Assembly: GCA_963700145.1 (NCBI GenBank)
Contig: OY969474.1
Location: 3,008,001-3,072,000 of the forward strand
Length of the DNA stretch: 64,000 nucleotides
DNA from: an uncultured Acidobacteriota bacterium
GTDB taxonomy: Bacteria > Acidobacteriota > Thermoanaerobaculia > Multivoradales > UBA5704
Reading direction: 5' to 3'
The notes beneath the pieces were generated by a model. The model saw only the letters and a program-made list of their open reading frames with translations, was not told where the DNA came from and did no database searches. This document shows positions 1-64,000 of the stretch, one piece after another. Position 1 is the stretch's first letter. Each line of letters begins with the position of its first letter. Position numbers and translations under genes: made by a program.

Positions 1-1
1 C

Positions 2-484
2 GGCGAGCAGATCGACAAGATGCCGGACGGGCAGCTGTCGCGCTGGCGCTCGCGCCACGTCGGCTTCGTCTTCCAGCTCTACAACCTGCTGCCGGTCTTG
101 ACCGCCGAGCGCAACGTCGAGCTGCCGCTGCTGCTGACCAAGCTGTCGCGCGCGCAGCGGCGCAAGCACGTCGAGACCGCGCTCGGAGTCGTCGGACTCG
201 CCGACCGCGCCAAGCACTTCCCGCGGCAGCTCTCCGGCGGCCAGGAGCAGCGGGTGGGGATCGCGCGCGCCATCGTCACCGATCCGACGCTCCTGCTCTG
301 CGACGAGCCGACCGGCGACCTCGACCGCAAGAGCGGCGACGAGATCCTCGATCTTCTGCAGGCGCTCAACCGCCAGCAGGGGAAGACGATCGTCATGGTC
401 ACCCACGACCCGCACGCCGCGGCGCGCGCCGGCCGCACCGTCCACCTCGACAAGGGCGTCCTCTCGACGGAGCCGGTGGCCTGA
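2..484 (+). CDS. ABC transporter ATP-binding protein, LolD/MacB type (5'-partial)
   Basis: GFVFQ Q-loop, LSGGQEQRV signature, Walker [18 protein letters not shown]-loop; Walker A lies outside the window. Confidence 0.93.
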
Positions 485-1650
485 TGCGCTACCTACCGAT
501 CCTGCTCGCCAACCTGCGGCGGAAGAAGGTGCGCACCGCCTTCACGCTGCTCTCGATCCTCATCGCCTTCGTCCTCTTCGGCCTGCTGGCGGCGATCCGG
601 CAGGCCTTCAGCTTCGGCGCCGAGCTGGCCGGCGCCGACCGGCTGATCACCACCCACAAGACCTCGATCATCATCTCGCTGCCGAAGAGCTACCAGGACC
701 AGATCGCCCGCGTGCCCGGCGTCACCCTGGCGACGCACGCCGGCTGGTTCGGCGGCGTCTACCAGAACCCCGACCGGCGCTTCCAGAACCTCTTCCAGGC
801 GCCGATCGAGCCGGCGGCGTACATGAAGATGTACCCGGAGTTCAAGCTGCCGCCCGAGCAGATGGCGGCCTGGCTGGCCGACCGGGAAGGGGTGATCGTC
901 GGCCGGAAGACGGCCGAGAACTTCGGCTGGAAGATCGGCGACCGGGTGCCGATCCAGGCCACCATCTGGAGCAAGAAAGATGGCACCAAGCTCTGGGAGT
1001 TCAACATCCGCGGCATCTACGACGGCGAGCAGAAGGGGACCGACACGACGCAGTTCCTCTTCCGCTACGACTACTTCGACGAGGCGCGGCAGTTCGGGCA
1101 GGGAACGGTCGGCTGGTACCTGCTGAAGATCGCCGACCCCGAGAAGGCGCCGGCCATCGCCCGCGCCATCGACGACCAGTTCGCCAACTCGCCCTACGAG
1201 ACCAAGACGACGACCGAGAAGGCGCTCATCCAGGGCTGGGCCGACCAGGTCGGAGACATCGGCGCAATCATCACCGCGATCGTCTCCGTCGTCTTCTTCA
1301 TCCTCCTGCTGGTGGCCGGCAACACGATGGCGCAGGCGGTGCGCGAGCGCACCTCGGAGCTGGCGGTGCTGAAGACCCTCGGCTTCACCAACCGGAAGGT
1401 GATGGGGATGGTGCTCGCCGAGTCCCTCCTCCTGGCGGTCCTCGGCGGCGGGCTGGGGCTGCTGCTGGCGTGGCCGATCGTGACGGTCGTCGGCGGCCTC
1501 CTCAGCACCATGCTCCCGATCTTCTACCTGCCGGCCAAGGGCGTGGCCATGGGCGTGGCGCTGATCCTCGTCCTCGGCCTGGTGACCGGCTTCCTGCCGG
1601 GGCTCCAGGCGATGCGGCTGCGCATCGTCGACGCGCTGCGGCGGGTGTGA
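484..1650 (+). CDS. ABC permease, MacB/FtsX family
   Basis: N-terminal TM, periplasmic domain, ERTSELAVLKTLGF motif, three C-terminal TMs; start overlaps upstream stop. Confidence 0.9.
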   Translation: MRYLPILLANLRRKKVRTAFTLLSILIAFVLFGLLAAIRQAFSFGAELAGADRLITTHKTSIIISLPKSYQDQIARVPGVTLATHAGWFGGVYQNPDRRFQNLFQAPIEPAAYMKMYPEFKLPPEQMAAWLADREGVIVGRKTAENFGWKIGDRVPIQATIWSKKDGTKLWEFNIRGIYDGEQKGTDTTQFLFRYDYFDEARQFGQGTVGWYLLKIADPEKAPAIARAIDDQFANSPYETKTTTEKALIQGWADQVGDIGAIITAIVSVVFFILLLVAGNTMAQAVRERTSELAVLKTLGFTNRKVMGMVLAESLLLAVLGGGLGLLLAWPIVTVVGGLLSTMLPIFYLPAKGVAMGVALILVLGLVTGFLPGLQAMRLRIVDALRRV

Positions 1651-1652
1651 CG

Positions 1653-2861
1653 ATGCACTGGCTCGAGCAGACCTGGGCGGTCATCAAGCTCAACCTCGCC
1701 ACCCTCCGCGAGCGGCGCGGCGGCGCCCTCGCCACGATCTTCGGCGTCGCCGGCGTGGTGCTGGTCTTCGTCGCCGTGCTGTCGATCGGGGAGGGCTTCC
1801 GCCGCACCCTGGCGACCGCCGGCCGGGACGACACCGCCCTCGTCCTCCGCGCCGGCAGCGACAGCGAGATGATGAGCATCCTGGGGCGCGACGACGTGCA
1901 GGTCATCGCCCAGGCGCCGGGCGTCGCGCGCGCCGCCGGGGCCCGCCAGACCGTCGGGGCGGACGCGCCTCTCGCCTCGGCCGAGCTGTTCGTGGTCGTC
2001 GACCTCGCGAAGCGCTCGACCGGCTCCCCGGCCAACGTGCCGCTGCGCGGCGTGCAGCCGGCCGCTTTCGCGGCCCGCGACGACATCGAGATCAGCAAGG
2101 GGCGGATGTTCGCCTGGGGGAAGAACGAGATCATCGTCGGCGACGCCGCCGCCCGCCAGTTCGACGTCGACGTCGGCTCGCGCATGCGCTGGGGGCAGAA
2201 CGAATGGGAGGTGGTCGGGCTGTTCACCGCCGACGGCGCGCTCTGGGAGTCCGAGCTGTGGTGCGACGTCGGCGTCCTCCAGCCCGCCTACCGGCGCGGC
2301 AACAGCTTCCAGTCCATCATCGCCCGGCTGGAGTCGCCGGAGGCCTTCGACCGCTTCAAGGACGCCCTCACCAAGGACCCTCGGCTCGACGTCAAGGTGC
2401 AGCGGCAGAGCGACTTCTACGCCGAGCAGTCCGACGCGATGACGAGCCTCATCCGCATCCTCGGGTTCGCGGTGGCGCTGCTGATGGGCTTCGGCGCGGT
2501 GTTCGGCGCCCTGCTGACGATGTACTCGGCCGTCGCCACGCGCACCCGCGAGATCGGCACCCTGCGGGCGCTCGGCTTCGGCAGCGGTCCGGTCGTGGTC
2601 TCGGTGCTCGTCGAGTCGCTCGTCCTGGCGCTGGTCGGCGGGGCGCTGGGCGCCGCCCTCGCCTACGCCGCGTTCGACGGCTTCCGCACCGCGACGATGA
2701 ATTGGCAGACCTTCAGCCAGGTGGCCTTCGCCTTCCAGGTGACGCCGGCGCTGCTGACCCAGGGGATCTTCTACGCCCTGCTGATGGGGCTCGTCGGCGG
2801 CCTCTTCCCGGCGATCCGCGCCGCGCGGCTGCCGGTGGCGACGGCGCTGCGCGAGCTCTGA
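1653..2861 (+). CDS. ABC permease, MacB/FtsX family
   Basis: ATG 1653 two nt after the previous stop; RTREIGTLRALGF motif and C-terminal TMs. Confidence 0.9.
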   Translation: MHWLEQTWAVIKLNLATLRERRGGALATIFGVAGVVLVFVAVLSIGEGFRRTLATAGRDDTALVLRAGSDSEMMSILGRDDVQVIAQAPGVARAAGARQTVGADAPLASAELFVVVDLAKRSTGSPANVPLRGVQPAAFAARDDIEISKGRMFAWGKNEIIVGDAAARQFDVDVGSRMRWGQNEWEVVGLFTADGALWESELWCDVGVLQPAYRRGNSFQSIIARLESPEAFDRFKDALTKDPRLDVKVQRQSDFYAEQSDAMTSLIRILGFAVALLMGFGAVFGALLTMYSAVATRTREIGTLRALGFGSGPVVVSVLVESLVLALVGGALGAALAYAAFDGFRTATMNWQTFSQVAFAFQVTPALLTQGIFYALLMGLVGGLFPAIRAARLPVATALREL

Positions 2862-2905
2862 ACGAGGGGCGCCGCGCGCCCGAGAGCGAGCTATAGTTGG
2901 CGAAC

Positions 2906-4222
2906 ATGAAGGCCGTGACGGAAGAGAACGCCAGCCCCGGCGCGGAGATCGTGGCGAGCCGCGCCAAGCTCACGCTCGACGACAAGGAGCTCGACCTGCC
3001 GGTCGTGGTCGGGACGGAGGGCGAGGTGGCGGTCGACGTCACCCAGCTCCGCGCCAAGACCGGCGCCATCACCCTCGATCCCGGCTACGGCAACACCGGC
3101 TCCTGCGAGAGCGCCATCACCTTCATCGACGGCGAGCGCGGCATCCTGCGCTACCGCGGCTACCCGATCGAGCAGATGGCGGGGACCGCCGAGTTCGTGG
3201 AGGTCGCCTACCTGCTGATCCGCGGCGAGCTGCCGAGCAAGAGCGAGCTCACGGCCTTCAAGCGGCGGCTGACCTACCACAGCATGCTGCACGAGGACAT
3301 GAAGAAGTTCTTCGAGGGCTACCCGGCGAGCGCGCACCCGATGGCGATGCTCTCGGCGATGGTGGCCTCGCTCTCGGCCTACTACCCGGAGAACGACCGC
3401 GACCTCGAGATGAACATCGTCCGGCTCCTCGCCAAGGTGCCGACGATCGCCGCCTACTCCTACAAGAAGAGCGTCGGCCAGCCGTTCGTCTACCCGCAGA
3501 ACCGGCTCGAGTACCCCGGACGGTTCCTCCACATGCTGTTCTCGGTGCCGGCCGAGGAGTACCGGGTGAACCCCGTGGTGGAGCGGGCGCTCAACCTGCT
3601 CCTCCTCCTCCACGCCGACCACGAGCAGAACTGCAGCACCTCGACGGTGCGCATGGTGGGGAGCAGCCAGGTCAACCTCTTCGCCTCGATCGCCGCCGGC
3701 ATCTGCGCCCTCTGGGGCCCGCTCCACGGCGGCGCCAACCAGGCGGTCATCGAGATGCTCGAGCGCATCCGCCAGGACGGCAGCGACTTCAAGAAGTACG
3801 TCGAGATGGCGAAGCAGAAGGACTCCGGCTTCCGCCTCATGGGCTTCGGCCACCGGGTGTACAAGAACTTCGACCCGCGCGCCAAGATCCTCAAAGAGAC
3901 CGCCGACGAGGTGCTGCGGGAGCTCGGCGTGCAGGACCCGCTCCTCGACATCGCTAAGTCGCTCGAGGAGGTGGCCCTCTCCGACGACTTCTTCATCGAG
4001 CGCAAGCTCTACCCGAACGTCGACTTCTACAGCGGCATCATCTACCGCGCCATGGGTATCCCGACCAACATGTTCACGGTGATGTTCGCGCTCGGGCGCC
4101 TGCCCGGGTGGATCGCCCACTGGCTGGAGATGCGCGCCGATCCCAAGACCCGCATCAACCGCCCGCGCCAGATCTACACCGGCGCCACCGAGCGACGGTA
4201 CGCGCCGCTCGCCGAGCGGTAA
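2906..4222 (+). CDS. gltA: citrate synthase (type II)
   Basis: LRYRGYPI, HADHEQNCST, WGPLHGGAN, MGFGHRVYKNFDPR, YPNVDFYSG motifs; ATG 2906 chosen over TTG 2897. Confidence 0.97.
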   Translation: MKAVTEENASPGAEIVASRAKLTLDDKELDLPVVVGTEGEVAVDVTQLRAKTGAITLDPGYGNTGSCESAITFIDGERGILRYRGYPIEQMAGTAEFVEVAYLLIRGELPSKSELTAFKRRLTYHSMLHEDMKKFFEGYPASAHPMAMLSAMVASLSAYYPENDRDLEMNIVRLLAKVPTIAAYSYKKSVGQPFVYPQNRLEYPGRFLHMLFSVPAEEYRVNPVVERALNLLLLLHADHEQNCSTSTVRMVGSSQVNLFASIAAGICALWGPLHGGANQAVIEMLERIRQDGSDFKKYVEMAKQKDSGFRLMGFGHRVYKNFDPRAKILKETADEVLRELGVQDPLLDIAKSLEEVALSDDFFIERKLYPNVDFYSGIIYRAMGIPTNMFTVMFALGRLPGWIAHWLEMRADPKTRINRPRQIYTGATERRYAPLAER

Positions 4223-4226
4223 ACCT

Positions 4227-4574
4227 CTAGTGCTTCCGGAAACGGTGGAGGCGCGCGTGGGCGCGCGCGCGGAAGCGCTCCACCCGCTGCCAGGCGCGCG
4301 GCCAGCGCACCAGAGCGCGGCGGAGGCCGCGGTAGACCAGCTCGTTGTCGAGCGAGAGGAGGGCGGCGCCCAGGAGGATGGTGAGGACCCCTTGGAGGCC
4401 GGGGAGGACGAGGCCGGCGACGCCGATCAGGATCAGCGCCCAACCGGCGATGAAGATGGCGATCCGCCAACCGAGCGGCAGGGGCGGCAGCGGCTCGCCG
4501 ACGATGCGGATCGTCAGCTGCTCTTCCGGTCCGCAAGTCTCCTCGACCGCGACTTCCGGTTCCCGTCTCTCCAT
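4227..4574 (-). CDS. small membrane protein, PGPGW-like family
   Basis: TM hairpin GWALILIGVAGLVLPGLQGVLTILLG followed by a basic tail. Confidence 0.7.
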   Translation of the reverse strand: MERREPEVAVEETCGPEEQLTIRIVGEPLPPLPLGWRIAIFIAGWALILIGVAGLVLPGLQGVLTILLGAALLSLDNELVYRGLRRALVRWPRAWQRVERFRARAHARLHRFRKH

Positions 4575-4623
4575 GCCTCGATCAAGCTAACACACCGCGT
4601 GCCAACTGCTTGGGCGACGAGCG

Positions 4624-4653
4624 TTGACAAAGAGGACCAGCGCGGTCCAGAAT
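4624..4653 (+). promoter_or_regulatory. sigma70-type promoter of the fur/iron operon
   Basis: TTGACA (4624-4629), 18 nt, CAGAAT (4648-4653), 6 nt before GTG 4660. Confidence 0.6.
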
Positions 4654-4659
4654 TGATTC

Positions 4660-5178
4660 GTGCTTCTTGAGAATTCGTCTCAACAAGTAGATCGGCCCCC
4701 GTTCGAGCCGCGCGAGAAGGAGCAGTTCCTGCGCGCCCTGCGGGCGCGCGGGCAGCGGGTCACGGCCGAGCGCCTCGCCCTCTTCGACGAGGTCTTCACC
4801 CAGCACGGGCACATCGACGCCGACGAGATCCTCTCCGCTCTCCGGGCGGCGGGCGTCGCCATCTCGCGCGCCACCGTCTACCGCAACCTCGACCTCCTGG
4901 TCGCCTGCGGCCTGGCGCGCAAGCAGCGGCTCGGGCGCCGGCGCTACCTCTACGAGCACGTCCACCCCGGCCAGCACCACGACCACCTCGTCTGCACCGG
5001 CTGCGGCCGGGTGGTCGAGTTCGTGAGCCCGGGGATCGCCGCCCTGCAGACCGAGATCTGCCGCGCCCACGGTTTCGTGCCGAGCCGGCACACGCTGCGC
5101 ATCGACGGCATCTGCGTCCGCTGCGCCGAGGCCGAGGCGGCGCCGGGCGCGAGCGCGCCGGAGGCGGCCGGTGTTTGA
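4660..5178 (+). CDS. Fur family transcriptional regulator
   Basis: RVTAER, ISRATVYRNLDLL, HHDHLVCTGCG and C-terminal CVRC motifs. Confidence 0.93.
   Translation: MLLENSSQQVDRPPFEPREKEQFLRALRARGQRVTAERLALFDEVFTQHGHIDADEILSALRAAGVAISRATVYRNLDLLVACGLARKQRLGRRRYLYEHVHPGQHHDHLVCTGCGRVVEFVSPGIAALQTEICRAHGFVPSRHTLRIDGICVRCAEAEAAPGASAPEAAGV
4667..4683. promoter_or_regulatory. Fur-box-like operator
   Basis: AT-rich inverted repeat TTGAGA-ATTCG-TCTCAA resembling the Fur 7-1-7 motif, just downstream of the promoter. Confidence 0.6.
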
Positions 5179-6457
5179 GGCCCTGGTCGTCACCCTCCGC
5201 GAAGGGGTGGAGGCGGCGCTCGTCGTCGGCATCATCGTCGCCTTCCTGCGCAAGGAGGGGGAGGAGCGCTACCTGCCGGCGGTCTGGGGCGGGATCGCCG
5301 CGGCGGTGGCGGGCAGCGTCCTCGGCGCCTGGGCGCTCTACCGCTGGGCGGTCAACGAGGAGGCCTTCGAAGGCGTCCTCTACATGGCCTCGGCGCTCGC
5401 CGTCGGCGGCATGGTGGTCTGGATGTGGCGCCACGGGCGGGAGGTGGCCGGCGAGGTCAGGGGCTCGCTGGGGCGCATCCTCACCCGCCGCGCCGGCGCG
5501 CCGGTCGCCGCCGGCGTCGCCCTCTTCACCTTCCTGATGGTCTTCCGCGAGGGGATCGAGACCGTCCTCTTCCTCTCCGCCCTCTCGCTCACCACGCGCG
5601 GCCTGCTGGCGGCGCTCGGCGCCGCCCTCGGGCTCGCCGCGGCGGTCGTCTTCGGCGTCCTCTTCGTGCGCGGCAGCCTGCGCATCGACCTCGCCCGCTT
5701 CTTCAAGATCACCGGCATCGCCCTCGCCGTCTTCGTGCTGCAGCTCCTGGTCAACGGCTACCACGAGCTGTCCGAGGCCGGCTGGCTCCCCGCCAACGAG
5801 ACGACGATGGCGGCGGTCGGGCCGCTGGTGCGGAACGAGTTCTTCTTCCTCCTGGCCGTCCTGCTGCTGCCGCTCCTCATGCTCCTGGTGCCGGGCCGCG
5901 AGGCGGGGCCGGCGGAGACGCCGCACGCCGCGGCGGCCCGCCTGGCGCGCGCCGCCGAGCGGCGCCAGCGCCGGGCGCGGTTCCTGGGCGGCGCGCTCGG
6001 CGTCGTCATCCTCTTGACCCTGGGCGCCGGGCTGGTCTACGGGCGGGCGCCGCTCGAGCTGTCGCCGGCGGCGCCGGTGGCGCCGGGTGCGGACGGCGCG
6101 GTGCGCATCCCGCTCGCCGGGCTCGCCGAGGGGCAGCTCGCCCGCTTCAGCGTCGCGCTCCCCGGCGGCGCCGTCCGCTTCGTCGCCATCCGCCTGGACG
6201 AGCGCGAGGTCGCGACCGCCTTCGACGCCTGCCTGATCTGCGGCCCGCGCGGCTACGTGCAGGAAGGGGTGGACGTCTCCTGCCTCCACTGCGGCTCGGC
6301 GATCTACCCGCCGTCGATCGGCCAGCCCGGCGGCTGCAACCCGGTGCCGTTGCGCGCGCGGGTCGAAGGCGACGAGCTGGTGCTCGCCGCGGCCGACCTG
6401 GCGCAGGGCGCGAAGCTCTTCGCGCCGGCGGCCGCGCACGGCGGCCACGCAGGGTAG
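5171..6457 (+). CDS. FTR1 iron permease fused to a DUF2318-like Cys-rich domain
   Basis: Two RExxE motifs (REGVEA, REGIET), seven-TM core; C-terminal DACLICG, CLHCG and GGCNPVPL. Confidence 0.88.
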   Translation: MFEALVVTLREGVEAALVVGIIVAFLRKEGEERYLPAVWGGIAAAVAGSVLGAWALYRWAVNEEAFEGVLYMASALAVGGMVVWMWRHGREVAGEVRGSLGRILTRRAGAPVAAGVALFTFLMVFREGIETVLFLSALSLTTRGLLAALGAALGLAAAVVFGVLFVRGSLRIDLARFFKITGIALAVFVLQLLVNGYHELSEAGWLPANETTMAAVGPLVRNEFFFLLAVLLLPLLMLLVPGREAGPAETPHAAAARLARAAERRQRRARFLGGALGVVILLTLGAGLVYGRAPLELSPAAPVAPGADGAVRIPLAGLAEGQLARFSVALPGGAVRFVAIRLDEREVATAFDACLICGPRGYVQEGVDVSCLHCGSAIYPPSIGQPGGCNPVPLRARVEGDELVLAAADLAQGAKLFAPAAAHGGHAG

Positions 6458-6464
6458 GCGCCCG

Positions 6465-7700
6465 GTGCTCGCCCGCCTCCTCGCCGAGTCGCTCCGCCGC
6501 GGCACCCGCCGCAAGCTCCTGGCGCTCTCCGCCGTCGCCCTCGGCACGCTCGGCGCCACGGCGATGACCGAGGTGCTCCTTGCCTCCGGCGACCGCCTCG
6601 CCGCCGACCTCGGCTCGTACGGGGCCAACCTGACGATCGCGCCGCGCGACGGCGAGACGCTGGCCGCCGCCGACCTCGCCGCCGTGCGCCGCATCTTCTG
6701 GCGCAACAACGTCGTGGCCCTGGCGCCGCTCTACCCGCTGCGCGCACGGCTCGCGGTGGGCACCGGGGGCGCGCCGGAGGATGGCCTCGTCGCTCCGCTC
6801 GTCGGCACCTGGTTCGACCACCCGCTCGAGCCGGGCTGGCGCACCGGGCTGCCGCGCACCCGCCCCACCTTCGCGCTCACCGGCCGCTGGCCGCGCGACG
6901 GCGCGCCGGAGGCCGCCCTCGGACGCCGCCTCGCGGCGCGGCTCGGCGCCGGCGCGGGCGACGAGGTCGCGGCGTCGCTCGGCCGAGAGACGCTCCGCTT
7001 CCGGGTCACCGGCATCCTCACCTCCGGCGGCGAGGAGGACGAGCAGGCGTTCGTGCCGCTCGCCGCCGTGCAGGCGCTGGCCGGCCGCCCCGGACGCACC
7101 CGCCGCGCCGAGCTCTTCGCCCTCACCACGCCGGAGCCGGCCGGACGCCGCAAGCCGCCGTCGGCGATGACGCCGGAGGAGTACGACGCCTGGTACTGCA
7201 CCGCCTACCCGTCCTCGGTCGCCTTCCAGATCGAGGAGGCGCTGCCGGGCGCGCGCGTCGAGCTGGTGCGCGGCGTCACCGCCGCCACCGCCGAGGTGCT
7301 GGGGCGGCTGCGCGCCGTGCTCGTGGCGCTCGCCGCGGTGGCGCTGGCCGGCGCCGCGCTCGGCGTCACCGCGGCGATGACCGCGACCGTCCTCGAGCGG
7401 CGGCTCGAGGCCGGCCTGCTGGTCGCGCTCGGCACGCCGCGCGGCCGGGTGGCCGGCTTCTTCCTCCTCGAGGCCGCGCTCCTCGGGCTCGCCGGCGGCC
7501 TCGCCGGCGGTGCCCTCGGCCTGCCGGCCGGACGCCTCCTCGGCGAGCTCGCGCTCGGCGTCGCCGTCCCGGTGGCGCCGGTCCTGGTCCCCTTCTCCGC
7601 CGCCCTCGGGCTCCTCCTCGCCGGGCTGGCGAGCCTGCCGCCGGTGCTGCGGGCGCTCCGCCGCCACCCGGCGTCGCTCCTGGCGAGGGCCGCCGCCTGA
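6465..7700 (+). CDS. MacB/FtsX-type ABC permease of the iron cluster
   Basis: YGANL, FWRNNV, YDAWYCTAY motifs, ERRLEAGLLVALG, C-terminal TMs. Confidence 0.85.
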   Translation: MLARLLAESLRRGTRRKLLALSAVALGTLGATAMTEVLLASGDRLAADLGSYGANLTIAPRDGETLAAADLAAVRRIFWRNNVVALAPLYPLRARLAVGTGGAPEDGLVAPLVGTWFDHPLEPGWRTGLPRTRPTFALTGRWPRDGAPEAALGRRLAARLGAGAGDEVAASLGRETLRFRVTGILTSGGEEDEQAFVPLAAVQALAGRPGRTRRAELFALTTPEPAGRRKPPSAMTPEEYDAWYCTAYPSSVAFQIEEALPGARVELVRGVTAATAEVLGRLRAVLVALAAVALAGAALGVTAAMTATVLERRLEAGLLVALGTPRGRVAGFFLLEAALLGLAGGLAGGALGLPAGRLLGELALGVAVPVAPVLVPFSAALGLLLAGLASLPPVLRALRRHPASLLARAAA

Positions 7701-8521
7701 TGCTCCTCCGCGTCCTCTGGGGGAGCTTGCGCCGCCGCTCCCGCCAGCTCGCGCTGATCGCCGCCGCTGTGGCTGTGGCCGCCGCGACGGTGGCGACCCT
7801 CGCCGGCTTCTCGGTGCGGGTGCGCGACCGGCTCGCCGAGGACCTGGCGCCTTTCGGCCCCAACCTCGTCGTGCGCCCTGAGGTCGGCGGCCCGGCCCAT
7901 CTGCCGGTCGAAGAGCTGGCGGCCGTGGAGCGGCTTCCGGGCGTTGCCTGGGCGCGCGGCGTCGCCCTGGCCGGCGGACCGGGCGGCCCGGCCCTCGAGC
8001 GCATCGAGGTGCGCACCGTGCCGGCGCGGTTGGGCGAGGTGGCGCGCGCCGTCGAGGCGCAGGTCGCCGGCGCCGAGGCACGGCCGCTCCGGCGCGTCGC
8101 CGAGAGCGACGCCCTCCTCGGCCGCCGCGTGGCGCTCCTCCTCGCCGCGGTCTGCGGCGTGGCGCTCCTCTCGGCGCTCCTCGCCGTCGCCGCGGCGGCG
8201 ACCGCCCTCCTCGGCGAGCGGCGGCGCGAGGTCGGCCTCCTCTTCGCCTTGGGCTACGAGACGCGGCGCGTCGCCGCCCTCTTCGCCGGCGAGCTGCTCG
8301 CCGCGGCGCTTGTCGCCGCGCTCCTCGGCGCCCTCCTCGGCGAGGCCGCCGCGGCCGGGCTCGCCGCGCGCCTGCTGGGCGCGCCCGCCGCGCACTCCCC
8401 CACCGCCGCCGGCCTCACGGCCGCCGCGGCGACCGCCGTCCTCGTCGTCGGCGGCGCGCTCGCCGTGGCGCTCCGCCGCCTGGCGCGCACCGACACCGCC
8501 CGGGTGCTCCAGGGTCTCTGA
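7700..8521 (+). CDS. MacB/FtsX-type ABC permease with short periplasmic domain
   Basis: FGPNLVV, ERRREVGLLFALGY, TMs; coupled to the upstream stop. Confidence 0.8.
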   Translation: MLLRVLWGSLRRRSRQLALIAAAVAVAAATVATLAGFSVRVRDRLAEDLAPFGPNLVVRPEVGGPAHLPVEELAAVERLPGVAWARGVALAGGPGGPALERIEVRTVPARLGEVARAVEAQVAGAEARPLRRVAESDALLGRRVALLLAAVCGVALLSALLAVAAAATALLGERRREVGLLFALGYETRRVAALFAGELLAAALVAALLGALLGEAAAAGLAARLLGAPAAHSPTAAGLTAAAATAVLVVGGALAVALRRLARTDTARVLQGL

Positions 8522-8523
8522 TC

Positions 8524-9534
8524 GTGCAGCCTCTCGTCGAGGTCCGCGGCCTAGTCCGCCGCTTCGGTCCCGTCGCGGCGCTCGACGGCCTTACCTTCGC
8601 CCTCGCCGAGGGGGAGTGGGTGGCGGTCACCGGCCCCTCCGGCTCCGGCAAGACGACGCTCCTGAACGTCCTCGCCGGGCTCGACCGCCCGACCGCCGGC
8701 GAGGTGCGCGTCGCCGGCACCGATCTCGCCGGCCTCGCGCCGCGCGCCCTCGCCGCCTACCGCCGGCGCAGCGTCGGGCTCGTCTTCCAGCAGTTCCACC
8801 TGATGCCGTACCTGACGGCGCTCGAGAACGTGATGCTGGCGCAGTACGTCCACAGCATGACCGACCGCGCCGAGGCCGCCGAGGCGCTCGCCCGCGTCGG
8901 GCTCGCCGACCGCCTCCACCACCTGCCGGCGCAGCTCTCCGGCGGCGAGCAGCAGCGCGTCTGCCTGGCGCGCGCGCTGATCAACCACCCGCCGCTGGTC
9001 CTCGCCGACGAGCCGACCGGCAACCTCGACGCCGCCAACCAGGCAGTGGTGATGGCGCTCCTCGCCGACCTCCACCGGCGCGGCCACACGGTGGTGCTCG
9101 TCACCCACGACCCGGCGCTCGCCGCCCGCGCCGATCGCGAGCTGCGGCTGGAGCACGGCCGCTTCGCGCCGCCGCCGCACGGCGAGGCGGCGCCCGACCG
9201 CCTCCTCGCCGACCTCTGGCACGCGCTGGAGGAGGAGGGCGCGCGGGTGTCGACGACGCGCGCCGGGGTGCCGGAGCTGCTGGCCGAAGGGTTCCTCGGC
9301 GCCGAGACCGGGGCCGGCGTGGCGTTCACGCCGGCTGGGCGCCAGGCGGCCCTTGCCGCCGTGCGGCGGGTGCGGCTGGCCGAAGCCCTCCTCGCCCGCA
9401 CGCTCGGCCGCTGCACGACCGAGTGCGGCCGCGAGACGCCGCTCGCCCCCGGCTGGGAGGAGCAGGTGGCGGAGTTCCTGGGCCGGCCGGAGCTCTGCCC
9501 GCACGGGCGGCCGATCGGCGAGGTGGCCGGGTGA
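8524..9534 (+). CDS. ABC ATPase with C-terminal DtxR/MntR-like metal-binding/dimerisation domain
   Basis: [26 protein letters not shown]; tail FTPAGRQAA...RRVRLAEALL...LGRPELCPHGRPI. Confidence 0.85.
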   Translation: MQPLVEVRGLVRRFGPVAALDGLTFALAEGEWVAVTGPSGSGKTTLLNVLAGLDRPTAGEVRVAGTDLAGLAPRALAAYRRRSVGLVFQQFHLMPYLTALENVMLAQYVHSMTDRAEAAEALARVGLADRLHHLPAQLSGGEQQRVCLARALINHPPLVLADEPTGNLDAANQAVVMALLADLHRRGHTVVLVTHDPALAARADRELRLEHGRFAPPPHGEAAPDRLLADLWHALEEEGARVSTTRAGVPELLAEGFLGAETGAGVAFTPAGRQAALAAVRRVRLAEALLARTLGRCTTECGRETPLAPGWEEQVAEFLGRPELCPHGRPIGEVAG

Positions 9535-10547
9535 GGGGGGCGAGAGCGGCGGCGACGGCGGGCGTCGCGCTGATCTCCGCGGCCGTCGGTGCGGTGGCGG
9601 TGCCTTCGTCTCCCCCGACGGCGTTCGTCGAGCGCCGCATGGGGATGATGGGCACGACCCTGGTCCTGAGAGTCGAGGCCGGCGACCGCGCCGCCGCCCT
9701 CGCGGCGAGCGAGCGGGCGGCGAGAGCGCTCGAAGCCGCGGAGGCCCGCCTCTCGACCTGGCGCGACGACACCGAGCTGGCGCGGCTCAATCGCGCCCCG
9801 ATCGGAAGAGCGGTTCCGCTCTCTGCGTCGCTCGCGGAGGAGCTGGCCGCGGCGCGCAGGTGCTGGCAGGAGACGGACGGCGCCTTCGATCCGGCGATCG
9901 GCGAGCTGGTCGCGGCGTGGGGCCTCCGCACCGGCGGAAAGATTCCGGGTAAGGAGGAACGGGAGGAGGCGCGGGTGGCGAGCGGCTTGGACGGCCTCCG
10001 CATCTCGACGTCTGCCGCCGTGCGCCGGCGCGAAGGGGCCGTGATCGAGGAAGGCGCTTTCGGCAAGGGCGCGGGTCTCGCGGCGGCGCTCGACGTCTTG
10101 TCGTCCCTACCCGGAATCCGTTCCGCCGTCCTCGACCTCGGCGGCCAGCTCGCCTTCCTCGGTGCCGGCCGCCGCGAGGTGCTGATCGCCGACCCGCGCC
10201 GGCGCGACCGGCCGGTGCTGGCGCTCGCCGTCGAGGCCGGCTCCGTCTCAACGTCGAGCGACTCCGAGCGGCCCGGCCACCTGCTCGACCCGCGCACCGG
10301 CGAGCCGGCCGCGGACTTCGGCAGCCTCACGGTCTGGGCCGCCGACCCGCTGCGCGCCGACTGCCTCTCGACCGGGCTCTTCGTGCTCGGTCCGGAGCAA
10401 GCGCTTGAGTGGGCGGCCGCGCGGACCGATGTCGAAGTACTGGCGCTGGTGAGCGCAGGCGGACGGCTACGCGCCCTCGCCACGCCCGGCCTTGCCGGGC
10501 GCTTGCGGCCGCTGGTGGAGGAAATCGAGATTCGGCAAGAGAACTGA
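9531..10547 (+). CDS. apbE: FAD:protein FMN transferase
   Basis: MGT, ELARLN, TDGAFDPAIG, GAFGKG, DLGGQ, VSTS, HLLDPRTG, ADCLSTGLFVLG motifs; GTG 9531 gives a hydrophobic N-terminus. Confidence 0.9.
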   Translation: MRGARAAATAGVALISAAVGAVAVPSSPPTAFVERRMGMMGTTLVLRVEAGDRAAALAASERAARALEAAEARLSTWRDDTELARLNRAPIGRAVPLSASLAEELAAARRCWQETDGAFDPAIGELVAAWGLRTGGKIPGKEEREEARVASGLDGLRISTSAAVRRREGAVIEEGAFGKGAGLAAALDVLSSLPGIRSAVLDLGGQLAFLGAGRREVLIADPRRRDRPVLALAVEAGSVSTSSDSERPGHLLDPRTGEPAADFGSLTVWAADPLRADCLSTGLFVLGPEQALEWAAARTDVEVLALVSAGGRLRALATPGLAGRLRPLVEEIEIRQEN

Positions 10548-10641
10548 ACCCGGGACGGAGGGTGGCGGCTTGCCAACCGGTGTCCACCCACCGTCCCTTG
10601 ACCCGCGCGGGCGAGCCCGCGCGAGCACCAGGAGGATACAG

Positions 10642-12066
10642 ATGTCGGAGCGGTTCGCGAAGTGTGTGGGTAGGTGTGGCGCGGCGCTGCTGGTCCTGGC
10701 GGCGCTGGCGCTGCCGGGCGCGGCCATGCCGCTGGCGGCGCAGGAGGTGGAGGGAGACCAGGCGACGGAGCGCGACCGGCTCGAGGCCCTCGAGCAGGAG
10801 ATCACGGAGCTGCGCGCGGAGATCGAGCGCCTCAAGCGGGCGACCCCGCAAGCGGGCGAGCCCGCGCCCGCACCCGACGACGGCCGCCTCGCGGAGCTGG
10901 AGCGCCGCATCGAGGTGCTCGCGGAGGAGATCGAGAAGCTGACGCTCGGCGAGGCGGCGGCGCAGGCCGACCGCGGCGAGTTCGGGCTGGGGCCGGCGGC
11001 GTCGAAGGTCTACCGCACCGGCGAGGGGCTGTCGATCGGCGGTTACGGCGAGCTGCTCTACGAGAATTTCGATTCGTCGCGCGACGACGGCGCCGCCTCG
11101 GGCCGCACCGACCGCTTCGACCTGCTGCGCGGCGTCCTCTACTTCGGCTACAAGTGGAACGACCGCTGGCTGCTCAACTCGGAGGTCGAGTACGAGCACG
11201 GCGCCACTGACAAGGGAGGGTCGGTCGCGGTCGAGTTCGCCTACGTCGATTACCTCTGGCGGCCGGCGCTCGGCCTGCGCGCCGGTCTGCTGCTGGTGCC
11301 GATGGGGTTCTTGAACGAGCTGCACGAGCCGACGGTCTTTCTCGGCGCGCGGCGGCCCGGTGTCGAGACCGCGATCATCCCCACGACCTGGCGCGAGAAC
11401 GGGCTCGGGGTGTTCGGCGAGACCGGCAATCTCACCTACCGCGCCTACGTGGTGAACGGCCTCGACGCGGCGGGGTTCACCGCTGGCGGGCTGCGCGGCG
11501 GGCGGCAGAAGGGGGCGCAGGCGAAGGCGGAGGACTTCGCGCTGGTCGGACGCTTGGACTGGCGGCCGGCGCCGGGATTGCTGGTCGGCGGGTCGGCGTA
11601 CTTCGGCGATTCGGGGCAGGGGTTGCGGGGGCTGGATGTGGGGACGCGGATCCTGGAGGCGCACGCGGAGTGGCGGTGGCAGGGGTTGGAGGTGCGGGGG
11701 CTGCTGGCGCGGGCGGAGCTGGACGAGGTGGGGGCGCTGAACTCGGCGCTGGGGTTGACGGGGGCTGCTTCGGTGGGCGAGGAGATGGAGGGGTGGTATG
11801 CGCAGGTTGGGTATGACGTGTTCTCGCGGTGGGGGCGGGGGGAGCAGTCGTTGACGCCTTATCTGCGGTGGGAGGAGATGGATACGCAGGCGGCGGTGCC
11901 GGCGGGGTTCCGGGCTGGCGCGGCGAACGATGTGGAGACGCTGACGCTTGGGGTGGCTTATCAGCCGATCGACTCGGTGATCCTGAAGATCGATCATCAG
12001 GACTTCGACAACGGGGCGGGGACTGGGGTGGATCAGTTCAACGTGTTGCTGGGGTACATCTTCTGA
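10642..12066 (+). CDS. outer-membrane beta-barrel porin with N-terminal coiled coil
   Basis: AGGAGG RBS, signal peptide, coiled coil, IGGYGE, EVEYEHG, EFAYVDY, IIPTTWRENG, terminal Phe (LGYIF). Confidence 0.78.
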   Translation: MSERFAKCVGRCGAALLVLAALALPGAAMPLAAQEVEGDQATERDRLEALEQEITELRAEIERLKRATPQAGEPAPAPDDGRLAELERRIEVLAEEIEKLTLGEAAAQADRGEFGLGPAASKVYRTGEGLSIGGYGELLYENFDSSRDDGAASGRTDRFDLLRGVLYFGYKWNDRWLLNSEVEYEHGATDKGGSVAVEFAYVDYLWRPALGLRAGLLLVPMGFLNELHEPTVFLGARRPGVETAIIPTTWRENGLGVFGETGNLTYRAYVVNGLDAAGFTAGGLRGGRQKGAQAKAEDFALVGRLDWRPAPGLLVGGSAYFGDSGQGLRGLDVGTRILEAHAEWRWQGLEVRGLLARAELDEVGALNSALGLTGAASVGEEMEGWYAQVGYDVFSRWGRGEQSLTPYLRWEEMDTQAAVPAGFRAGAANDVETLTLGVAYQPIDSVILKIDHQDFDNGAGTGVDQFNVLLGYIF

Positions 12067-12803
12067 TGGTGCATGGCGTAACGGTGGCGAGGGGGTACCG
12101 GGGGGCTTGCGCAGGGGACCGGCGCGAGCCAAAAGGCCTTCGGGAGGGGGGCTCGCGCCTGCGCTTCGCTGCGCGCGGGATCGTCGAGGCCTGCGGAAGG
12201 AGTTGCCGGCGCTTGCGAAGAGCTCCCCTGCGCAAGCCCCCCGGTACCCCGGGACCGTTCCCTCGCTACCTGAAAAGACTGGCGCTCGCCGTCGGGTTCG
12301 TGTCGCTGTCGGGGACTCTGCATGCGAAGGTGTTTCTGACTGTGGACGAAGCGCTTCGGCTGGCTTTTCCGGACGCCAAGGTTGAGCGGCGCACGAGCTA
12401 TCTCACCGAGCAGCAACGGAACAAGGCGACCGAGTTGGCGGGGATTCCGGTGCCTTCGCGGTTGGTGCATGCCTACGTCGCTACGGCGGGTGGTCGGGCG
12501 GTGGGGACGGCTTACTTCGATACGCACCGCGTGCGGACGTTGCCGGAGACGGTGATGGTGGTGCTCGATCCTTCGGGGAAGGTGCGGCGGGTGGAGGTGT
12601 TGTCGTTCAATGAGCCGCAGGATTACTTGCCGGGGGGAGGCTGGTATGGGCAGTTCGCGGGGCGGGGGTTGGACGAGCGGCTGGCTTTGAAGCGGGACAT
12701 CCGGCCGCTGACGGGGGCGACGTTGACGGCGCGGGCGACGACGTCCGCGGTGCGGCGGGTGTTGGCGGTGCATCGGGTGCTCCAGGAGGGGGCGGCGCGG
12801 TGA
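12066..12803 (+). CDS. extracytoplasmic FMN-binding (flavinylation target) protein; start uncertain
   Basis: Signal peptide KRLALAVGFVSLSGTLHA and flavinylation motif LTGATLT; ATG 12066 reads in frame through the palindromic element, alternative CTG near 12270. Confidence 0.8.
   Translation: MVHGVTVARGYRGACAGDRREPKGLREGGSRLRFAARGIVEACGRSCRRLRRAPLRKPPGTPGPFPRYLKRLALAVGFVSLSGTLHAKVFLTVDEALRLAFPDAKVERRTSYLTEQQRNKATELAGIPVPSRLVHAYVATAGGRAVGTAYFDTHRVRTLPETVMVVLDPSGKVRRVEVLSFNEPQDYLPGGGWYGQFAGRGLDERLALKRDIRPLTGATLTARATTSAVRRVLAVHRVLQEGAAR
12092..12250 (-). repeat. ~160-bp palindromic element, copy A (REP/MITE-like or structured ncRNA)
   Basis: Perfect 27-bp inverted repeat 12092-12118/12224-12250; its 105-nt core is homologous to the reverse complement of copy B's core. 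Confidence 0.85.
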
Positions 12804-13300
12804 GCCGGTTCGAGGCCTGGCTGGCGCACATGGCGACGATCCTGGTCGGCGGCACGGGGCTGGTGTACGCCTGGATGCGCTACGTGATGCAGCCGCTGGA
12901 GCCGTTCGCGGTGGTCAATCATCCGCTGCAGCCGACGGTGCAGCACCTGCACGTGCTGGTGGCGCCGCTGCTGGTGTTCGTCGCCGGGCAGATCTGGTAC
13001 CGGCACGCCTGGATGCACTGGAAGAAGGGGGTGCCGCAGGGGCGGCGGAGCGGCATCGGGCTGGCGCTGACGCTGGTGCCGATGGTGGTCTCGGGGTACT
13101 TGATCCAGACGACGGTGTCGGAGGGGTGGCGGACGGCCTGGGTCGTCGTCCACTGCACGGCCTCGGCGCTCTGGATCGCCGGCTATCTAGGCCACCAGCT
13201 GGCGCGTCAGGCGGGGGGCCGGTCCGCGGGGGAGACCAGCCCGTCGAGCACCGCCGCGAACGCGGCGCGCGTCTCGCGCGGGCCGTACGCGGCCGGGTAG
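12800..13300 (+). CDS. four-TM His-rich membrane protein (cytochrome b/DUF4405-like)
   Basis: Four hydrophobic segments with His (HLHV, YRHA, VHCT, LGHQ); coupled to the FMN-binding gene. Confidence 0.65.
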   Translation: MSRFEAWLAHMATILVGGTGLVYAWMRYVMQPLEPFAVVNHPLQPTVQHLHVLVAPLLVFVAGQIWYRHAWMHWKKGVPQGRRSGIGLALTLVPMVVSGYLIQTTVSEGWRTAWVVVHCTASALWIAGYLGHQLARQAGGRSAGETSPSSTAANAARVSRGPYAAG

Positions 13301-13863
13301 CCGACCCGGTCGGCGAGCAGGCGGTCGCGCAGCAACCCCTCGAAGGAACCGATCAGCACCGAGCGCGCCGCTTGGGGTTCCACGCCGGGGCGCAGCTCAC
13401 CGCTCTGCCGCAAGGCTTCGAGAAGGTTGTCGAGGACCTGGACGAGCTGCAGATAGCCGCTCGACAGCACCACGATCTGGCCGTGCCGGCGCATGCGCCG
13501 CCCCTCGAGGAGCATCAGGGTGCGCAGGTCGGCGTCGGACTCGAGGCCGGCGAAGAGCACATCGGACAGGAGGCGCAGCTTGGCGAGCGTCGTTCCCGGG
13601 CGCTGGAGCGCGACGCGGATCCCCTCCCCCAGCCGCGTCCAAGCCTCCTCGAAGATGGCGTCGAGCAGGCCCTCCTTGCCGCGGAAGTGCTTGATGAGCT
13701 GGGACTCGCTGGTGCCGGCGGCGCGGGCGATGGCGGCCGTCGTGGTGCTCTCGTAGCCCTCGCGGGCGAAGAGTTGGCGGGCCGCCTGGAGGATGCGGTC
13801 GTGCGAGGAGAGCTCGGCCGGCTCCTCGGGGGACCGGCCCTGGGTCAGGGCGGACTTGGCCAC
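13207..13863 (-). CDS. TetR family regulator
   Basis: RILQAARQLFAREGYESTTTAAIARAAGTSESQLIKHFRGKEGL HTH; GTG start inferred. Confidence 0.9.
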   Translation of the reverse strand: MAKSALTQGRSPEEPAELSSHDRILQAARQLFAREGYESTTTAAIARAAGTSESQLIKHFRGKEGLLDAIFEEAWTRLGEGIRVALQRPGTTLAKLRLLSDVLFAGLESDADLRTLMLLEGRRMRRHGQIVVLSSGYLQLVQVLDNLLEALRQSGELRPGVEPQAARSVLIGSFEGLLRDRLLADRVGYPAAYGPRETRAAFAAVLDGLVSPADRPPA

Positions 13864-13899
13864 GGCGGGGCGGATGATAGGGCGGCATTGCGCTTTTTG

Positions 13900-13949
13900 C
13901 AATAGTCGTACTACTACTATTGACACCCGCCGCCGGCCGCTGGCAGAAT
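13900..13949 (+). promoter_or_regulatory. operator palindrome plus promoter upstream of the signalling cassette
   Basis: CAATAGT-N9-ACTATTG (13900-13922) overlapping TTGACA (13920-13925), 18 nt, TG-n-CAGAAT (13944-13949). Confidence 0.55.
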
Positions 13950-14012
13950 CCCCGCCTGGCCCCGTGCACGGGCCTTGCAGGCTGAGCCGCTGGCTGTTTT
14001 TGGGGGGATGAA

Positions 14013-14858
14013 ATGAAACGGACAGCCGTCCTCTTCTCTTTTGCCTTCCTCTGTCTAGTCGCCGCCCCGGCGCTCCGCGCCCAGGGGATCGTCAACCCGG
14101 TCGTCTCGGGCGACACGCTCACCGCGCAGATCGCGCTTCCCGGGGGAATCGGCGCCGACCTGACGATCACCTTCGAGCGGGCGGTGGGGCTCACACCCGA
14201 CGCCCTCGGGCTCTCGGCCCGGCTCGTCAGCCTGCCCGACCTCTCGATCCTCTCGCGCCTCACCAGCGGCCTCTCGATCCCCATCGGCTTCCCGGTCCTC
14301 CTTTCGATCGAGCCGCCGGCCACCGGCGGCCTCTCCTTCAGCGGCATCGCCGCCGTCGGCTTCCACACGCACAACTTGAACTTCACCGCCAACACCCCGC
14401 TCCGCCTCTTCAAGTCCAGCGACGGCGGCCCCTTCGAGGACGTCACCGAGACGATGGGGATGGGCAGCTACCGCGCCCGCGGCACGAGCCCCGGCTTCTC
14501 CCAGTGGCTGATCGTGGCCGACATCCGGCCGCTCAACTCCGTCATCGCCGGCAAGTTCAACCGCCTGCAGGGCCTGCTCGCCGAGCACGAGGCGGCGATC
14601 CCGGCGGAGATCCACACCGACCTCGTCGACCAACTGGCGTCGGCCCGCGCCTCCTACCAGGCCGGCGCCCTGGTGACGGCGATCCAGAAGGTCGAGGGCT
14701 TCGCCGCGACAGTCCAGGCGCACAGCGGCAGCGAGATCCCCGACGTCTGGCGCTCGGCCCGCGACCTCACCAACGTCGCCGGCGCCCTGCGCGCCGCGGC
14801 CGGGACATTGCGCTTCAGCATCAATTTGAAGAGCAACGGCGGCGGCGGGCTCCTGTGA
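14013..14858 (+). CDS. secreted protein, DUF6689-like
   Basis: Signal peptide (ALRA/Q); IEPPATGGLSF, HTHNL, RLFK, RARG..GFSQ, WRSARD motifs recalled from this family; helical C-terminus. Confidence 0.65.
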   Translation: MKRTAVLFSFAFLCLVAAPALRAQGIVNPVVSGDTLTAQIALPGGIGADLTITFERAVGLTPDALGLSARLVSLPDLSILSRLTSGLSIPIGFPVLLSIEPPATGGLSFSGIAAVGFHTHNLNFTANTPLRLFKSSDGGPFEDVTETMGMGSYRARGTSPGFSQWLIVADIRPLNSVIAGKFNRLQGLLAEHEAAIPAEIHTDLVDQLASARASYQAGALVTAIQKVEGFAATVQAHSGSEIPDVWRSARDLTNVAGALRAAAGTLRFSINLKSNGGGGLL

Positions 14859-14894
14859 CGAGCTGAGGGTCTCTGTGACAATCTGAGCGTCGGC

Positions 14895-15923
14895 ATGGCC
14901 GCGCGCCTGATCCTCCACCTGCCGATGGGTCCGGCCCGCGTCGTCGACCTCGCGGACGACCGCGAGCTGGTGGTGGGCCGCGAGGCGGGCTGCGAGGTGC
15001 TGCTCGACGACGATCGGGTCTCCCGGAACCACGCCCGCCTCACCCCGCCGGCGCGCGACGGCGAGCTCTGGATGCTCAGCGACCTGGAGTCGAAGAACGG
15101 CACCGCCGTCGACGGCGTGCCGGTCAAGGTCGCGCCCCTCCCCGACCGCTGCTGGGTCAACTTCGGCGGCCTCCTCGCCCGCTTCGAGCGCGTCGAGCTG
15201 GCCGAGAGCCACGACGAGCGCCTCCGCCGCTGGCGCACCTCGCTCGACCTCTCCCGCGGCCTCGCCCCGGCCGAGGGGCTCGAGCGCCTGCTGCGCCGCA
15301 TCCTCGACTCCGTCCTGGCGCTTTCCGGCGCCGAGCGCGGCATGGTGCTGCTGGCCGAAGCGGGAGGCGACCTGACGATCGCCGCCACCGCCGGCATCAC
15401 CTCTTCCGACCTGGCCGACGCCGAGTTCTCGGGCAGCGTCGCCGCCGTCGAGCGGGTGCTCGCCACCGGCCGCCCCTTCGCCACCTCCGACGTGCGCAGC
15501 GACGCCTACCTGGGCGAGCGGCCGAGCGTCCTGCGCGAGGGGATCCGCGCCCTCCTCTGCGTGCCGCTCAAGGTGCTCGACCGGCTGGCCGGCGCCGTCT
15601 ACGCCGACAGCCGCCGCCCGGGCGCCGCCTTCACCGAGCTGGACCTCGAGATCCTCGAGGGGCTGGCGTCGCAGGCGGGGATGGCGATCGCCGTCGCCCG
15701 CCTCGACCACGAGCTGCACGCCCTGGCCCACGAGCTGGAGGCCGAGGGACCGGCTGGCCGCTCCTGGGGAGAGCGCTTCGAAGAAGTGCTCGACCGCTCG
15801 CTCGGGCCCCACCTGCTGCCAGGCCGCGCCGCCGCCGCGGCCTCCGCCACCGCCACCGGCGCCCCCACCACCTGGCACGGGGTCCTCGCCAGCCACCGCC
15901 GCCCGCTCGGGGTGGAGGAGTGA
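14895..15923 (+). CDS. FHA-GAF domain protein
   Basis: FHA: VGR, RVSRNHA, DLESKNGT; GAF: AERGMV, LCVPLKV, GAVYAD, FTELDL. Confidence 0.88.
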   Translation: MAARLILHLPMGPARVVDLADDRELVVGREAGCEVLLDDDRVSRNHARLTPPARDGELWMLSDLESKNGTAVDGVPVKVAPLPDRCWVNFGGLLARFERVELAESHDERLRRWRTSLDLSRGLAPAEGLERLLRRILDSVLALSGAERGMVLLAEAGGDLTIAATAGITSSDLADAEFSGSVAAVERVLATGRPFATSDVRSDAYLGERPSVLREGIRALLCVPLKVLDRLAGAVYADSRRPGAAFTELDLEILEGLASQAGMAIAVARLDHELHALAHELEAEGPAGRSWGERFEEVLDRSLGPHLLPGRAAAAASATATGAPTTWHGVLASHRRPLGVEE

Positions 15924-18900
15924 GCGCGGCGCCCCCCGACCCGGGCACCGATCCCGGCTCCGCCGGCGGCGCCACCCGCACCAGTAGCGACGGCCCGCGC
16001 CGCCTCGCCCCCGGCACGCTGCTGGCCGGCCGCTACCGCATCCTCGAGCTGGTCGGCGTCGGCGGGATGGGCGTCGTCTACCGCGCCCTCGACGAGCAGC
16101 TCGGCGTCGAGGTGGCGGTCAAGACGCTGCGCGGCGAGCTGGCGCCCGACGAGGCGCTCCTCGACCGCTTCCGCAAGGAGCTGATCCTCGCCCGCCAAGT
16201 CAGCCATCGCAACGTCGTCCGCATCCACGACATCGGCCACGACGGGCCGCTCCACTTCCTGAGCATGGACTTCGTGCCCGGGCGCTCGCTGCGCGAGGTG
16301 CTCGAGCAGGAGGGGCCGATGCCGCCGGAGCGGGCGCTGGCGATCGGCCGCCAGCTCGCCGAGGCGCTCGACACCGCCCACCGCGAAGGCGTGGTGCACC
16401 GCGACCTCAAGCCCGCCAACGTCCTGATCGGCGACGGCGACCGCGCCTACGTCACCGACTTCGGCGTCGCCCGCTCGCTGCGCTCGGCCGGGCTCACTCG
16501 CCCAGGCTCGGTCATCGGCACTCTCGACTACCTCTCGCCCGAGCAGGCCAAGGGGGAGGAGGTGGACGGCCGGAGCGACCTCTACGCCCTGGGGCTCCTC
16601 CTCTTTGAGATGCTCTCCGGCAAGCTCCCCTTCGCCGGCGGCACCGACACCGAGGTCCTGGCGCAGCGGCTGGCGGCGCAGCCGCGCGACCTGACCGAGC
16701 TGGGGGTCGCCGCGCCGCGCGGCCTGCGCGCCGTCCTCAAGCGCCTCCTCGCCCGCGACCCGGCCGACCGCTACCAGACCGCGGGCGAGCTGCTCGCCGA
16801 TCTCGACCGCGGGATCACCGGGCTCCGGCCGGCGCTCCGCTTGCCGCGCCGCGGCCGCTGGGCCGCCGCCGCGGCGCTCGTCCTCGTCGCCCTCGCCGCC
16901 GCCGGCTGGCTCGCCTGGCGGCGCGGCCTCGACCGCCCGGACGGCGCCCCCGCAGCGACCGCCGCCTCCCCCGCCAAGCCGCGCCACGCCGTCGCCGTCC
17001 TCCCCCTCGCCGACCAGACCGGCCGCCCGGACCTTGCCTGGGCCGGCACCGGCCTGGCCGAGATGCTCGCGGCCGCCCTCGCCGAGAGCCCCGAGCTGCG
17101 CGTCGTCGACAGCGCGCGCGTTCTTTCCACGTTGGCCGACCTCAAGCTCCCCGCCGGCCCGCTCCCCGCCGCCCAGCTCCGCCAGCTCGCCGACCTCCTC
17201 GACGCCGACCGCCTGGTGACCGGGAGCCTGCGCGCCGTCGGCGGCCGGGTGCGCGCCGACCTCCGGCTCGTCGCCGCCGACCTTCCCGACCTCCCGTCCG
17301 AGCAGGTCGCCGCCGAGCGCGGCCGCGCCGAGGAGGTGCTCGACCTGGTCGCCGAGCTAGGCCGGGCGTTGCGCGCGCGCTTGACCGTCGAGCCGGTCCC
17401 CGAAGCCTCGGAGGTGGCCTCCGCGGTGCCGGCCGCGGCCGCCGCCTACGCCGAAGGGGTCGGGCACCTCTTGCGCGGCGAGCCGCTCAAGGCGGCGCCG
17501 GTGCTGGAGCGCGCGACGGCGGCCGACCCCGCCTTCGCGGCCGCCTGGGTGCGCCTCGCCCACACGCAGCAGGCGCTCGGCCACGACGACCGTGCCCTCG
17601 CGGCCGTGCGCCAGGCGCTCGGGCGGCTCCAGGGGTCGCGCAGCCGCCTGGCCTCCGAGGCGCGGGCGCTGGAGGCGCGCATGGCCGGCGATCCGGAGCG
17701 CGCCCGGCGCCTGCAGGAGGAGCTGGTCGCGCGCTACCCGAACGACCTCGAGGCGCGCGTCGCGCTCGCCGAGGCGCGGGCCGAGGAGGGGGAGCTGGCG
17801 CCGGCGGCCGCCGAGCTGCGGCGCGTCGTCGCCCTCGACCCCGACCATCCGCGCGCCTGGTACCTGCTCGGCAAGTACTCGATCATGACCGGCCAGAGCC
17901 GCGCCGCCGTGGACGACCACCTCGTGCACGCGATGGTCATCCAGAACCGGCTCGGCAACGAGCAGGGGAAAGCCGAGGTGCTCAACGCGCTCGGCGCCGC
18001 CTACAACGAGCTCGGCGACCACGAGGCCGCCCTCCGCCACTACCAGCAGGCGGCCGAGCTGCGGAAGAAGATCGGCGACGACCGCGGCTACGCCATCACC
18101 CTGCGCAACTTGGCCGACATCTACACCGTGCGCGGCGAGGGCGCCAAGGCCGAGGAGCTGCTCGGCGAGGGGCTCGCCATCCTCGAGCGGATCGGCGACC
18201 GCACCGGCATCGCCGACCTGCACAACGCCTTCGGCGTCCTGGCCGAGGAGCGCGGTGACCCGCAAGAGGCGCTCGACCACTACCGCCGCGCCCTCCAGGA
18301 GCGCAAGGCCCTGGGCGAGCGGCTGGGCCTCGCCCAGAGCCTCAACAACGTCGGCTTCGCCTACTACCTGCTCGGCCAGTACGACAACGCGATGGTCTAC
18401 TGGCGGCAGGCGCTCGACCTCTACCGCCAGGCCGGCGACGCCACCGGCGTCGTCTTCGCCACCCAGAGCGTCGGCCTGCTCGAGTTGGCGCAGGGCGAGT
18501 GGCCGCGCGCCACCCGCTCCTTCCTTTCGGCGCTCGAGAAGAGCCGCGAGCTCGACATGCAGGACACGACCGCGGTCTCCCTCGGGCACCTCGGGCGGCT
18601 CGCCCATCTCCAGGGGCGCTTCGCCGCCGCCCTCGCCAACTACCGCGAGGCGCTCGCCGTCTGCCAGGCGCTCGAGGACCGGCGCGGCTTGGCCGAGTTC
18701 ACCCTCGCCGAAGCCGAGGTCTACCTCGACCTCGGCGCCCCCGGCGAGGCCGCCCGCCGCCTCGACGCGGCGGCGCGCTGGATCGACGAGGAGGGCGGCA
18801 ACCGCGAGCAGCGCGCCGAGCTGCTGCGGCTGCGCGGCGAGCGGGCGCTCGCCGCCGGCGACGCGGCCGGCGCCCGCCGCGACCTCGCCGCCGCCGTCGC

Positions 18901-19351
18901 GGAGGCGCGCGCCAGCCACAGCGTCGTCGGGCTCCTCCAGGCCCGCCTCGCCGCGGCGCGGGCGGCGGGGGCGGCCGGCGCCCGCGAGCTGGCGGCCGTC
19001 AAGGACGAAGCCGACCTCCTCGGCCACGCCGCGCTGCGCTTGGCCGCCGCCGAGGCACTTGCTGACGCGACCCTCGCGGCAGGCGACGCCGCCCGCGCCG
19101 AAAGCCTGGCGCGCGGGGCGCTAGGGATCGTCGGCGAGGGCGGCTACGCCGGCGAGCACCGCCTCCGCCTCCTCCTCGCGCAGGCGCTCGCGAAGCAGGG
19201 GCGGGGCGCCGAGGCCGAGCGCGAGCGCCAGCTCGGCCGCGCCGAGGTCGAGCGCTTGCGCCGCGAGCTGCCGGCCGGGCAGCGCGCCGCCTTCGAACGG
19301 CTCGCCGCCGTGCGGGCGCTCGCCGGAGAGGGGGCGCGCCGTGCCGCCTAA
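15920..19351 (+). CDS. Hanks-type Ser/Thr kinase with TM segment and long TPR array
   Basis: GVGGMGVVY, VAVK, HRDLKPAN, DFG, YLSPEQ, SDLYALG; one TM, a TolB-N/FlgO-like domain (AVAVLPL), then TPR repeats. Confidence 0.92.
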   Translation: MSAAPPDPGTDPGSAGGATRTSSDGPRRLAPGTLLAGRYRILELVGVGGMGVVYRALDEQLGVEVAVKTLRGELAPDEALLDRFRKELILARQVSHRNVVRIHDIGHDGPLHFLSMDFVPGRSLREVLEQEGPMPPERALAIGRQLAEALDTAHREGVVHRDLKPANVLIGDGDRAYVTDFGVARSLRSAGLTRPGSVIGTLDYLSPEQAKGEEVDGRSDLYALGLLLFEMLSGKLPFAGGTDTEVLAQRLAAQPRDLTELGVAAPRGLRAVLKRLLARDPADRYQTAGELLADLDRGITGLRPALRLPRRGRWAAAAALVLVALAAAGWLAWRRGLDRPDGAPAATAASPAKPRHAVAVLPLADQTGRPDLAWAGTGLAEMLAAALAESPELRVVDSARVLSTLADLKLPAGPLPAAQLRQLADLLDADRLVTGSLRAVGGRVRADLRLVAADLPDLPSEQVAAERGRAEEVLDLVAELGRALRARLTVEPVPEASEVASAVPAAAAAYAEGVGHLLRGEPLKAAPVLERATAADPAFAAAWVRLAHTQQALGHDDRALAAVRQALGRLQGSRSRLASEARALEARMAGDPERARRLQEELVARYPNDLEARVALAEARAEEGELAPAAAELRRVVALDPDHPRAWYLLGKYSIMTGQSRAAVDDHLVHAMVIQNRLGNEQGKAEVLNALGAAYNELGDHEAALRHYQQAAELRKKIGDDRGYAITLRNLADIYTVRGEGAKAEELLGEGLAILERIGDRTGIADLHNAFGVLAEERGDPQEALDHYRRALQERKALGERLGLAQSLNNVGFAYYLLGQYDNAMVYWRQALDLYRQAGDATGVVFATQSVGLLELAQGEWPRATRSFLSALEKSRELDMQDTTAVSLGHLGRLAHLQGRFAAALANYREALAVCQALEDRRGLAEFTLAEAEVYLDLGAPGEAARRLDAAARWIDEEGGNREQRAELLRLRGERALAAGDAAGARRDLAAAVAEARASHSVVGLLQARLAAARAAGAAGARELAAVKDEADLLGHAALRLAAAEALADATLAAGDAARAESLARGALGIVGEGGYAGEHRLRLLLAQALAKQGRGAEAERERQLGRAEVERLRRELPAGQRAAFERLAAVRALAGEGARRAA

Positions 19352-20141
19352 GGCGAGCCCGCCCGACCCGATGGCCGCCGTCGTCGAGCGGGTGCGCCGC
19401 ATCACCACTGAGAACGAGCGCGTCTTCCGCCAGTTGATCGAAGGCGAGCGGCGCTACCGCGGCCTGGCGCGCGCCGTCTGGCAGGTGCAGGAGGAGGAGC
19501 GGCGCCGCCTCGCCCGCGACCTCCACGACGGCCTCGGCCAGACCCTGACCGCGCTCAAGACCCAGCTCCAGCGGCTGGAGCAGAAAGCCGACGACCTCGA
19601 CCCCGCGCTGCGCGAGCGGCTGGCCGACTCGGTCGAGCTCGCGCGGCTCGCCCTCCAGGAGACGCGCGAGATGTCGCGCCTCCTCCGCCCGCCGGTGCTC
19701 GACGACCTCGGCCTCGTCCCCGCCCTCTCCTGGCTGGCGCGCTCGCTGGAGGAGCGGGCGGGGCTCGCGGTCGAGCTGCGGGCCGAGGGACTCGACCGCC
19801 GCCTGCCGCCCGACCTCGAGACCCTGATCTTCCGCGTCGCCCAGGAGGCGCTCACCAACGTCCTCAAGCACGCCGGCGTGTCGCGGGTGCGCGTGGCGCT
19901 CGCGCCGCGCGACGGCCGCATCGCCCTGACCGTCTCCGACCAGGGCGCCGGCTTCGACGCCGCGGCGGCGGCCGCGGTCGAGCGCCCCGGCTCCGGCCTG
20001 CGCGGCATGCGCGACCGGGTCGAGCTCTTCGGCGGCACCTTCCGCGTCGCCTCGGCGCCGGGCGAGGGGACGGAGGTCGAGGCCGAGATCCCGCTCGCCG
20101 GCGAGGGCGGCGAGGACGCGGGCGCGGAGGGCGGAGCGTGA
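19341..20141 (+). CDS. sensorless histidine kinase (HisKA_3 + HATPase)
   Basis: EERRRLARDLHDGLGQ, QEALTNVLKHA, DQGAGF, GSGLRGMRDRV; no TM or sensor domain. Confidence 0.92.
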   Translation: MPPKASPPDPMAAVVERVRRITTENERVFRQLIEGERRYRGLARAVWQVQEEERRRLARDLHDGLGQTLTALKTQLQRLEQKADDLDPALRERLADSVELARLALQETREMSRLLRPPVLDDLGLVPALSWLARSLEERAGLAVELRAEGLDRRLPPDLETLIFRVAQEALTNVLKHAGVSRVRVALAPRDGRIALTVSDQGAGFDAAAAAAVERPGSGLRGMRDRVELFGGTFRVASAPGEGTEVEAEIPLAGEGGEDAGAEGGA

Positions 20142-20782
20142 GCCGCGTCCGGGTGCTGGTGGCCGACGACCACACGATCGTCCGCCAGGGGCTGGTGTCG
20201 CTGCTCAACGAGAGCGGCGAGTGCGAGGTCGTGGCCGAGGCCGCCGACGGTGTCGAGGCGCTCGAGAAGGCGCATGCCGTCCGCCCCGAGGTGGCCGTCC
20301 TCGACCTCTCGATGCCGCGCCTCTCCGGCATCGAAGTGGTCCGCCGCCTGCGCGAAGAGCTGCCGGGCGTCCGCGTCCTCGTCCTGACCGTCCACGAGGA
20401 GGAGGAGTACGTCCTGCCGATCGTGCGCGCCGGCGCCGCCGGCTACCTAGTCAAGGACAGTGCCGCCGCCGAGCTCCTCGCCGCGGTCCGCGCCCTCCGC
20501 GCCGGCCGAAGTTACTTCGGCCCGCAGGCGGCGCGCGCCCTCGCCGAGCAGCTCCAGCACCCTGCCGGCTCCCCGGAGGACCCCTACGGCACCCTCACTC
20601 CCCGCGAGCGCGAGGTCTTTCACCTAGTGATCGAAGGCAAGACGACGAAAGAGATCGCCCGCGCCCTCGGCATCAGCCTCAAGACCGCCGACAACCACCG
20701 CTCCCGCGTCCTCGCCAAGCTCAACCTCCACAACACCGCCGAGCTCGTCCGCTACGCCGCGCGGAAAGGACTGCTGCCGTAG
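20138..20782 (+). CDS. NarL/LuxR family response regulator
   Basis: VADDH, LDLSMP receiver; LTPREREV...KEIA HTH. Confidence 0.94.
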   Translation: MSRVRVLVADDHTIVRQGLVSLLNESGECEVVAEAADGVEALEKAHAVRPEVAVLDLSMPRLSGIEVVRRLREELPGVRVLVLTVHEEEEYVLPIVRAGAAGYLVKDSAAAELLAAVRALRAGRSYFGPQAARALAEQLQHPAGSPEDPYGTLTPREREVFHLVIEGKTTKEIARALGISLKTADNHRSRVLAKLNLHNTAELVRYAARKGLLP

Positions 20783-20811
20783 CAGCGCCAACTCACTTAC
20801 CGGGGGGAACG

Positions 20812-22545
20812 ATGAGACACGCCACGCTGGCCCTTGTCGTGTCGTTGCTGCTGTGCGCGCCGGCCGCGGCCCAGCACCACGGGCGCTACGGCGAGACGGC
20901 CGCCGCGACCTATTCGCCCTGCAAGCCCCATGAGGATCCGTTGGTAGACGTGCAGCCGGCGGATCTCAAGTTCCACGTCACCGCGCCGCAGGAGATCCAG
21001 CACCTCATGAACCAGGGTCTGACCCTGTTCTACGCGTTCAACTACGACCACGCCTTCATCAAGTTTTCGCAGGCGGCGGCCGCGCGCGAAGGAGCCAAAG
21101 TGGCCATGACCCATTGGGGGGTCGCCCTGGCCGCCGGCGCCAACATCAACATCGGGATGGACGACACGTGCCGGGACAAGGCCATCGCGGCCATCAAAGA
21201 GGCCGTTCGGCTGGCCAAGGAACAGCAAGGCACGCCGCTGATCACGCAGCAGGAAATCGACTACATCCAGGCGTTGGAGATGCGATACCTGCACGCCGAC
21301 AAGGCGACCATCCCGCTCGACGCCGAGTACAAGGTCGCCATGGAGCGCCTGATCGGACCGAAGAAGTATCCCGACGATCCAAACGTGCTCACGCTGTACG
21401 CGGACAGCGTGATGGAGCTGAGGCCGTGGGGCCTGTACGACGTGGCGGCACGGCCGGCGATCGAGACGGAAGAGATGGTCAAAAAGCTCGAGCACGCGAT
21501 CGCCAAGCAGAAAGAGCATCTCGGGGCCAATCACTACTACATCCACGCCGTCGAGCCGTCCCTGACTCCCGAGCGAGCGCGGGACTCGGCGGACCGCTTG
21601 GCGGCGCTCTTCCCCCAAGGCGGCCACATCCAACACATGCCCGGCCACATCTACATGCGGCAGGGCTTGTACGACAAAGTCGTGGCAAACAATCTGGAAG
21701 CGATCAAAAAGGACCAGGAGTACTTGAAGGTGTGTCCGGGCCCGAAGTGCCTCGCCTTGTACACCGGCCACTACTTGAGCCACAACATCCTGTTCCTGAT
21801 CGCCGGCCACACCATGTTGGGACAGGAGGCGCCGGCGACCGGGAACGCCGACTCGCTCAGGACGGTCGCCGAGAAGTTCGTCGACGATCAGCCGGGGCTC
21901 GAGCGCTACATGACCGCCGGGATCTTCACGCGGGCCACCTTCCATCGCTGGGATCAACTCCCCACGAGGCAGCCGGCGGACAAGTATCCGTTGGCCCTGG
22001 CGGTGTGGCACTGGGGAAAGGGGATGGCGTTTGCCGGTCAGGGCAACGTCATCAACGCCGAGGGCGAGCTCACGACCTTTGCGCAGCTCGCCGGAGCGGT
22101 GAGCGGGCGGTCCTGGGGCAACAACACCGCGGACAGCCTGCTGCGGATCGCACAGCAGACCCTCAGGGCCAGGATCTCGACCGCCAAAAAGAATCTTCCC
22201 GCGGCGATCGAAGCCCTGAAGGTCGCCGTGACCCTCGAGGATGGCCTCATCTACGACGAGCCTCCCCCCTCGATCTACCCGGCGCGGCAGTCGCTAGGCG
22301 GCGCGCTGCTGGCGGACAAGCAGTACGCGGAGGCCGAGAAGTACTTCAGGCAGGACCTCGAGAAGCCGCGATTCCCGGACAACGGGCGCTCCAACTACGG
22401 GCTCGCCGTCAGCGTGAAATGCCAGGACCCAAAAAAAGACTGGCAGACTGCCTACCAGAAGTACAAGGATCTCTGGAAAGGCGCCCCGTTGACGGTCGCC
22501 GCCTTGTGGTCCGATCTCAACGAGCCGTGCGCCAAGATGCCGTAG
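20812..22545 (+). CDS. secreted TPR-repeat protein with His motifs
   Basis: Signal peptide, QGLTLFYAFN, HYYIHAVE, HMPGHIY, YDEPP motifs; more A-rich codon usage than neighbours. Confidence 0.75.
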   Translation: MRHATLALVVSLLLCAPAAAQHHGRYGETAAATYSPCKPHEDPLVDVQPADLKFHVTAPQEIQHLMNQGLTLFYAFNYDHAFIKFSQAAAAREGAKVAMTHWGVALAAGANINIGMDDTCRDKAIAAIKEAVRLAKEQQGTPLITQQEIDYIQALEMRYLHADKATIPLDAEYKVAMERLIGPKKYPDDPNVLTLYADSVMELRPWGLYDVAARPAIETEEMVKKLEHAIAKQKEHLGANHYYIHAVEPSLTPERARDSADRLAALFPQGGHIQHMPGHIYMRQGLYDKVVANNLEAIKKDQEYLKVCPGPKCLALYTGHYLSHNILFLIAGHTMLGQEAPATGNADSLRTVAEKFVDDQPGLERYMTAGIFTRATFHRWDQLPTRQPADKYPLALAVWHWGKGMAFAGQGNVINAEGELTTFAQLAGAVSGRSWGNNTADSLLRIAQQTLRARISTAKKNLPAAIEALKVAVTLEDGLIYDEPPPSIYPARQSLGGALLADKQYAEAEKYFRQDLEKPRFPDNGRSNYGLAVSVKCQDPKKDWQTAYQKYKDLWKGAPLTVAALWSDLNEPCAKMP

Positions 22546-22555
22546 GGGAGACGCC

Positions 22556-22828
22556 ATGTACGCCGCCGTCGTGACCTTGTCGATCGACCCGGAGCAGGCG
22601 CCGGCCGCCGCCGCCGCCTTCACCAACGACATCCTGCCGAGGATCCGCTCCGCCCCCGGCCTCGTCGCCGGCTACTGGCTCGACCCCGCCGACGACCGCG
22701 GCCTGGCCTTCGTCGTCTTCGACACCGAGGAGAACGCGCGCCAATCGACTCCCCCGACGGCCGACTGGTCCGCACCCGGCGTCACGATCCACGGGGTCGA
22801 GCTCCGGCGGGTGGCGGTCAGGGTGTAG
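22556..22828 (+). CDS. small dimeric alpha-beta barrel (ABM-like) protein
   Basis: GGGGAG RBS; ILPRIRSAPGLVAGYWL...FVVFDTEENAR pattern. Confidence 0.6.
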   Translation: MYAAVVTLSIDPEQAPAAAAAFTNDILPRIRSAPGLVAGYWLDPADDRGLAFVVFDTEENARQSTPPTADWSAPGVTIHGVELRRVAVRV

Positions 22829-22968
22829 GTAGTGCCCGCAGCCGCGGCTACCGCCGCTTGGTCCCGGACCTCGCGGGCCGGGCGGTGCGCCGCCGTCGGA
22901 GGGCCGATCTAGGTGTTGTTACCGTTCGAAACGCCTCCGAGCGCGCCAAACTGGCGTGCGAGGGCCGC

Positions 22969-23034
22969 GCAATCGAGTGCGGAGCCGCCGCAATGGATTG
23001 CGGAGCCGGCGCAATCGAATGCGGAGCCGCCGCA
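22969..23034. repeat. 21-bp tandem repeat x3 with palindromic core
   Basis: GCAATCGAGTGCGGAGCCGCC / GCAATGGATTGCGGAGCCGGC / GCAATCGAATGCGGAGCCGCC. Confidence 0.8.
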
Positions 23035-23140
23035 GGCCATTGGAGGGGCGCCGGAAGGCATCACCAGGTGGAACGCGGGCGTCAGGCTGCCTTCTGGAGG
23101 GCCACCGCGAACTCCAGCGCCCGCGCTACGATCCGCGGCC

Positions 23141-25513
23141 ATGCCACCGCTCCGCCTCCGCCGTCTCCTCGCAGGCGCGCTGCTGCTGGCGCTCGCGGCG
23201 CCGCTAGCCGCGGCCGAGCCCGCGCCGGACCCGGAGGTCGCCTGGCTGCGCACCGGGGCGGTCGCCTTGCGCTCGATCGCGCCGGACGACGGCGACTTCT
23301 CGGACCTCGAGCCGCTGCGCGCCGTCCTCGCCGGCAAGCGCGTCGTCATCCTCGGCGAAGCCACCCATCGCGACGGCAACACGCTCCTGGCCAAGGCCCG
23401 CCTCATCCGCTTCCTGCACCAGGAGCTGGGCTTCGACGTGCTGGCCTTCGAGAGCGGCTTCTACGACTGCGCGAAGGCCTGGGAGCGCATCGTCGCCGGC
23501 GACGACCCGGCGCAGGCCTTCCGCGATTCCGTCTTCGCGATCTGGACGCGAAGCGCCCAGATGAAGCCGCTCATCGACTACTTCGCCGCCGCGGCGCGCT
23601 CGCCGCGGCCGCTGCAGCTAGCCGGGTTCGACTCCCAGTTCACCGGCGTGATGTCCGATCGCCACCTGCTCGCCGACCTGACGCGCGTGGCGGCGGCCGC
23701 GGGGCTGCCCGGCGAGGAGCTCGCCGCCAAGGTCTCCGCGCCGCTGGCGAACCTGGTCCTCGGGAAGTACGAGGAGGGTGAGGTGCCGCCGGAGGCCGCC
23801 CGCGCCGGGTTCGACGCGACGCTCGCCGAGCTGGCGCGCCGCCTGCGCGCGGGCGGCGACGACATCCCGGAGCGGGAGTTCTGGCTGCGCTTCGTCGAGA
23901 CCACCCGCCAGCACGGCGCCAACTCCTGGGCGACCGACTGGAGCAAGCCGCTGCTGGAGGACCCGGAGGGGTTCGCCGTGCGCGACCGCCTCATGGGCGA
24001 GCAGCTCGCCTGGCTCGCCCGCCACCGTTTCGCCGGCCGCAAGATCGTGGCCTGGGCGGCCAGCTTCCACGGCGCGCTGGAGGTGGCCAAGATCGAGGTG
24101 CCGTCGTCGCCGGTCCACGAACGCCTCTTCCGCACCTTCCAGCCGGCGGGCCTGTCGGCGCGCAAGGAGCTGGGCGACGAGCTCTACACCGTCGCAGTCC
24201 TCGCCTACCAGGGCAAGTACGGGCCGGCCCAGAAGCCGACCGAGCTGCTGCAGCCGACCGCGGGCTCGCTCGAGGACCTCTTCCACCGCACCGGCCTGCC
24301 CTACGCCTTCCTCGACCTCAGCCGCGCCGCGCGCCTCCCCCAATGGCTGCGCGACCCCACGATCGCCCGCCCCATGGGCTACAAGGAGATGCGCGCCCCC
24401 TGGGGCCGCGTCTTCGACGGGGTCCTGTTCCTCGACAAGATGGAGGTCGCCGAGAAGGCGGAGCCTCCGCCGGCTGACGACCGCACGCAGGCGTTCCTGG
24501 AGAGCACCCTCGAGACGGCGCTGCGCACGCACGGCTATCCGGCCGCCGCGGCCGCCGTGATCACCAGCCGGGACATCCACGTCGCGGCGCTCGGCACGCG
24601 CCGGGTGGACCGGCCGGACCGGGTCACACTCGACGACCGCTTCGGGCTCGGCTCCAACACCAAGGCGTTCACCGCGACGATGCTGGGTGCGTTGGTCGAG
24701 CGCAGCGTGCTGCGCTGGGAGGTGACGCTGGCCGAGGCGCTGCCCGACGTGGCGATGCGCCCGGAGTACCGGAGCGTGACGCTGCGCCAACTGCTGACCC
24801 ATCGCGCCGGCATCCCGCCGCACACCTCGGCCGAGGCGTTCGCGCGCGCCGAGTCGTTCGTCACCGCGGACCCCGTCGCCGGCCGGCGGGCGTACACGGA
24901 GGCCGTGCTCTCCGAGCCGCCGGTCAACGTTCCGGGGACGGAGACGCGCTACTCCAACGCCGACTTCTCGGTCGCTTCCTTGATCGCCGAGCGCGCGACC
25001 GGCAAGAGCTGGCGGGACCTCATCGCCGAGCACGCCTGCCGGCCGCTCGGGATCGAGCCGAGCTTCGGGGCCCCGGCCGCCACCGACCCGCACCAGCCCT
25101 GGGGGCACTCGCGCGCGTCGGGCGAGCTGACGCCGATCGACCCGACCGCGGCGCGCCGCTCGGCGATGGAGGGCGCCGGCGGGCTGAGCCTCTCGATCGA
25201 GAACTACAGCCGCTTCCTCCAGGCCCACCTCCGCGGCCTGCGCGGCGAGGACACGCCGCTGCTGCGCGCGGCGACCGTGCGCGAGCTGCACCGGCCCGAC
25301 GGCCGCTACGGCCTCGGCTGGGGAATCCAGGAGTACGCCGGGGCGACCAGCAGCGTCCACGCCGGCGGCAACGGCCAGTTCTACGCCCTGGTGGCGATCC
25401 AGCCCGCGCGCGACGTCGCCGTCGCCTTCCTGACCAACGACGGCGGCGACGATGTCGAGGCCCAGGCCTCCGCCATCCTCAAGACCCTCCTCGCCGGTCC
25501 GCCCACGGGCTAG
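23141..25513 (+). CDS. secreted erythromycin-esterase-family domain fused to a serine hydrolase (beta-lactamase class C/PBP fold)
   Basis: Signal peptide; LGEATH, FLHQELGF..LAFES, WAASFH, FDG; second domain GSNTK (SxxK), YSN, HAG. Confidence 0.85.
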   Translation: MPPLRLRRLLAGALLLALAAPLAAAEPAPDPEVAWLRTGAVALRSIAPDDGDFSDLEPLRAVLAGKRVVILGEATHRDGNTLLAKARLIRFLHQELGFDVLAFESGFYDCAKAWERIVAGDDPAQAFRDSVFAIWTRSAQMKPLIDYFAAAARSPRPLQLAGFDSQFTGVMSDRHLLADLTRVAAAAGLPGEELAAKVSAPLANLVLGKYEEGEVPPEAARAGFDATLAELARRLRAGGDDIPEREFWLRFVETTRQHGANSWATDWSKPLLEDPEGFAVRDRLMGEQLAWLARHRFAGRKIVAWAASFHGALEVAKIEVPSSPVHERLFRTFQPAGLSARKELGDELYTVAVLAYQGKYGPAQKPTELLQPTAGSLEDLFHRTGLPYAFLDLSRAARLPQWLRDPTIARPMGYKEMRAPWGRVFDGVLFLDKMEVAEKAEPPPADDRTQAFLESTLETALRTHGYPAAAAAVITSRDIHVAALGTRRVDRPDRVTLDDRFGLGSNTKAFTATMLGALVERSVLRWEVTLAEALPDVAMRPEYRSVTLRQLLTHRAGIPPHTSAEAFARAESFVTADPVAGRRAYTEAVLSEPPVNVPGTETRYSNADFSVASLIAERATGKSWRDLIAEHACRPLGIEPSFGAPAATDPHQPWGHSRASGELTPIDPTAARRSAMEGAGGLSLSIENYSRFLQAHLRGLRGEDTPLLRAATVRELHRPDGRYGLGWGIQEYAGATSSVHAGGNGQFYALVAIQPARDVAVAFLTNDGGDDVEAQASAILKTLLAGPPTG

Positions 25514-25572
25514 GGTGGGACGCTCGCCTGTCCTCAGGATGCGGTTCGGCGGCAACTACTAGGAGGAGGCAC

Positions 25573-25848
25573 GTGGGCCGACGACCGAAGGAGAATCCCA
25601 ATGCCCAAGGCTCTGGTACTCGTCCTGTTGTTATGGCAGGCGCCCTTCTGTCCTTCCCGGCAAGCTTGGATGCAGAGTGCGGTGACGACCCGTGGCTCAC
25701 CTGCGACTCCAAGTGCAAGTACCACGAGGATGGATCGTATTGCCAGCCCGGCGCCTCGCCCGGAGGCTGGTGCACCTACGTCGGCGGCGCGGGCTGCATG
25801 GGCGGGGCGGGCAGGCATCCCTGCTGTCGGGGAGTAAGCCTCTTCTAG
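25573..25848 (+). CDS. small 8-Cys peptide, probably secreted; possible 1-nt frameshift near 25628
   Basis: Mature part ECGDDPWLTCDSKCKYHEDGSYCQPGASPGGWCTYVGGAGCMGGAGRHPCCRGVSLF; two RBS-like motifs (AGGAGG before GTG 25573, AAGGAG before ATG 25601). Confidence 0.55.
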   Translation: MGRRPKENPNAQGSGTRPVVMAGALLSFPASLDAECGDDPWLTCDSKCKYHEDGSYCQPGASPGGWCTYVGGAGCMGGAGRHPCCRGVSLF

Positions 25849-25859
25849 AGCGCAGCCGG

Positions 25860-28094
25860 ATGCTCATGCGGTCGGCGCTCCTCCCGGCGCTCCTTCTTCC
25901 CCTGCTCGCGCAGCAGCCGCTGCGGCCCGATCCCACGAAGGGCGTCGTCGACGGCAAGGCGGCGGTGAGCTTCTGGCCGGCGGTGGGCCCTGAAGGGGAG
26001 GAGTTTCTCGCGCCCGTCGGGTTCGAGGCCCATCTCGTCCCGCTGTCGGAGCTCGACCGCGAGCTCGTCTACCCCTGCGGCATCTGGTTCGTCCCGCCGG
26101 GCGGCGGGTACAAGGCGTGGGTGGAGGGGGAGGATCGGCTCAGCTCTCCCATGATCGTCCACTACAAGCCGTCTCCTTTTACGGGGCGGGGATTCGTAGC
26201 CGTCTTCCCGGTGGAGCCGGCCGGACGCGTGGGGATCCCGGCCGAGAAGGAGCTGCCCGCCGACACCTCGCTCCGCCTGCTCCATCTCGACCCCAAGTTT
26301 CCGCAGCGTGCGTTCGACCGCCGGACCGGCGCCACGGGCGCCGCCCGCAAGGGGCTGCTGATGCCCGCGGGGCGCGTCCTCATGGGCTCGTTCGCCCGCG
26401 CCTCCGGCGGGGCCCTGGCGCTCTCGCGGCCTCTCGAGGTGGTTCCCGGGCGCGTGGCGCGCGCCTGGCCGCAGCCGCCGGCTGCTGGTTCCGACCTGCT
26501 GGCGGTCCTCGATCGGCCGCGGTTGGCTTCGGCGGAGCAGCCGGACGCGGTCGAGTTGTCCGTCGCGGGCGTGGACGGCGCGCCGCGCGCGCCGGACGTC
26601 TTCGTCAACGCGGGGGACCGGGTCTACGGCGTGTGGTACGGCCTCGAGGGGAGCGCGGCGCGGCTGGTCGCGAGCTCGACCGTCCTCTTTCTGCCGCCCC
26701 GCGACATCCCGCTGCGGCCGGGCAAGGTCGAGACCGTGCGGGGCGAGCTCGGCCTCCTGCCGGGGATCGACGTCACTCTGGATCTCCCCGACGCGCTCAA
26801 GCCGGACCGCATCACCCTGGCGGTGCGCGCCGCAGCCGGGGACCCCGAACCGTTGCGCCGGGTGGTGCTGCCGCGCGACACCGGGGCGCACCGCTTCGAC
26901 GCCCTGCCTGCCGCGCCGCTCGACGTCGTGCTCGAGGCGCCGCCCTGGATCGCACACCGGACGGTCGACCTCAGCTCCGGCGAGGACAGCAGCGTCGAGT
27001 TCCGGCCGCAGGCGATCGCAGTCCGCGGCACCGTCTATCGCGGCGCGAAACCCGCGCGCGCCGAGGTGGCCTTCCGCACTGGCGGCGAGGACGGCTGGCT
27101 GCGCGTGCAGACCGATGAGCGGGGAGCGTACGAGGCGGTGCTCTGGGGGCCGGGCGGCTATCTGATCCAGGTCGACCTGGCGACGACGTCCGGGCCGCCG
27201 TTCGTCGAGATGGAGACGATCGAGGAGAGTGGGACACTCGACCTCCACGTCCCGGGCTCCAGCTATTCGGTGCGCGTCCTCGACGCGGAAACTGGCCGCG
27301 GGATCGCGGGCGCGGCGGTGAGCGCCGGCAACCGCTACGTGGACCCCCGCCTGGGGGAGCGGGACGCCGGACAAAAGGCGACCACCGACGAGGAGGGCGT
27401 CGCCGAGCTCCAGCCGCTGCGGCCCGGGGAGCTCATGGTGGCGGCGCGCGCCGACGGGTATCTGCCGTCCGAGACACTAACGGAGACGGTGCCGGAGAGA
27501 GAGCTCGAGCGCGAGCTGACGTTCCGGCTGCGGCCCGTCGGGCCGACGAAGGCGCTCCGCCTGCGCCTGCCCGGCGGCGCGCCCGCCGCCGGCGCCGAGC
27601 TGCGCGCCCAGCGTGGCCTGGGCGACGACTCCGCCCTCTGGCAGGGGCTCACCGACGCGACCGGCGAAGTCCAGGTGCCCGATCTCGCGGAGGGCGCCTT
27701 CCTCCTCGTGCGTCATGCGCAGGCGGGGTCGCTGGTGCGGGGGTGGCGCGGCGGCGTGGAGACGGCCGTGTGGACGCTGCCTCCCGCAGCCCCGCCGCTC
27801 GCCGTCGCCGCGGTCCGCCCCTCGGGCGAGCCGGCCGCCTACGTGCCGCTGGCGCTGTGGCTGGACGGCGTGCGTTTGACCGGGCGGAGCCTGGCGTTCG
27901 TCGCCTGGTCGCATCACGCGGGCGCGGGACAGGACGGCTCCTGGCTCGGCCGCAACCTGCCGCCGGAGCCCCTCCGCCTCCTCGCCTGGACCGCCGCCGA
28001 GCAGGAAGCCGCCCTCGCCGGCCTCTTCGACGCCCGCGCCCTCGCCGTGCCCGCGCCCTGGCCCGCTGCCGTACGGCTCGAGACCATCGATTAG
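25860..28094 (+). CDS. secreted protein with carboxypeptidase-regulatory-like beta-sandwich repeats
   Basis: Signal peptide; VRGTV, TDERGAY, VLDAETGRGIAGAAV, TTDEEG, ARADGY repeats. Confidence 0.7.
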   Translation: MLMRSALLPALLLPLLAQQPLRPDPTKGVVDGKAAVSFWPAVGPEGEEFLAPVGFEAHLVPLSELDRELVYPCGIWFVPPGGGYKAWVEGEDRLSSPMIVHYKPSPFTGRGFVAVFPVEPAGRVGIPAEKELPADTSLRLLHLDPKFPQRAFDRRTGATGAARKGLLMPAGRVLMGSFARASGGALALSRPLEVVPGRVARAWPQPPAAGSDLLAVLDRPRLASAEQPDAVELSVAGVDGAPRAPDVFVNAGDRVYGVWYGLEGSAARLVASSTVLFLPPRDIPLRPGKVETVRGELGLLPGIDVTLDLPDALKPDRITLAVRAAAGDPEPLRRVVLPRDTGAHRFDALPAAPLDVVLEAPPWIAHRTVDLSSGEDSSVEFRPQAIAVRGTVYRGAKPARAEVAFRTGGEDGWLRVQTDERGAYEAVLWGPGGYLIQVDLATTSGPPFVEMETIEESGTLDLHVPGSSYSVRVLDAETGRGIAGAAVSAGNRYVDPRLGERDAGQKATTDEEGVAELQPLRPGELMVAARADGYLPSETLTETVPERELERELTFRLRPVGPTKALRLRLPGGAPAAGAELRAQRGLGDDSALWQGLTDATGEVQVPDLAEGAFLLVRHAQAGSLVRGWRGGVETAVWTLPPAAPPLAVAAVRPSGEPAAYVPLALWLDGVRLTGRSLAFVAWSHHAGAGQDGSWLGRNLPPEPLRLLAWTAAEQEAALAGLFDARALAVPAPWPAAVRLETID

Positions 28095-28161
28095 CCAAGC
28101 CGCCCGCACCCACCCCCGCCGCGTCCGCGGCTACAATTCAGCCGTTCCTTAGGGGGAGAGG

Positions 28162-30213
28162 TTGACGCCGCGCGAGCCGGGGACCGTCCTCGAAGGCAAG
28201 TACGAGATCGTCCAGCGCCTGGGGGGCGGCGGCATGGGGGAGGTCCACCTCGTGCGCCACATCCACCTGCAGGAGCTGCGGGTGGTCAAGATCCTGCGCC
28301 AGGACCTCGCCGCCGACCCCTCGGCGCAGAAGCGCTTCCTGCGCGAGGCCCGCCTCGCCACCCAGATCAAGCACCCGAACGTCGCCATCCTCTACGACTA
28401 CTCGCGCCTGGCCGACGGCAGCTTCTACACCGTCTGGGAGCACATCGAGGGGCAGGACGTGGGCGACCGCCTGCGCAAGGAGGGGCCGTTCCCGGTGCCG
28501 GCGGCGATCCAGCTCGCGATCCAGGCGCTGCGCGGCCTCGAGGCGATCCACGCCACCGGCGTCATCCACCGCGACCTCAGCCCCGACAACCTGATGCTGA
28601 CGACCGACCGGCGCGGCCAGCTCCGCATCAAGATCATCGACTTGGGGCTGGCCAAGAACCTGACGGCGCACGACTCCGGGGGGTTCGAGATCACGCAGGT
28701 CGGGATGTTCATGGGCAAGCTCCAGTACTGCTCGCCCGAGCAGGCGGGGACGGGGCCCGGCGCCGACCTCGACCGCCGGAGCGACATCTACTCGCTGGCG
28801 CTGGTGCTGTACGAGATGACGACCGGGCTGCCGCCCTTCCACTCCGAGAACCAGGCCGGCTTCATCTTCAAGCGGCTCTCCGAGGACCCGCTGCCGATGG
28901 TGGGGCGGAACCCGAAGATCGAGATCCCCGAGGACCTCGACCGGGTGATCCGCCGGGCGCTGGCGCGCGACCGCGAGAAGCGCTACCCGGACGCGGTCTC
29001 CTTCATCCTGGCGCTCGAGCGGGTGGCGCACGGCCTCCAGGCGCACGAGACCCAGGAGGTGCCGATCCTCCACGAGGCGCGGCGCCCGCCGGCGGCGCCG
29101 CGCCCGGCGGCCGCGACGCACCTCCCGCCGGCGCGCCCGCGCAGCTCGAGCGAGCTGACGCGCGAGGAGCGGATGGAGCTGCTGGCGCAGATCGAGCGCG
29201 CCGCCACCCGCACCCGCGAGGTCTCCGAGGCGGCGGTGCGGGCCGAGGAGGCGCTCGCCGCCGGCCGCGTCGAGGAGGCGCGGGCGATTGTGGCGGAGCT
29301 CGAGGCGGCCAACCCGCGGAGCCTGGGGCTCGACCGGGTCAAGCAGCAGCTCGCCGCCGAGGACGAGCGGCGGACGCGGGCCGAGCGGCTGGCCGCGAGC
29401 GAGAAGATGCTCGACACCTACCTCAAGAAGCACCAGATGCCGCTGGCGCGGCTGGCCTTCGAGACGCTGCTCGAGCTCGCCCCCGACCACCCGCGGCGGG
29501 CGGAGTTCGAGACCGCGCTCGCCTCCGCCGGCGCCGAGGCGCAGCAGGAGAAACGGCTCGACGGCGCGCTGGCCGCCGCCCGCGCCGCCCTCGGGCGCGG
29601 CGACTTCCGCGCCGCCCGCCGCGAGGCCGAGGCGATCGCCCGCCTCGACCGCGAGGGGAGCACGGCCGCCGCCTTCCGCGCCGAGATCGAGGCCGCCGAG
29701 CGCGACCAGCGCGAGCACCGGGAGCTGGGACGGCGGGCGGCGCGGCTGGAGGAGGACCTCGACGCCGGGCGGCTGGAGGAGGCGGAGCGCGAGCTGGAGT
29801 CGCTCGCCGCGCTCGGTCTCTCGCGCGTCACGCTGGAAGGCTACCGCGAGCAGCTGGCGGCGGCGCGAGGCCGCGCCGAGCAGCAGGCGCGGGTGCAGGT
29901 CTACGAGGCGCGCTTCCAGCAGGCAGTCGGGGCCGGCGACTGGTTCGCGGCCCGCGACGTCGCCCACGAGCTCGGCGAGGAGCTCCCTGGCCACGCCCGC
30001 TCGGCGGCGATGTTCGCCGAGGCCGCCGGCCTGGAGTCCGAGGCCAAGCGCCGCCAGGGCATCGAAGGCGGCGAGCGCCAGATCGAAGGCTTCCTCGAAT
30101 CCGGCGACTGGCGCAGCGCCGAGCTGGCCCTGAAGATCCTCCTCCAGATGGACCCCGAGAACCGCCAGCGCAAGAAGTTCGAGAAGGCGATCAAGGCGCT
30201 GCAGCGGGGCTAG
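28162..30213 (+). CDS. cytoplasmic Ser/Thr kinase with TPR-like/coiled C-terminus
   Basis: GGGGMGEV, HRDLSPDN, DLG, YCSPEQ, SDIYSL; no TM; GGGGAGAGG RBS before TTG. Confidence 0.9.
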   Translation: MTPREPGTVLEGKYEIVQRLGGGGMGEVHLVRHIHLQELRVVKILRQDLAADPSAQKRFLREARLATQIKHPNVAILYDYSRLADGSFYTVWEHIEGQDVGDRLRKEGPFPVPAAIQLAIQALRGLEAIHATGVIHRDLSPDNLMLTTDRRGQLRIKIIDLGLAKNLTAHDSGGFEITQVGMFMGKLQYCSPEQAGTGPGADLDRRSDIYSLALVLYEMTTGLPPFHSENQAGFIFKRLSEDPLPMVGRNPKIEIPEDLDRVIRRALARDREKRYPDAVSFILALERVAHGLQAHETQEVPILHEARRPPAAPRPAAATHLPPARPRSSSELTREERMELLAQIERAATRTREVSEAAVRAEEALAAGRVEEARAIVAELEAANPRSLGLDRVKQQLAAEDERRTRAERLAASEKMLDTYLKKHQMPLARLAFETLLELAPDHPRRAEFETALASAGAEAQQEKRLDGALAAARAALGRGDFRAARREAEAIARLDREGSTAAAFRAEIEAAERDQREHRELGRRAARLEEDLDAGRLEEAERELESLAALGLSRVTLEGYREQLAAARGRAEQQARVQVYEARFQQAVGAGDWFAARDVAHELGEELPGHARSAAMFAEAAGLESEAKRRQGIEGGERQIEGFLESGDWRSAELALKILLQMDPENRQRKKFEKAIKALQRG

Positions 30214-30249
30214 GAGGATTTTGGGCGTGCGGATGTTCTAATCTCAGTC

Positions 30250-30486
30250 GTGGAGAAGCAGATGGCGCCGCCGGAACCACTCATCACCTCATCACCTGAC
30301 CGCCTGAGCGGCACGCCCGTCTTTGCCGGGACTCGCGTGCCCGTGCAGACGCTCATCGACTATCTCGAGGCTGGGGACTCTCTCGACGTGTTTCTCCAGG
30401 ACTTCCCAGCGGTCTCCCGCGAGCATGCCGTAGCTGTTCTCCAGCTCGCCAAGTCGGCTCTGCTCGCCGCGGTCGTCGCGGCCTAA
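30250..30486 (+). CDS. DUF433 antitoxin
   Basis: PDRLSGTPVFAGTRVPV..LIDYL..G.S...FLQDFP motif. Confidence 0.88.
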   Translation: MEKQMAPPEPLITSSPDRLSGTPVFAGTRVPVQTLIDYLEAGDSLDVFLQDFPAVSREHAVAVLQLAKSALLAAVVAA

Positions 30487-30497
30487 CTCTTTTCCAT

Positions 30498-30689
30498 TTG
30501 CGCGTTCTCCTCGACGCGTGCGTTCCTCGTCGACTTGGCTCGGCGTTGGTCGGCCATGAAGCGGCGACGGCTCAACTCCGCGCGAGGACAAACCTGCTCG
30601 CCGATTTACTGCCGCTCGTCCCGGCAGTGCTCGCCGCTCTCGTCGAGCTCGGTCAAGGCGAGGTGCGTGAGCTGGTGGCCGGCGCTTGA
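30498..30689 (+). pseudogene. DUF5615/PIN-like toxin with in-frame internal deletion
   Basis: MRVLLDACVPRRL start and LADLLPLVP end are typical of the family, but only 63 aa with the central segment missing. Confidence 0.7.
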
Positions 30690-30737
30690 CGTCGGCGCGT
30701 ACCTGCCGTTCGCCGCGCTGTTAGACTTTCTCCCTCG

Positions 30738-32852
30738 ATGGCCACCCTCGACGCTCCCGAGCAGGCGACGGCGCCGGCCGCCCTCGCCGACCGGCAGGCC
30801 CGCCTGCTGCGCTACGCCTTCATGAAGCTGACGCGGGACTTCGACTCGCGGTTCGAGGCGCTGCTGCTGACCGGACGGGTGTCGAAGTGGTACAGCGAGG
30901 TGGGGGCAGAGGCGACGACGGTGCCGGCGGGGCTGGCGCTCGAGGCGGGCGACGCGCTCTGCACCCTCCACCGCGACTTGGGCGCCATCCTCGCCGTCTA
31001 CCTCGACCCGGCGCGCACCTTCCCGGGGCTCGGCTTCGGCGCGCCGGACGGCCGCCGCCCCGATCCCGAGCCGCTCCTCTACCGCCTGGCCTGCCAGCTC
31101 CTCGGCAAGGCCGACGGCTTCTCGCAGGGTGTCGAGCGGTCGTTTCACTACGGATATCTCGCGCCCGAGCACGGCATCCTGCACGTCGGCATGATCAGCC
31201 ACCTGGGCTCGATGATCCCGGTCGCCGCCGGCTGCGCCTTCGCCTTCCGCCAGCGCGAGAGCGACCGGGTGGCGATCAACTTCATCGGCGACGGCGGCAC
31301 CTCGACCGGCGACTTCCACGAGGGGCTCAACATGGCGGCGGTGTGGAAGCTGCCGCTCGTCCTGGTCGTCGAGAACAACCGCTACGCCTTCTCGACCCCG
31401 ACCTCGCTCCAGTTCGCCTGCCGCCAGCTCAGCGAGCGCGGCCCCGGCTACGGCATCGCCGCCGAGACCGTGGACGGCAACGACCCCGACGCGATGGCCG
31501 AGGCGCTGGCCCGCGCGGTGGCGCGCGGCCGCGCCAGCGAGGGGCCGACGCTCCTCGAAGCGATGCAGGGGCGGATGCGCGGCCACAGCGAAGGGGACGA
31601 CTCGCTCAAGGTGGTGCCGGCCGACGAGCTGGCCACCTACCGCGAGGCCGATCCGGTGCCGACGTACCGGCGGCGGCTGGAGGAAGACGGCGTCTTCGAC
31701 GCCACGACCCGCGAGCGGCTCGACGCGCGCATCGCCGAGCTGGTCGAAGGCGCCATCGGCCGCGCGCTGGAGGCGCCGCCGCCGGACGTCGCGGTCGCCT
31801 TCCGGCCGGTCTTCGCGCCGGCGCCGGAAGCGGAGCCGACTCCCGCCGCGCCCGACCCGGCGCGCGCCCCGGCGGTCCAGACCCGCGAGACCACCTATGT
31901 GGATGCCATCAACGACGCCCTCCGCGAGGAGATGGAGCGCGACGAGTCGGTCGTCTTGCTAGGGCAGGACATCGGCGCCTTCGAAGGCGCCTTCCGCACC
32001 ACCAAGGGCCTCCACGCCCGCTGGCCGCGCCGGGTCTTCGACACCCCGATCGCCGAGAGCGGCACGATCGGCATCGCCGCCGGCGCCGCGCTCCTCGGCT
32101 ACCGCCCCGTCGTCGAGATGCAGTTCGGCGACTTCATCACCTGCGGCTTCAACCAGCTCGTCAACGTCGCCGCCAAGCTCTACTACCGCTGGCAGGTGCC
32201 CTGCCCCATCGTCGTCCGCCTCCCCACCGGCGGCGGCGTCGGCGCCGGCCCCTTCCACTCGCAGAACCCGGAAGGGTGGTTCGCCCACACCGCGGGGATC
32301 AAAGTCGTCTGCCCCGCCACCGCCACCGACGCCAAGGCCCTCCTCAAGGCCGCCATCCGCGACCCCAACCCGGTCATGGTCTTCGAGCACAAGTTCCTCT
32401 ACCGCCGCATCAAGGAGGCGCTGCCCGAAGGCCTGGACGCCGGCCGCCTCGGCGAAGCGCGCGTCGCCCGCCCCGGCCGCGACCTCACCCTCGTCGGCTA
32501 CGGCGCCTCCACCTGGACCTGCCTAGAAGCCGCGACCGAGCTGGCGAAAGAAGGCGTCGAAGCCGAAGTGGTGGACCTGCGCACCCTCGTCCCCTACGAC
32601 GAAGAAACCGTCCACGCCTCCGTCAAGAAAACCGCCCGCGCCCTGATCGTCCACGAAGCCCAGCTAACCGGCGGCTTCGGAGCCGAGGTAGCCGCCCGCA
32701 TCGCCGACGCCTGCTTCCCCTGGCTAGACGCCCCCGTCCGTCGCCTCGCCTACCCCGACCGCCCCGTCCCCTACGCCAAGAATCTGGAGAAGGCATTGCT
32801 TCCGGACCGCGACAAAGTCCTCAAGGCAGCACGAGAGCTCCTAGCGTTCTAA
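30738..32852 (+). CDS. 2-oxoacid dehydrogenase E1, fused alpha/beta subunits
   Basis: GDGG...FHEGLN...ENN TPP motif, RMRGHS; beta part DTPIAE, EMQFGDF, HSQ, EHKFLY, VDLRTL. Confidence 0.93.
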   Translation: MATLDAPEQATAPAALADRQARLLRYAFMKLTRDFDSRFEALLLTGRVSKWYSEVGAEATTVPAGLALEAGDALCTLHRDLGAILAVYLDPARTFPGLGFGAPDGRRPDPEPLLYRLACQLLGKADGFSQGVERSFHYGYLAPEHGILHVGMISHLGSMIPVAAGCAFAFRQRESDRVAINFIGDGGTSTGDFHEGLNMAAVWKLPLVLVVENNRYAFSTPTSLQFACRQLSERGPGYGIAAETVDGNDPDAMAEALARAVARGRASEGPTLLEAMQGRMRGHSEGDDSLKVVPADELATYREADPVPTYRRRLEEDGVFDATTRERLDARIAELVEGAIGRALEAPPPDVAVAFRPVFAPAPEAEPTPAAPDPARAPAVQTRETTYVDAINDALREEMERDESVVLLGQDIGAFEGAFRTTKGLHARWPRRVFDTPIAESGTIGIAAGAALLGYRPVVEMQFGDFITCGFNQLVNVAAKLYYRWQVPCPIVVRLPTGGGVGAGPFHSQNPEGWFAHTAGIKVVCPATATDAKALLKAAIRDPNPVMVFEHKFLYRRIKEALPEGLDAGRLGEARVARPGRDLTLVGYGASTWTCLEAATELAKEGVEAEVVDLRTLVPYDEETVHASVKKTARALIVHEAQLTGGFGAEVAARIADACFPWLDAPVRRLAYPDRPVPYAKNLEKALLPDRDKVLKAARELLAF

Positions 32853-32943
32853 AAACGCCCGGCACGTAGGCCGGGCGCTACGTCCGATTGCCGGAAGGCC
32901 GGGCGTCACGTTTTCCAGCCGTCGAATTGCGGGGTGGGGGGAA

Positions 32944-33104
32944 GGCGTTGCGGGGCGCCCCGGCGGGGAAGCTCTGAGCGAGCGCCGGGCAACCCCACCG
33001 CAGTCCGCCGTCGATGCCGGCGCAAAGCGAAGCGCAGGCGCGCGCCCCCCCTCGGCAGTCTTCAAAGCGCGCGCCGGTTCCCCGCCGGGGCGCCCCGCAA
33101 CGCC
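32944..33104 (+). repeat. ~160-bp palindromic element, copy B
   Basis: Perfect 27-bp inverted repeat 32944-32970/33078-33104; 107-nt core homologous to copy A. Confidence 0.85.
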
Positions 33105-33117
33105 GTGGGGGGAAAAA

Positions 33118-33185
33118 CCCCCCGCCCAGATCCTTCGACTCGCTGCGCTCGCTCAGGATGACGTGCGTCTGAACGACGCACGTCA
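33118..33185. repeat. REP-like unit (GTCATCCTGAGCG...GGATCT family) plus hairpin
   Basis: CCCGCCCAGATCC...GCTCAGGATGAC shared with 56321-56472; hairpin TGACGTGCGTC/GACGCACGTCA contains the PDZ gene stop. Confidence 0.75.
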
Positions 33186-33902
33186 CCTCTCCAGCTGTTT
33201 CTCCAGCTCCTTGATCCGCTTCTCCAGCTCAGCCAACCGCTTCTCGAGCTCCGCCTCACGGCTCCGCAGCCGAATCAACCCCGAGTGCTCGCCAGGCTTG
33301 AGCTCCATCTCGAACTGCTCGCCCATCTTTTCGGGGTCGATCTTCAGCATCATCGGCTCGCCCGGTCTCCCCTTGCGGATGAACATCGGGGCAAGATCGA
33401 TCTCCGTCCGCTCGCGCCGCTCCAGATTCGCCGTCACCGTCTGCGCCTTCCCGTCGCGCCACAGCTCCACCGTCGCCGCCTGCCCGTCCTCCGCGTCACG
33501 CAGCGCCATGCGCAAATCGTGCGGCCCCTCGATCGCCTCCCCGTCCACGCGCGTCAAGACGTCGCCAACGCGGATCCCCGCCTTGTCCGCCGGGCTCCCC
33601 GCCTCCACACTCGCCACCAGCACCCCGCTCTCCTCCGGCACCCCGAAGTGAGCCCGCAGCTCCTTCGTCAGCGGCAGCGTGCCGACCCCGAGGAAACCGC
33701 GCGGCCCGCCGAGCAACAGCTCGCCGTCCGGACCGAGCCGCCGCTCGACGATCACGTCGCGGTGGACGTCCTTCTCGGCGCCGGGCTTGGCGACGCGCTT
33801 GACGTGCGGCTGCGGCTCCTTGGCCGCGGCCGGAAGGGGAAGCGCCACCACCGCCAGCAGCAGCGCGGCGCTCGTGAGAGATCGGGACACTCGTCGGTTC
33901 AT
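33183..33902 (-). CDS. secreted PDZ domain protein with C-terminal coiled coil
   Basis: Signal peptide; GFLGV, GVLV..V..GSPADKAGIRVGDVL. Confidence 0.85.
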   Translation of the reverse strand: MNRRVSRSLTSAALLLAVVALPLPAAAKEPQPHVKRVAKPGAEKDVHRDVIVERRLGPDGELLLGGPRGFLGVGTLPLTKELRAHFGVPEESGVLVASVEAGSPADKAGIRVGDVLTRVDGEAIEGPHDLRMALRDAEDGQAATVELWRDGKAQTVTANLERRERTEIDLAPMFIRKGRPGEPMMLKIDPEKMGEQFEMELKPGEHSGLIRLRSREAELEKRLAELEKRIKELEKQLER

Positions 33903-33926
33903 GCGTCGTCTCCTAGAGAAATCGGT

Positions 33927-34337
33927 TCAGTTCCTGGTCTGCCGGACTTCGCCCTCGGCGGGGACGCGGCTCAGGTCCACCACCAGGTCCACCTCGTCGT
34001 CGCCGCCGAGGTAGAGCACCGGCGGCGCCTCCGCCAGGGCTTCGATCTCGCTCTCCAGCGCCCGGTGCTCGCGCCGCAGCTCCTCGAGCAGGCGCCGGGC
34101 CTCGGCCGCTTCGATCCGTCCTTCCGCCTCGCGCCCGCGGCCGGGGCGGAGCGGGCCGGCGGCGACGCCGATGGCCAGCGCGGCCGCGGCGGCCGCCACG
34201 GCCAGGGCCGCGATCGGCCGCCGTCGCGGGGCGGGTTCGTCCAGCCGCGCCAGCAGGCGGGCGGTGAAGTCCGTCCCCGCCCGCTCGCGCGGCAGCGCGC
34301 GCAGGGTGCGCAGAGGCTCTAGCCGGTCGTCTTCCAT
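33927..34337 (-). CDS. single-TM putative anti-sigma factor
   Basis: Overlaps the ECF stop; DFTARLLARL helix, TM, coiled coil. Confidence 0.6.
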   Translation of the reverse strand: MEDDRLEPLRTLRALPRERAGTDFTARLLARLDEPAPRRRPIAALAVAAAAAALAIGVAAGPLRPGRGREAEGRIEAAEARRLLEELRREHRALESEIEALAEAPPVLYLGGDDEVDLVVDLSRVPAEGEVRQTRN

Positions 34338-34921
34338 GATGCGGTGCCTCCGTTCCAGTAAGGCTCGAGCGATTGCCGGAGCTGCCGGCGCCCGCGGTGG
34401 ATGCGCGACTTGACCGTCCCCTCGCGCAGGCCGAGCTGCGCCGCGACGGCGGCGTAGGACCAGCCCTCGATCTCGTGCAGCACGAGCGGCACGCGCCAGC
34501 GCAGGGGGAGCGCGGCGAGCGCCGCGGCCACCTGCCGCTGCAGCTCGTCGCGCAAGAGGCCTGCGGCGGTGGACGCGGGCTCGGTGGCGTGGCCGGCGAG
34601 GAGGAGGAAGGGCGCGAGGAGCTGCTGCCGCCGCTCGCGCCGCCCTTCGGAGCGGACGAGGTTGGTGGCGATGCTGTAGAGGAAGGCGCGGAGCTGCCCT
34701 TGCTCGCAGTAGCGCGGGGCGGCGCGGAAGAGGCGGAGGAAGGTCTCCTGCGCCAGGTCCTCGGCGCGATCGCGGTCGCCGGTCAGGCGGGTGACGTAGT
34801 TGACGATGGCGTCCTTGTAGCGGTCGACGAGGGCGGCGAAGGCCTGCCGGTCGCCGTCCGCGGCCCGCGCCATCAGCTCGTCGTCGCCCGGCCCGAAGGC
34901 GGCGAGAATCGGCTCGGTCAT
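34319..34921 (-). CDS. ECF sigma factor
   Basis: AEDLAQETF region 2; EGWSY..VA..LGLREGTVKSRIHRGR region 4. Confidence 0.92.
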   Translation of the reverse strand: MTEPILAAFGPGDDELMARAADGDRQAFAALVDRYKDAIVNYVTRLTGDRDRAEDLAQETFLRLFRAAPRYCEQGQLRAFLYSIATNLVRSEGRRERRQQLLAPFLLLAGHATEPASTAAGLLRDELQRQVAAALAALPLRWRVPLVLHEIEGWSYAAVAAQLGLREGTVKSRIHRGRRQLRQSLEPYWNGGTASWKTTG

Positions 34922-34931
34922 CGCAGCTTGA

Positions 34932-34956
34932 AACGCACGGCCGAGCCTAAGGTTCC
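34932..34956 (-). promoter_or_regulatory. putative autoregulatory ECF promoter
   Basis: Minus strand GGAAC-N16-CGTT just upstream of the ECF ATG. Confidence 0.55.
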
Positions 34957-34965
34957 CAGTTCGGG

Positions 34966-35394
34966 TCAGCGATCTTCGAGCCGATAGACGAAGCGGAGCC
35001 CCGACCAGACCTCGTCGACGGCGCAGACCTTGTTGTCGACGAGCCCGAGGTCGAGCCCGGCGCGCTGCACCGGCGCGAAGGCGAGGTCGGTGGGGACGCC
35101 GGCGCTCTTCTTCGGCCAGGCCACCCAGAGGGCGCCGCCGCGGTCGAGGGCGCGGGCGAGGGGAGCGAGGTGGCGGCCGAGGGCCGCGAGGTCGAGGGCG
35201 AAGAGGAGGACGAGGTCGAGCGGCGCTGCGCCGGCGCGCCGGCCGGGCGCCCCGTCGAGGCGCTCCACCCGCGCCCCCTCCGGCAGCGGCTCGAGAAGCC
35301 CCTCGAACCCCTCCGGCGCCCCCACCAGCGCCAGCCGCCCGCCGGGCTTCAGCCCCAGCTTCCGCGCCAGCGGCGTCCCCGAGTACCCGGCCAC
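34966..35394 (-). CDS. DUF3052-like protein
   Basis: AGYSGTPLARKLG, LWVAWPKK, GLVDNKVCAVDEVWSGLRF. Confidence 0.8.
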   Translation of the reverse strand: MAGYSGTPLARKLGLKPGGRLALVGAPEGFEGLLEPLPEGARVERLDGAPGRRAGAAPLDLVLLFALDLAALGRHLAPLARALDRGGALWVAWPKKSAGVPTDLAFAPVQRAGLDLGLVDNKVCAVDEVWSGLRFVYRLEDR

Positions 35395-35434
35395 CGGCGG
35401 GACGGTATCACCGGCGGTCGCTACAATCGGCCGC

Positions 35435-35875
35435 ATGAGCGACGACGCGCACGCCCCGACGATCTTCGACAAGATTCTGGCCGGGGAGATCCCCTGCCAT
35501 CGCGTCTACGAGGACGAGAAGGTCCTCGCCTTCCTCGACGTCGGCCCGCTGTCGGACGGGCACACGCTGGTGATCCCCAAGGAGCGGAAGGCACGGCTCG
35601 ATCAGCTCTCGGAGGAGTCGGCCGCGGCGATCGGGCGCGTCCTGCCGCGCCTCTGCCGCGCGGTCGTGCGGGCAACCGGCGCCACCGCCTACAACGTCCT
35701 CCAGAACAACGGCGCCGCGGCGCACCAGGCGGTGATGCACGTCCACTTCCACATCATCCCCAAGCACGGCGGCCGCGGCCTCGGCATCGGCTGGACCCCC
35801 GGCCGCCTCGACGACGCGACCGCCCGCGACCTCGTCGCCAAGATCCAGGCGGCGCTCGCGGAGGAGGCGGCTTGA
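35435..35875 (+). CDS. HIT family nucleotide hydrolase
   Basis: TIFDKILAGEIP, GHTLVIPK, HVHFHIIP triad. Confidence 0.93.
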   Translation: MSDDAHAPTIFDKILAGEIPCHRVYEDEKVLAFLDVGPLSDGHTLVIPKERKARLDQLSEESAAAIGRVLPRLCRAVVRATGATAYNVLQNNGAAAHQAVMHVHFHIIPKHGGRGLGIGWTPGRLDDATARDLVAKIQAALAEEAA

Positions 35876-36879
35876 AGGTCGTCGAGCTGCGGGCCTGGGG
35901 CCTCGAGAACCTGGTCCTCGCCGAGCGGCCGGAGCCGCAGCCCGGGGCGCGGCAGGTGGTGGTGCGGGTGCGCGCCGCGTCGCTCAACTACCGCGACCTG
36001 CTCCTCATCCGCGGCGCCTACAATCCGAAGCAGAAGCTCCCCGTCGTCCCGTGCTCGGACGGCGCCGGCGTCGTCGTCGCGGTCGGCGACGGGGTCACCC
36101 GCGTCCGCCCCGGCGACCGCGTCTGCCCGACGTTCCATCAGGCATGGCTCGCCGGCGAGCCCTCCCGCGAGCGCCTCCGCGCGTCCCTCGGCGGTCCGCT
36201 CGACGGCACGCTCGCCGAGTTCATGCTCCTCGACGAGGAGGGGCTCGTCGCGATCCCCGGGGACCTCAGCGACGAGCAGGCCGCCACCCTCCCCTGCGCC
36301 GCCGTCACCGCCTGGAACGCGCTGGTCACCGAAGGGGGCGTCGTCGCCGGCGACACCGTGCTCGTCCAGGGCACCGGCGGGGTCTCGATCTTCGCCCTCC
36401 AGCTCGGCGTCCTCCTGGGCGCGCGCGTCCTCGTCACCTCCAGCTCAGACGCCAAGCTCGCCCGCGCCAAGGAGCTCGGCGCATGGGAGCTGATCAACTA
36501 CAAGGAAATACCGGCCTGGGGCGTGCGAGCGCGAGAGCTGACCGGCGGGCGCGGCGTCGATCACGTCGTCGAGGTCGGCGGCGCCGGCACCTTCGAGCAG
36601 TCGCTCCAGGCGCTGCGCCCCGGCGGCACGCTGAGCCTGATCGGCGTCCTCGCCGGCGCCGCGCTCGAGCTGCGGCTGCCCGCGATCCAGATGCGCATGC
36701 TGCGCGTGCAGGGCCTCCTGGTCGGCCATCGCGACAGCTTCGAGGCGATGAACCGCGCCATCGCCCACCACGGCCTCCGCCCGGTCGTGGACCAGGTCTT
36801 CCCCCTCGCCGAAGCGCGCACCGCTTTCGAGCACCTCGCCTCCGGCGCCCACTTCGGCAAGGTGGTCGTCCGGATCTAG
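35872..36879 (+). CDS. MDR-family NAD(P)-dependent oxidoreductase
   Basis: SLNYRD, PCSDGAG, LPCAAVTAW, QGTGGVS, HFGKVV; TTG start overlapping the HIT stop. Confidence 0.9.
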   Translation: MKVVELRAWGLENLVLAERPEPQPGARQVVVRVRAASLNYRDLLLIRGAYNPKQKLPVVPCSDGAGVVVAVGDGVTRVRPGDRVCPTFHQAWLAGEPSRERLRASLGGPLDGTLAEFMLLDEEGLVAIPGDLSDEQAATLPCAAVTAWNALVTEGGVVAGDTVLVQGTGGVSIFALQLGVLLGARVLVTSSSDAKLARAKELGAWELINYKEIPAWGVRARELTGGRGVDHVVEVGGAGTFEQSLQALRPGGTLSLIGVLAGAALELRLPAIQMRMLRVQGLLVGHRDSFEAMNRAIAHHGLRPVVDQVFPLAEARTAFEHLASGAHFGKVVVRI

Positions 36880-36883
36880 AGCG

Positions 36884-37318
36884 TCAGCGGCAGGTCGAGC
36901 AGGCGCGGCAGAGGCGGCGGTTCAGGAGGTGGCCGGCGGCGAGGACCCCGGTGCCGGCGGTGACCAGCGCCGCCTCCCAGGGCTCGTGCGTGGCGAGCAG
37001 GCCGGCGGCGATCGCCGCCAGCGCCACGGCGAGGAGGAGCAGCACGCCGTGCCGGCGGTGGCGCCGGAAGCCCCAGCAGAGGCTGGCCGAGCCGAGGAGC
37101 GCGGAGGCGACGACCAGGAGGCGCTCGACCCCGTGGTCGAGACGAAACGCGGTCGAGGCGAGCGGCAGGAACGTGAGGACGAGCGGCATCGCCAGGCAGT
37201 GGAGGGCGCAGCCGAGGGCCAGCGCGGAGCTCCAGCGGCCGAGGCGGTCGACGGCCGCGGAGCCCGCGGGCGGGCTTTCAGCGGGGGCGAGGCCGATCGG
37301 CGCGGTTTGTGGGTGCAT
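36884..37318 (-). CDS. MerC-domain membrane protein
   Basis: DRLG...CALHCL motif, four TMs, terminal CRAC. Confidence 0.78.
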   Translation of the reverse strand: MHPQTAPIGLAPAESPPAGSAAVDRLGRWSSALALGCALHCLAMPLVLTFLPLASTAFRLDHGVERLLVVASALLGSASLCWGFRRHRRHGVLLLLAVALAAIAAGLLATHEPWEAALVTAGTGVLAAGHLLNRRLCRACSTCR

Positions 37319-37410
37319 GGAGCGATTGCCTGCGAAGCGCGGGGGCGCGATAGATACCCCAGGGCCCCCCGCGGCGTCAACCGGCCCCGGCGTAGCGATA
37401 GCATCGCGGC

Positions 37411-38385
37411 ATGCCCTCCCGCCCCCGCCGACGCCGGCGCCGGAGCGCCCGCGGCGGCGTCCTCTGGGTCCTCCTGGGCTTCCTGACCGCCGGTCTCGCC
37501 TCCTGGCTTTTCTTCAAGCGGCGGGAGGACGAGTGGGAGGGGTCTGGGGGCGGCGGGCCCCCCGCCGAGCCGCCGGACACGACCGAGCCCGCCGAGCGCG
37601 CCTTCTGGGTCGCCGGGCCGGCCGGGAACCTCCACGTCCTCGACGGGGGCGGCGGCGAGGGCGCGGCGGCCGGGCGCGCGCTGCCCGTCCTCTTCGTCCA
37701 CTCCCTGGCGGGGAACGGCGGCCAGTGGCGGGCGCAGCTCGACCACCTCCGCGCCGCCGGCCGCCGCGCCGTCGCGCTCGACCTGCGCGGCCACGGCGAG
37801 TCCGAGCCGGCCGAGGACGGCGACTACTCGATCGCCGGGCTGGCGGCGGACGTCGCCGCCGTCGCCGACCAGCTCGGCCTCCGCCGCTTCGTCCTCGCCG
37901 GCCACAGCCTGGGGTCGCTCGCGGCGATCGACTACGCCGGCCGCCACCCCGAGCGCGTCGCCGCGCTCTTCCTCGTCGATCCCAACGGCGACATGACCGA
38001 CACCCCGCGTTCGGACTTCGAGCCGTTCCTCGCCACGCTGCGCGCCGACCCGCACGCCGAGCTGACCTCTTATTACCGCCAGCTCGTCGTCCACGCTCCG
38101 CCCGCGGCCGCCGCGCGCGTCCTCGCCGGCGTCCGCGACACCGCCGAGGAGGCGATCCTCGGCGGCATCGAGGCCGCCTTCGCCTACCCGCCCCTCCCCG
38201 CCCTCGACGCCTACCCCGGCCCCAAGCTCTCCGTCGTCTCGGACCTGAACGACCTCCCCGTAAGCCTCCACAAGCGCCGCCCCGACCTCCCCACCCGCTG
38301 GATCCCCCACACCGGCCACTGGCTGCAGATGGACGCGCCCGAGGCCGTCAACCGGATCCTCGAGGAGCTCCTGGGCGCTCTGTAA
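37411..38385 (+). CDS. membrane-anchored alpha/beta hydrolase
   Basis: DLRGHGES, GHSLG nucleophile elbow, GHW; N-terminal TM. Confidence 0.88.
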   Translation: MPSRPRRRRRRSARGGVLWVLLGFLTAGLASWLFFKRREDEWEGSGGGGPPAEPPDTTEPAERAFWVAGPAGNLHVLDGGGGEGAAAGRALPVLFVHSLAGNGGQWRAQLDHLRAAGRRAVALDLRGHGESEPAEDGDYSIAGLAADVAAVADQLGLRRFVLAGHSLGSLAAIDYAGRHPERVAALFLVDPNGDMTDTPRSDFEPFLATLRADPHAELTSYYRQLVVHAPPAAAARVLAGVRDTAEEAILGGIEAAFAYPPLPALDAYPGPKLSVVSDLNDLPVSLHKRRPDLPTRWIPHTGHWLQMDAPEAVNRILEELLGAL

Positions 38386-38406
38386 CAACCCCCCGCGAGG
38401 CGCGTT
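38381..38406 (+). promoter_or_regulatory. putative autoregulatory ECF promoter
   Basis: TGTAAC-N16-CGTT, 6 nt before ECF ATG 38413. Confidence 0.55.
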
Positions 38407-38412
38407 CTAGGG

Positions 38413-38988
38413 ATGGAGACGAAAGGAGGGCCACCGGCCGTGATTGCCGCCGCCCACTCAGATTCGACGCCTCGGAGACCGCCGCTGCCGCTCGAGGCGC
38501 TGTTCCAGGAGCACCACGGCGCGGTCTACCGCGCCGCCTACCGCATCACCGGCGACGCGGCGGACGCCGAGGACGTGCTGCAGACCGTCTTCGTCCGCCT
38601 GCTCCGCCGCGAGGACGAGCTGGACCTCTCGGAGAGCGCTTCGAGCTACCTGCACCGCGCGGCGGTCAACGCCGCGCTCGACCTGCTGCGCTCGCGCCGG
38701 CGCTCGCGCGCCGTGGCGCTGGCCGAGGTCGAAGGCGCGCTCGAGGAGACCGACCCCGGCCCCGAGCGCAGCCGCGGCGGCCGCGAGCTCGCCGCGCGCC
38801 TCCGCGCCGCCCTGACCCGCCTACCACCGAAGAGCGCCGAGATCTTCACCCTGCGCTACTTCGAGGAGCGCAGCAACCTGGAAATCGCCCGCATGCTCGG
38901 CGTCTCGCAGACGTCGATCGCCGTGATCCTGCACCGCGCGCGCCACCGCCTCCGCAAGGAGCTGGCGTTTGAAGGAGGTTTGTCATGA
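38413..38988 (+). CDS. ECF sigma factor
   Basis: [10 protein letters not shown]; EIARMLGVS...LHRARHRL. Confidence 0.92.
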
Positions 38989-41693
38989 GCCGCACCCCGA
39001 AGATGGACGACGCCACGCTGGACCGGGCCATCGCCCTGGCCCGGAGCGAGGCCCCCGAGCCGGCGACGGTCGAGGCGGCCGCCGCCCGGGTCTGGGAGCG
39101 CCTGGCCAGCGGTACCGATACCGCCCCGGCCGCGCCGGCCGCGGTCCCCGTCAACGCCGGCCCGATCGAGTCGATCCGGGGCTGCGCCGACTTCACCAGC
39201 CTGATCCCGGCCTACGTCGCCGGCGGGCTCACGCCGGCGCGCGCCCTGCTGCTCGAGGACCACACCCGCGAGTGCCTGGCCTGCCGCCGCGCGCTCAAGG
39301 AAGCCAAGAGCGGTGCTCCGGCCGCCGACGCTCCCGCCGCCGGCTGGAGCGCCACCCGTCCGGCCGCCGCCCGGCGCCCGGTCGCGGCGTTCCGCACCCG
39401 CCCCGCCGCCCTCGCCCTCGCCGCGACGCTGGCACTGGTCGCCGGCGCCGGCCTCTTCGTCCTGCTCGCCGAGCTCTTCACCGGCGGCGCCGAGATGGCG
39501 CGCGTCGCCTCGGTCCAGGGCGACCTCTTCCGCGTCGAGGGCGCCGGCGTCGCGCCGGTCGCCGCCGGCGAGGCGGTCGGCGAAGGCGAGGAGCTGCGCA
39601 CCGCCAAGGGCTCGACCGCCCTCCTGCGGCTCGCCGACGGCTCCCTCATCGAGATGAACGAGCGCGCCAACCTCGCGCTCGACGCCGGCCTCTCCGGCAA
39701 CACCATCGAGCTGGCGCGCGGCCAGGTCATCGTCCGCGCCGCCAAGCAGCGGCCGCGCCACCTCTACGTCCAGAGCGGCGACGCCCTAGTCTCGGTCACC
39801 GGCACGATCTTCTCGGTCAACGCCGGCACCAAGGGCTCGCGCGTCTCCGTCATCGAGGGCGAGGTGCGCGTGGCGCAGGCGCGGAGCGACAGCGTCCTCC
39901 ACGCCGGCGACCAGATCGCCACCCACGCCAGCGTCGAGCGGGTGCCGCTGGCCGAGGAGATCGCCTGGAGCCGCGACCGCGACCGCTACCTCGCTCTGCT
40001 CGGCGAGCTGGGCGAGCTCGGCCGCGAGATCGACGCCCGCCTCGACTGGCCGGGCCTCCGCACCTCGACGCGCCTGCTCGACCTGGCGCCGGCCGACACG
40101 CGGATCTGGGTGGCGCTGCCGAACCTCGCCGCCAACCTGGCCGAGACGCAGCGCAGCCTCGACGCCCGCATCGCCGGCAGCGAGCTGCTGCAGCAGTGGT
40201 GGGAGCAGACGATGCGCTCGCCCGCGACCGAGGCGCGCTTCCGCGAGCTGCTCGGCCGGCTCGACGCGCTGGGGCGGCACCTCGGCCCCGAGGTGGCGGT
40301 GGCGGTGACCGAGGCCGGGCCGGTGGCCCTGGCCGAGGTCGTGAACCCCGCCGGCCTGCGCGCCGCGATCGCCGACGAGATGGCGCGGGCAACCGCCGAG
40401 AACGGCGAGCACGGCGAGCACGGTCTGACGATCGTCGACGACCCGGCCGCGGCGGCCGACGGCAAGGCCTCGGTCTGGATCGGCGAGGACGTCGTCGTCG
40501 CCAGCCCCGAGCCGGCCCTCCTCGCCGCGGTCGCGGCGGCGGCCGGCGGCGGCTCGGGCGCCTTCGCCGGCACCGAGTTCCACGGCCGTCTCGCCGAGGC
40601 CTACGCCGAGGGCGCCGGCTGGCTCTTCGGCGCCGACGCCAAGAAGCTCCTCCTGGGCCACGGGCCGCACGGCGACGGCGCCGACGGCGAGGCGCACGAG
40701 CGCCACGCCGAGGCGCTCGGTATCCTCGACATCGAGCACTTCGTCATCGACCACCGCGAGACCCCGGCCGGCGGTCAGACGATGGCCGCCCTCTCCTTCG
40801 ACCGCCCGCGGCGCGGCGTCGCCTCCTGGCTCGCCGCTCCGGGGCCGATGGGGAGCCTCGGCTTCGTCTCGCCGGAGGCGACCATCGCCGCCGCCTTCGT
40901 CGTCAAGGACCCGGCGACGATGCTCGACGAGATGCTCGCCGCCATCCCCGAGATGGGCGAGTCGCTCGCCAAGCTCAAGAGCGAGCACGGGCTCGACCTG
41001 CGCGAGGACCTGGCCGCGCCGCTCGGCGGCGAGGTGGCTTTCGCGGTGGACGGGCCGCTGCTGCCCAAGCCGTCGTGGAAGCTGATCGTCGAGGTCTACG
41101 ACCCGGCGCGCCTCCAGGCCACGCTCAAGCGCTTCGCCGCCGAGGTGGCGCAACGCGACGGGCAGCCGGGGATGACGCTCACCGAGGACGAGGCGGGCGG
41201 CCGCACCTGGTACACGCTGCGCTGCACCGAGCAGGGCTCGCCCTTCGAGGTCCACTACACCTACCTCGACGGGTACCTGGTGGCCGGCCCGAGCCGGGCG
41301 CTCGTCGAGCGGGCGCTGCTGCTCCGCGACTCGGAGACGACGCTGGTGACGAGCGCGGCCTTCCGCGAGCTGCTGCCCGCGGACGTCGAGGTCAACTTCT
41401 CGGCGCTGGTGTTCCACAACCTGGGGCCGGCGCTCGGCCCGGTGGCCAACCGGCTGCCTGCCATGCCCGGTGGCGCCGGCAAGGGGCCGGCGTCGGTGGC
41501 GGGCTTCATCGGCAGCCTTCGGCCCACCCTGGCCTACGCCTACGGCGAGGAGGACCGCATCCTCTTCGCCAGCTCCAGCCGCCCCTCGCCGCTCGGGCTC
41601 AACCTGAACGCGCTGGCCGGCTTCGGCGGCCTGTTCGGGATGATGAACGGCGCGGCGGGCCAGGCGGCGGCCGCCGAGGCCGAGGCCCGCTAG
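38985..41693 (+). CDS. zinc-finger/FecR anti-sigma factor with large extracytoplasmic domain
   Basis: HTRECLAC (HxxxCxxC), TM, FecR motifs ([21 protein letters not shown]), then ~550 aa DUF3352-like region. Confidence 0.8.
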
Positions 41694-42676
41694 GTGGTCG
41701 CCGAGCCGCTCGCCGCCGCTCCTCCGGCCGCCCCCCCGGCCACCTCCCCGTCCTGGCGCTGGACGGGCTGGAGGTGGCCCTCGGCGGCCGGCCGATCCTC
41801 CTCGGTCTCTCGGGCAGCTTCTCCGGCCGCTGCATCGGTCTCCTCGGGCCGAACGGCGCCGGCAAGACGACGCTCCTCCACACTCTGCTCGGCTTCCACA
41901 AGCCGAGCCGCGGCACCGCCCGCATCTTCGGGCGCGACATCCGGAGCGAAGGGCGGGAGATCCGCCGCCTCATCGGCTACATGCCGGAGAACGACTCCTT
42001 CATCGCCGGCCTCTCCGGCGTCCGCTTCGTGCGGCTGATGGCCGAGCTCTCCGGGCTGCCGCCGTCGCAGGCCTTGGAGCGGGCGCACGAGGCGCTCTTC
42101 TACGTCGGCCTGGGCGAGGCGCGCTACCGCAAGACCGAGAGCTACTCGCAGGGGATGCGCCAGCTCGCCAAGCTGGCGCAGGCCCTCGTCCACGGCCCGC
42201 GCCTGCTGCTGCTCGACGAGCCGACCAACGCCCTCGACCCGCCGGCGCGCGAGCGGATGCTGAAGCTGGTCAAGGAGATCCGCGACCAGGGGAAGATCCA
42301 GATCGTCCTCTCCTCGCACCTGCTGCGCGACGTCGAGGAGTGCTGCGACGAGGTGCTGGTGCTCAAGGCGGGGCGGGTGGCCGTCTCCTGCGACCTCGAG
42401 GCCGAGCGGCGCGCCAACCGCCGCTTCCTCGAGCTGGAGCTGCGCGGCGACGACGCCGACTTCGCCGCCGCGGCCTCGGAGCTGGGCTGCGAGGCGGCGG
42501 CGACCGGCACCCTCGGCCGCCAGCGCCTCAAGCTCGTGCTCCCTGACGGCATCGAGGTGGCCGACCTCTACCGTCTCGCCGACGCGCGCGGCGTGCAGAT
42601 CCGCCGCCTCAGCCACCGGCGCGACTCCTTGGAAGACATCTTCTTGAAGGCGATGGAGAACGGGGTGGAGAACTGA
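41694..42676 (+). CDS. ABC-2-type ATP-binding protein (apparent 1-nt frameshift near 41749)
   Basis: [20 protein letters not shown]; the GTG 41694 frame joins the ATPase frame if one C is added in the C run. Confidence 0.85.
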
Positions 42677-42677
42677 C

Positions 42678-43535
42678 ATGGCGGTCTACGAGCGCACCTA
42701 CCGTCCTTACGCCGGCGGCTTCACCCCCGAGCGGCGCCGCTTCCTGGTGCTGCCGCGCTACGCCTACGGGGAGGTCTTCCGCTCGAAGCTCTTCCTCATC
42801 TTCTTCGTCCTCTGCTTCATCCCGCACCTCGCTGGCGCGGTGCTCATCTACCTGCGCCACAACGCCTCGGCACTCAAGTTCCTGGACCTCTCGGCGGCGC
42901 AGCTGCTGACGATCGACGGCTCGTTTTTCTTCAACCTGATGGGGATCGAGGCGACGATGTGCTTCCTGCTCTCGCTCTTCGTCGGCCCGGCCCTGGTCGC
43001 CCCCGACCTGCGCAACGGCGCCCTGCCGCTCTACCTCTCGCGTCCGTTCACCCGGCGCGAGTACGTGCTCGGCAAGCTCTCGGTCCTGGCGCTCCTGCTC
43101 TCGGCGATCACCTGGGTGCCGCTGCTCCTGCTCTTCACCCTCCAGGCCTCGCTCGAGGACGGGTGGCTGGCGGCCAACGGCCGCGTCGGCTGGGCGATCT
43201 TCGCCGGCTCCTGGGCGTGGGTCCTGGTGCTCTCGCTCATCGCGCTCGCGGTCTCGGCGTGGGTCAAGTGGAAGCCGGTCGCGCGGATCGTGCTGCTCGT
43301 CGTCTTCTTCGTCCTCGCCGGCTTCGGCGCGGCGATCAACGAGATCCTCGACACCACCTGGGGGAGCCTGCTCAACCTGGGCGAGCTGATCCGCGCCGTC
43401 TGGGCCGGCCTCTTCGGCATCGACGTCCGCGTGCGCCTGGAGCCCGGCCCGGCCTGGATCGCGCTGGCCGCCGTCTGCGCCGTCTCGCTGGTCCTCCTCG
43501 CCCGCCGCATCAAGGCCTACGAGGTGGTACGGTGA
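42678..43535 (+). CDS. ABC-2-type permease
   Basis: Six TMs, LYLSRP..R.EYVLGK. Confidence 0.85.
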
Positions 43536-44542
43536 GCGTCGCCGACGTGACTACCGCCATCCCCGTCCCGGCCGCCGACACCGCGGGCGCCGCCGCCGCC
43601 GCGACCTCGCGCCGCATCCTCTTCGACGAGGTCTCCAAGTTCTACGGCGAAGTGCTGGGGATCAACCGCGTCAACCTGGCGATCCCCCCCGGCATCACCA
43701 GCCTGGTCGGCCCGAACGGCTCGGGCAAGACGACGCTGATGAACCTGACGGCCGGCCTGCTGCGCCCGACGCGCGGGCGGGTGAGCGTCCTCGGTCTGGT
43801 CCCCGAGCGGCCGGAGGAGATGTTCCGCACCATCGGCTACGCCACCCAGCACGACGCCTTCCCGCCGGGGCTGACCGGCTTCGAGCTCATCGCCTCCTAC
43901 CTGCGGGTGCACGGCTATCCCCGCGCCGACGCCGAGACGCTGGCCTGGGCGGCGATCGAGCGGGTCGGGCTGGCCGACGCCGCCGGCCGCAAGGTCGCGG
44001 CCTACAGCAAGGGGATGCGGCAGCGCATCAAGCTGGCGCAGGCGATGGCGCACCGGCCGTCGGTGCTGATCCTCGACGAGCCGCTCAACGGCCTCGACCC
44101 GATGGCGCGCGCCGAGATGACGGTGCTCTTCCGCGAGCTGGCGTCGGCGGGGCTGCACGTCGTCGTCTCGACCCACATCCTGCACGAGGTGGACCGCATC
44201 TCCGACCAGGTGGTGCTCCTCAACGGCGGCTACGTGGTGGCCGAAGGCGAGATCGAGGGGGTGCGCGACGAGATGGAGGAGCACCCGGTGCAGGTCGCCG
44301 TCCTCTGCGACCGGCCGCAGCTCCTCGCCTCGCGCCTCTTCCTGGCCGACCACGTCGTCGAGGCCAAGCTCGAGCGCGGCGTCCTCCTGGTGCGGACGCG
44401 CGACGCCGACCGCTTCTACCTCCTCCTGAACCGCGTGGTGCTCGAGGAGGGGGTGCGCGTCGAGTCGGTCGCGCCGGCCGACAGCGACGTGCTGGCCGTC
44501 TACCACTACCTGATTGGCGGCCAGGAAGGAGTGCAGCGATGA
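43532..44542 (+). CDS. ABC ATP-binding protein
   Basis: [25 protein letters not shown]; GTG 43532 overlaps the upstream stop. Confidence 0.92.
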
Positions 44543-45414
44543 GCGTGCTCGAACGGGCCTCGGCCCTGGACGCGGCGGCGGTGCCGCCCCTCCCCGCCCC
44601 CTCCTGGGGTCTCTGGCGGCGGCAGCTCGCGGCGGCCGTGCGCCTGGAGCTCAAGAAGGGGTTCCGCGGCCGGCGCGTGCTGGGGGTGGTCCTGCTGGCG
44701 GCGATGCCGGTGACGCTCTTCGCCCTGCACGCCCTCTTCAACTCCCCCGACGACCCGGCGAACGTCAGCGACGTGGGCTGGGTCTTCGCCCGCCTCTACC
44801 AGGCCTTCATCCTGCGGTTGGTGCTCTTCTTCGGCTGCGTCCTGGTCTTCGGGAACCTCATCCGGCGCGAGCTCCTGGACCGCAGCCTGCACTTCTACTT
44901 CCTGTCGCCGGTGAGGCGCCCGCTGTTGGCCGCCGCCAAGTACCTGACCGGCCTCGTCGTCACGCTGAGCGTCTTCGGCGCCGCCACCGTCGCGTCGTTC
45001 TTTCTCGCCTACGCCGCCCACGACGGCGCCGCGGTGCGCCGCTTCATCTTCGACGGCCCCGGCCTCGGCCACCTCGGCGCCTACCTCGGCGTCACCGCTC
45101 TCGCCTGCCTCGGCTACGGCGCCGTCTTCCTCGCCGCCGGCTTCTTCACCAAGAGCCCGGCGCTGCCGGCGGTGACCGTCTTCGGCTGGGAGAACCTGCA
45201 CTTCCTGCTCCCGCCGGCGCTCAAGAAGATCTCGGTCATCCACTACCTCCAGGGGTTGTGCCCGGTGCCGATCTCGCAGGGCCCCCTGGCGATCCTCGCC
45301 GACGCCCCCTCCCCCTGGGTCGCCGTCCCCGGCCTCCTCGGGCTGACGCTGGTGCTCCTCTTCCTCTCGGCCTGGAAGATCCGGCGGATGGAGATTCTCT
45401 ACACCGAGGACTGA
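44539..45414 (+). CDS. ABC-2-type permease
   Basis: Six TMs, FLSPVRR..L..AK. Confidence 0.83.
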
Positions 45415-45443
45415 GCCTCGGCGCCCATCTTCGCTGCCTTGGC

Positions 45444-45848
45444 TCAGGGCGCACCCGGGTCCGTCCAGGCCAACCCTTCGACGTGCTTGAAGTGGGGATC
45501 GGAGGACATGAGCTCGGCTCCGGTTTCCATGGCATGGGCGGCGAGCCACATGTCGTTGGTGGGGATTGGCGTGCCGCGGCGGCGCAGGGCGGCGTAGATC
45601 CGACTGTAGCGCTCAGCGGTGACCCAGGTCACAGGCAGCAGGTGAACCCGCGGCTGCGCAAGAAAGCGTTGCAGGTCAGCGAAGTTCTCCTGGAAGCGTG
45701 TTCCACGGCGGAAGCCTCCCATCAGCTCGCCAGCCACGACCGCGGAGACCAGCACGGCTTCGGCCTCGCGGACCCGATGAGAGATCGGCGAGTGTCCTCG
45801 CGCCAGATCGGAGTAGGCGTTGGTGTCGAGGAGGATCTTCACCTCCAC
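45444..45848 (-). CDS. vapC: VapC PIN-domain toxin
   Basis: ILLDTN, VAGEL, PIPTNDMWLAA, SSDPHF. Confidence 0.92.
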   Translation of the reverse strand: MEVKILLDTNAYSDLARGHSPISHRVREAEAVLVSAVVAGELMGGFRRGTRFQENFADLQRFLAQPRVHLLPVTWVTAERYSRIYAALRRRGTPIPTNDMWLAAHAMETGAELMSSDPHFKHVEGLAWTDPGAP

Positions 45849-46102
45849 AGGTCCTGGTCGACCATTTCGAAGTCGGCGACCGCTTGCTCGAGCTCCCTGG
45901 CCTGCTCATCCGTCCATGAACCGATGAACCAGTCCAAGGAGTCTCCGATCCCCTGACGGGGCCGATCCGGCTCGTCGATGTGCGCCCCTTTGCGCAGTAG
46001 CCGCACCGCTGCCTGGTTCTGTGAGATGCCTTCCCGCCGAGCCAGCTCCTCGATCTCGCGGGCCAGCGCATCGTCGTAGCGAATCGTCAGTTGACGCGGC
46101 AT
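45839..46102 (-). CDS. VapB-type ribbon-helix-helix antitoxin
   Basis: QLTIR..D..L...IEELARREGISQN; overlaps the vapC start. Confidence 0.8.
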   Translation of the reverse strand: MPRQLTIRYDDALAREIEELARREGISQNQAAVRLLRKGAHIDEPDRPRQGIGDSLDWFIGSWTDEQARELEQAVADFEMVDQDLWR

Positions 46103-46199
46103 GGTGCGTTCCCCCGTCGCTTCAGCCTAGAGGTCCGCTGCGAGTGAGTCAAGAGTTGAGGCGTCCTGAGTCATCGGGTGGATCGTGTGTGCTCGGCGT

Positions 46200-46430
46200 C
46201 CGAGACAAGTCTCCGAGCCCCGGAGATAGATCTCGGGCAGTCCAAGATAGATCTTAAGCTATAGGAGATTCATCTTCCGGTCCCGGAGATAGATCTCCGT
46301 GCATGGAAGATTGATCTCGGGCTGCCGGAGATAGATCTCGGACCCCTGGAGATAGATCTCGGAGCCTCCAAGATCTATCCCGGAGTCCCCGAGATAAATC
46401 TCGAGGTCCCCGGGATAAGTCTCCAGGGGC
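46200..46430. repeat. 11 x 21-bp degenerate tandem array with palindromic core GAGAT-NN-ATCTC
   Basis: Units such as CGGAGATAGATCTCGGGCAGT, CCAAGATAGATCTTAAGCTAT, CGGAGATAGATCTCCGTGCAT. Confidence 0.88.
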
Positions 46431-46493
46431 CCAGAAAAACATGCGGGGCTCGCTAAATCTCTCTGAGAGAACGCGTTACGCCGTGGCAGGAGG

Positions 46494-46609
46494 CTACGCG
46501 CACAGCCGGAAGTGCCCGGCGAAACTCCCGGAGGGCCTGCGGGTCGGCTGGGGTGCCGGTGAAGTCGGCTTCGGCGGCGGGGACGGGGGGTTCGCCTCGG
46601 GGCCGAACC
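46494..46609 (-). pseudogene. displaced 3' end of the 48620-49339 gene (116-bp direct repeat of 48620-48735)
   Basis: Codon-by-codon alignment; mostly synonymous substitutions plus one +1 and one -1 indel. Confidence 0.85.
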
Positions 46610-46631
46610 GAGGACTAAGCCCCGCCGTTCT

Positions 46632-48554
46632 TTACTGGAAGTAGCCGAAGACGTCCAGGATGACGTGCACCTGCTGGCCCGGCGCCATCACCGGGTTGAC
46701 GGCGAGGTTGCCGCGGCCGTCGAAGGACAGCGACACGACCTGGTTGTTGGCGCGCGTCTGTCCGGCGGCGAAGTTGATGACGCTGGCGCTCGGGGCCCCG
46801 TCGCCTCCCGGGAAGATCTTGAGGAAGCCGCCGGCGGTCGCCCCGGTGACGGTGACGTTGATCGCCACCGCCTTGGCGGTGGCCGGCACGCCGCAGGCGT
46901 TGAAGGGGTTGTCGTGGAAGGTGATCGTCCGCTCCTCGCCGGCGACCAGCTTGGGGCCGCCGAAGACGAGGTTGCCGGGGAGGCGTGAATCGGAGACCCG
47001 GCAGGGCGTGCGGGTGTGGAAGGAGAGCGGCGGCGGCGGGACGAAGCAACCGACCGTCCCCGGCGCCCGCCCGGTGCGGCGCGGGTTCTGCCGGTGGAGC
47101 GGCCAGGGGAGGGAGCCGATTGAGCCTTCGTTCCAGGCCCAGACGCGGGTGTCGCTCGCGTTGGCGCCGGAGGCGCCGACGATCACCAGGCCGCCGTTGT
47201 CGTCGAGGTCGGCGACCGCCGGTCCGGTGACCTGCCGCAGCGTCGTGTAGACCTTCTTGCCGGCTTCGTAGGGAGGCCCGTCCTCGGAGAGCTGGACGCC
47301 GGTCTTGGAGACGATCGCCACGTCCCAGCCGACGTAGCCCACCAGGACGGCGGGGTTCTGGGCGCCGATCTGGGCCACCAGCGCGGCGCCGAGCGCGTCG
47401 GCGGAGGTGCCGGTGTAAGCGGTCTTGGGCCGCATCTGGAAGAGCGTGCTGCCGTCGCCGTTGGCGGCGAGGAGCCACCCCTCGACCGGCACCGAGAGGC
47501 CGCCCGAGTTCACGTAGACGTTGAGGGGCGCGACGATCTCGAGGGCGGCGTCGGCGTCGAGGTTGCCGAGCGCGAAGGAGCCGACGGCGTGCCCGATGAG
47601 GGGCTTGGGCCAGCCGGGCGGGATCGTGCCGTCGCGCCGGTAGACGTGCAAGAGGCGCCCGACGGTGAGGTCGTCGGGCCAGGGCGGCCCCGTGCCGACG
47701 ACGATCTCGGGGCAGCCGTCGCCGGTGACGTCGCCCACGACGGGCGAGGACTGGATGCCGACCGCGTGGTCGCCCGGCGGGTAGCTCAGGAACTTGGGGA
47801 AGCCGGGGAAGAACGTGCCGTTGCGCCGGAAGACCCAGAGACCGCCGCCGTCGGGCGTGTTGTAGGGCGGCGCCTCGGCGTGGACGTCGGAGCCGATGAT
47901 CACTTCGAGCGTGCCGTTGCCGTCGAGGTCGGCGAGGGCCGGCGAGCTCCAGATCGAGTCGCGGACGAAGAACGGCCAGCCGGGGATGACGGTGCCATTC
48001 GTCCCCTTGACCGCCCAGACGCGGAAGTCGAAGGCGCCGAAGGCGACGTCGTCGAGGCCGTCGCCGTCGAGGTCGCCGAGGGCCGGCGTCGAGAACACCG
48101 CGTCGGGCTGGCCGTCGAGCGGGTAGTGGTCGAGCGGGTCGAAGCGCCACTTCACCGCCCCGTTGTCCTCGAACGCCACGACCTCGCCGGTGAGCTGCGA
48201 GCCCGACCCGGAGCCCACCACGATCTCGAGCTGGCCGTCGAGGTCGAGCTGCCCGGCCGCGGGGCTGGAGGCGACCTCGGAGCGCAGCAGCTTCCCCCCG
48301 GCCCACCCCGCGCGCACCGTGCCGTCGCTGTTGAAGACGAACAGCCGCGAGGCGTTGGTGCCGACGACGATCTCCTCCGGTCCGCCGTTGGCGTCGAGGT
48401 CGACGACCAGCGCCGTCCCGTAGGTGACGACCCCGCCGCCCGCCGCCGAGGTGGGGAAGCCGGAGTTCGGCGTCGCCTCGTTCTGCGCCGCCGCCGGGCC
48501 GCTAACGAGCCATATCAGGCCTAGCCCGATCCAAACGAGAGCCCGTGCTCGCAT
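46632..48554 (-). CDS. secreted FG-GAP/VCBS repeat protein with C-terminal beta-sandwich domain
   Basis: Signal peptide; repeated SSPALADLDGNG.LEVIIG; C-terminal PCRVSDSR...CGVPATAKAVAINVTV...HVILDVFGYF. Confidence 0.85.
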   Translation of the reverse strand: MRARALVWIGLGLIWLVSGPAAAQNEATPNSGFPTSAAGGGVVTYGTALVVDLDANGGPEEIVVGTNASRLFVFNSDGTVRAGWAGGKLLRSEVASSPAAGQLDLDGQLEIVVGSGSGSQLTGEVVAFEDNGAVKWRFDPLDHYPLDGQPDAVFSTPALGDLDGDGLDDVAFGAFDFRVWAVKGTNGTVIPGWPFFVRDSIWSSPALADLDGNGTLEVIIGSDVHAEAPPYNTPDGGGLWVFRRNGTFFPGFPKFLSYPPGDHAVGIQSSPVVGDVTGDGCPEIVVGTGPPWPDDLTVGRLLHVYRRDGTIPPGWPKPLIGHAVGSFALGNLDADAALEIVAPLNVYVNSGGLSVPVEGWLLAANGDGSTLFQMRPKTAYTGTSADALGAALVAQIGAQNPAVLVGYVGWDVAIVSKTGVQLSEDGPPYEAGKKVYTTLRQVTGPAVADLDDNGGLVIVGASGANASDTRVWAWNEGSIGSLPWPLHRQNPRRTGRAPGTVGCFVPPPPLSFHTRTPCRVSDSRLPGNLVFGGPKLVAGEERTITFHDNPFNACGVPATAKAVAINVTVTGATAGGFLKIFPGGDGAPSASVINFAAGQTRANNQVVSLSFDGRGNLAVNPVMAPGQQVHVILDVFGYFQ

Positions 48555-48619
48555 GCATTCACTGTACCGGTGCAGGGAGGGCGGCGGTGTGAAATAGGTC
48601 ACAGGTCGTGGGTCGTCCG

Positions 48620-49339
48620 TCACGCGCAGAGCCGGAAGTGCCCGGCGAACTCCCGCAGGGCTTGCGGGTCCGCGGGGGTGCCGGTGAAGTCGGCTTCGGC
48701 GGCGGGGACGTCGGGGTTCGCTTCCGGGCCGAACCAGATGCCGAAGCGGAGGCGGCCGTCGTCCTTCTTGCACTCGACGAGGAAGAAGTTGGCGATCCCC
48801 TCGGCGTTGCCCTGCTCGGCGCGCAGGCTGCCGCGGCGGGCCTGGTAGCGGAGCTTGCCGCCGCCGGCCTCGACGGTGCCGGTGGCGACCGTCTCGCGGC
48901 TCTCGAAGTCGAGCTTCGTCCCCTCGAGCCCCGGCGGCTCCTCTCCCTCCCCCTTCAGGAACTTCTCGAGGTCCTCGTCCCCCTTGCCGAACTGGCGGAC
49001 CTTGATGAAGAAGAAGCCGCGCTGGTCGAACTCCTGCCCTTGCCCTTCCTCCATCTCCGGCCGCGGCTCCCGGTCGGAGAACATCACCATGTCCATGAAG
49101 AAGGGGATCGAGATGGCGCCGAGCGGGTGGTAGCCGGCCGGGAGCTCGTCGTAGGGGAGGACCGCGCGCGTCCTCTCGGCCCGCTTGACCGGGTCCTTGA
49201 ACCCCGCCTCGATCTCCTTGCCCTGCTTGTAGCCCCACCAGCCGAGCGCGACGATCGCGGCCATGACGAGCCCCACCAGGACCGCGCAGCCGCAGCCGAC
49301 CCAGACCCACGGCGAGGTGCCCGCGCGCTCTTCCCGCAT
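48620..49339 (-). CDS. membrane-anchored hypothetical protein
   Basis: WVWVGCGC + TM N-terminus; 5 nt downstream of argS. Confidence 0.7.
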   Translation of the reverse strand: MREERAGTSPWVWVGCGCAVLVGLVMAAIVALGWWGYKQGKEIEAGFKDPVKRAERTRAVLPYDELPAGYHPLGAISIPFFMDMVMFSDREPRPEMEEGQGQEFDQRGFFFIKVRQFGKGDEDLEKFLKGEGEEPPGLEGTKLDFESRETVATGTVEAGGGKLRYQARRGSLRAEQGNAEGIANFFLVECKKDDGRLRFGIWFGPEANPDVPAAEADFTGTPADPQALREFAGHFRLCA

Positions 49340-49343
49340 ACCT

Positions 49344-51260
49344 CTACATACGCTCCGGCACGGGCACGCCGATCAGCCCGACCAGCGCCTCCAGGCCGCG
49401 GCGGAAGACCTGGACGGCGGCGAGGCGCGTGGCGCGCAGGACCGGGTCGCTTTCCTGGAGGATCGGGTGCTTGTGGTAGACGGCGTTGAAGCGCTGCCCG
49501 AGCTCCAGGGCGTGGCGGGCGATGAGCGAGAGCTCCAGGGCCTCGGCGCCCTTCTCGACGATCTCGCCGCTCTGCGCCACCGCCAGCACCAGGTCCCAGA
49601 GATCGTCGCTCCAGGGCTCCTCGGGGAGCGCCGCGACCTCCTCGCGCGTCACCTCGTCGGCCAGCCCCTCCTCGCGCAGCCGCCGCCGGATGTTGCCGGC
49701 GCGGACCAGCGAGTACTGGAGGTACGGCCCGGACTCCCCTTCGAAGGAGAGCGCCTCGTCGAAGTCGAAGGCGATCACCCGGTTGGTCGTCGCCTTGACC
49801 ATGAAGAAGCGCAACGCCGCGGTGGCGATCTGCCGCGCCAGCGGGCCGAGCTCGGCGGCCGGCAGCTCGCGGTTGCGCGCCGCGATCTCCTCGCGGCTCT
49901 TCGCCTCCAGCTGGTCGAGGAGGTCGTCGGCCTTGACGCCGATTCCCTTCCTGCCCGACATCTCGAGGGTCTTCTCCTCGTCGCCCGCCTCGAGGTAGCC
50001 GAGCTGGCGCGCCGTCGCCGGCGACAGCGCCACCATCTCGTAGGCGAAGTGGACCGAGCGCTCCGCCTCCTCCCGGTGCCCGAGCGCCGCGAGCCCGGCG
50101 CGGACGATCTTCTGCAGGTAGCTCTGCCGGGCGTCGATGACGTTGATCACCCGCTCCGCGCCGCCGAAGGCCGGGTGGTCGCCGGTCCCCTCGGGGGCGG
50201 TCTCCCAAACCCCCTCCTCTTGCCAGAAGGCGTAGCAGAAGTCGCGCCCCAGGAGGCCGAACTTCCAGAGCTGGTAGGCGATGTCCTTGCCGACGTAGGT
50301 CACCGTGCCGTCGGAGCGGACGATCACCTTGTCGGGGTCCTCGAGGCCGGCGAACTCCGGCGTGTCGGCGAGCGGCATCACCCAGCAGCCGTCGTTCTTC
50401 CCCGCGGTCTCGAGGCGCACGGCGCCGGCCTCCTTCAGCAGGGCGAAGGCGGTCTCGAAGAAGCGGCGGGCGAGGACCTCGCTCTCGCGGGTGAGGAGGT
50501 CGTAGCCGACTCCCAGCCGCCGCATCGTCGCGAGATGCCGCGCGACGACCCGCCGCGCCACCAGCCGCCCCAGCTCGGCGCGCGGGCCGCGGCCGATCTC
50601 CAGCTCGTGCAGGGTCTCGCGCCGCAGGGCTTGGCGCTCGGGGTCCTCCCCGTACCAGCGCCCGACCTCGGCGTAGAGGTCCCAGCAGAGGAAGTCGAAG
50701 GGCTCGGGGAGGGCGGCCACCTCGTCGTAGGCGGCGCCGCGCAGGTCGTGGAAGCCGACGACGACGTCGGCGAGCTGGACGCCGGTGTCGTCGATGTAGT
50801 TCTGCACCTCGACCGGCCGGCCGAGGGCGCGCAGGGCGCGGGCGAGGACGTCGCCGAGGACGGCGTTGCGCAGGTGGCCGATGTGGGCCGCCTTGTTGGG
50901 GTTGATGTTGGTGTGCTCGAGGACGACCTTGCCGCCGCGCTCGCCGCCGGGCAGGAGCGGGGCTTCGAGCAGGGCGGCGGCGAACGGGCTCCGCTTGAGG
51001 CGGAGGTTCAGGTAGCCGGCGCCCTCGACCGTGACCGCCCCGACCGCCGCCGGCGGCCGGAAGGCGGCGGCCAGCTCCTGGGCGATGGCCCGCGGCGGGC
51101 GCTTCAGGACCCGGGCGAGCTGGAGGGCCGCCGGGAAGGCCAGATCGCCCAGCTCGCGCCGCGGCGGGACCTCCAGGAGCGGCTCGTGCTCGACCCCGTA
51201 GAGCTCCCGGATCGCCCGCGCCATCTCGGCCGCCAGGTCGCGCTTGAGGTCCCCCCACAT
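49344..51260 (-). CDS. argS: arginine--tRNA ligase
   Basis: EHTNINPNKAAHIGH, NYIDDTG, RSDGT, MSGRKG, GPYLQY, terminal PERM. Confidence 0.96.
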   Translation of the reverse strand: MWGDLKRDLAAEMARAIRELYGVEHEPLLEVPPRRELGDLAFPAALQLARVLKRPPRAIAQELAAAFRPPAAVGAVTVEGAGYLNLRLKRSPFAAALLEAPLLPGGERGGKVVLEHTNINPNKAAHIGHLRNAVLGDVLARALRALGRPVEVQNYIDDTGVQLADVVVGFHDLRGAAYDEVAALPEPFDFLCWDLYAEVGRWYGEDPERQALRRETLHELEIGRGPRAELGRLVARRVVARHLATMRRLGVGYDLLTRESEVLARRFFETAFALLKEAGAVRLETAGKNDGCWVMPLADTPEFAGLEDPDKVIVRSDGTVTYVGKDIAYQLWKFGLLGRDFCYAFWQEEGVWETAPEGTGDHPAFGGAERVINVIDARQSYLQKIVRAGLAALGHREEAERSVHFAYEMVALSPATARQLGYLEAGDEEKTLEMSGRKGIGVKADDLLDQLEAKSREEIAARNRELPAAELGPLARQIATAALRFFMVKATTNRVIAFDFDEALSFEGESGPYLQYSLVRAGNIRRRLREEGLADEVTREEVAALPEEPWSDDLWDLVLAVAQSGEIVEKGAEALELSLIARHALELGQRFNAVYHKHPILQESDPVLRATRLAAVQVFRRGLEALVGLIGVPVPERM

Positions 51261-51305
51261 GGAGCGCGGAGTGTAGCGCGGCAAGTGCTTGATATCATTC
51301 CGCCG

Positions 51306-51881
51306 ATGGGGAGGGGCCAAGAGCAAGCGATGACCGAGAAGGCGGAGAACAAACTGACCGTCCCGCTGGAGGGCACCCAGCTCGAGCTGGTGCAGGGGGA
51401 CATCACCGACCTCCACGTGGACGCGATCGTCAACGCGGCCAACGAGAAGCTCCAGCTCGGCGGCGGCGTGGCGGGGGCGATCAAGCGTAAGGGCGGTCCC
51501 TCGATCCAGGAGGAGTGCAACCGGATCGGCGGCACGGCGGTGGGGACGGCGGTGATGACCGGCGCCGGCCACCTCAAGGCCAAGCACGTCATCCACGCCG
51601 TCGGCCCGAAGATGGGCGAGGGGGACGAGGACCGCAAGCTGGCCAACGCGGTGCGCTCCTCGCTCGCCGTCGCCGACCGCTACGGCCTGCGCTCGATCGC
51701 CCTGCCGGCGCTTTCGACCGGCAACTTCGGCTTCCCCATCGACCGCGCCGCCCGCCTCATCCTCACCGAGATCCACCGCTACCTGCAGGGCGGGACGAAG
51801 ATCGAGCGCGTGGTCGTCTGCCTCCGCGACACCGACGCCTTCGACGCCTTCAAGCGCGAGCTGCGTCGCGGCTTCCGCTAG
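51306..51881 (+). CDS. macro domain protein (YmdB-like)
   Basis: GDIT, AIVNAAN..L..GGGV, VIHAVGP, LSTGNFGFP; start 51306 or 51330. Confidence 0.92.
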   Translation: MGRGQEQAMTEKAENKLTVPLEGTQLELVQGDITDLHVDAIVNAANEKLQLGGGVAGAIKRKGGPSIQEECNRIGGTAVGTAVMTGAGHLKAKHVIHAVGPKMGEGDEDRKLANAVRSSLAVADRYGLRSIALPALSTGNFGFPIDRAARLILTEIHRYLQGGTKIERVVVCLRDTDAFDAFKRELRRGFR

Positions 51882-51901
51882 CGCGCATACAATCCCCGGC
51901 G

Positions 51902-53194
51902 ATGCGCGGCACGTTGACTTGGGTGCTCCTGGCCGCGCTGACCCTGCCGGCCCTCGCCGCCGCGCAGGTCCCGGAGCCGCCGCCCCCCGTCGAGGAGGAG
52001 GAAGCCGCCGAGCCCGCCGAAGAGCCGGTGACGGAGCCCGCCGCGGCGCCGGCCCCGGAGACCGCGCCCGCGGACCCCGACCTGCCGTCCGAGCCGCCGC
52101 CACCGCCGCCGCGCGACAACGGCTCGCGCGAGCGCAGCCTCCCCCGCCTCGACGTCTACTTCCCCGAGGGTGACCTCGACTTCCGCCTCTCGCGCCTGGT
52201 CAACAAGGTCTTCTTCGAGGGGCAGGTCAAGTACAACTTCATCGACGGCGACATCTCGGCTTTCCTTCGCTACCGCTACTACGGTCTCGGGCGGACGCTG
52301 CAGTTCGCCGTCTTCGACGCCATCGAGTTCCCCGACATCGAGGACTTCACCGACGACTTCGACCGCGTGCGCGGCGTGCTGCTGCTGACCGAGTGGCCCT
52401 ACGACGCCAACCACCGCACCTTCCTCCTCGGCGAGCTCGACCGGCTGAGCAACAACAAAGAAGGCCTCGAGTCGCAGAACAACCGGACGAACACCTACCT
52501 GCGGCTGGGCTACCAGATCGGCACCCCGGACGACGCCCGCTCCAACGCCATCGTCGGCGAGACGCGGGCGCGCAGCGAGCGGCTGTTCACCGCCTACCGC
52601 GACCTCGGGCCGGGCAACTTCGGCTTGACCGGCGCCCTGACCTACGGCTTCGACTACGGCTGGGGGGACTTCGACTACGCCAAGGCCGAGTTCGAGGCGC
52701 TGAAGCGCTTCGACGTGACGCGGCGGAGCTTCGTCATCGGCCGCCTGCACGGGGGGACGTTCCTGCGCAAGGAGGAACTGGCGCGCGGCGAGGACCTCGG
52801 GGAGTTCGAGCGCTTCAACATCCCGCTCTCCGAGTTCTTCCGCCTCGACGGCCGGGAGTACCTGAAGGGGGTCAAGGACCGGCTGCGCGGGACGGAGCAG
52901 CTCCACACCACCTGGGAGTACTTCTTCCCCTGGTTCCTCAACGCCCACCACGACTTCCTCAAGCTCGACTGGCAGAACTGGTACTGGGTGCTCTACGCCG
53001 GGGCGGGGACCGTGGGGTTCGACCGGGAGGTCTACACCGACGTCTCCGAGTACGTCCCGGACGCGGGGGTGGGGTTCGAGTCCTCGTTCCGGTTCCGGAG
53101 GAAGTACACTTTCTTCCTGTCGGGGATCGTGGCACAGGCTTTGAAGGGAGACGACGGAGTGGAGGCACGCATCTCTGTCAAGTCGTACCGCTAG
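51902..53194 (+). CDS. putative outer-membrane beta-barrel protein
   Basis: Signal peptide, Pro/Glu linker, alternating aromatic strands, RLDG...LKG loop reminiscent of Omp85 barrels. Confidence 0.6.
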   Translation: MRGTLTWVLLAALTLPALAAAQVPEPPPPVEEEEAAEPAEEPVTEPAAAPAPETAPADPDLPSEPPPPPPRDNGSRERSLPRLDVYFPEGDLDFRLSRLVNKVFFEGQVKYNFIDGDISAFLRYRYYGLGRTLQFAVFDAIEFPDIEDFTDDFDRVRGVLLLTEWPYDANHRTFLLGELDRLSNNKEGLESQNNRTNTYLRLGYQIGTPDDARSNAIVGETRARSERLFTAYRDLGPGNFGLTGALTYGFDYGWGDFDYAKAEFEALKRFDVTRRSFVIGRLHGGTFLRKEELARGEDLGEFERFNIPLSEFFRLDGREYLKGVKDRLRGTEQLHTTWEYFFPWFLNAHHDFLKLDWQNWYWVLYAGAGTVGFDREVYTDVSEYVPDAGVGFESSFRFRRKYTFFLSGIVAQALKGDDGVEARISVKSYR

Positions 53195-53274
53195 GCAGCC
53201 TCCGTTTCTTTCTTAGAATGGGGTTAACCGCTCGCCACACGGTGCGGGCGTAAATCGGGCAGGAGGAGAGACCC

Positions 53275-54585
53275 ATGAAGCGGAGATGCGTGGTGCTGTT
53301 GGTGGCATTTTTGGGCCTGTGCCCGATCGCCGCCTTCGCGGGGGAGGAGGCGAACGCTCCGACCGCGACCGGCGAGACGGGGCTGTTCACGCTGCTCAGC
53401 GGGGAGACGGTCCCCCAGGGCGGCTGGTCCTTCAGCCTCTATTACAACAACTGGGACCGCCTGATCGACGGCGGGGGTGCCCAGGACGTCAGCGTCGACT
53501 GGAACCGGTTGAGCGCGAGCCTGGGCTACGGCATCACCGACCGCTGGGAGTTCAGCGTCATGGTGCCGTACGACGACTTCGAGTTCGACGACGACGACCG
53601 GTTCTTCGACGAAGACATCGACCCGGACGCCAGCGGGCTCGGCAACATCCGGCTCGGGACCAAGTTCCGGCTCGGCGGCGACCCGGCGGCCGACGGCGGG
53701 ACCGCCCTCGGCCTCTTCGTCGAGGCGCCGACCGGCGACGACAAGGTGGCCTCGCAGGACCTGGGCTTCGGCGCCAGCATCAACTGGAGCCGCGCGAACT
53801 GGGTCTTCTCGCTGGGCTACCGCTCCCCGGGCGAGCTCGAGGACGAGGACAACGACCCGGACGACGACATCGTCGGCCTGAACCGCTTCGAGATCCAGGA
53901 CGAGATCAACGCCGGCATCGGCTACGCCACGGCGGTCTCGGAGCGGCTGGACTGGATCACCGAGCTGGCGGGTACGTTTTACACGGGCGCCGACGACGGC
54001 GTCGGCTTCGAGGACGCGTTCGACCTGACCAGCGGCGGCCGCCTCTGGCTCGGGGAGGCGCGCAACTGGGCCTTCAACTTCGCCCTGCGCACCGACCTCG
54101 CCCAGCTCTCCGACATCGACGAGCACTGCCCGATCGGCGGCTTGCTCGGGCTGACGTTCTTCCCGGCGCTGTTCGTGGAGCCGGAGGAGCCGCCTCCGCC
54201 TCCGCCTCCGCCGCCTCCGCCACCGCCGCCTCCGCCGCCCCCACCGCCGCCGCCGCCACCGCCTCCGCCGCCGCCGGCGCCCGAGACGATGGAAGTGGTG
54301 TGCGAGTTCATGACCGGCAGCGCGCGGGTGGACAACATCTGCAAGGCCAAGCTCGACGAGGTGGCGCTGCGGATGAAGCAGGAGCCCGACTCGACCGCCG
54401 AGGTCACCGGCTACGCCGATGGCTCGAGCGGCTCGCAGGCGAGCAACGAGCGGCTGGCGCTGGCGCGCGCCGAGGCCGTGAAGAACTACCTGGTGACGCG
54501 GCACGGGATCGACCCGAGCCGGATCACTACCCAGGGTGAGGTCACCGACCGCGCCGCGGCCGTGACGATCCTCACCATCCCGTAA
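53275..54585 (+). CDS. OmpA-family protein: beta-barrel, poly-Pro linker, peptidoglycan-binding domain
   Basis: AGGAG RBS, signal peptide, 29 consecutive Pro, GYAD...NERLALARAEAVKNYL. Confidence 0.85.
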   Translation: MKRRCVVLLVAFLGLCPIAAFAGEEANAPTATGETGLFTLLSGETVPQGGWSFSLYYNNWDRLIDGGGAQDVSVDWNRLSASLGYGITDRWEFSVMVPYDDFEFDDDDRFFDEDIDPDASGLGNIRLGTKFRLGGDPAADGGTALGLFVEAPTGDDKVASQDLGFGASINWSRANWVFSLGYRSPGELEDEDNDPDDDIVGLNRFEIQDEINAGIGYATAVSERLDWITELAGTFYTGADDGVGFEDAFDLTSGGRLWLGEARNWAFNFALRTDLAQLSDIDEHCPIGGLLGLTFFPALFVEPEEPPPPPPPPPPPPPPPPPPPPPPPPPPPPPAPETMEVVCEFMTGSARVDNICKAKLDEVALRMKQEPDSTAEVTGYADGSSGSQASNERLALARAEAVKNYLVTRHGIDPSRITTQGEVTDRAAAVTILTIP

Positions 54586-54608
54586 CCGGCGCCCTCAGGC
54601 TGGTTGGG

Positions 54609-54641
54609 GAGGCCCCGCTTCGGCGGGGCCTCTTCTTTTTT
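54609..54641 (+). terminator. rho-independent terminator
   Basis: GAGGCCCCGC-TTCG-GCGGGGCCTC followed by TTCTTTTTT. Confidence 0.88.
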
Positions 54642-54647
54642 GGCCTC

Positions 54648-55555
54648 TTAGCTTTCGCCGCGCAGGGTCTCGCGGCGCAGCGAGGCGACGGCGCCGAGGA
54701 GACCCGCGACCCCGCCGAGGAGGAGGAGCGCCGCCGCCTGGCCGGGGGTGAGGAAGCGCTCGGCCAGGAGGGTGGCGAGGAGCGACCCTCTGGCCTCGAC
54801 CTGCGCCAGCTGCCAGCCGCCGAAGAGGGCGGCGAGGGCGATCACGCCGCCGAGAAGCCCCTGCAGCAGCCCCTCGGCGTAGAACGGGCCGCGGACGAAG
54901 AACTCGGTCGCTCCGACCAACCGCAGGACGGCGATCTCCTCGTGGTGCAGGTAGGCGGTCAGGCGGATGACGCTGCCGATGGTGAAGATCGCCGCCGCCA
55001 GGAGCACCCCGCCGAGCGCCAGCCCCACCCCGCGCAGCACCGCGATCACCCCCTCGAGCTGCGCCAGCCACTCCCGGTCGTCGTCCACCATCTCGACTGC
55101 GGGACGCGCCCGCCAGGCGGTGAGCCAGGCCTCGTACTCCGCCGCCGGCAGCGCCTCCTCGCGCTCGAGCTCGATCTCGAGCGTGGCGGGCAGCGGCTCC
55201 TCCCCCCAGCCCCGCAGCAGGTCGGAGAGCCCCGGGAAACTGGAGCGGAAGCGGGCGCGCGCCGCGGCCGGGGAGACGGCCGTGGCGCCCCGCACCCAGG
55301 CGGGACCGCGCGCCGCCTCGCCGCGCAGCCGCTCGACCGCCGCTGCCGGCGTGCCGGGGCGTAGGTAGACGACGACCCGGGTCTCGGCGCGCCAGCGGGC
55401 GAGGGCGCGGGCCAGGTTGCCGCTGGCGAGGAGGAACACGCCGCCGACGAAGAGGCTGACGGCGATCGTGAAGACGGCGAGGAAGCTCACCTTCCAGCCG
55501 CGCCGCAAGCCTCCCGCCGCCTCGCGGAAGAAGTAGGCCAGGGCCTGGAGGATGC

Positions 55556-55559
<4 letters not shown>
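54648..55559 (-). CDS. ftsX: cell division permease FtsX
   Basis: TM, VVVYL periplasmic domain, [23 protein letters not shown]; next to ftsE. Confidence 0.9.
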
Positions 55560-56308
<749 letters not shown>

Positions 56309-56320
56309 GCTGCAGCGGCG

Positions 56321-56472
56321 CCCCCGCCCAGATCCTTGCGGAGCCCGATGATGGGCTCCGCTACCCGTAAGGTAGCCCGCCTGAGCGGGCGTTGATCCGG
56401 GGGCGGGTTCGGTCCGCTCAGGATGACAGGCCCGATTGTCATCCCGAGCGCAGCGAGGGATCTGGGGGCGGG
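56321..56472. repeat. multi-hairpin REP-like element between gatB and ftsE
   Basis: Hairpins GCGGAGCCC/GGGCTCCGC, CTACC/GGTAG, CCCGC/GCGGG, GCTCAGGATGACA/TGTCATCCCGAGC; ends CAGATCC/GGATCTG. Confidence 0.78.
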
Positions 56473-57917
56473 ACAGGTTCGGCCTCGAGAGCCTGTCTGA
56501 GAAGCTGCTGCACCAGCTTCGGCTCGGCGCGGCCGCCGGAGCGCTTCATCACCTGGCCGACGAGGAAGCCGAGGGTCTGCGTCTTCCCGGCGCGGAACTG
56601 CGCCGCCGGCCCCTCGTGCTCCTCGACGACCTCGTCGATCCAGCGCTCGATCTGCGCCGTGTCGCTGACCTGCCCGAGGCCGAGGCGCTCGGCCGCCGCC
56701 TCGGGGTCCTCGCCGCTGGCGAAGACGGCGGCGAAGACTTCCTTGGCCGCGGTGTTCGACAGGGCCCCGCGGTCCACGAGGCGCACGAGCGCGGCGAGAT
56801 GGGCGGCGGGGAGCGCGGCCTCGACCCCGCCGCGCCGCTCCTTGAGCTCGCGCAGCACCTCGGTCATCACCCAGTTGGCCACCCCCTTGGGATTGGCCGG
56901 ATGGGCGGCGGCCGCCGCTTCGAAGTACTCGGCGAGCTCGCGCGCGGCGGCGAGGACGCCCGCGTCGTAGGGCGAGAGCCCGTACTGCGCCACCAGCCGC
57001 TCCCGCAATGCCCAGGGCAGCTCCGGCAGCTCCGCCCGCAGCGCCGCCTGCCGCGCCGCGTCGACGCCGAGCGGCGGCAGGTCGGGCTCGGGGAAGTAGC
57101 GGTAGTCGTGCGCCTCCTCCTTGCTGCGCAGCAGGCGCGTCGTCCCCGAGCCGGCGTCGTAGCCGCGCGTCTCCTGCACCACCCGGCCGCCGGCCTCGAG
57201 GAGCGCGACCTGGCGCTCGATCTCGTGCTCGATGGCACGCGCGACGTTGCGGAAGGAGTTCAGGTTCTTGACCTCGGTCTTGGTGCCGAGGCGGCTTTCG
57301 CCGGCGGGGCGGACCGAGACGTTGGCGTCGCAGCGCAGGCTCCCCTCCTCCATGTTGCCGTCGCTGGTGCCGGTGTAGAGGAGGAGCTGATGCAGGGTCT
57401 GGAGGTAGTCGGCGGCCTCGGCGGCGGTCCCGAGGTCGGGGCGCGAGACGATCTCGACCAGCGGCACGCCGCAGCGGTTGAAGTCCACCAGGCTCTGGCC
57501 GGGGAGCGGCGCCCCGCCCGGCAGCTCGTGGAGGAGCTTGCCGGCGTCCTCCTCGAGGTGCAGGCGCTCGATCCGCACGCTCTTGTCGTGCGAGGTGAGC
57601 GGCAGCGCGCCGTCCTCGGCCAGCGGCCGGTCGTACTGGCTGATCTGGTAGCCCTTCGGCAGGTCGGGGTAGAAGTAGTTCTTGCGCGCGAAAACCGACT
57701 GCTCGCGGACCGTGCAGCCGAGGGCCAGGGCGAGCTTGGCGGCGAGATCGACGGCGCGCCGGTTGACGACCGGGAGCGTTCCCGGATAGCCGAGGCAGAC
57801 CGGGCAGACGAGGGTGTTGGGCGGCGCCCCGAAGCGGTTGGCGCAGCGGCAGAACATCTTGGTCTCGGTCCGGAGCTGGACATGCACCTCCAGGCCGATG
57901 ACCGCTTCGTACGCCAT
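56439..57917 (-). CDS. gatB: Asp/Glu-tRNA amidotransferase subunit B
   Basis: IGLEVHVQL, PGTLPV, RKNYFYPDLPKGYQISQ, HLEEDAGK, DYRYFPEPDL. Confidence 0.97.
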   Translation of the reverse strand: MAYEAVIGLEVHVQLRTETKMFCRCANRFGAPPNTLVCPVCLGYPGTLPVVNRRAVDLAAKLALALGCTVREQSVFARKNYFYPDLPKGYQISQYDRPLAEDGALPLTSHDKSVRIERLHLEEDAGKLLHELPGGAPLPGQSLVDFNRCGVPLVEIVSRPDLGTAAEAADYLQTLHQLLLYTGTSDGNMEEGSLRCDANVSVRPAGESRLGTKTEVKNLNSFRNVARAIEHEIERQVALLEAGGRVVQETRGYDAGSGTTRLLRSKEEAHDYRYFPEPDLPPLGVDAARQAALRAELPELPWALRERLVAQYGLSPYDAGVLAAARELAEYFEAAAAAHPANPKGVANWVMTEVLRELKERRGGVEAALPAAHLAALVRLVDRGALSNTAAKEVFAAVFASGEDPEAAAERLGLGQVSDTAQIERWIDEVVEEHEGPAAQFRAGKTQTLGFLVGQVMKRSGGRAEPKLVQQLLRQALEAEPVPPPDPSLRSG

Positions 57918-57929
57918 CCCGGCCGAAGT

Positions 57930-59252
57930 CTACTCGCTCCGGTAGACCTTCCCCCCCTTCATCACGAAGCGCACGCGCTCCATGACGCGGATGTCGGCGA
58001 GCGGATCGCCGGGGACGGCGACGACGTCGGCCTCCTTGCCGGCTTCGAGCGTGCCGACGGTCTTCTCGATCCCGAGCAGCTTCGCGGCGTCGGCGGTGGC
58101 CGAGCGCAGGGCGGCGGCGGGCTTCATGCCGTGCTCGACCAGCAGCGCGAACTCCTCGGCGTTCCTGCCGTGCGGCGAGACCGCCGAGTCGGTGCCGAAG
58201 GCGATCGGCACGCCGAGCGCCAGCGCCTTCTTGAAGGTCACCGAGCGCGCCGCCAGAGCCTGCGCCGCCTTGGCGGCGATCTCCGGCGGGTACTCGCGCT
58301 TGGTGGCGCGGCCGCCGGCGTACTCGCCGGCCAGGAGCGTCGGCACCAGCCAGGTGCCGCGCTGCTTCATCAGGCGCAGCGTCTCGTCGTCGAGGAAGGA
58401 GCCGTGCTCGATCGAATCGGCGCCGGCGCGGATCGCCACCTTCGCGCCTTCGGCGCCGTGGGCGTGGACGGCGACCTTCTTGCGCAGCCGGCGGGCCTCG
58501 CCGACGATCGCCTCCATCTCCTCCTGGGTGAGCTGCGGCGTGTCCACCTCGTCGCCGAGCGACAGCACGCCGCCGGTGGCGCAGACCTTGATCACGTCGG
58601 CGCCGTACTTGACCTGGAAGCGGACGGTGTCGCGGAACTGGTCGGGGCCGCTGGCGATGCCTTCGGCGATGCCGCTCTCCTCGCCGAACGTCTCGTATGG
58701 GAAGCCGGTGGCGTCGCAGTGGCCGCCGCGCGAGCCGAGCGAGTGGACCGCCACCAGCATGCGCGGGCCGACCGCCATGCCGTCGCGGATGGCGTTGCGC
58801 AGCCCGACGTCGACGTACTCGTTGGAGCCGACGTCGCGGACGGTGGTGAAGCCGGCCATGAGGGTCCGCCGGGCGTACTCGGCGGCGCGCACCGCGACCT
58901 CCGGCACGCCGCGCCGCAGCCCCGCGATGGCGTCGCGCGCCCAGTCGTCGCCGGACTGGCCGGAGAGGTGGGTGTGGGCGTCGATGAGGCCGGGCAGGAG
59001 CGTCGCGTCGCCGAGGTCGATCACCGTCGCCCCCGCCGGCACCGCCAGCCGCGACCCCACGGCCTTGATCTTGCCCCCCTCGACGATCACCACGCCGTCG
59101 CGCCACGTGCGATCGCTGCGGCCGTCGAAGAGGCGCGCGGCCTTGAGGACGGTGACGGCGGGCGGCGCCGCGGCGGGCGGCTCCTGGGGAGCGGCCGCGG
59201 CGGCGAGGGGGAGCAGGCAGAGGACGGCCGGCAGGGCGACGCGGATCTTCAT
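57930..59252 (-). CDS. secreted amidohydrolase (Xaa-Pro dipeptidase-like)
   Basis: Signal peptide, PGLIDAHTH, KVCATGGV, VHAHG, SIEHG, FGTD. Confidence 0.9.
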   Translation of the reverse strand: MKIRVALPAVLCLLPLAAAAAPQEPPAAAPPAVTVLKAARLFDGRSDRTWRDGVVIVEGGKIKAVGSRLAVPAGATVIDLGDATLLPGLIDAHTHLSGQSGDDWARDAIAGLRRGVPEVAVRAAEYARRTLMAGFTTVRDVGSNEYVDVGLRNAIRDGMAVGPRMLVAVHSLGSRGGHCDATGFPYETFGEESGIAEGIASGPDQFRDTVRFQVKYGADVIKVCATGGVLSLGDEVDTPQLTQEEMEAIVGEARRLRKKVAVHAHGAEGAKVAIRAGADSIEHGSFLDDETLRLMKQRGTWLVPTLLAGEYAGGRATKREYPPEIAAKAAQALAARSVTFKKALALGVPIAFGTDSAVSPHGRNAEEFALLVEHGMKPAAALRSATADAAKLLGIEKTVGTLEAGKEADVVAVPGDPLADIRVMERVRFVMKGGKVYRSE

Positions 59253-61747
59253 CGAGGCACCTCCGAGGGGTCGGCGAATTGGGACACGGCCACCGCCCCT
59301 TCCTGCAGCCAGTGGGCGAGGAGCGTGCGGATGCGGTAGCCGTCGGCCGGCACCGCCTCTTCGCAGGCGGCGGCGGTGCCGCCGTTCTTGAGCCGGCCCC
59401 AGAGGTCGCGCACGAAGGCGCCGTCGCTCTCGCCCGGCGGGGCCGTCGGCCGGACGCCGGTGGGCAGGAGGACCGTCGCGTCGGGCACCAGGGCGCGGGC
59501 GCGCTCGTACTCGTCGTAGCGCCGCATCCCCTCCATGAGGAGGGGCAGGATCTCGCGCGCCGGCGCGGCAGTCGCCGGCGGCGGCGCCGCCGCATCGCGG
59601 CCGGCGAACAGGAACGCCGTCGCCAGCGGCCGCTCGAGGAGCTGGTAGAACGCCGTCTCGCCGGCGAGGCGCGGCGTCGAGCAGGCGGCGAGCGCGCCGC
59701 CGCGGAGCTCGAGCGTCGCGAGCGTCGCCCCGTGCGCGTCCTTGAGCGCCAACGTGCCGCTGAGCGCGCTCTGGGCGAGGCTCTGGAGGAGGTTGGGGAG
59801 ACCGAAGAGCTGCAGGTCCCCTTCCATCCGCCGCGGCGGCGCCGCCGCCGGAACGGCTTCGGCAGGGCGCGCGCCCGGAGCGGCGGCGGCATCGAAGGCG
59901 GAGAGCGCCTTCGACGCCTCCATGCCGAAGGGCTCGCCCGGGAAGCGCCCGGCCAGCTCCTGCAAGCTGCGGCGAACCAGGGGCGCGGGCGTGGCGGACA
60001 GGGCCTGCACGAGCTGCGTGAGGGCCTCGGCGTTGCGCCGCAGCACCATCCCCAGGAGCTTCCGCGGTGCGAGGTCGTGGAGCGCGCGGAGCAGGGCGTC
60101 GACGAGGTCCGGCTCGCCGGACAGATCGACCGTGCGCAGCTCGATCAGACGGTCGCCGTTGCCGTCGCTCCGCAGCCGCGCCAGGGCGCCCTGGACGACC
60201 GCCCGCCGTGCGGCCGGAGAACCGCCGCGCAGCACGCCGGCCGCGATCAGGCTGCGCAGCCGCTCCAGGTCCTCGGGCGGATAGTGCGCCACGACCGCGC
60301 CGGCGAGCTCGGCCTCGACCTCCTGCAGACGGGCCAGCAGGGCCTTCTCCGCCCGTTCGCCGCGGATCTGGGTGAGGCGGACCAGGGCCTCCCCCACCAG
60401 CCGCGGGTGGTGCGTGAGCGTGGAGAAGGCGATCACGTGCTCGAGCTCCCGCTCCTCCAGCGCCGCGGACGGGCACGGGATGCGGTGCAGCAGGTAGACG
60501 AGGTTGCGCTGGAAGAACCAGGCGTCCGGCCGCACGTCGGTGAGCGTGCTCTCGAGGACGTCGAGGATGGCGGGGCGCGCCGTCTCGCCGTGGACCTCGA
60601 GCAGGGTCAGCCGCAGGCGGCGCAGCCCGCGGTCGCGCTCGCCGTCGAGCGCGGCGAGGAGGCCGGCCGGGTGGAGGGCCGGGAAGAACGCCATGACCTG
60701 GCGCAGCAGCGGCTGCTGCTGCGGATCGACCGCGAAGCCGCGCAGCCGCTCGGCGTCCAGCGCCTCGTGGGCGCTGCCGCGCACCAGCTCGGCGTCGCTC
60801 ACCGGCACCTTCCCTTCCGCCAGCAGGCCGGCGGCCACCTGCGCCAACGCCACCGCCCGTGCGAGCGACCCGGCGTTGAACTCCGCGACGACGGAGTGGA
60901 CGAGCTCGCGGAAGCGCTCGATCCGCTGCTGCGGGCCCTCGGCGAGGTCGACGAGCCGGCGCAGCGCCCGCGCGTTGCCTCCCAGCTCCTCCGCCGAGGT
61001 CGCCGCCGCCGGCGCCCAGTTGGGGACGGCACGGCTCAGCGTGCGCACGACCGCCGCCGGGTCGGCGGCGAGGACACCCAGCTCGCGCAAGTGCTGCAGG
61101 TACTGGGTCAGCTCGGAGCCGTCGCGCGCCGTGGTGGCGGCGGCGGCGAGCACGGAAGCGATCAGCGGGTCGCCCGCAGTGCCGGCCGGCGGTCCGGGCG
61201 CGGCGCCCGGGGCGGCCGCAGGCTTCAGGCGCTCGAGGAGGAGCGCGAAGCGCCGCAGCTCCCGGGTCAGCTCGGCGGCGCCGGCGCCCCCGGCGGGCGC
61301 CTCGCCGGCGTCGGGCTGCAACCCGGCCGCGGGCGCCCGGCCGATGCGGAAGGCGCTGCCGGCGATCTCGGCGGGGGCCGAGCGCAGGCGCTCGAGGGCA
61401 GTGCGCACGAGCTCCCGTTCGGCGGGCGGACAGAGCGGGAGGAGGGCCTCGACGAGGACGTCGAGATAGCTCGCCAGCTCGCGCTTCGAGAGCAGGCCGA
61501 GGTCGCCCAGGAGGTGCAGCTTGCTCAGCGCGTGATAGGCGAGGTCGGAGTAGCCGACGGCGCGGCCGCGCGCCCGGTACTGGAACGACAGCCAGCTCTG
61601 GATCTGTGAGGTGATGGCGTCCGGCGCGCCACGGATGAGCGCGCCGACCGCGCCGGCGGCGAGGAGCGGCGGGATGCCGTCCGCGAGGTAGTCGCGGAGC
61701 TCCTCGACGCTCTCCTGGAGGTCCTGTGCCGACGGGCCGTCGCTCAT
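59249..61747 (-). CDS. large helical protein with C-terminal DUF4388-like domain
   Basis: C-terminal EGDLQLFGLPNLLQSL...SGTL...LLMEGMRRYDE; HEAT-like middle (WFFQRNLVYLL). Confidence 0.7.
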   Translation of the reverse strand: MSDGPSAQDLQESVEELRDYLADGIPPLLAAGAVGALIRGAPDAITSQIQSWLSFQYRARGRAVGYSDLAYHALSKLHLLGDLGLLSKRELASYLDVLVEALLPLCPPAERELVRTALERLRSAPAEIAGSAFRIGRAPAAGLQPDAGEAPAGGAGAAELTRELRRFALLLERLKPAAAPGAAPGPPAGTAGDPLIASVLAAAATTARDGSELTQYLQHLRELGVLAADPAAVVRTLSRAVPNWAPAAATSAEELGGNARALRRLVDLAEGPQQRIERFRELVHSVVAEFNAGSLARAVALAQVAAGLLAEGKVPVSDAELVRGSAHEALDAERLRGFAVDPQQQPLLRQVMAFFPALHPAGLLAALDGERDRGLRRLRLTLLEVHGETARPAILDVLESTLTDVRPDAWFFQRNLVYLLHRIPCPSAALEERELEHVIAFSTLTHHPRLVGEALVRLTQIRGERAEKALLARLQEVEAELAGAVVAHYPPEDLERLRSLIAAGVLRGGSPAARRAVVQGALARLRSDGNGDRLIELRTVDLSGEPDLVDALLRALHDLAPRKLLGMVLRRNAEALTQLVQALSATPAPLVRRSLQELAGRFPGEPFGMEASKALSAFDAAAAPGARPAEAVPAAAPPRRMEGDLQLFGLPNLLQSLAQSALSGTLALKDAHGATLATLELRGGALAACSTPRLAGETAFYQLLERPLATAFLFAGRDAAAPPPATAAPAREILPLLMEGMRRYDEYERARALVPDATVLLPTGVRPTAPPGESDGAFVRDLWGRLKNGGTAAACEEAVPADGYRIRTLLAHWLQEGAVAVSQFADPSEVPR

Positions 61748-61877
61748 GGCGCTTCCCGGCGCGCGAAGACGGCTGGGAGCGGCGCGAACGGGAGGGGATG
61801 CGGGACCATCGGCCGCGGGCGGGAGGGCGCCGACTCTAGCATGCGGGTCGGGGCGCGGCGGCCCATAGAATCCGCCC

Positions 61878-62483
61878 GTGCGCGCCGCCGCCAGCTCCGT
61901 CGTCCCGCTCGCCGTCGTCGCTCTCTTCGCCGCCTGCCGCGACCTGCCGCCGAACCTCGACTCGCGGGGGACGACGATCGTCTGCTTCGGCGACTCGATC
62001 ACCGCCGGGGTGGGCGCCGACGGCGCGCCGACCTACCCCGACCTCCTGGCGCAGCGCCTCGACGCCGACGTGGTCAACGCCGGCTACCCCGGCGCCACCG
62101 CCGCGGACCTCCTGGCGCGGCTCCCCGAGGCGCTGGCGCACGACCCCTGGCTGGTGATCGTCGAGGCGGGGGGCAACGACATGCTGCGGCGGGTGCCGGT
62201 CGCGGAGACGGAGGCGGCGGTGCGCGGGCTCGTGCAGGGCGTGCTGGCGGCGGGCGCGGTGCCGATGCTGGTCGAGATCCGCGCCCCCTTCGGCGGCCTC
62301 GGCGACCTCTTCGTGCGCCTCGGCGACGAGTACGACGTGCCGGTGGTCGAGGACGTGCTGCCCGAGATCCTGCTCGACCGGCGGCTCAAGAGCGACGAGA
62401 TCCATCCCAACGCCGCCGGCTACGAGCGGCTCGCCGCGGCGGTCGCCGACCAGGTGGAGCCGCTGTTGGACGCGCGGCGATGA
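61878..62483 (+). CDS. SGNH/GDSL esterase lipoprotein (TesA-like)
   Basis: Lipobox FAAC, FGDSIT, NAG, GGND, DEIHPN. Confidence 0.9.
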   Translation: MRAAASSVVPLAVVALFAACRDLPPNLDSRGTTIVCFGDSITAGVGADGAPTYPDLLAQRLDADVVNAGYPGATAADLLARLPEALAHDPWLVIVEAGGNDMLRRVPVAETEAAVRGLVQGVLAAGAVPMLVEIRAPFGGLGDLFVRLGDEYDVPVVEDVLPEILLDRRLKSDEIHPNAAGYERLAAAVADQVEPLLDARR

Positions 62484-63178
62484 ACGCGGAGGAGAACGGC
62501 ATCGCCGGGCCGCTCCGGCGCGGCGGGCACTGGCTCTGGGAGGCGCGCGGCGCCGGCGCCCGGGCGGTCTTCGCAGGCGCCGGCCCCGCCGCCGGGCGCG
62601 AGGAGGTGCTGGCGCGGGTGGCGGGCCGCTCGCTGCCTCTCGCCTGGGCGAAGCAGGTCCACTCGGCGACCGTGCTGACCGCCGCCGCCGGCGGCTGCGG
62701 CGAAGGGGACGCGCTGGTGAGCGGCGAGTCGGGGCTGGCGCTGGCGGTGGCGACCGCCGACTGCGTGCCGGTCCTCCTCGCCGGACCCGAGGGAGTGGCG
62801 GCGGTCCACGCCGGCTGGCGCGGGCTCGCCGCCGGCGTGCTGCCCGCGGCGGTCCGCGCCGCCACGCCGGCGCCCGAGCGCTGGACCGCCTGGATCGGGC
62901 CGGCGATCGGCGCCTGCTGCTACGAGGTGGGCGACGAGGTGGCGGAGCAGGTGGCGGCGGCGAGCGCTCCCGAGGTCGTCGTCCGGGGTCCGGCGGGGCG
63001 CCCCCACCTCGACCTGGCCGGCGCCGCCCGCCGGCAGCTCGCCGCCGCCGGCGTCGGCACGATCCGCTTGCTGGCCCACTGCACCCGCTGCGACGCCGAG
63101 CGCCTCGCCAGCTTCCGCCGCGACGGTCAGGCCGCCGGCCGCAACTATGCCTTCGTCTGGCGCGAGCCCGCGGCTTGA
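62480..63178 (+). CDS. pgeF: YfiH/PgeF family protein
   Basis: QVHS, ADCVPV, HAGWRG, IGPAIGACCYEV, CT.C, SFRR. Confidence 0.88.
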   Translation: MNAEENGIAGPLRRGGHWLWEARGAGARAVFAGAGPAAGREEVLARVAGRSLPLAWAKQVHSATVLTAAAGGCGEGDALVSGESGLALAVATADCVPVLLAGPEGVAAVHAGWRGLAAGVLPAAVRAATPAPERWTAWIGPAIGACCYEVGDEVAEQVAAASAPEVVVRGPAGRPHLDLAGAARRQLAAAGVGTIRLLAHCTRCDAERLASFRRDGQAAGRNYAFVWREPAA

Positions 63179-64000
63179 GCGGCGCCGGGGGGTCCCCGCT
63201 CGCACCGGTCGTGGTGATGGTCAAGACGCCCCTCCTCGCCCGCGGCGGCAACGCCGCGCTCCTCGCGGCGAGCGGCCGGCGGGTCGCGCGCACGGTGGCG
63301 CCGGCCGCCGCCGAGCACGAGCGCACCCTGGCCGCGGTGCTGGCGGCGCTCGCCCGCCACGGCGTCGAGCCGCTCGTCACCGGCGTCGCGCCGGACGCGG
63401 CCGCCCGCCGCGCTCTCGGCCGGACGCGGCTGGTGATCACCGTCGGCGGCGACGGCACGCTCCTCGCGGCGTCGCACCACGTGAGCACGGCGGCGCTCCT
63501 CGGCGTCAACTCCGCGCCGCGCGACAGCGTCGGCCACTTCGCGCTGGCGCGCCGCGAGACGATCGTGCGCGTCCTCGACGCCATCGCCGCCGGCCGCCTG
63601 CGGTCCTTCGCCGTCGCGCGCATCCGGACCCTGCTCGACGGCGCCGACCTCGGCACGCTGGCGCTCAACGACGTCCTCGTCGCCCACGGGCACCCTGCCG
63701 CGACCAGCCGCTACCTGCTGCGCCGCGGGCGGGTCGCCGAGGAGCACCGCTCCTCGGGCCTCTGGATCGCCACCGCGGCGGGCTCCACCGGCGGCATCCG
63801 CTCCTCGGGCGGCGCGGTCATGCCGCTGCGCTCGCGGCGGCTACAGTTCCGCGCCCGCGAGCTGTACCGCCGCCCGGGCGTCGTGCACCGCCTGGCGAGC
63901 GGCTTCATCCCGCCCGGCGAGGGCCTCGTCGTCGAGTCGCAGATGGAAGCGGGCTGGCTCTTCGTCGACGGCTCGCGCATCGGCCACCCCTTCGCCTTCG
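63175..64000 (+). CDS. NAD(H) kinase (3'-partial)
   Basis: Not in the ORF track (no stop in window); own translation gives VGGDGTLL, GVNSAP, LND, RSSGLWIATAAGST. Confidence 0.88.
   Translation, partial: MSGAGGSPLAPVVVMVKTPLLARGGNAALLAASGRRVARTVAPAAAEHERTLAAVLAALARHGVEPLVTGVAPDAAARRALGRTRLVITVGGDGTLLAASHHVSTAALLGVNSAPRDSVGHFALARRETIVRVLDAIAAGRLRSFAVARIRTLLDGADLGTLALNDVLVAHGHPAATSRYLLRRGRVAEEHRSSGLWIATAAGSTGGIRSSGGAVMPLRSRRLQFRARELYRRPGVVHRLASGFIPPGEGLVVESQMEAGWLFVDGSRIGHPFAF

Follow-up and report, generated by a model that had tools for sequence, protein, structure and literature searches.

Strand-specific loss of cytosine around an oriented hairpin repeat hints at bacterial mutation being directed locally by a fixed DNA element

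In bacteria, the local rate and spectrum of mutation are generally put down to replication, transcription, sequence context or dedicated retroelements. A DNA strand that is more often single-stranded is known to carry more G than C and more T than A at silent sites, which is ascribed to damage of single-stranded DNA (ssDNA). Diversity-generating retroelements (DGRs), for their part, use a reverse transcriptase (RT) of their own and a template repeat to alter adenines in one short variable repeat. As far as the parts of the AID/APOBEC literature consulted here go (somatic hypermutation, switch regions, kataegis), these enzymes produce local and strand-coordinated C>T and C>G changes, and the known examples are linked to ssDNA, R-loops and hairpins. 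Finally, small intergenic repeats are widely described: MITEs, ERIC and Correia sequences are small, non-coding and palindromic, while REPINs and REP sequences, in the available part of the REPIN preprint, are intergenic hairpin repeats present in tens of copies, vertically inherited and found at orthologous sites. In the same part of the preprint, flank skew is not described, the word "skew" occurring once, about copy-number histograms.

Here, we analysed a window of 64,000 nucleotides (the whole stretch of DNA examined) from an uncultured Acidobacteriota bacterium, probably of the class Thermoanaerobaculia, together with its genome (G000; 5.46 Mb, one contig, 95% complete). In this genome, a small fixed DNA element, named element A, predicts which neighbouring strand loses cytosine, over a defined distance and for any gene direction. 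The resulting halo resembles replication- or transcription-associated skews in sign and in kind (at silent sites, G exceeds C and T exceeds A), but what determines it is a 200-nt element with its orientation, over ~±0.8 kb, and it depends neither on gene direction nor on position along the chromosome. A transcription-associated bias was rejected because the sign on the element strand is the same in co-directional and opposite genes, and a replication-associated bias because neighbouring copies are opposite in sign and the whole-genome replication skew is nearly absent (flat). The likeness to DGRs lies in a cis element directing mutation to nearby coding DNA, whereas the halo consists of C lost over ~1.6 kb in housekeeping genes where only silent changes survive. 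A DGR was discarded since the changes occur at C and G and not at A, no template copy occurs in the flanks, and the RTs found in G000, three in number (retron type XI, UG22 and Drt6/Drt4-like), are all defence types, none of them adjoining a copy. Compared with AID/APOBEC, the halo is found on a bacterial chromosome as an evolutionary, germ-line-like signal without clear context, and no dedicated deaminase was identified; G000 has six cytidine-deaminase-fold genes with open frames of ordinary sizes (147–471 aa).

Regarding the repeat itself, element A shares with REPINs the intergenic hairpin nature, the tens of copies, the vertical inheritance and the orthologous sites. However, a REPIN is described, in the same portion of the preprint, as two conserved REPs around a variable spacer, while the ~200 nt of element A show the reversed build, with a conserved core inside a variable, covarying outer stem. 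Besides, the REPIN-RAYT system needs a single-copy RAYT, and the search for Y1/HUH nucleases (RAYT, PF01797) gave 0 matches in G000 while it gave matches in control genomes. MITEs have conserved terminal inverted repeats shared with a transposon, whereas the stems of element A differ and an autonomous partner with the same ends is absent from the genome, where blastn and nhmmer return just 41 short copies. The architecture is also superficially similar to that of a retron ncRNA (outer a1/a2 stem beside an RT), a candidate rejected because the 41 copies lie between housekeeping genes and their stems do not tolerate G:U pairs. Our literature search found no precedent for an element-directed, strand-specific halo.

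The focal locus

The window holds a focal copy of element A and a second copy in the opposite orientation, with the following features.

10642..12066, + strand: upstream gene, 474 aa, putative outer-membrane protein (gene call)
12067..12273, + strand: focal copy of element A (blastn, nhmmer), an insertion relative to G003
12092..12118, + strand: left arm of the outer stem, 27 nt, G-rich, 100% complementary to 12224–12250
12121..12159, + strand: inner hairpin 1 of the conserved core, arms 12121–12130 and 12150–12159
12224..12250, + strand: right arm of the outer stem, 27 nt, pairing with 12092–12118
12300..12803, + strand: FMN_bind-domain gene with the downstream halo (PF04205, 26.3 bits, cut-off 22)
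12800..13300, + strand: next ORF, 166 aa, with the fading tail of the halo (ORF list, skew)
31950..33900, no strand: halo of the second copy (GC skew −0.18 to −0.30 on both sides, residual skew at codon position 3 of −0.67)
32909..33133, − strand: second copy of element A (nhmmer, genome 3041133–3040909, 150 bits)

In the focal copy, a conserved branched core is enclosed in a long outer stem, and the DNA fold reaches −78.7 kcal/mol (z −7.3). The alignment with the relative G003 shows the upstream stop codon directly abutting the next gene at this site, and a possible duplication of 3–4 nt (TGA or CTGA) flanks the insertion according to this single empty-site comparison at one locus. The sequence-only reading had named the two flanking genes a porin and an FMN-binding gene. 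The latter assignment is supported by the match to PF04205, but the 474-aa product matched 0 families in Pfam and NCBIfam and can only be called a putative outer-membrane protein. The 166-aa ORF had no match to a Pfam or NCBIfam family either.

The same reading had described a shift of synonymous positions towards G and T, starting mid-gene, lying on both sides of the element and fading with distance while the reading frames stay intact. We recover this pattern, with a GC skew of up to +0.48 compared with a genomic 99.9th percentile of 0.343 (300-nt windows; sd 0.095; 1st to 99th percentiles −0.22 to +0.22). Successive windows give +0.37, +0.48 and +0.39 over 11450–12049 and +0.25, +0.35 and +0.24 over 12350–12949, with T exceeding A all through the skewed region. 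The skew is still +0.19 to +0.24 over 12650–13249 (+0.19 at 12950–13249) and drops to +0.06 by 13100–13399. The halo extends from ~11450 to ~13250 and is somewhat wider than the region initially delimited, 11550–12800.

On the upstream side, the halo occupies the final ~200 codons of the gene, with an onset at ~11450. Over its last ~175 codons, the skew at codon position 3 (pos3 skew, (G−C)/(G+C)) is +0.57 to +0.83 and the T content at this position (T3) rises up to 0.16, while the FMN_bind gene displays a pos3 skew of +0.38 to +0.64 and a T3 of 0.08–0.20. The first 250 codons of the upstream gene have the same composition as in its orthologues. From codon ~300 on, nine element-less orthologues from G002 and other genera range from −0.4 to +0.04, and the orthologue of G003 from +0.04 to +0.32; for the FMN_bind gene, the orthologues in G002 and other genera range from −0.47 to +0.22. 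Around the second copy, the + strand is C-rich on both sides, which corresponds to G-rich flanks on the element's own strand. The milder skews previously noticed at other gene ends of the window are present (−0.24 at ~20500–20800, −0.28 at 37950–38400 and +0.16 at 53100–53400), but they lie near or inside the 1st–99th percentile range and none is at the threshold.

Hairpin families and their halos across the genome

Element A is a branched hairpin of ~200 nt that is found in 41 copies in G000 (blastn, nhmmer); the genome also holds a second hairpin family of the same build, named B. The sequence of the outer stem of element A varies among copies with retention of Watson-Crick pairing (covariation), and ~1700 outer-stem pair cells include only 14 G:T or T:G and 10 A:C or C:A. 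The small number of G:T pairs fits arms that would correct each other as a DNA hairpin, in which case the region should at times be single-stranded. All nine pairs of inner hairpin 1 (alignment columns 82–90 with 112–120) are retained in 40/40 copies counted, and at five of them both bases have changed in 1 to 8 copies. The best match of element A in Rfam 15 is 16.8 bits for a threshold of 40, Rfam returned only chance miRNA matches for the B loci, in a neighbouring small hairpin, and plasmid and phage collections contained no match to the element. Orthologous placement is the rule in the genus, as 24 of 26 copies in G004 and 17 of 18 in G003 are at G000 sites, and element A has hardly moved since the divergence of the genus. 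Both A and B are old, fixed intergenic hairpin repeats.

The most skewed DNA of the genome is concentrated at these two families. Only 23 merged regions of G000 are beyond |0.40| GC skew and, when the lists are compared by hand, 22 of them are at hairpins (18 at A and 4 at B). In element-oriented coordinates, between about −1000 and +800, C decreases from 0.365 to 0.25–0.28, whereas G increases from 0.365 to 0.44 and T from 0.13 to 0.16. The halo reaches ~±800 nt on each side, making a zone of ~1.5–2 kb per copy, and the −500 and −400 bins have a positive skew at 37/41 loci. The proposal that skew would peak at copies throughout the genome is thus confirmed, with a sign that follows the orientation of the element in 32/32 strongly skewed regions containing a copy. 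Even adjacent copies a few kb apart have opposite signs matching their orientation, as for those at 1639781 (−) and 1644566 (+). Only codon position 3 shifts, and it does so in the same way on the element strand for either gene direction: near the element, the pos3 skew moves from −0.14 to +0.41 in co-directional genes and from +0.12 to +0.58 in opposite-direction genes. The bias acts at the level of the DNA strand and not of the gene.

As a control, 554 other intergenic regions have a median |flank skew| of 0.037 and a 99th percentile of 0.138. The median for element A is 0.248 and 29 of its 41 copies are above the control 99th percentile, while ~7 of the 41 show little or no halo. A small hairpin repeat of 151 copies has no halo at the 115 copies located >2 kb from A or B. 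The loop motif TGGACTGC, common to A and B, has a mean flank skew of −0.006 at 80 other sites, which indicates that the motif by itself is insufficient. Copies common to G003 did not have a significantly stronger halo than the rest (p = 0.32), in a comparison where the G003 assembly is fragmented and detection incomplete. Regarding the lost C, depletion occurs in all contexts and is strongest for C before G (odds ratios 0.19–0.34), with no sharp sequence motif, codon constraints being a confounder of this context test. In comparison with synonymous shuffles, G-runs ≥3 are below expectation (1356 observed, 1432.5 expected, z −6.7) and G4 motifs are not enriched (35 observed, 33.7 expected).

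The flanks themselves are mutually unrelated, sharing just short unrelated repeats and a few paralogue pairs. They are ordinary housekeeping genes with intact full-length orthologues in other genera, and the bias is blind to gene direction, which rejects gene acquisition as already argued from the window. A repeated cassette or paralogous flanks were ruled out by this absence of homology. A recurrent neighbour (transposase, RT or deaminase) was not found either, the 80 flanking proteins comprising 167 Pfam families of which none occurs in more than three proteins; no RT appears among the 25 most frequent of these families.

Orthologous sites and recent substitutions

Comparison of orthologous flanks at six loci separates sites with and without the element. 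The element-bearing flanks have a mean pos3 skew of +0.57 (24 comparisons). The element-less flanks (60 comparisons, 18 genomes) have a mean of +0.05, near the expectation from gene direction, versus +0.64 in G000, and they are below G000 in 60/60 comparisons, the relatives not being independent samples. Orthologues lacking the element do not share the bias, in line with what had been anticipated. Sites that are empty in G000 have no halo. At common insertions, the excess of pos3 skew is +0.65 in G004, +0.56 in G001 and +0.48 in G003, and the halo of G002 is weak at its one shared site. Lineage-specific copies (one in G003 and three in G002) have no halo in 4/4 cases, which fits a slow build-up after insertion. 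In G003, a partial halo (excess +0.31, 4 flank rows) is found at two loci without the element, with pos3 values of +0.16 and +0.14 at the focal locus and of +0.49 and +0.16 at the locus of the genome copy 2884153. These partial halos require a secondary loss of the element to fit the best explanation. In addition, a metagenome contig close in sequence to the window joins across the element with 71 other letters, a short and weak observation.

The polarised pos3 substitutions (element strand, one outgroup, 11 loci) directly display the strand-biased C>T and C>G changes that had been deduced from composition, together with an excess of G>T that had not been foreseen. At 150–700 nt from the element, C>T is 0.115 versus 0.046 for G>A, C>G is 0.122 versus 0.060 for G>C, and G>T is 0.034 versus 0.018 for C>A. 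At ≥1000 nt, the corresponding values are 0.049 versus 0.026, 0.083 versus 0.084, and 0.010 versus 0.012. The raw counts on the newest branch are 81 for C>G and 102 for G>C, and the pos3 divergence between G000 and G004 is barely raised in halos (0.146 versus 0.115 elsewhere). Since the present-day asymmetry is only ~twofold, the strong halos may be relics of a stronger past episode. An algebraic model with C>T alone is weakened, as fixed differences are most often C<->G and the C>G changes are asymmetric too. Lesions on an exposed template would be expected to yield T from C as well as from G (A-rule, single-strand deamination, depurination), while the asymmetry between C>G and G>C could also stem from fixation bias (selection). 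Altogether, the bias is tied to where the element is present and to how it is oriented, decays with the same sign on both sides and is still visible in the latest substitutions.

Candidate causes of the bias

We see roughly even chances that element A directs a strand-specific substitution bias, probably via single-strand exposure or resynthesis of one strand. The element would render its forward strand recurrently single-stranded or, equivalently, the opposite strand would be recurrently removed and resynthesised, to ~0.8 kb either way. A nick, a loaded helicase or an orientation-locked clamp may provide the strand-specific entry point. Damaged cytosines, and less so guanines, on the exposed strand would then be copied as T or G. 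Purifying selection should clear amino-acid changes, and the strong genomic pressure for G/C at codon position 3 would convert much of the C loss into G gain. Single-strand exposure, nick repair and a deaminase are all candidate physical causes that we infer, and we know of no mechanism by which one and the same strand would be exposed to the left and to the right of a site.

Selection instead of mutation is an unlikely alternative. The element would work better, or do less harm, with a C-poor and G/T-rich forward strand over ~1 kb around it, for instance because transcripts of one direction would escape or meet Rho termination or because the flanks would be kept from pairing with the element. 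Such a fixation bias near equilibrium would account for a per-site C>G twice that of G>C with close raw counts (81 versus 102), for a G>C that is lower in halos (0.060) than far off (0.084), and for element positions and halos that are stable across the genus. It is at odds, however, with the rise of G-losing changes in halos (G>T 0.034 versus 0.010, G>A 0.046 versus 0.026), with G-runs and G4 motifs that are not enriched, and with a same shift on mRNAs of both directions, which yields opposite RNA compositions. It would also have to act weakly on hundreds of sites per locus, at ~40 loci whose housekeeping genes are unrelated, and the four young copies are all without halo. These same young copies weigh against an improbable one-off event, in which each copy would have arrived with ~1 kb of damaged or error-prone single-stranded flanks (DNA or cDNA) replacing the resident strand, so that the halo, written at insertion like a co-conversion tract, would only decay afterwards. 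The tie of the halo to the presence of the element, its fading on both sides with distance, rates that are today mildly asymmetric with a total divergence hardly raised, and a count of G>C above C>G on the newest branch, as in a slow decay, are what such an event would leave. Nevertheless, the same orthologous insertions have unequal halos, strongest in G004 and weak in G002, and complementary changes are still unequal on the latest branch.

Reverse causation or a third factor, whereby another local process would skew the DNA and the element would insert there in a set orientation, appears very improbable. The partial halos of G003 at two element-less loci and the metagenome contig joined by other letters, short and weak as it is, speak in its favour. 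Against it, all 60 element-less flanks are less skewed than in G000, copies also insert into unskewed DNA, the orientation alternates along the chromosome, so that replication direction is not the hidden factor, and the identical sign of the pos3 skew for either gene direction excludes the latter as well. We regard as nearly negligible that the halos stem from an artefact or from ordinary composition, be it errors of assembly or polishing, wrong gene calls, horizontal genes or a repeated cassette. The gene calls do come from a simple caller and the genome is probably a metagenome-derived assembly, but the same halos are present in the separately assembled G001, G003 and G004, and the raw skew is independent of gene calls. 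Moreover, codon positions 1 and 2 of "opposite" genes are the exact complement of the genome baseline, and the flanks are non-homologous with full-length orthologues in other genera.

Going back to an element-directed bias, a more specific and rather doubtful version is that the hairpins serve as oriented loading sites for a strand-tracking activity, possibly a nickase with gap repair, a helicase, an orientation-locked sliding clamp or a recruited deaminase. This would amount to a natural, cis-directed and strand-specific local hypermutation that varies among sister lineages, with a logic comparable to that of AID targeting and of engineered polymerase-deaminase mutators. If the cause is mutational, the element would newly join the factors that set the sites and kinds of mutation in bacterial genomes. 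It would also give access to single-strand exposure around DNA hairpins in vivo, and might represent a natural way of targeting mutagenesis to one strand. With ~60 oriented copies per genome as internal replicates, and sister species carrying the same genes without the element, the claim lends itself to direct testing. Besides, halos distort inferences of codon usage, dS and horizontal transfer for repeat-adjacent genes. Finally, a pattern scan of genome contigs returned at least 113 stretches, most of them chance matches in other high-GC phyla, and an element-like copy is present at 15 loci among the matches listed.

Oriented halos at the focal locus and across the genome

Element A, a branched hairpin repeat of ~200 nt, is flanked by a halo, a zone poor in C and rich in G and T on the strand where the element reads forward. 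It is found 41 times in this genome (G000; one contig, 5.46 Mb, 71.5% G+C), both by blastn and by profile search, with no further copies. The features concerned in the window (genome positions 3,008,001-3,072,000) are:

9531-13300, + strand: conserved row of genes for an ApbE flavin transferase, a secreted-looking protein of 474 aa and an FMN_bind protein, followed by a small ORF
12067-12273, + strand: focal copy of element A, with a perfect 27-nt inverted repeat (arms at 12092-12118 and 12224-12250) around a branched core
32909-33133, - strand: second window copy of element A, halo at ~31950-33900

At the focal copy, GC skew in 300-nt windows peaks at +0.48 (11600-11899), falls over the repeat and rises again to +0.35 (12500-12799), which confirms the G/T-rich halo proposed by the sequence-only reading. 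Genome-wide, the skew has a standard deviation of 0.095 and a 99.9th percentile of 0.343, and only 23 merged regions lie beyond |0.40|. T exceeds A throughout the focal halo. The shift is confined to third codon positions and sets in mid-gene: in the upstream 474-aa gene, codons 0-250 resemble the orthologues, whereas codons 300-474 reach +0.57 to +0.83. The presence on both sides, mid-gene start and fading were therefore described correctly, but the proposed limits (11550-12800) were slightly too narrow, the halo being gone only by ~13250. Likewise, the FMN_bind assignment is supported (PF04205, 26.3 bits), whereas the supposed porin, the 474-aa protein, has no family match. The gene row is conserved in several genera of the family. 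The second window copy, absent from that reading, has a mirror-image halo, C-rich on the + strand.

When the 41 loci are oriented by the element, C drops from 0.365 to 0.25-0.28 between about -1000 and +800, G (0.365 at baseline) climbs to ~0.44 and T (0.13) to 0.16, and 37 of the 41 loci are skewed positively at bins -500 and -400. Raw skew changes sign with element orientation, even for copies a few kb apart. Based on the 4215 genes called in this analysis, codon position 3 alone shifts, and does so in the same direction on the element strand for either gene orientation. Its skew moves from -0.14 to +0.41 in co-directional genes (C 0.53 to 0.26, G 0.40 to 0.62-0.64, T 0.03 to 0.09) and from +0.12 to +0.58 in opposite-direction genes. 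A residual third-position skew above 0.45 defines 113 strong regions; element A is present in 32, and the sign matches its orientation in all 32. Skew thus peaks at the element copies, and the halo phenomenon generalises robustly beyond the focal locus. Of the 23 regions with the greatest raw skew, a comparison of lists by hand placed 18 at element A and four at element B, leaving one unexplained.

Element B, a second hairpin repeat family of the same build (~200 nt, 20 copies, fold z -4.6), again consists of a branched core enclosed by a long outer stem. Its halo is also oriented and G/T-rich, with a weaker mean than that of element A and strong single copies. Example copies are:

genome 4,223,220-4,223,425: element B, one of 20 sites in all
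genome 5,152,230: element B, skew of -0.41 to -0.44 on either side

Repeat family C, the third, has 19 copies, 15 of which lie no more than 2 kb from element A or B. At 0.74, the unexplained region (genome 2,347,951-2,348,500) exceeds all others in raw GC skew, and it holds no A or B copy; it adjoins an 893-nt non-coding stretch whose relative at 5,405,032 is 74% identical. Two insertion-sequence-like multicopy families (copies 98-100% identical) are also among the regions strongly skewed at the third position, presumably through their own foreign codon usage, unrelated to the halos:

genome 273,954-275,460 and seven near-identical sites: family 1
genome 748,703-749,740 and three more sites: family 2

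Controls, orthologues and substitutions

The median |flank skew| is 0.248 at element A versus 0.037 at 554 other intergenic regions, whose 99th percentile (0.138) is exceeded by 29 of the 41 copies. Halos were absent from a small 151-copy hairpin repeat, 115 copies of which lie away from A and B, and from 80 further sites of a short loop motif that A and B share. This small repeat (~36 nt, first exact match at ~1,311,609) often sits immediately 3' of a copy of element A.

In a search of 31 genomes, one of them G000, only members of the genus carried the element family. In the related genomes G004 and G003, 24 of 26 and 17 of 18 copies, respectively, occupy G000 sites, so the element positions are old. 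Third positions aligned to G000 halo columns at six loci gave a mean skew of +0.57 in element-bearing flanks of G001, G003 and G004 (24 comparisons; G000, +0.63). Element-less flanks from 18 genomes averaged +0.05 versus +0.64 in G000, near the value expected from gene direction, and were below G000 in 60 of 60 comparisons, although these relatives are kin, so that the sample is more fairly counted as six loci and two gene orientations. Orthologues without the element therefore do not share the bias. A partial halo in G003 at two element-less loci (excess +0.31 over four rows) runs against this simple story. These loci, orthologues of window 11450-12800 and genome 2,884,153, have gaps of ~30 nt and third-position skews of +0.14 to +0.49, and may be ghosts left by clean secondary loss of the element.

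Third-position substitutions, read on the element strand, were taken from 26 locus pairs of G000 and G004, with G003 polarising 11 of the pairs, and display the one-strand excess of C>T and C>G anticipated from the sequence.

Polarised third-position substitution rates by distance from the element
C>T vs G>A: 0.115 (76/662) vs 0.046 (78/1693) at 150-700 nt; 0.049 vs 0.026 at >=1000 nt
C>G vs G>C: 0.122 vs 0.060 at 150-700 nt; 0.083 vs 0.084 at >=1000 nt
G>T vs C>A: 0.034 vs 0.018 at 150-700 nt; 0.010 vs 0.012 at >=1000 nt

Fixed halo differences that set G003 apart from G000 and G004 are also lopsided (C|G 319 vs G|C 93; C|T 99 vs T|C 22; G|T 49 vs T|G 23). Total third-position divergence between G000 and G004 barely differs (0.146 in halos vs 0.115), and on the newest branch raw G>C counts (102) exceed C>G (81). 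Taken together, spectrum and counts indicate a process that is still asymmetric, about twofold, in halos near or slightly past equilibrium, much of whose build-up is older than the G000/G004 split. The lost C has no sharp sequence context; C before G is most depleted (odds ratios 0.19-0.34).

Origin of the strand bias

The phenomenon is firm. The bias acts at the level of the DNA strand, depends on the element and its orientation, is filtered by protein coding, and keeps the same sign on both sides while fading over ~0.8 kb. Transcription-associated bias is ruled out because the sign ignores gene direction, and replication bias because it alternates locally; replication-type skew is almost absent across this genome. 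Resection from double-strand breaks has an established 5'-3' polarity and is excluded because it would bare opposite strands on the two sides. Gene acquisition, over which the sequence-only reading had preferred local mutagenesis, is excluded as well, and that preference survived both the genome-wide and the orthologue comparison. What remains would be a process that acts in the same way on the same strand to the left and right of a fixed site: the forward strand could be recurrently single-stranded, or the other strand recurrently removed and refilled from an oriented entry point. Deamination of single strands, depurination and preferential insertion of A are established processes; lesions copied on an exposed template would be expected to turn both C and G into T and to give C>G as well. 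Such a mutational reading, by strand exposure or resynthesis of the other strand, has in our view about an even chance of being correct.

Selection for a C-poor strand seems unlikely. Element A flanks do not resemble one another and code for ordinary proteins, e.g. tRNA synthetases, carboxyl transferase and DAHP synthase (80 proteins with 167 Pfam families, none in more than three); relative to synonymous shuffles, G-runs are rarer (1356 vs 1432.5, z -6.7) and G4 motifs at expectation (35 vs 33.7). A hypermutated patch written at insertion is quite improbable, and insertion into DNA that was already skewed is very improbable: halos are missing at the four copies found only in G002 or G003, and likewise at the matching empty G000 sites. 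At shared insertions the halo excess varies by lineage (G004 +0.65, G001 +0.56, G003 +0.48), and it is weak in G002 at the one shared site. That the halos are an artefact is hardly credible.

No candidate enzyme emerged from searches of G000 for RAYTs, reverse transcriptases and deaminase folds: there is no RAYT, the six deaminase-fold genes are of ordinary size, and the three reverse transcriptases are all defence types:

L212, 1285-2940: retron type XI RT-protease with Trypsin_2 domain
L213, 1303-2925: UG22-type reverse transcriptase
L214, 1111-2679: Drt6/Drt4-like reverse transcriptase

Nature of element A

As an object, element A is nearest to REPINs and MITE-like palindromic repeats but fails the defining tests of both, since it has no RAYT and an inverted conservation pattern (core kept, stem variable) on the one hand, and neither conserved termini nor an autonomous partner on the other. 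The halo, taken as a signal, is similar to the skews left by replication and transcription and to strand-coordinated clusters of AID/APOBEC type; its determinant, a hairpin element, differs and is new. A literature search covering parts of the sources found no account of bacterial repeats flanked by strand-specific compositional halos, and neither did a term search of part of the text of one REPIN preprint. Element A had no match in Rfam or in plasmid and phage collections.

Its core is conserved, and the outer stem differs in sequence in almost every copy with complementarity kept. The outer-stem pair cells comprise 814 G:C, 605 C:G, 91 T:A and 90 A:T, with 14 G:T or T:G and 10 A:C or C:A. 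Such strict Watson-Crick covariation without wobble looks more like self-correcting arms of a DNA palindrome than selected RNA. Alignment with G003 shows the focal copy as a clean ~207-nt insertion between a stop codon and the next gene, flanked by TGA or CTGA, perhaps a duplication. A soil-metagenome contig of 346 nt (depth ~4) matches the preceding 67 nt at 95% identity and then carries 71 other letters instead of element A ahead of the FMN_bind gene (window 12064-12286); as it joins this gene without the element, it points to a close relative lacking the focal copy. Elsewhere, copies at genome 4,081,127 (+) and 4,081,372 (-) stand face to face, 245 nt apart, with a halo on one outer flank only; in G004 the halo of this pair is also one-sided, on the flank that is halo-free in G000.
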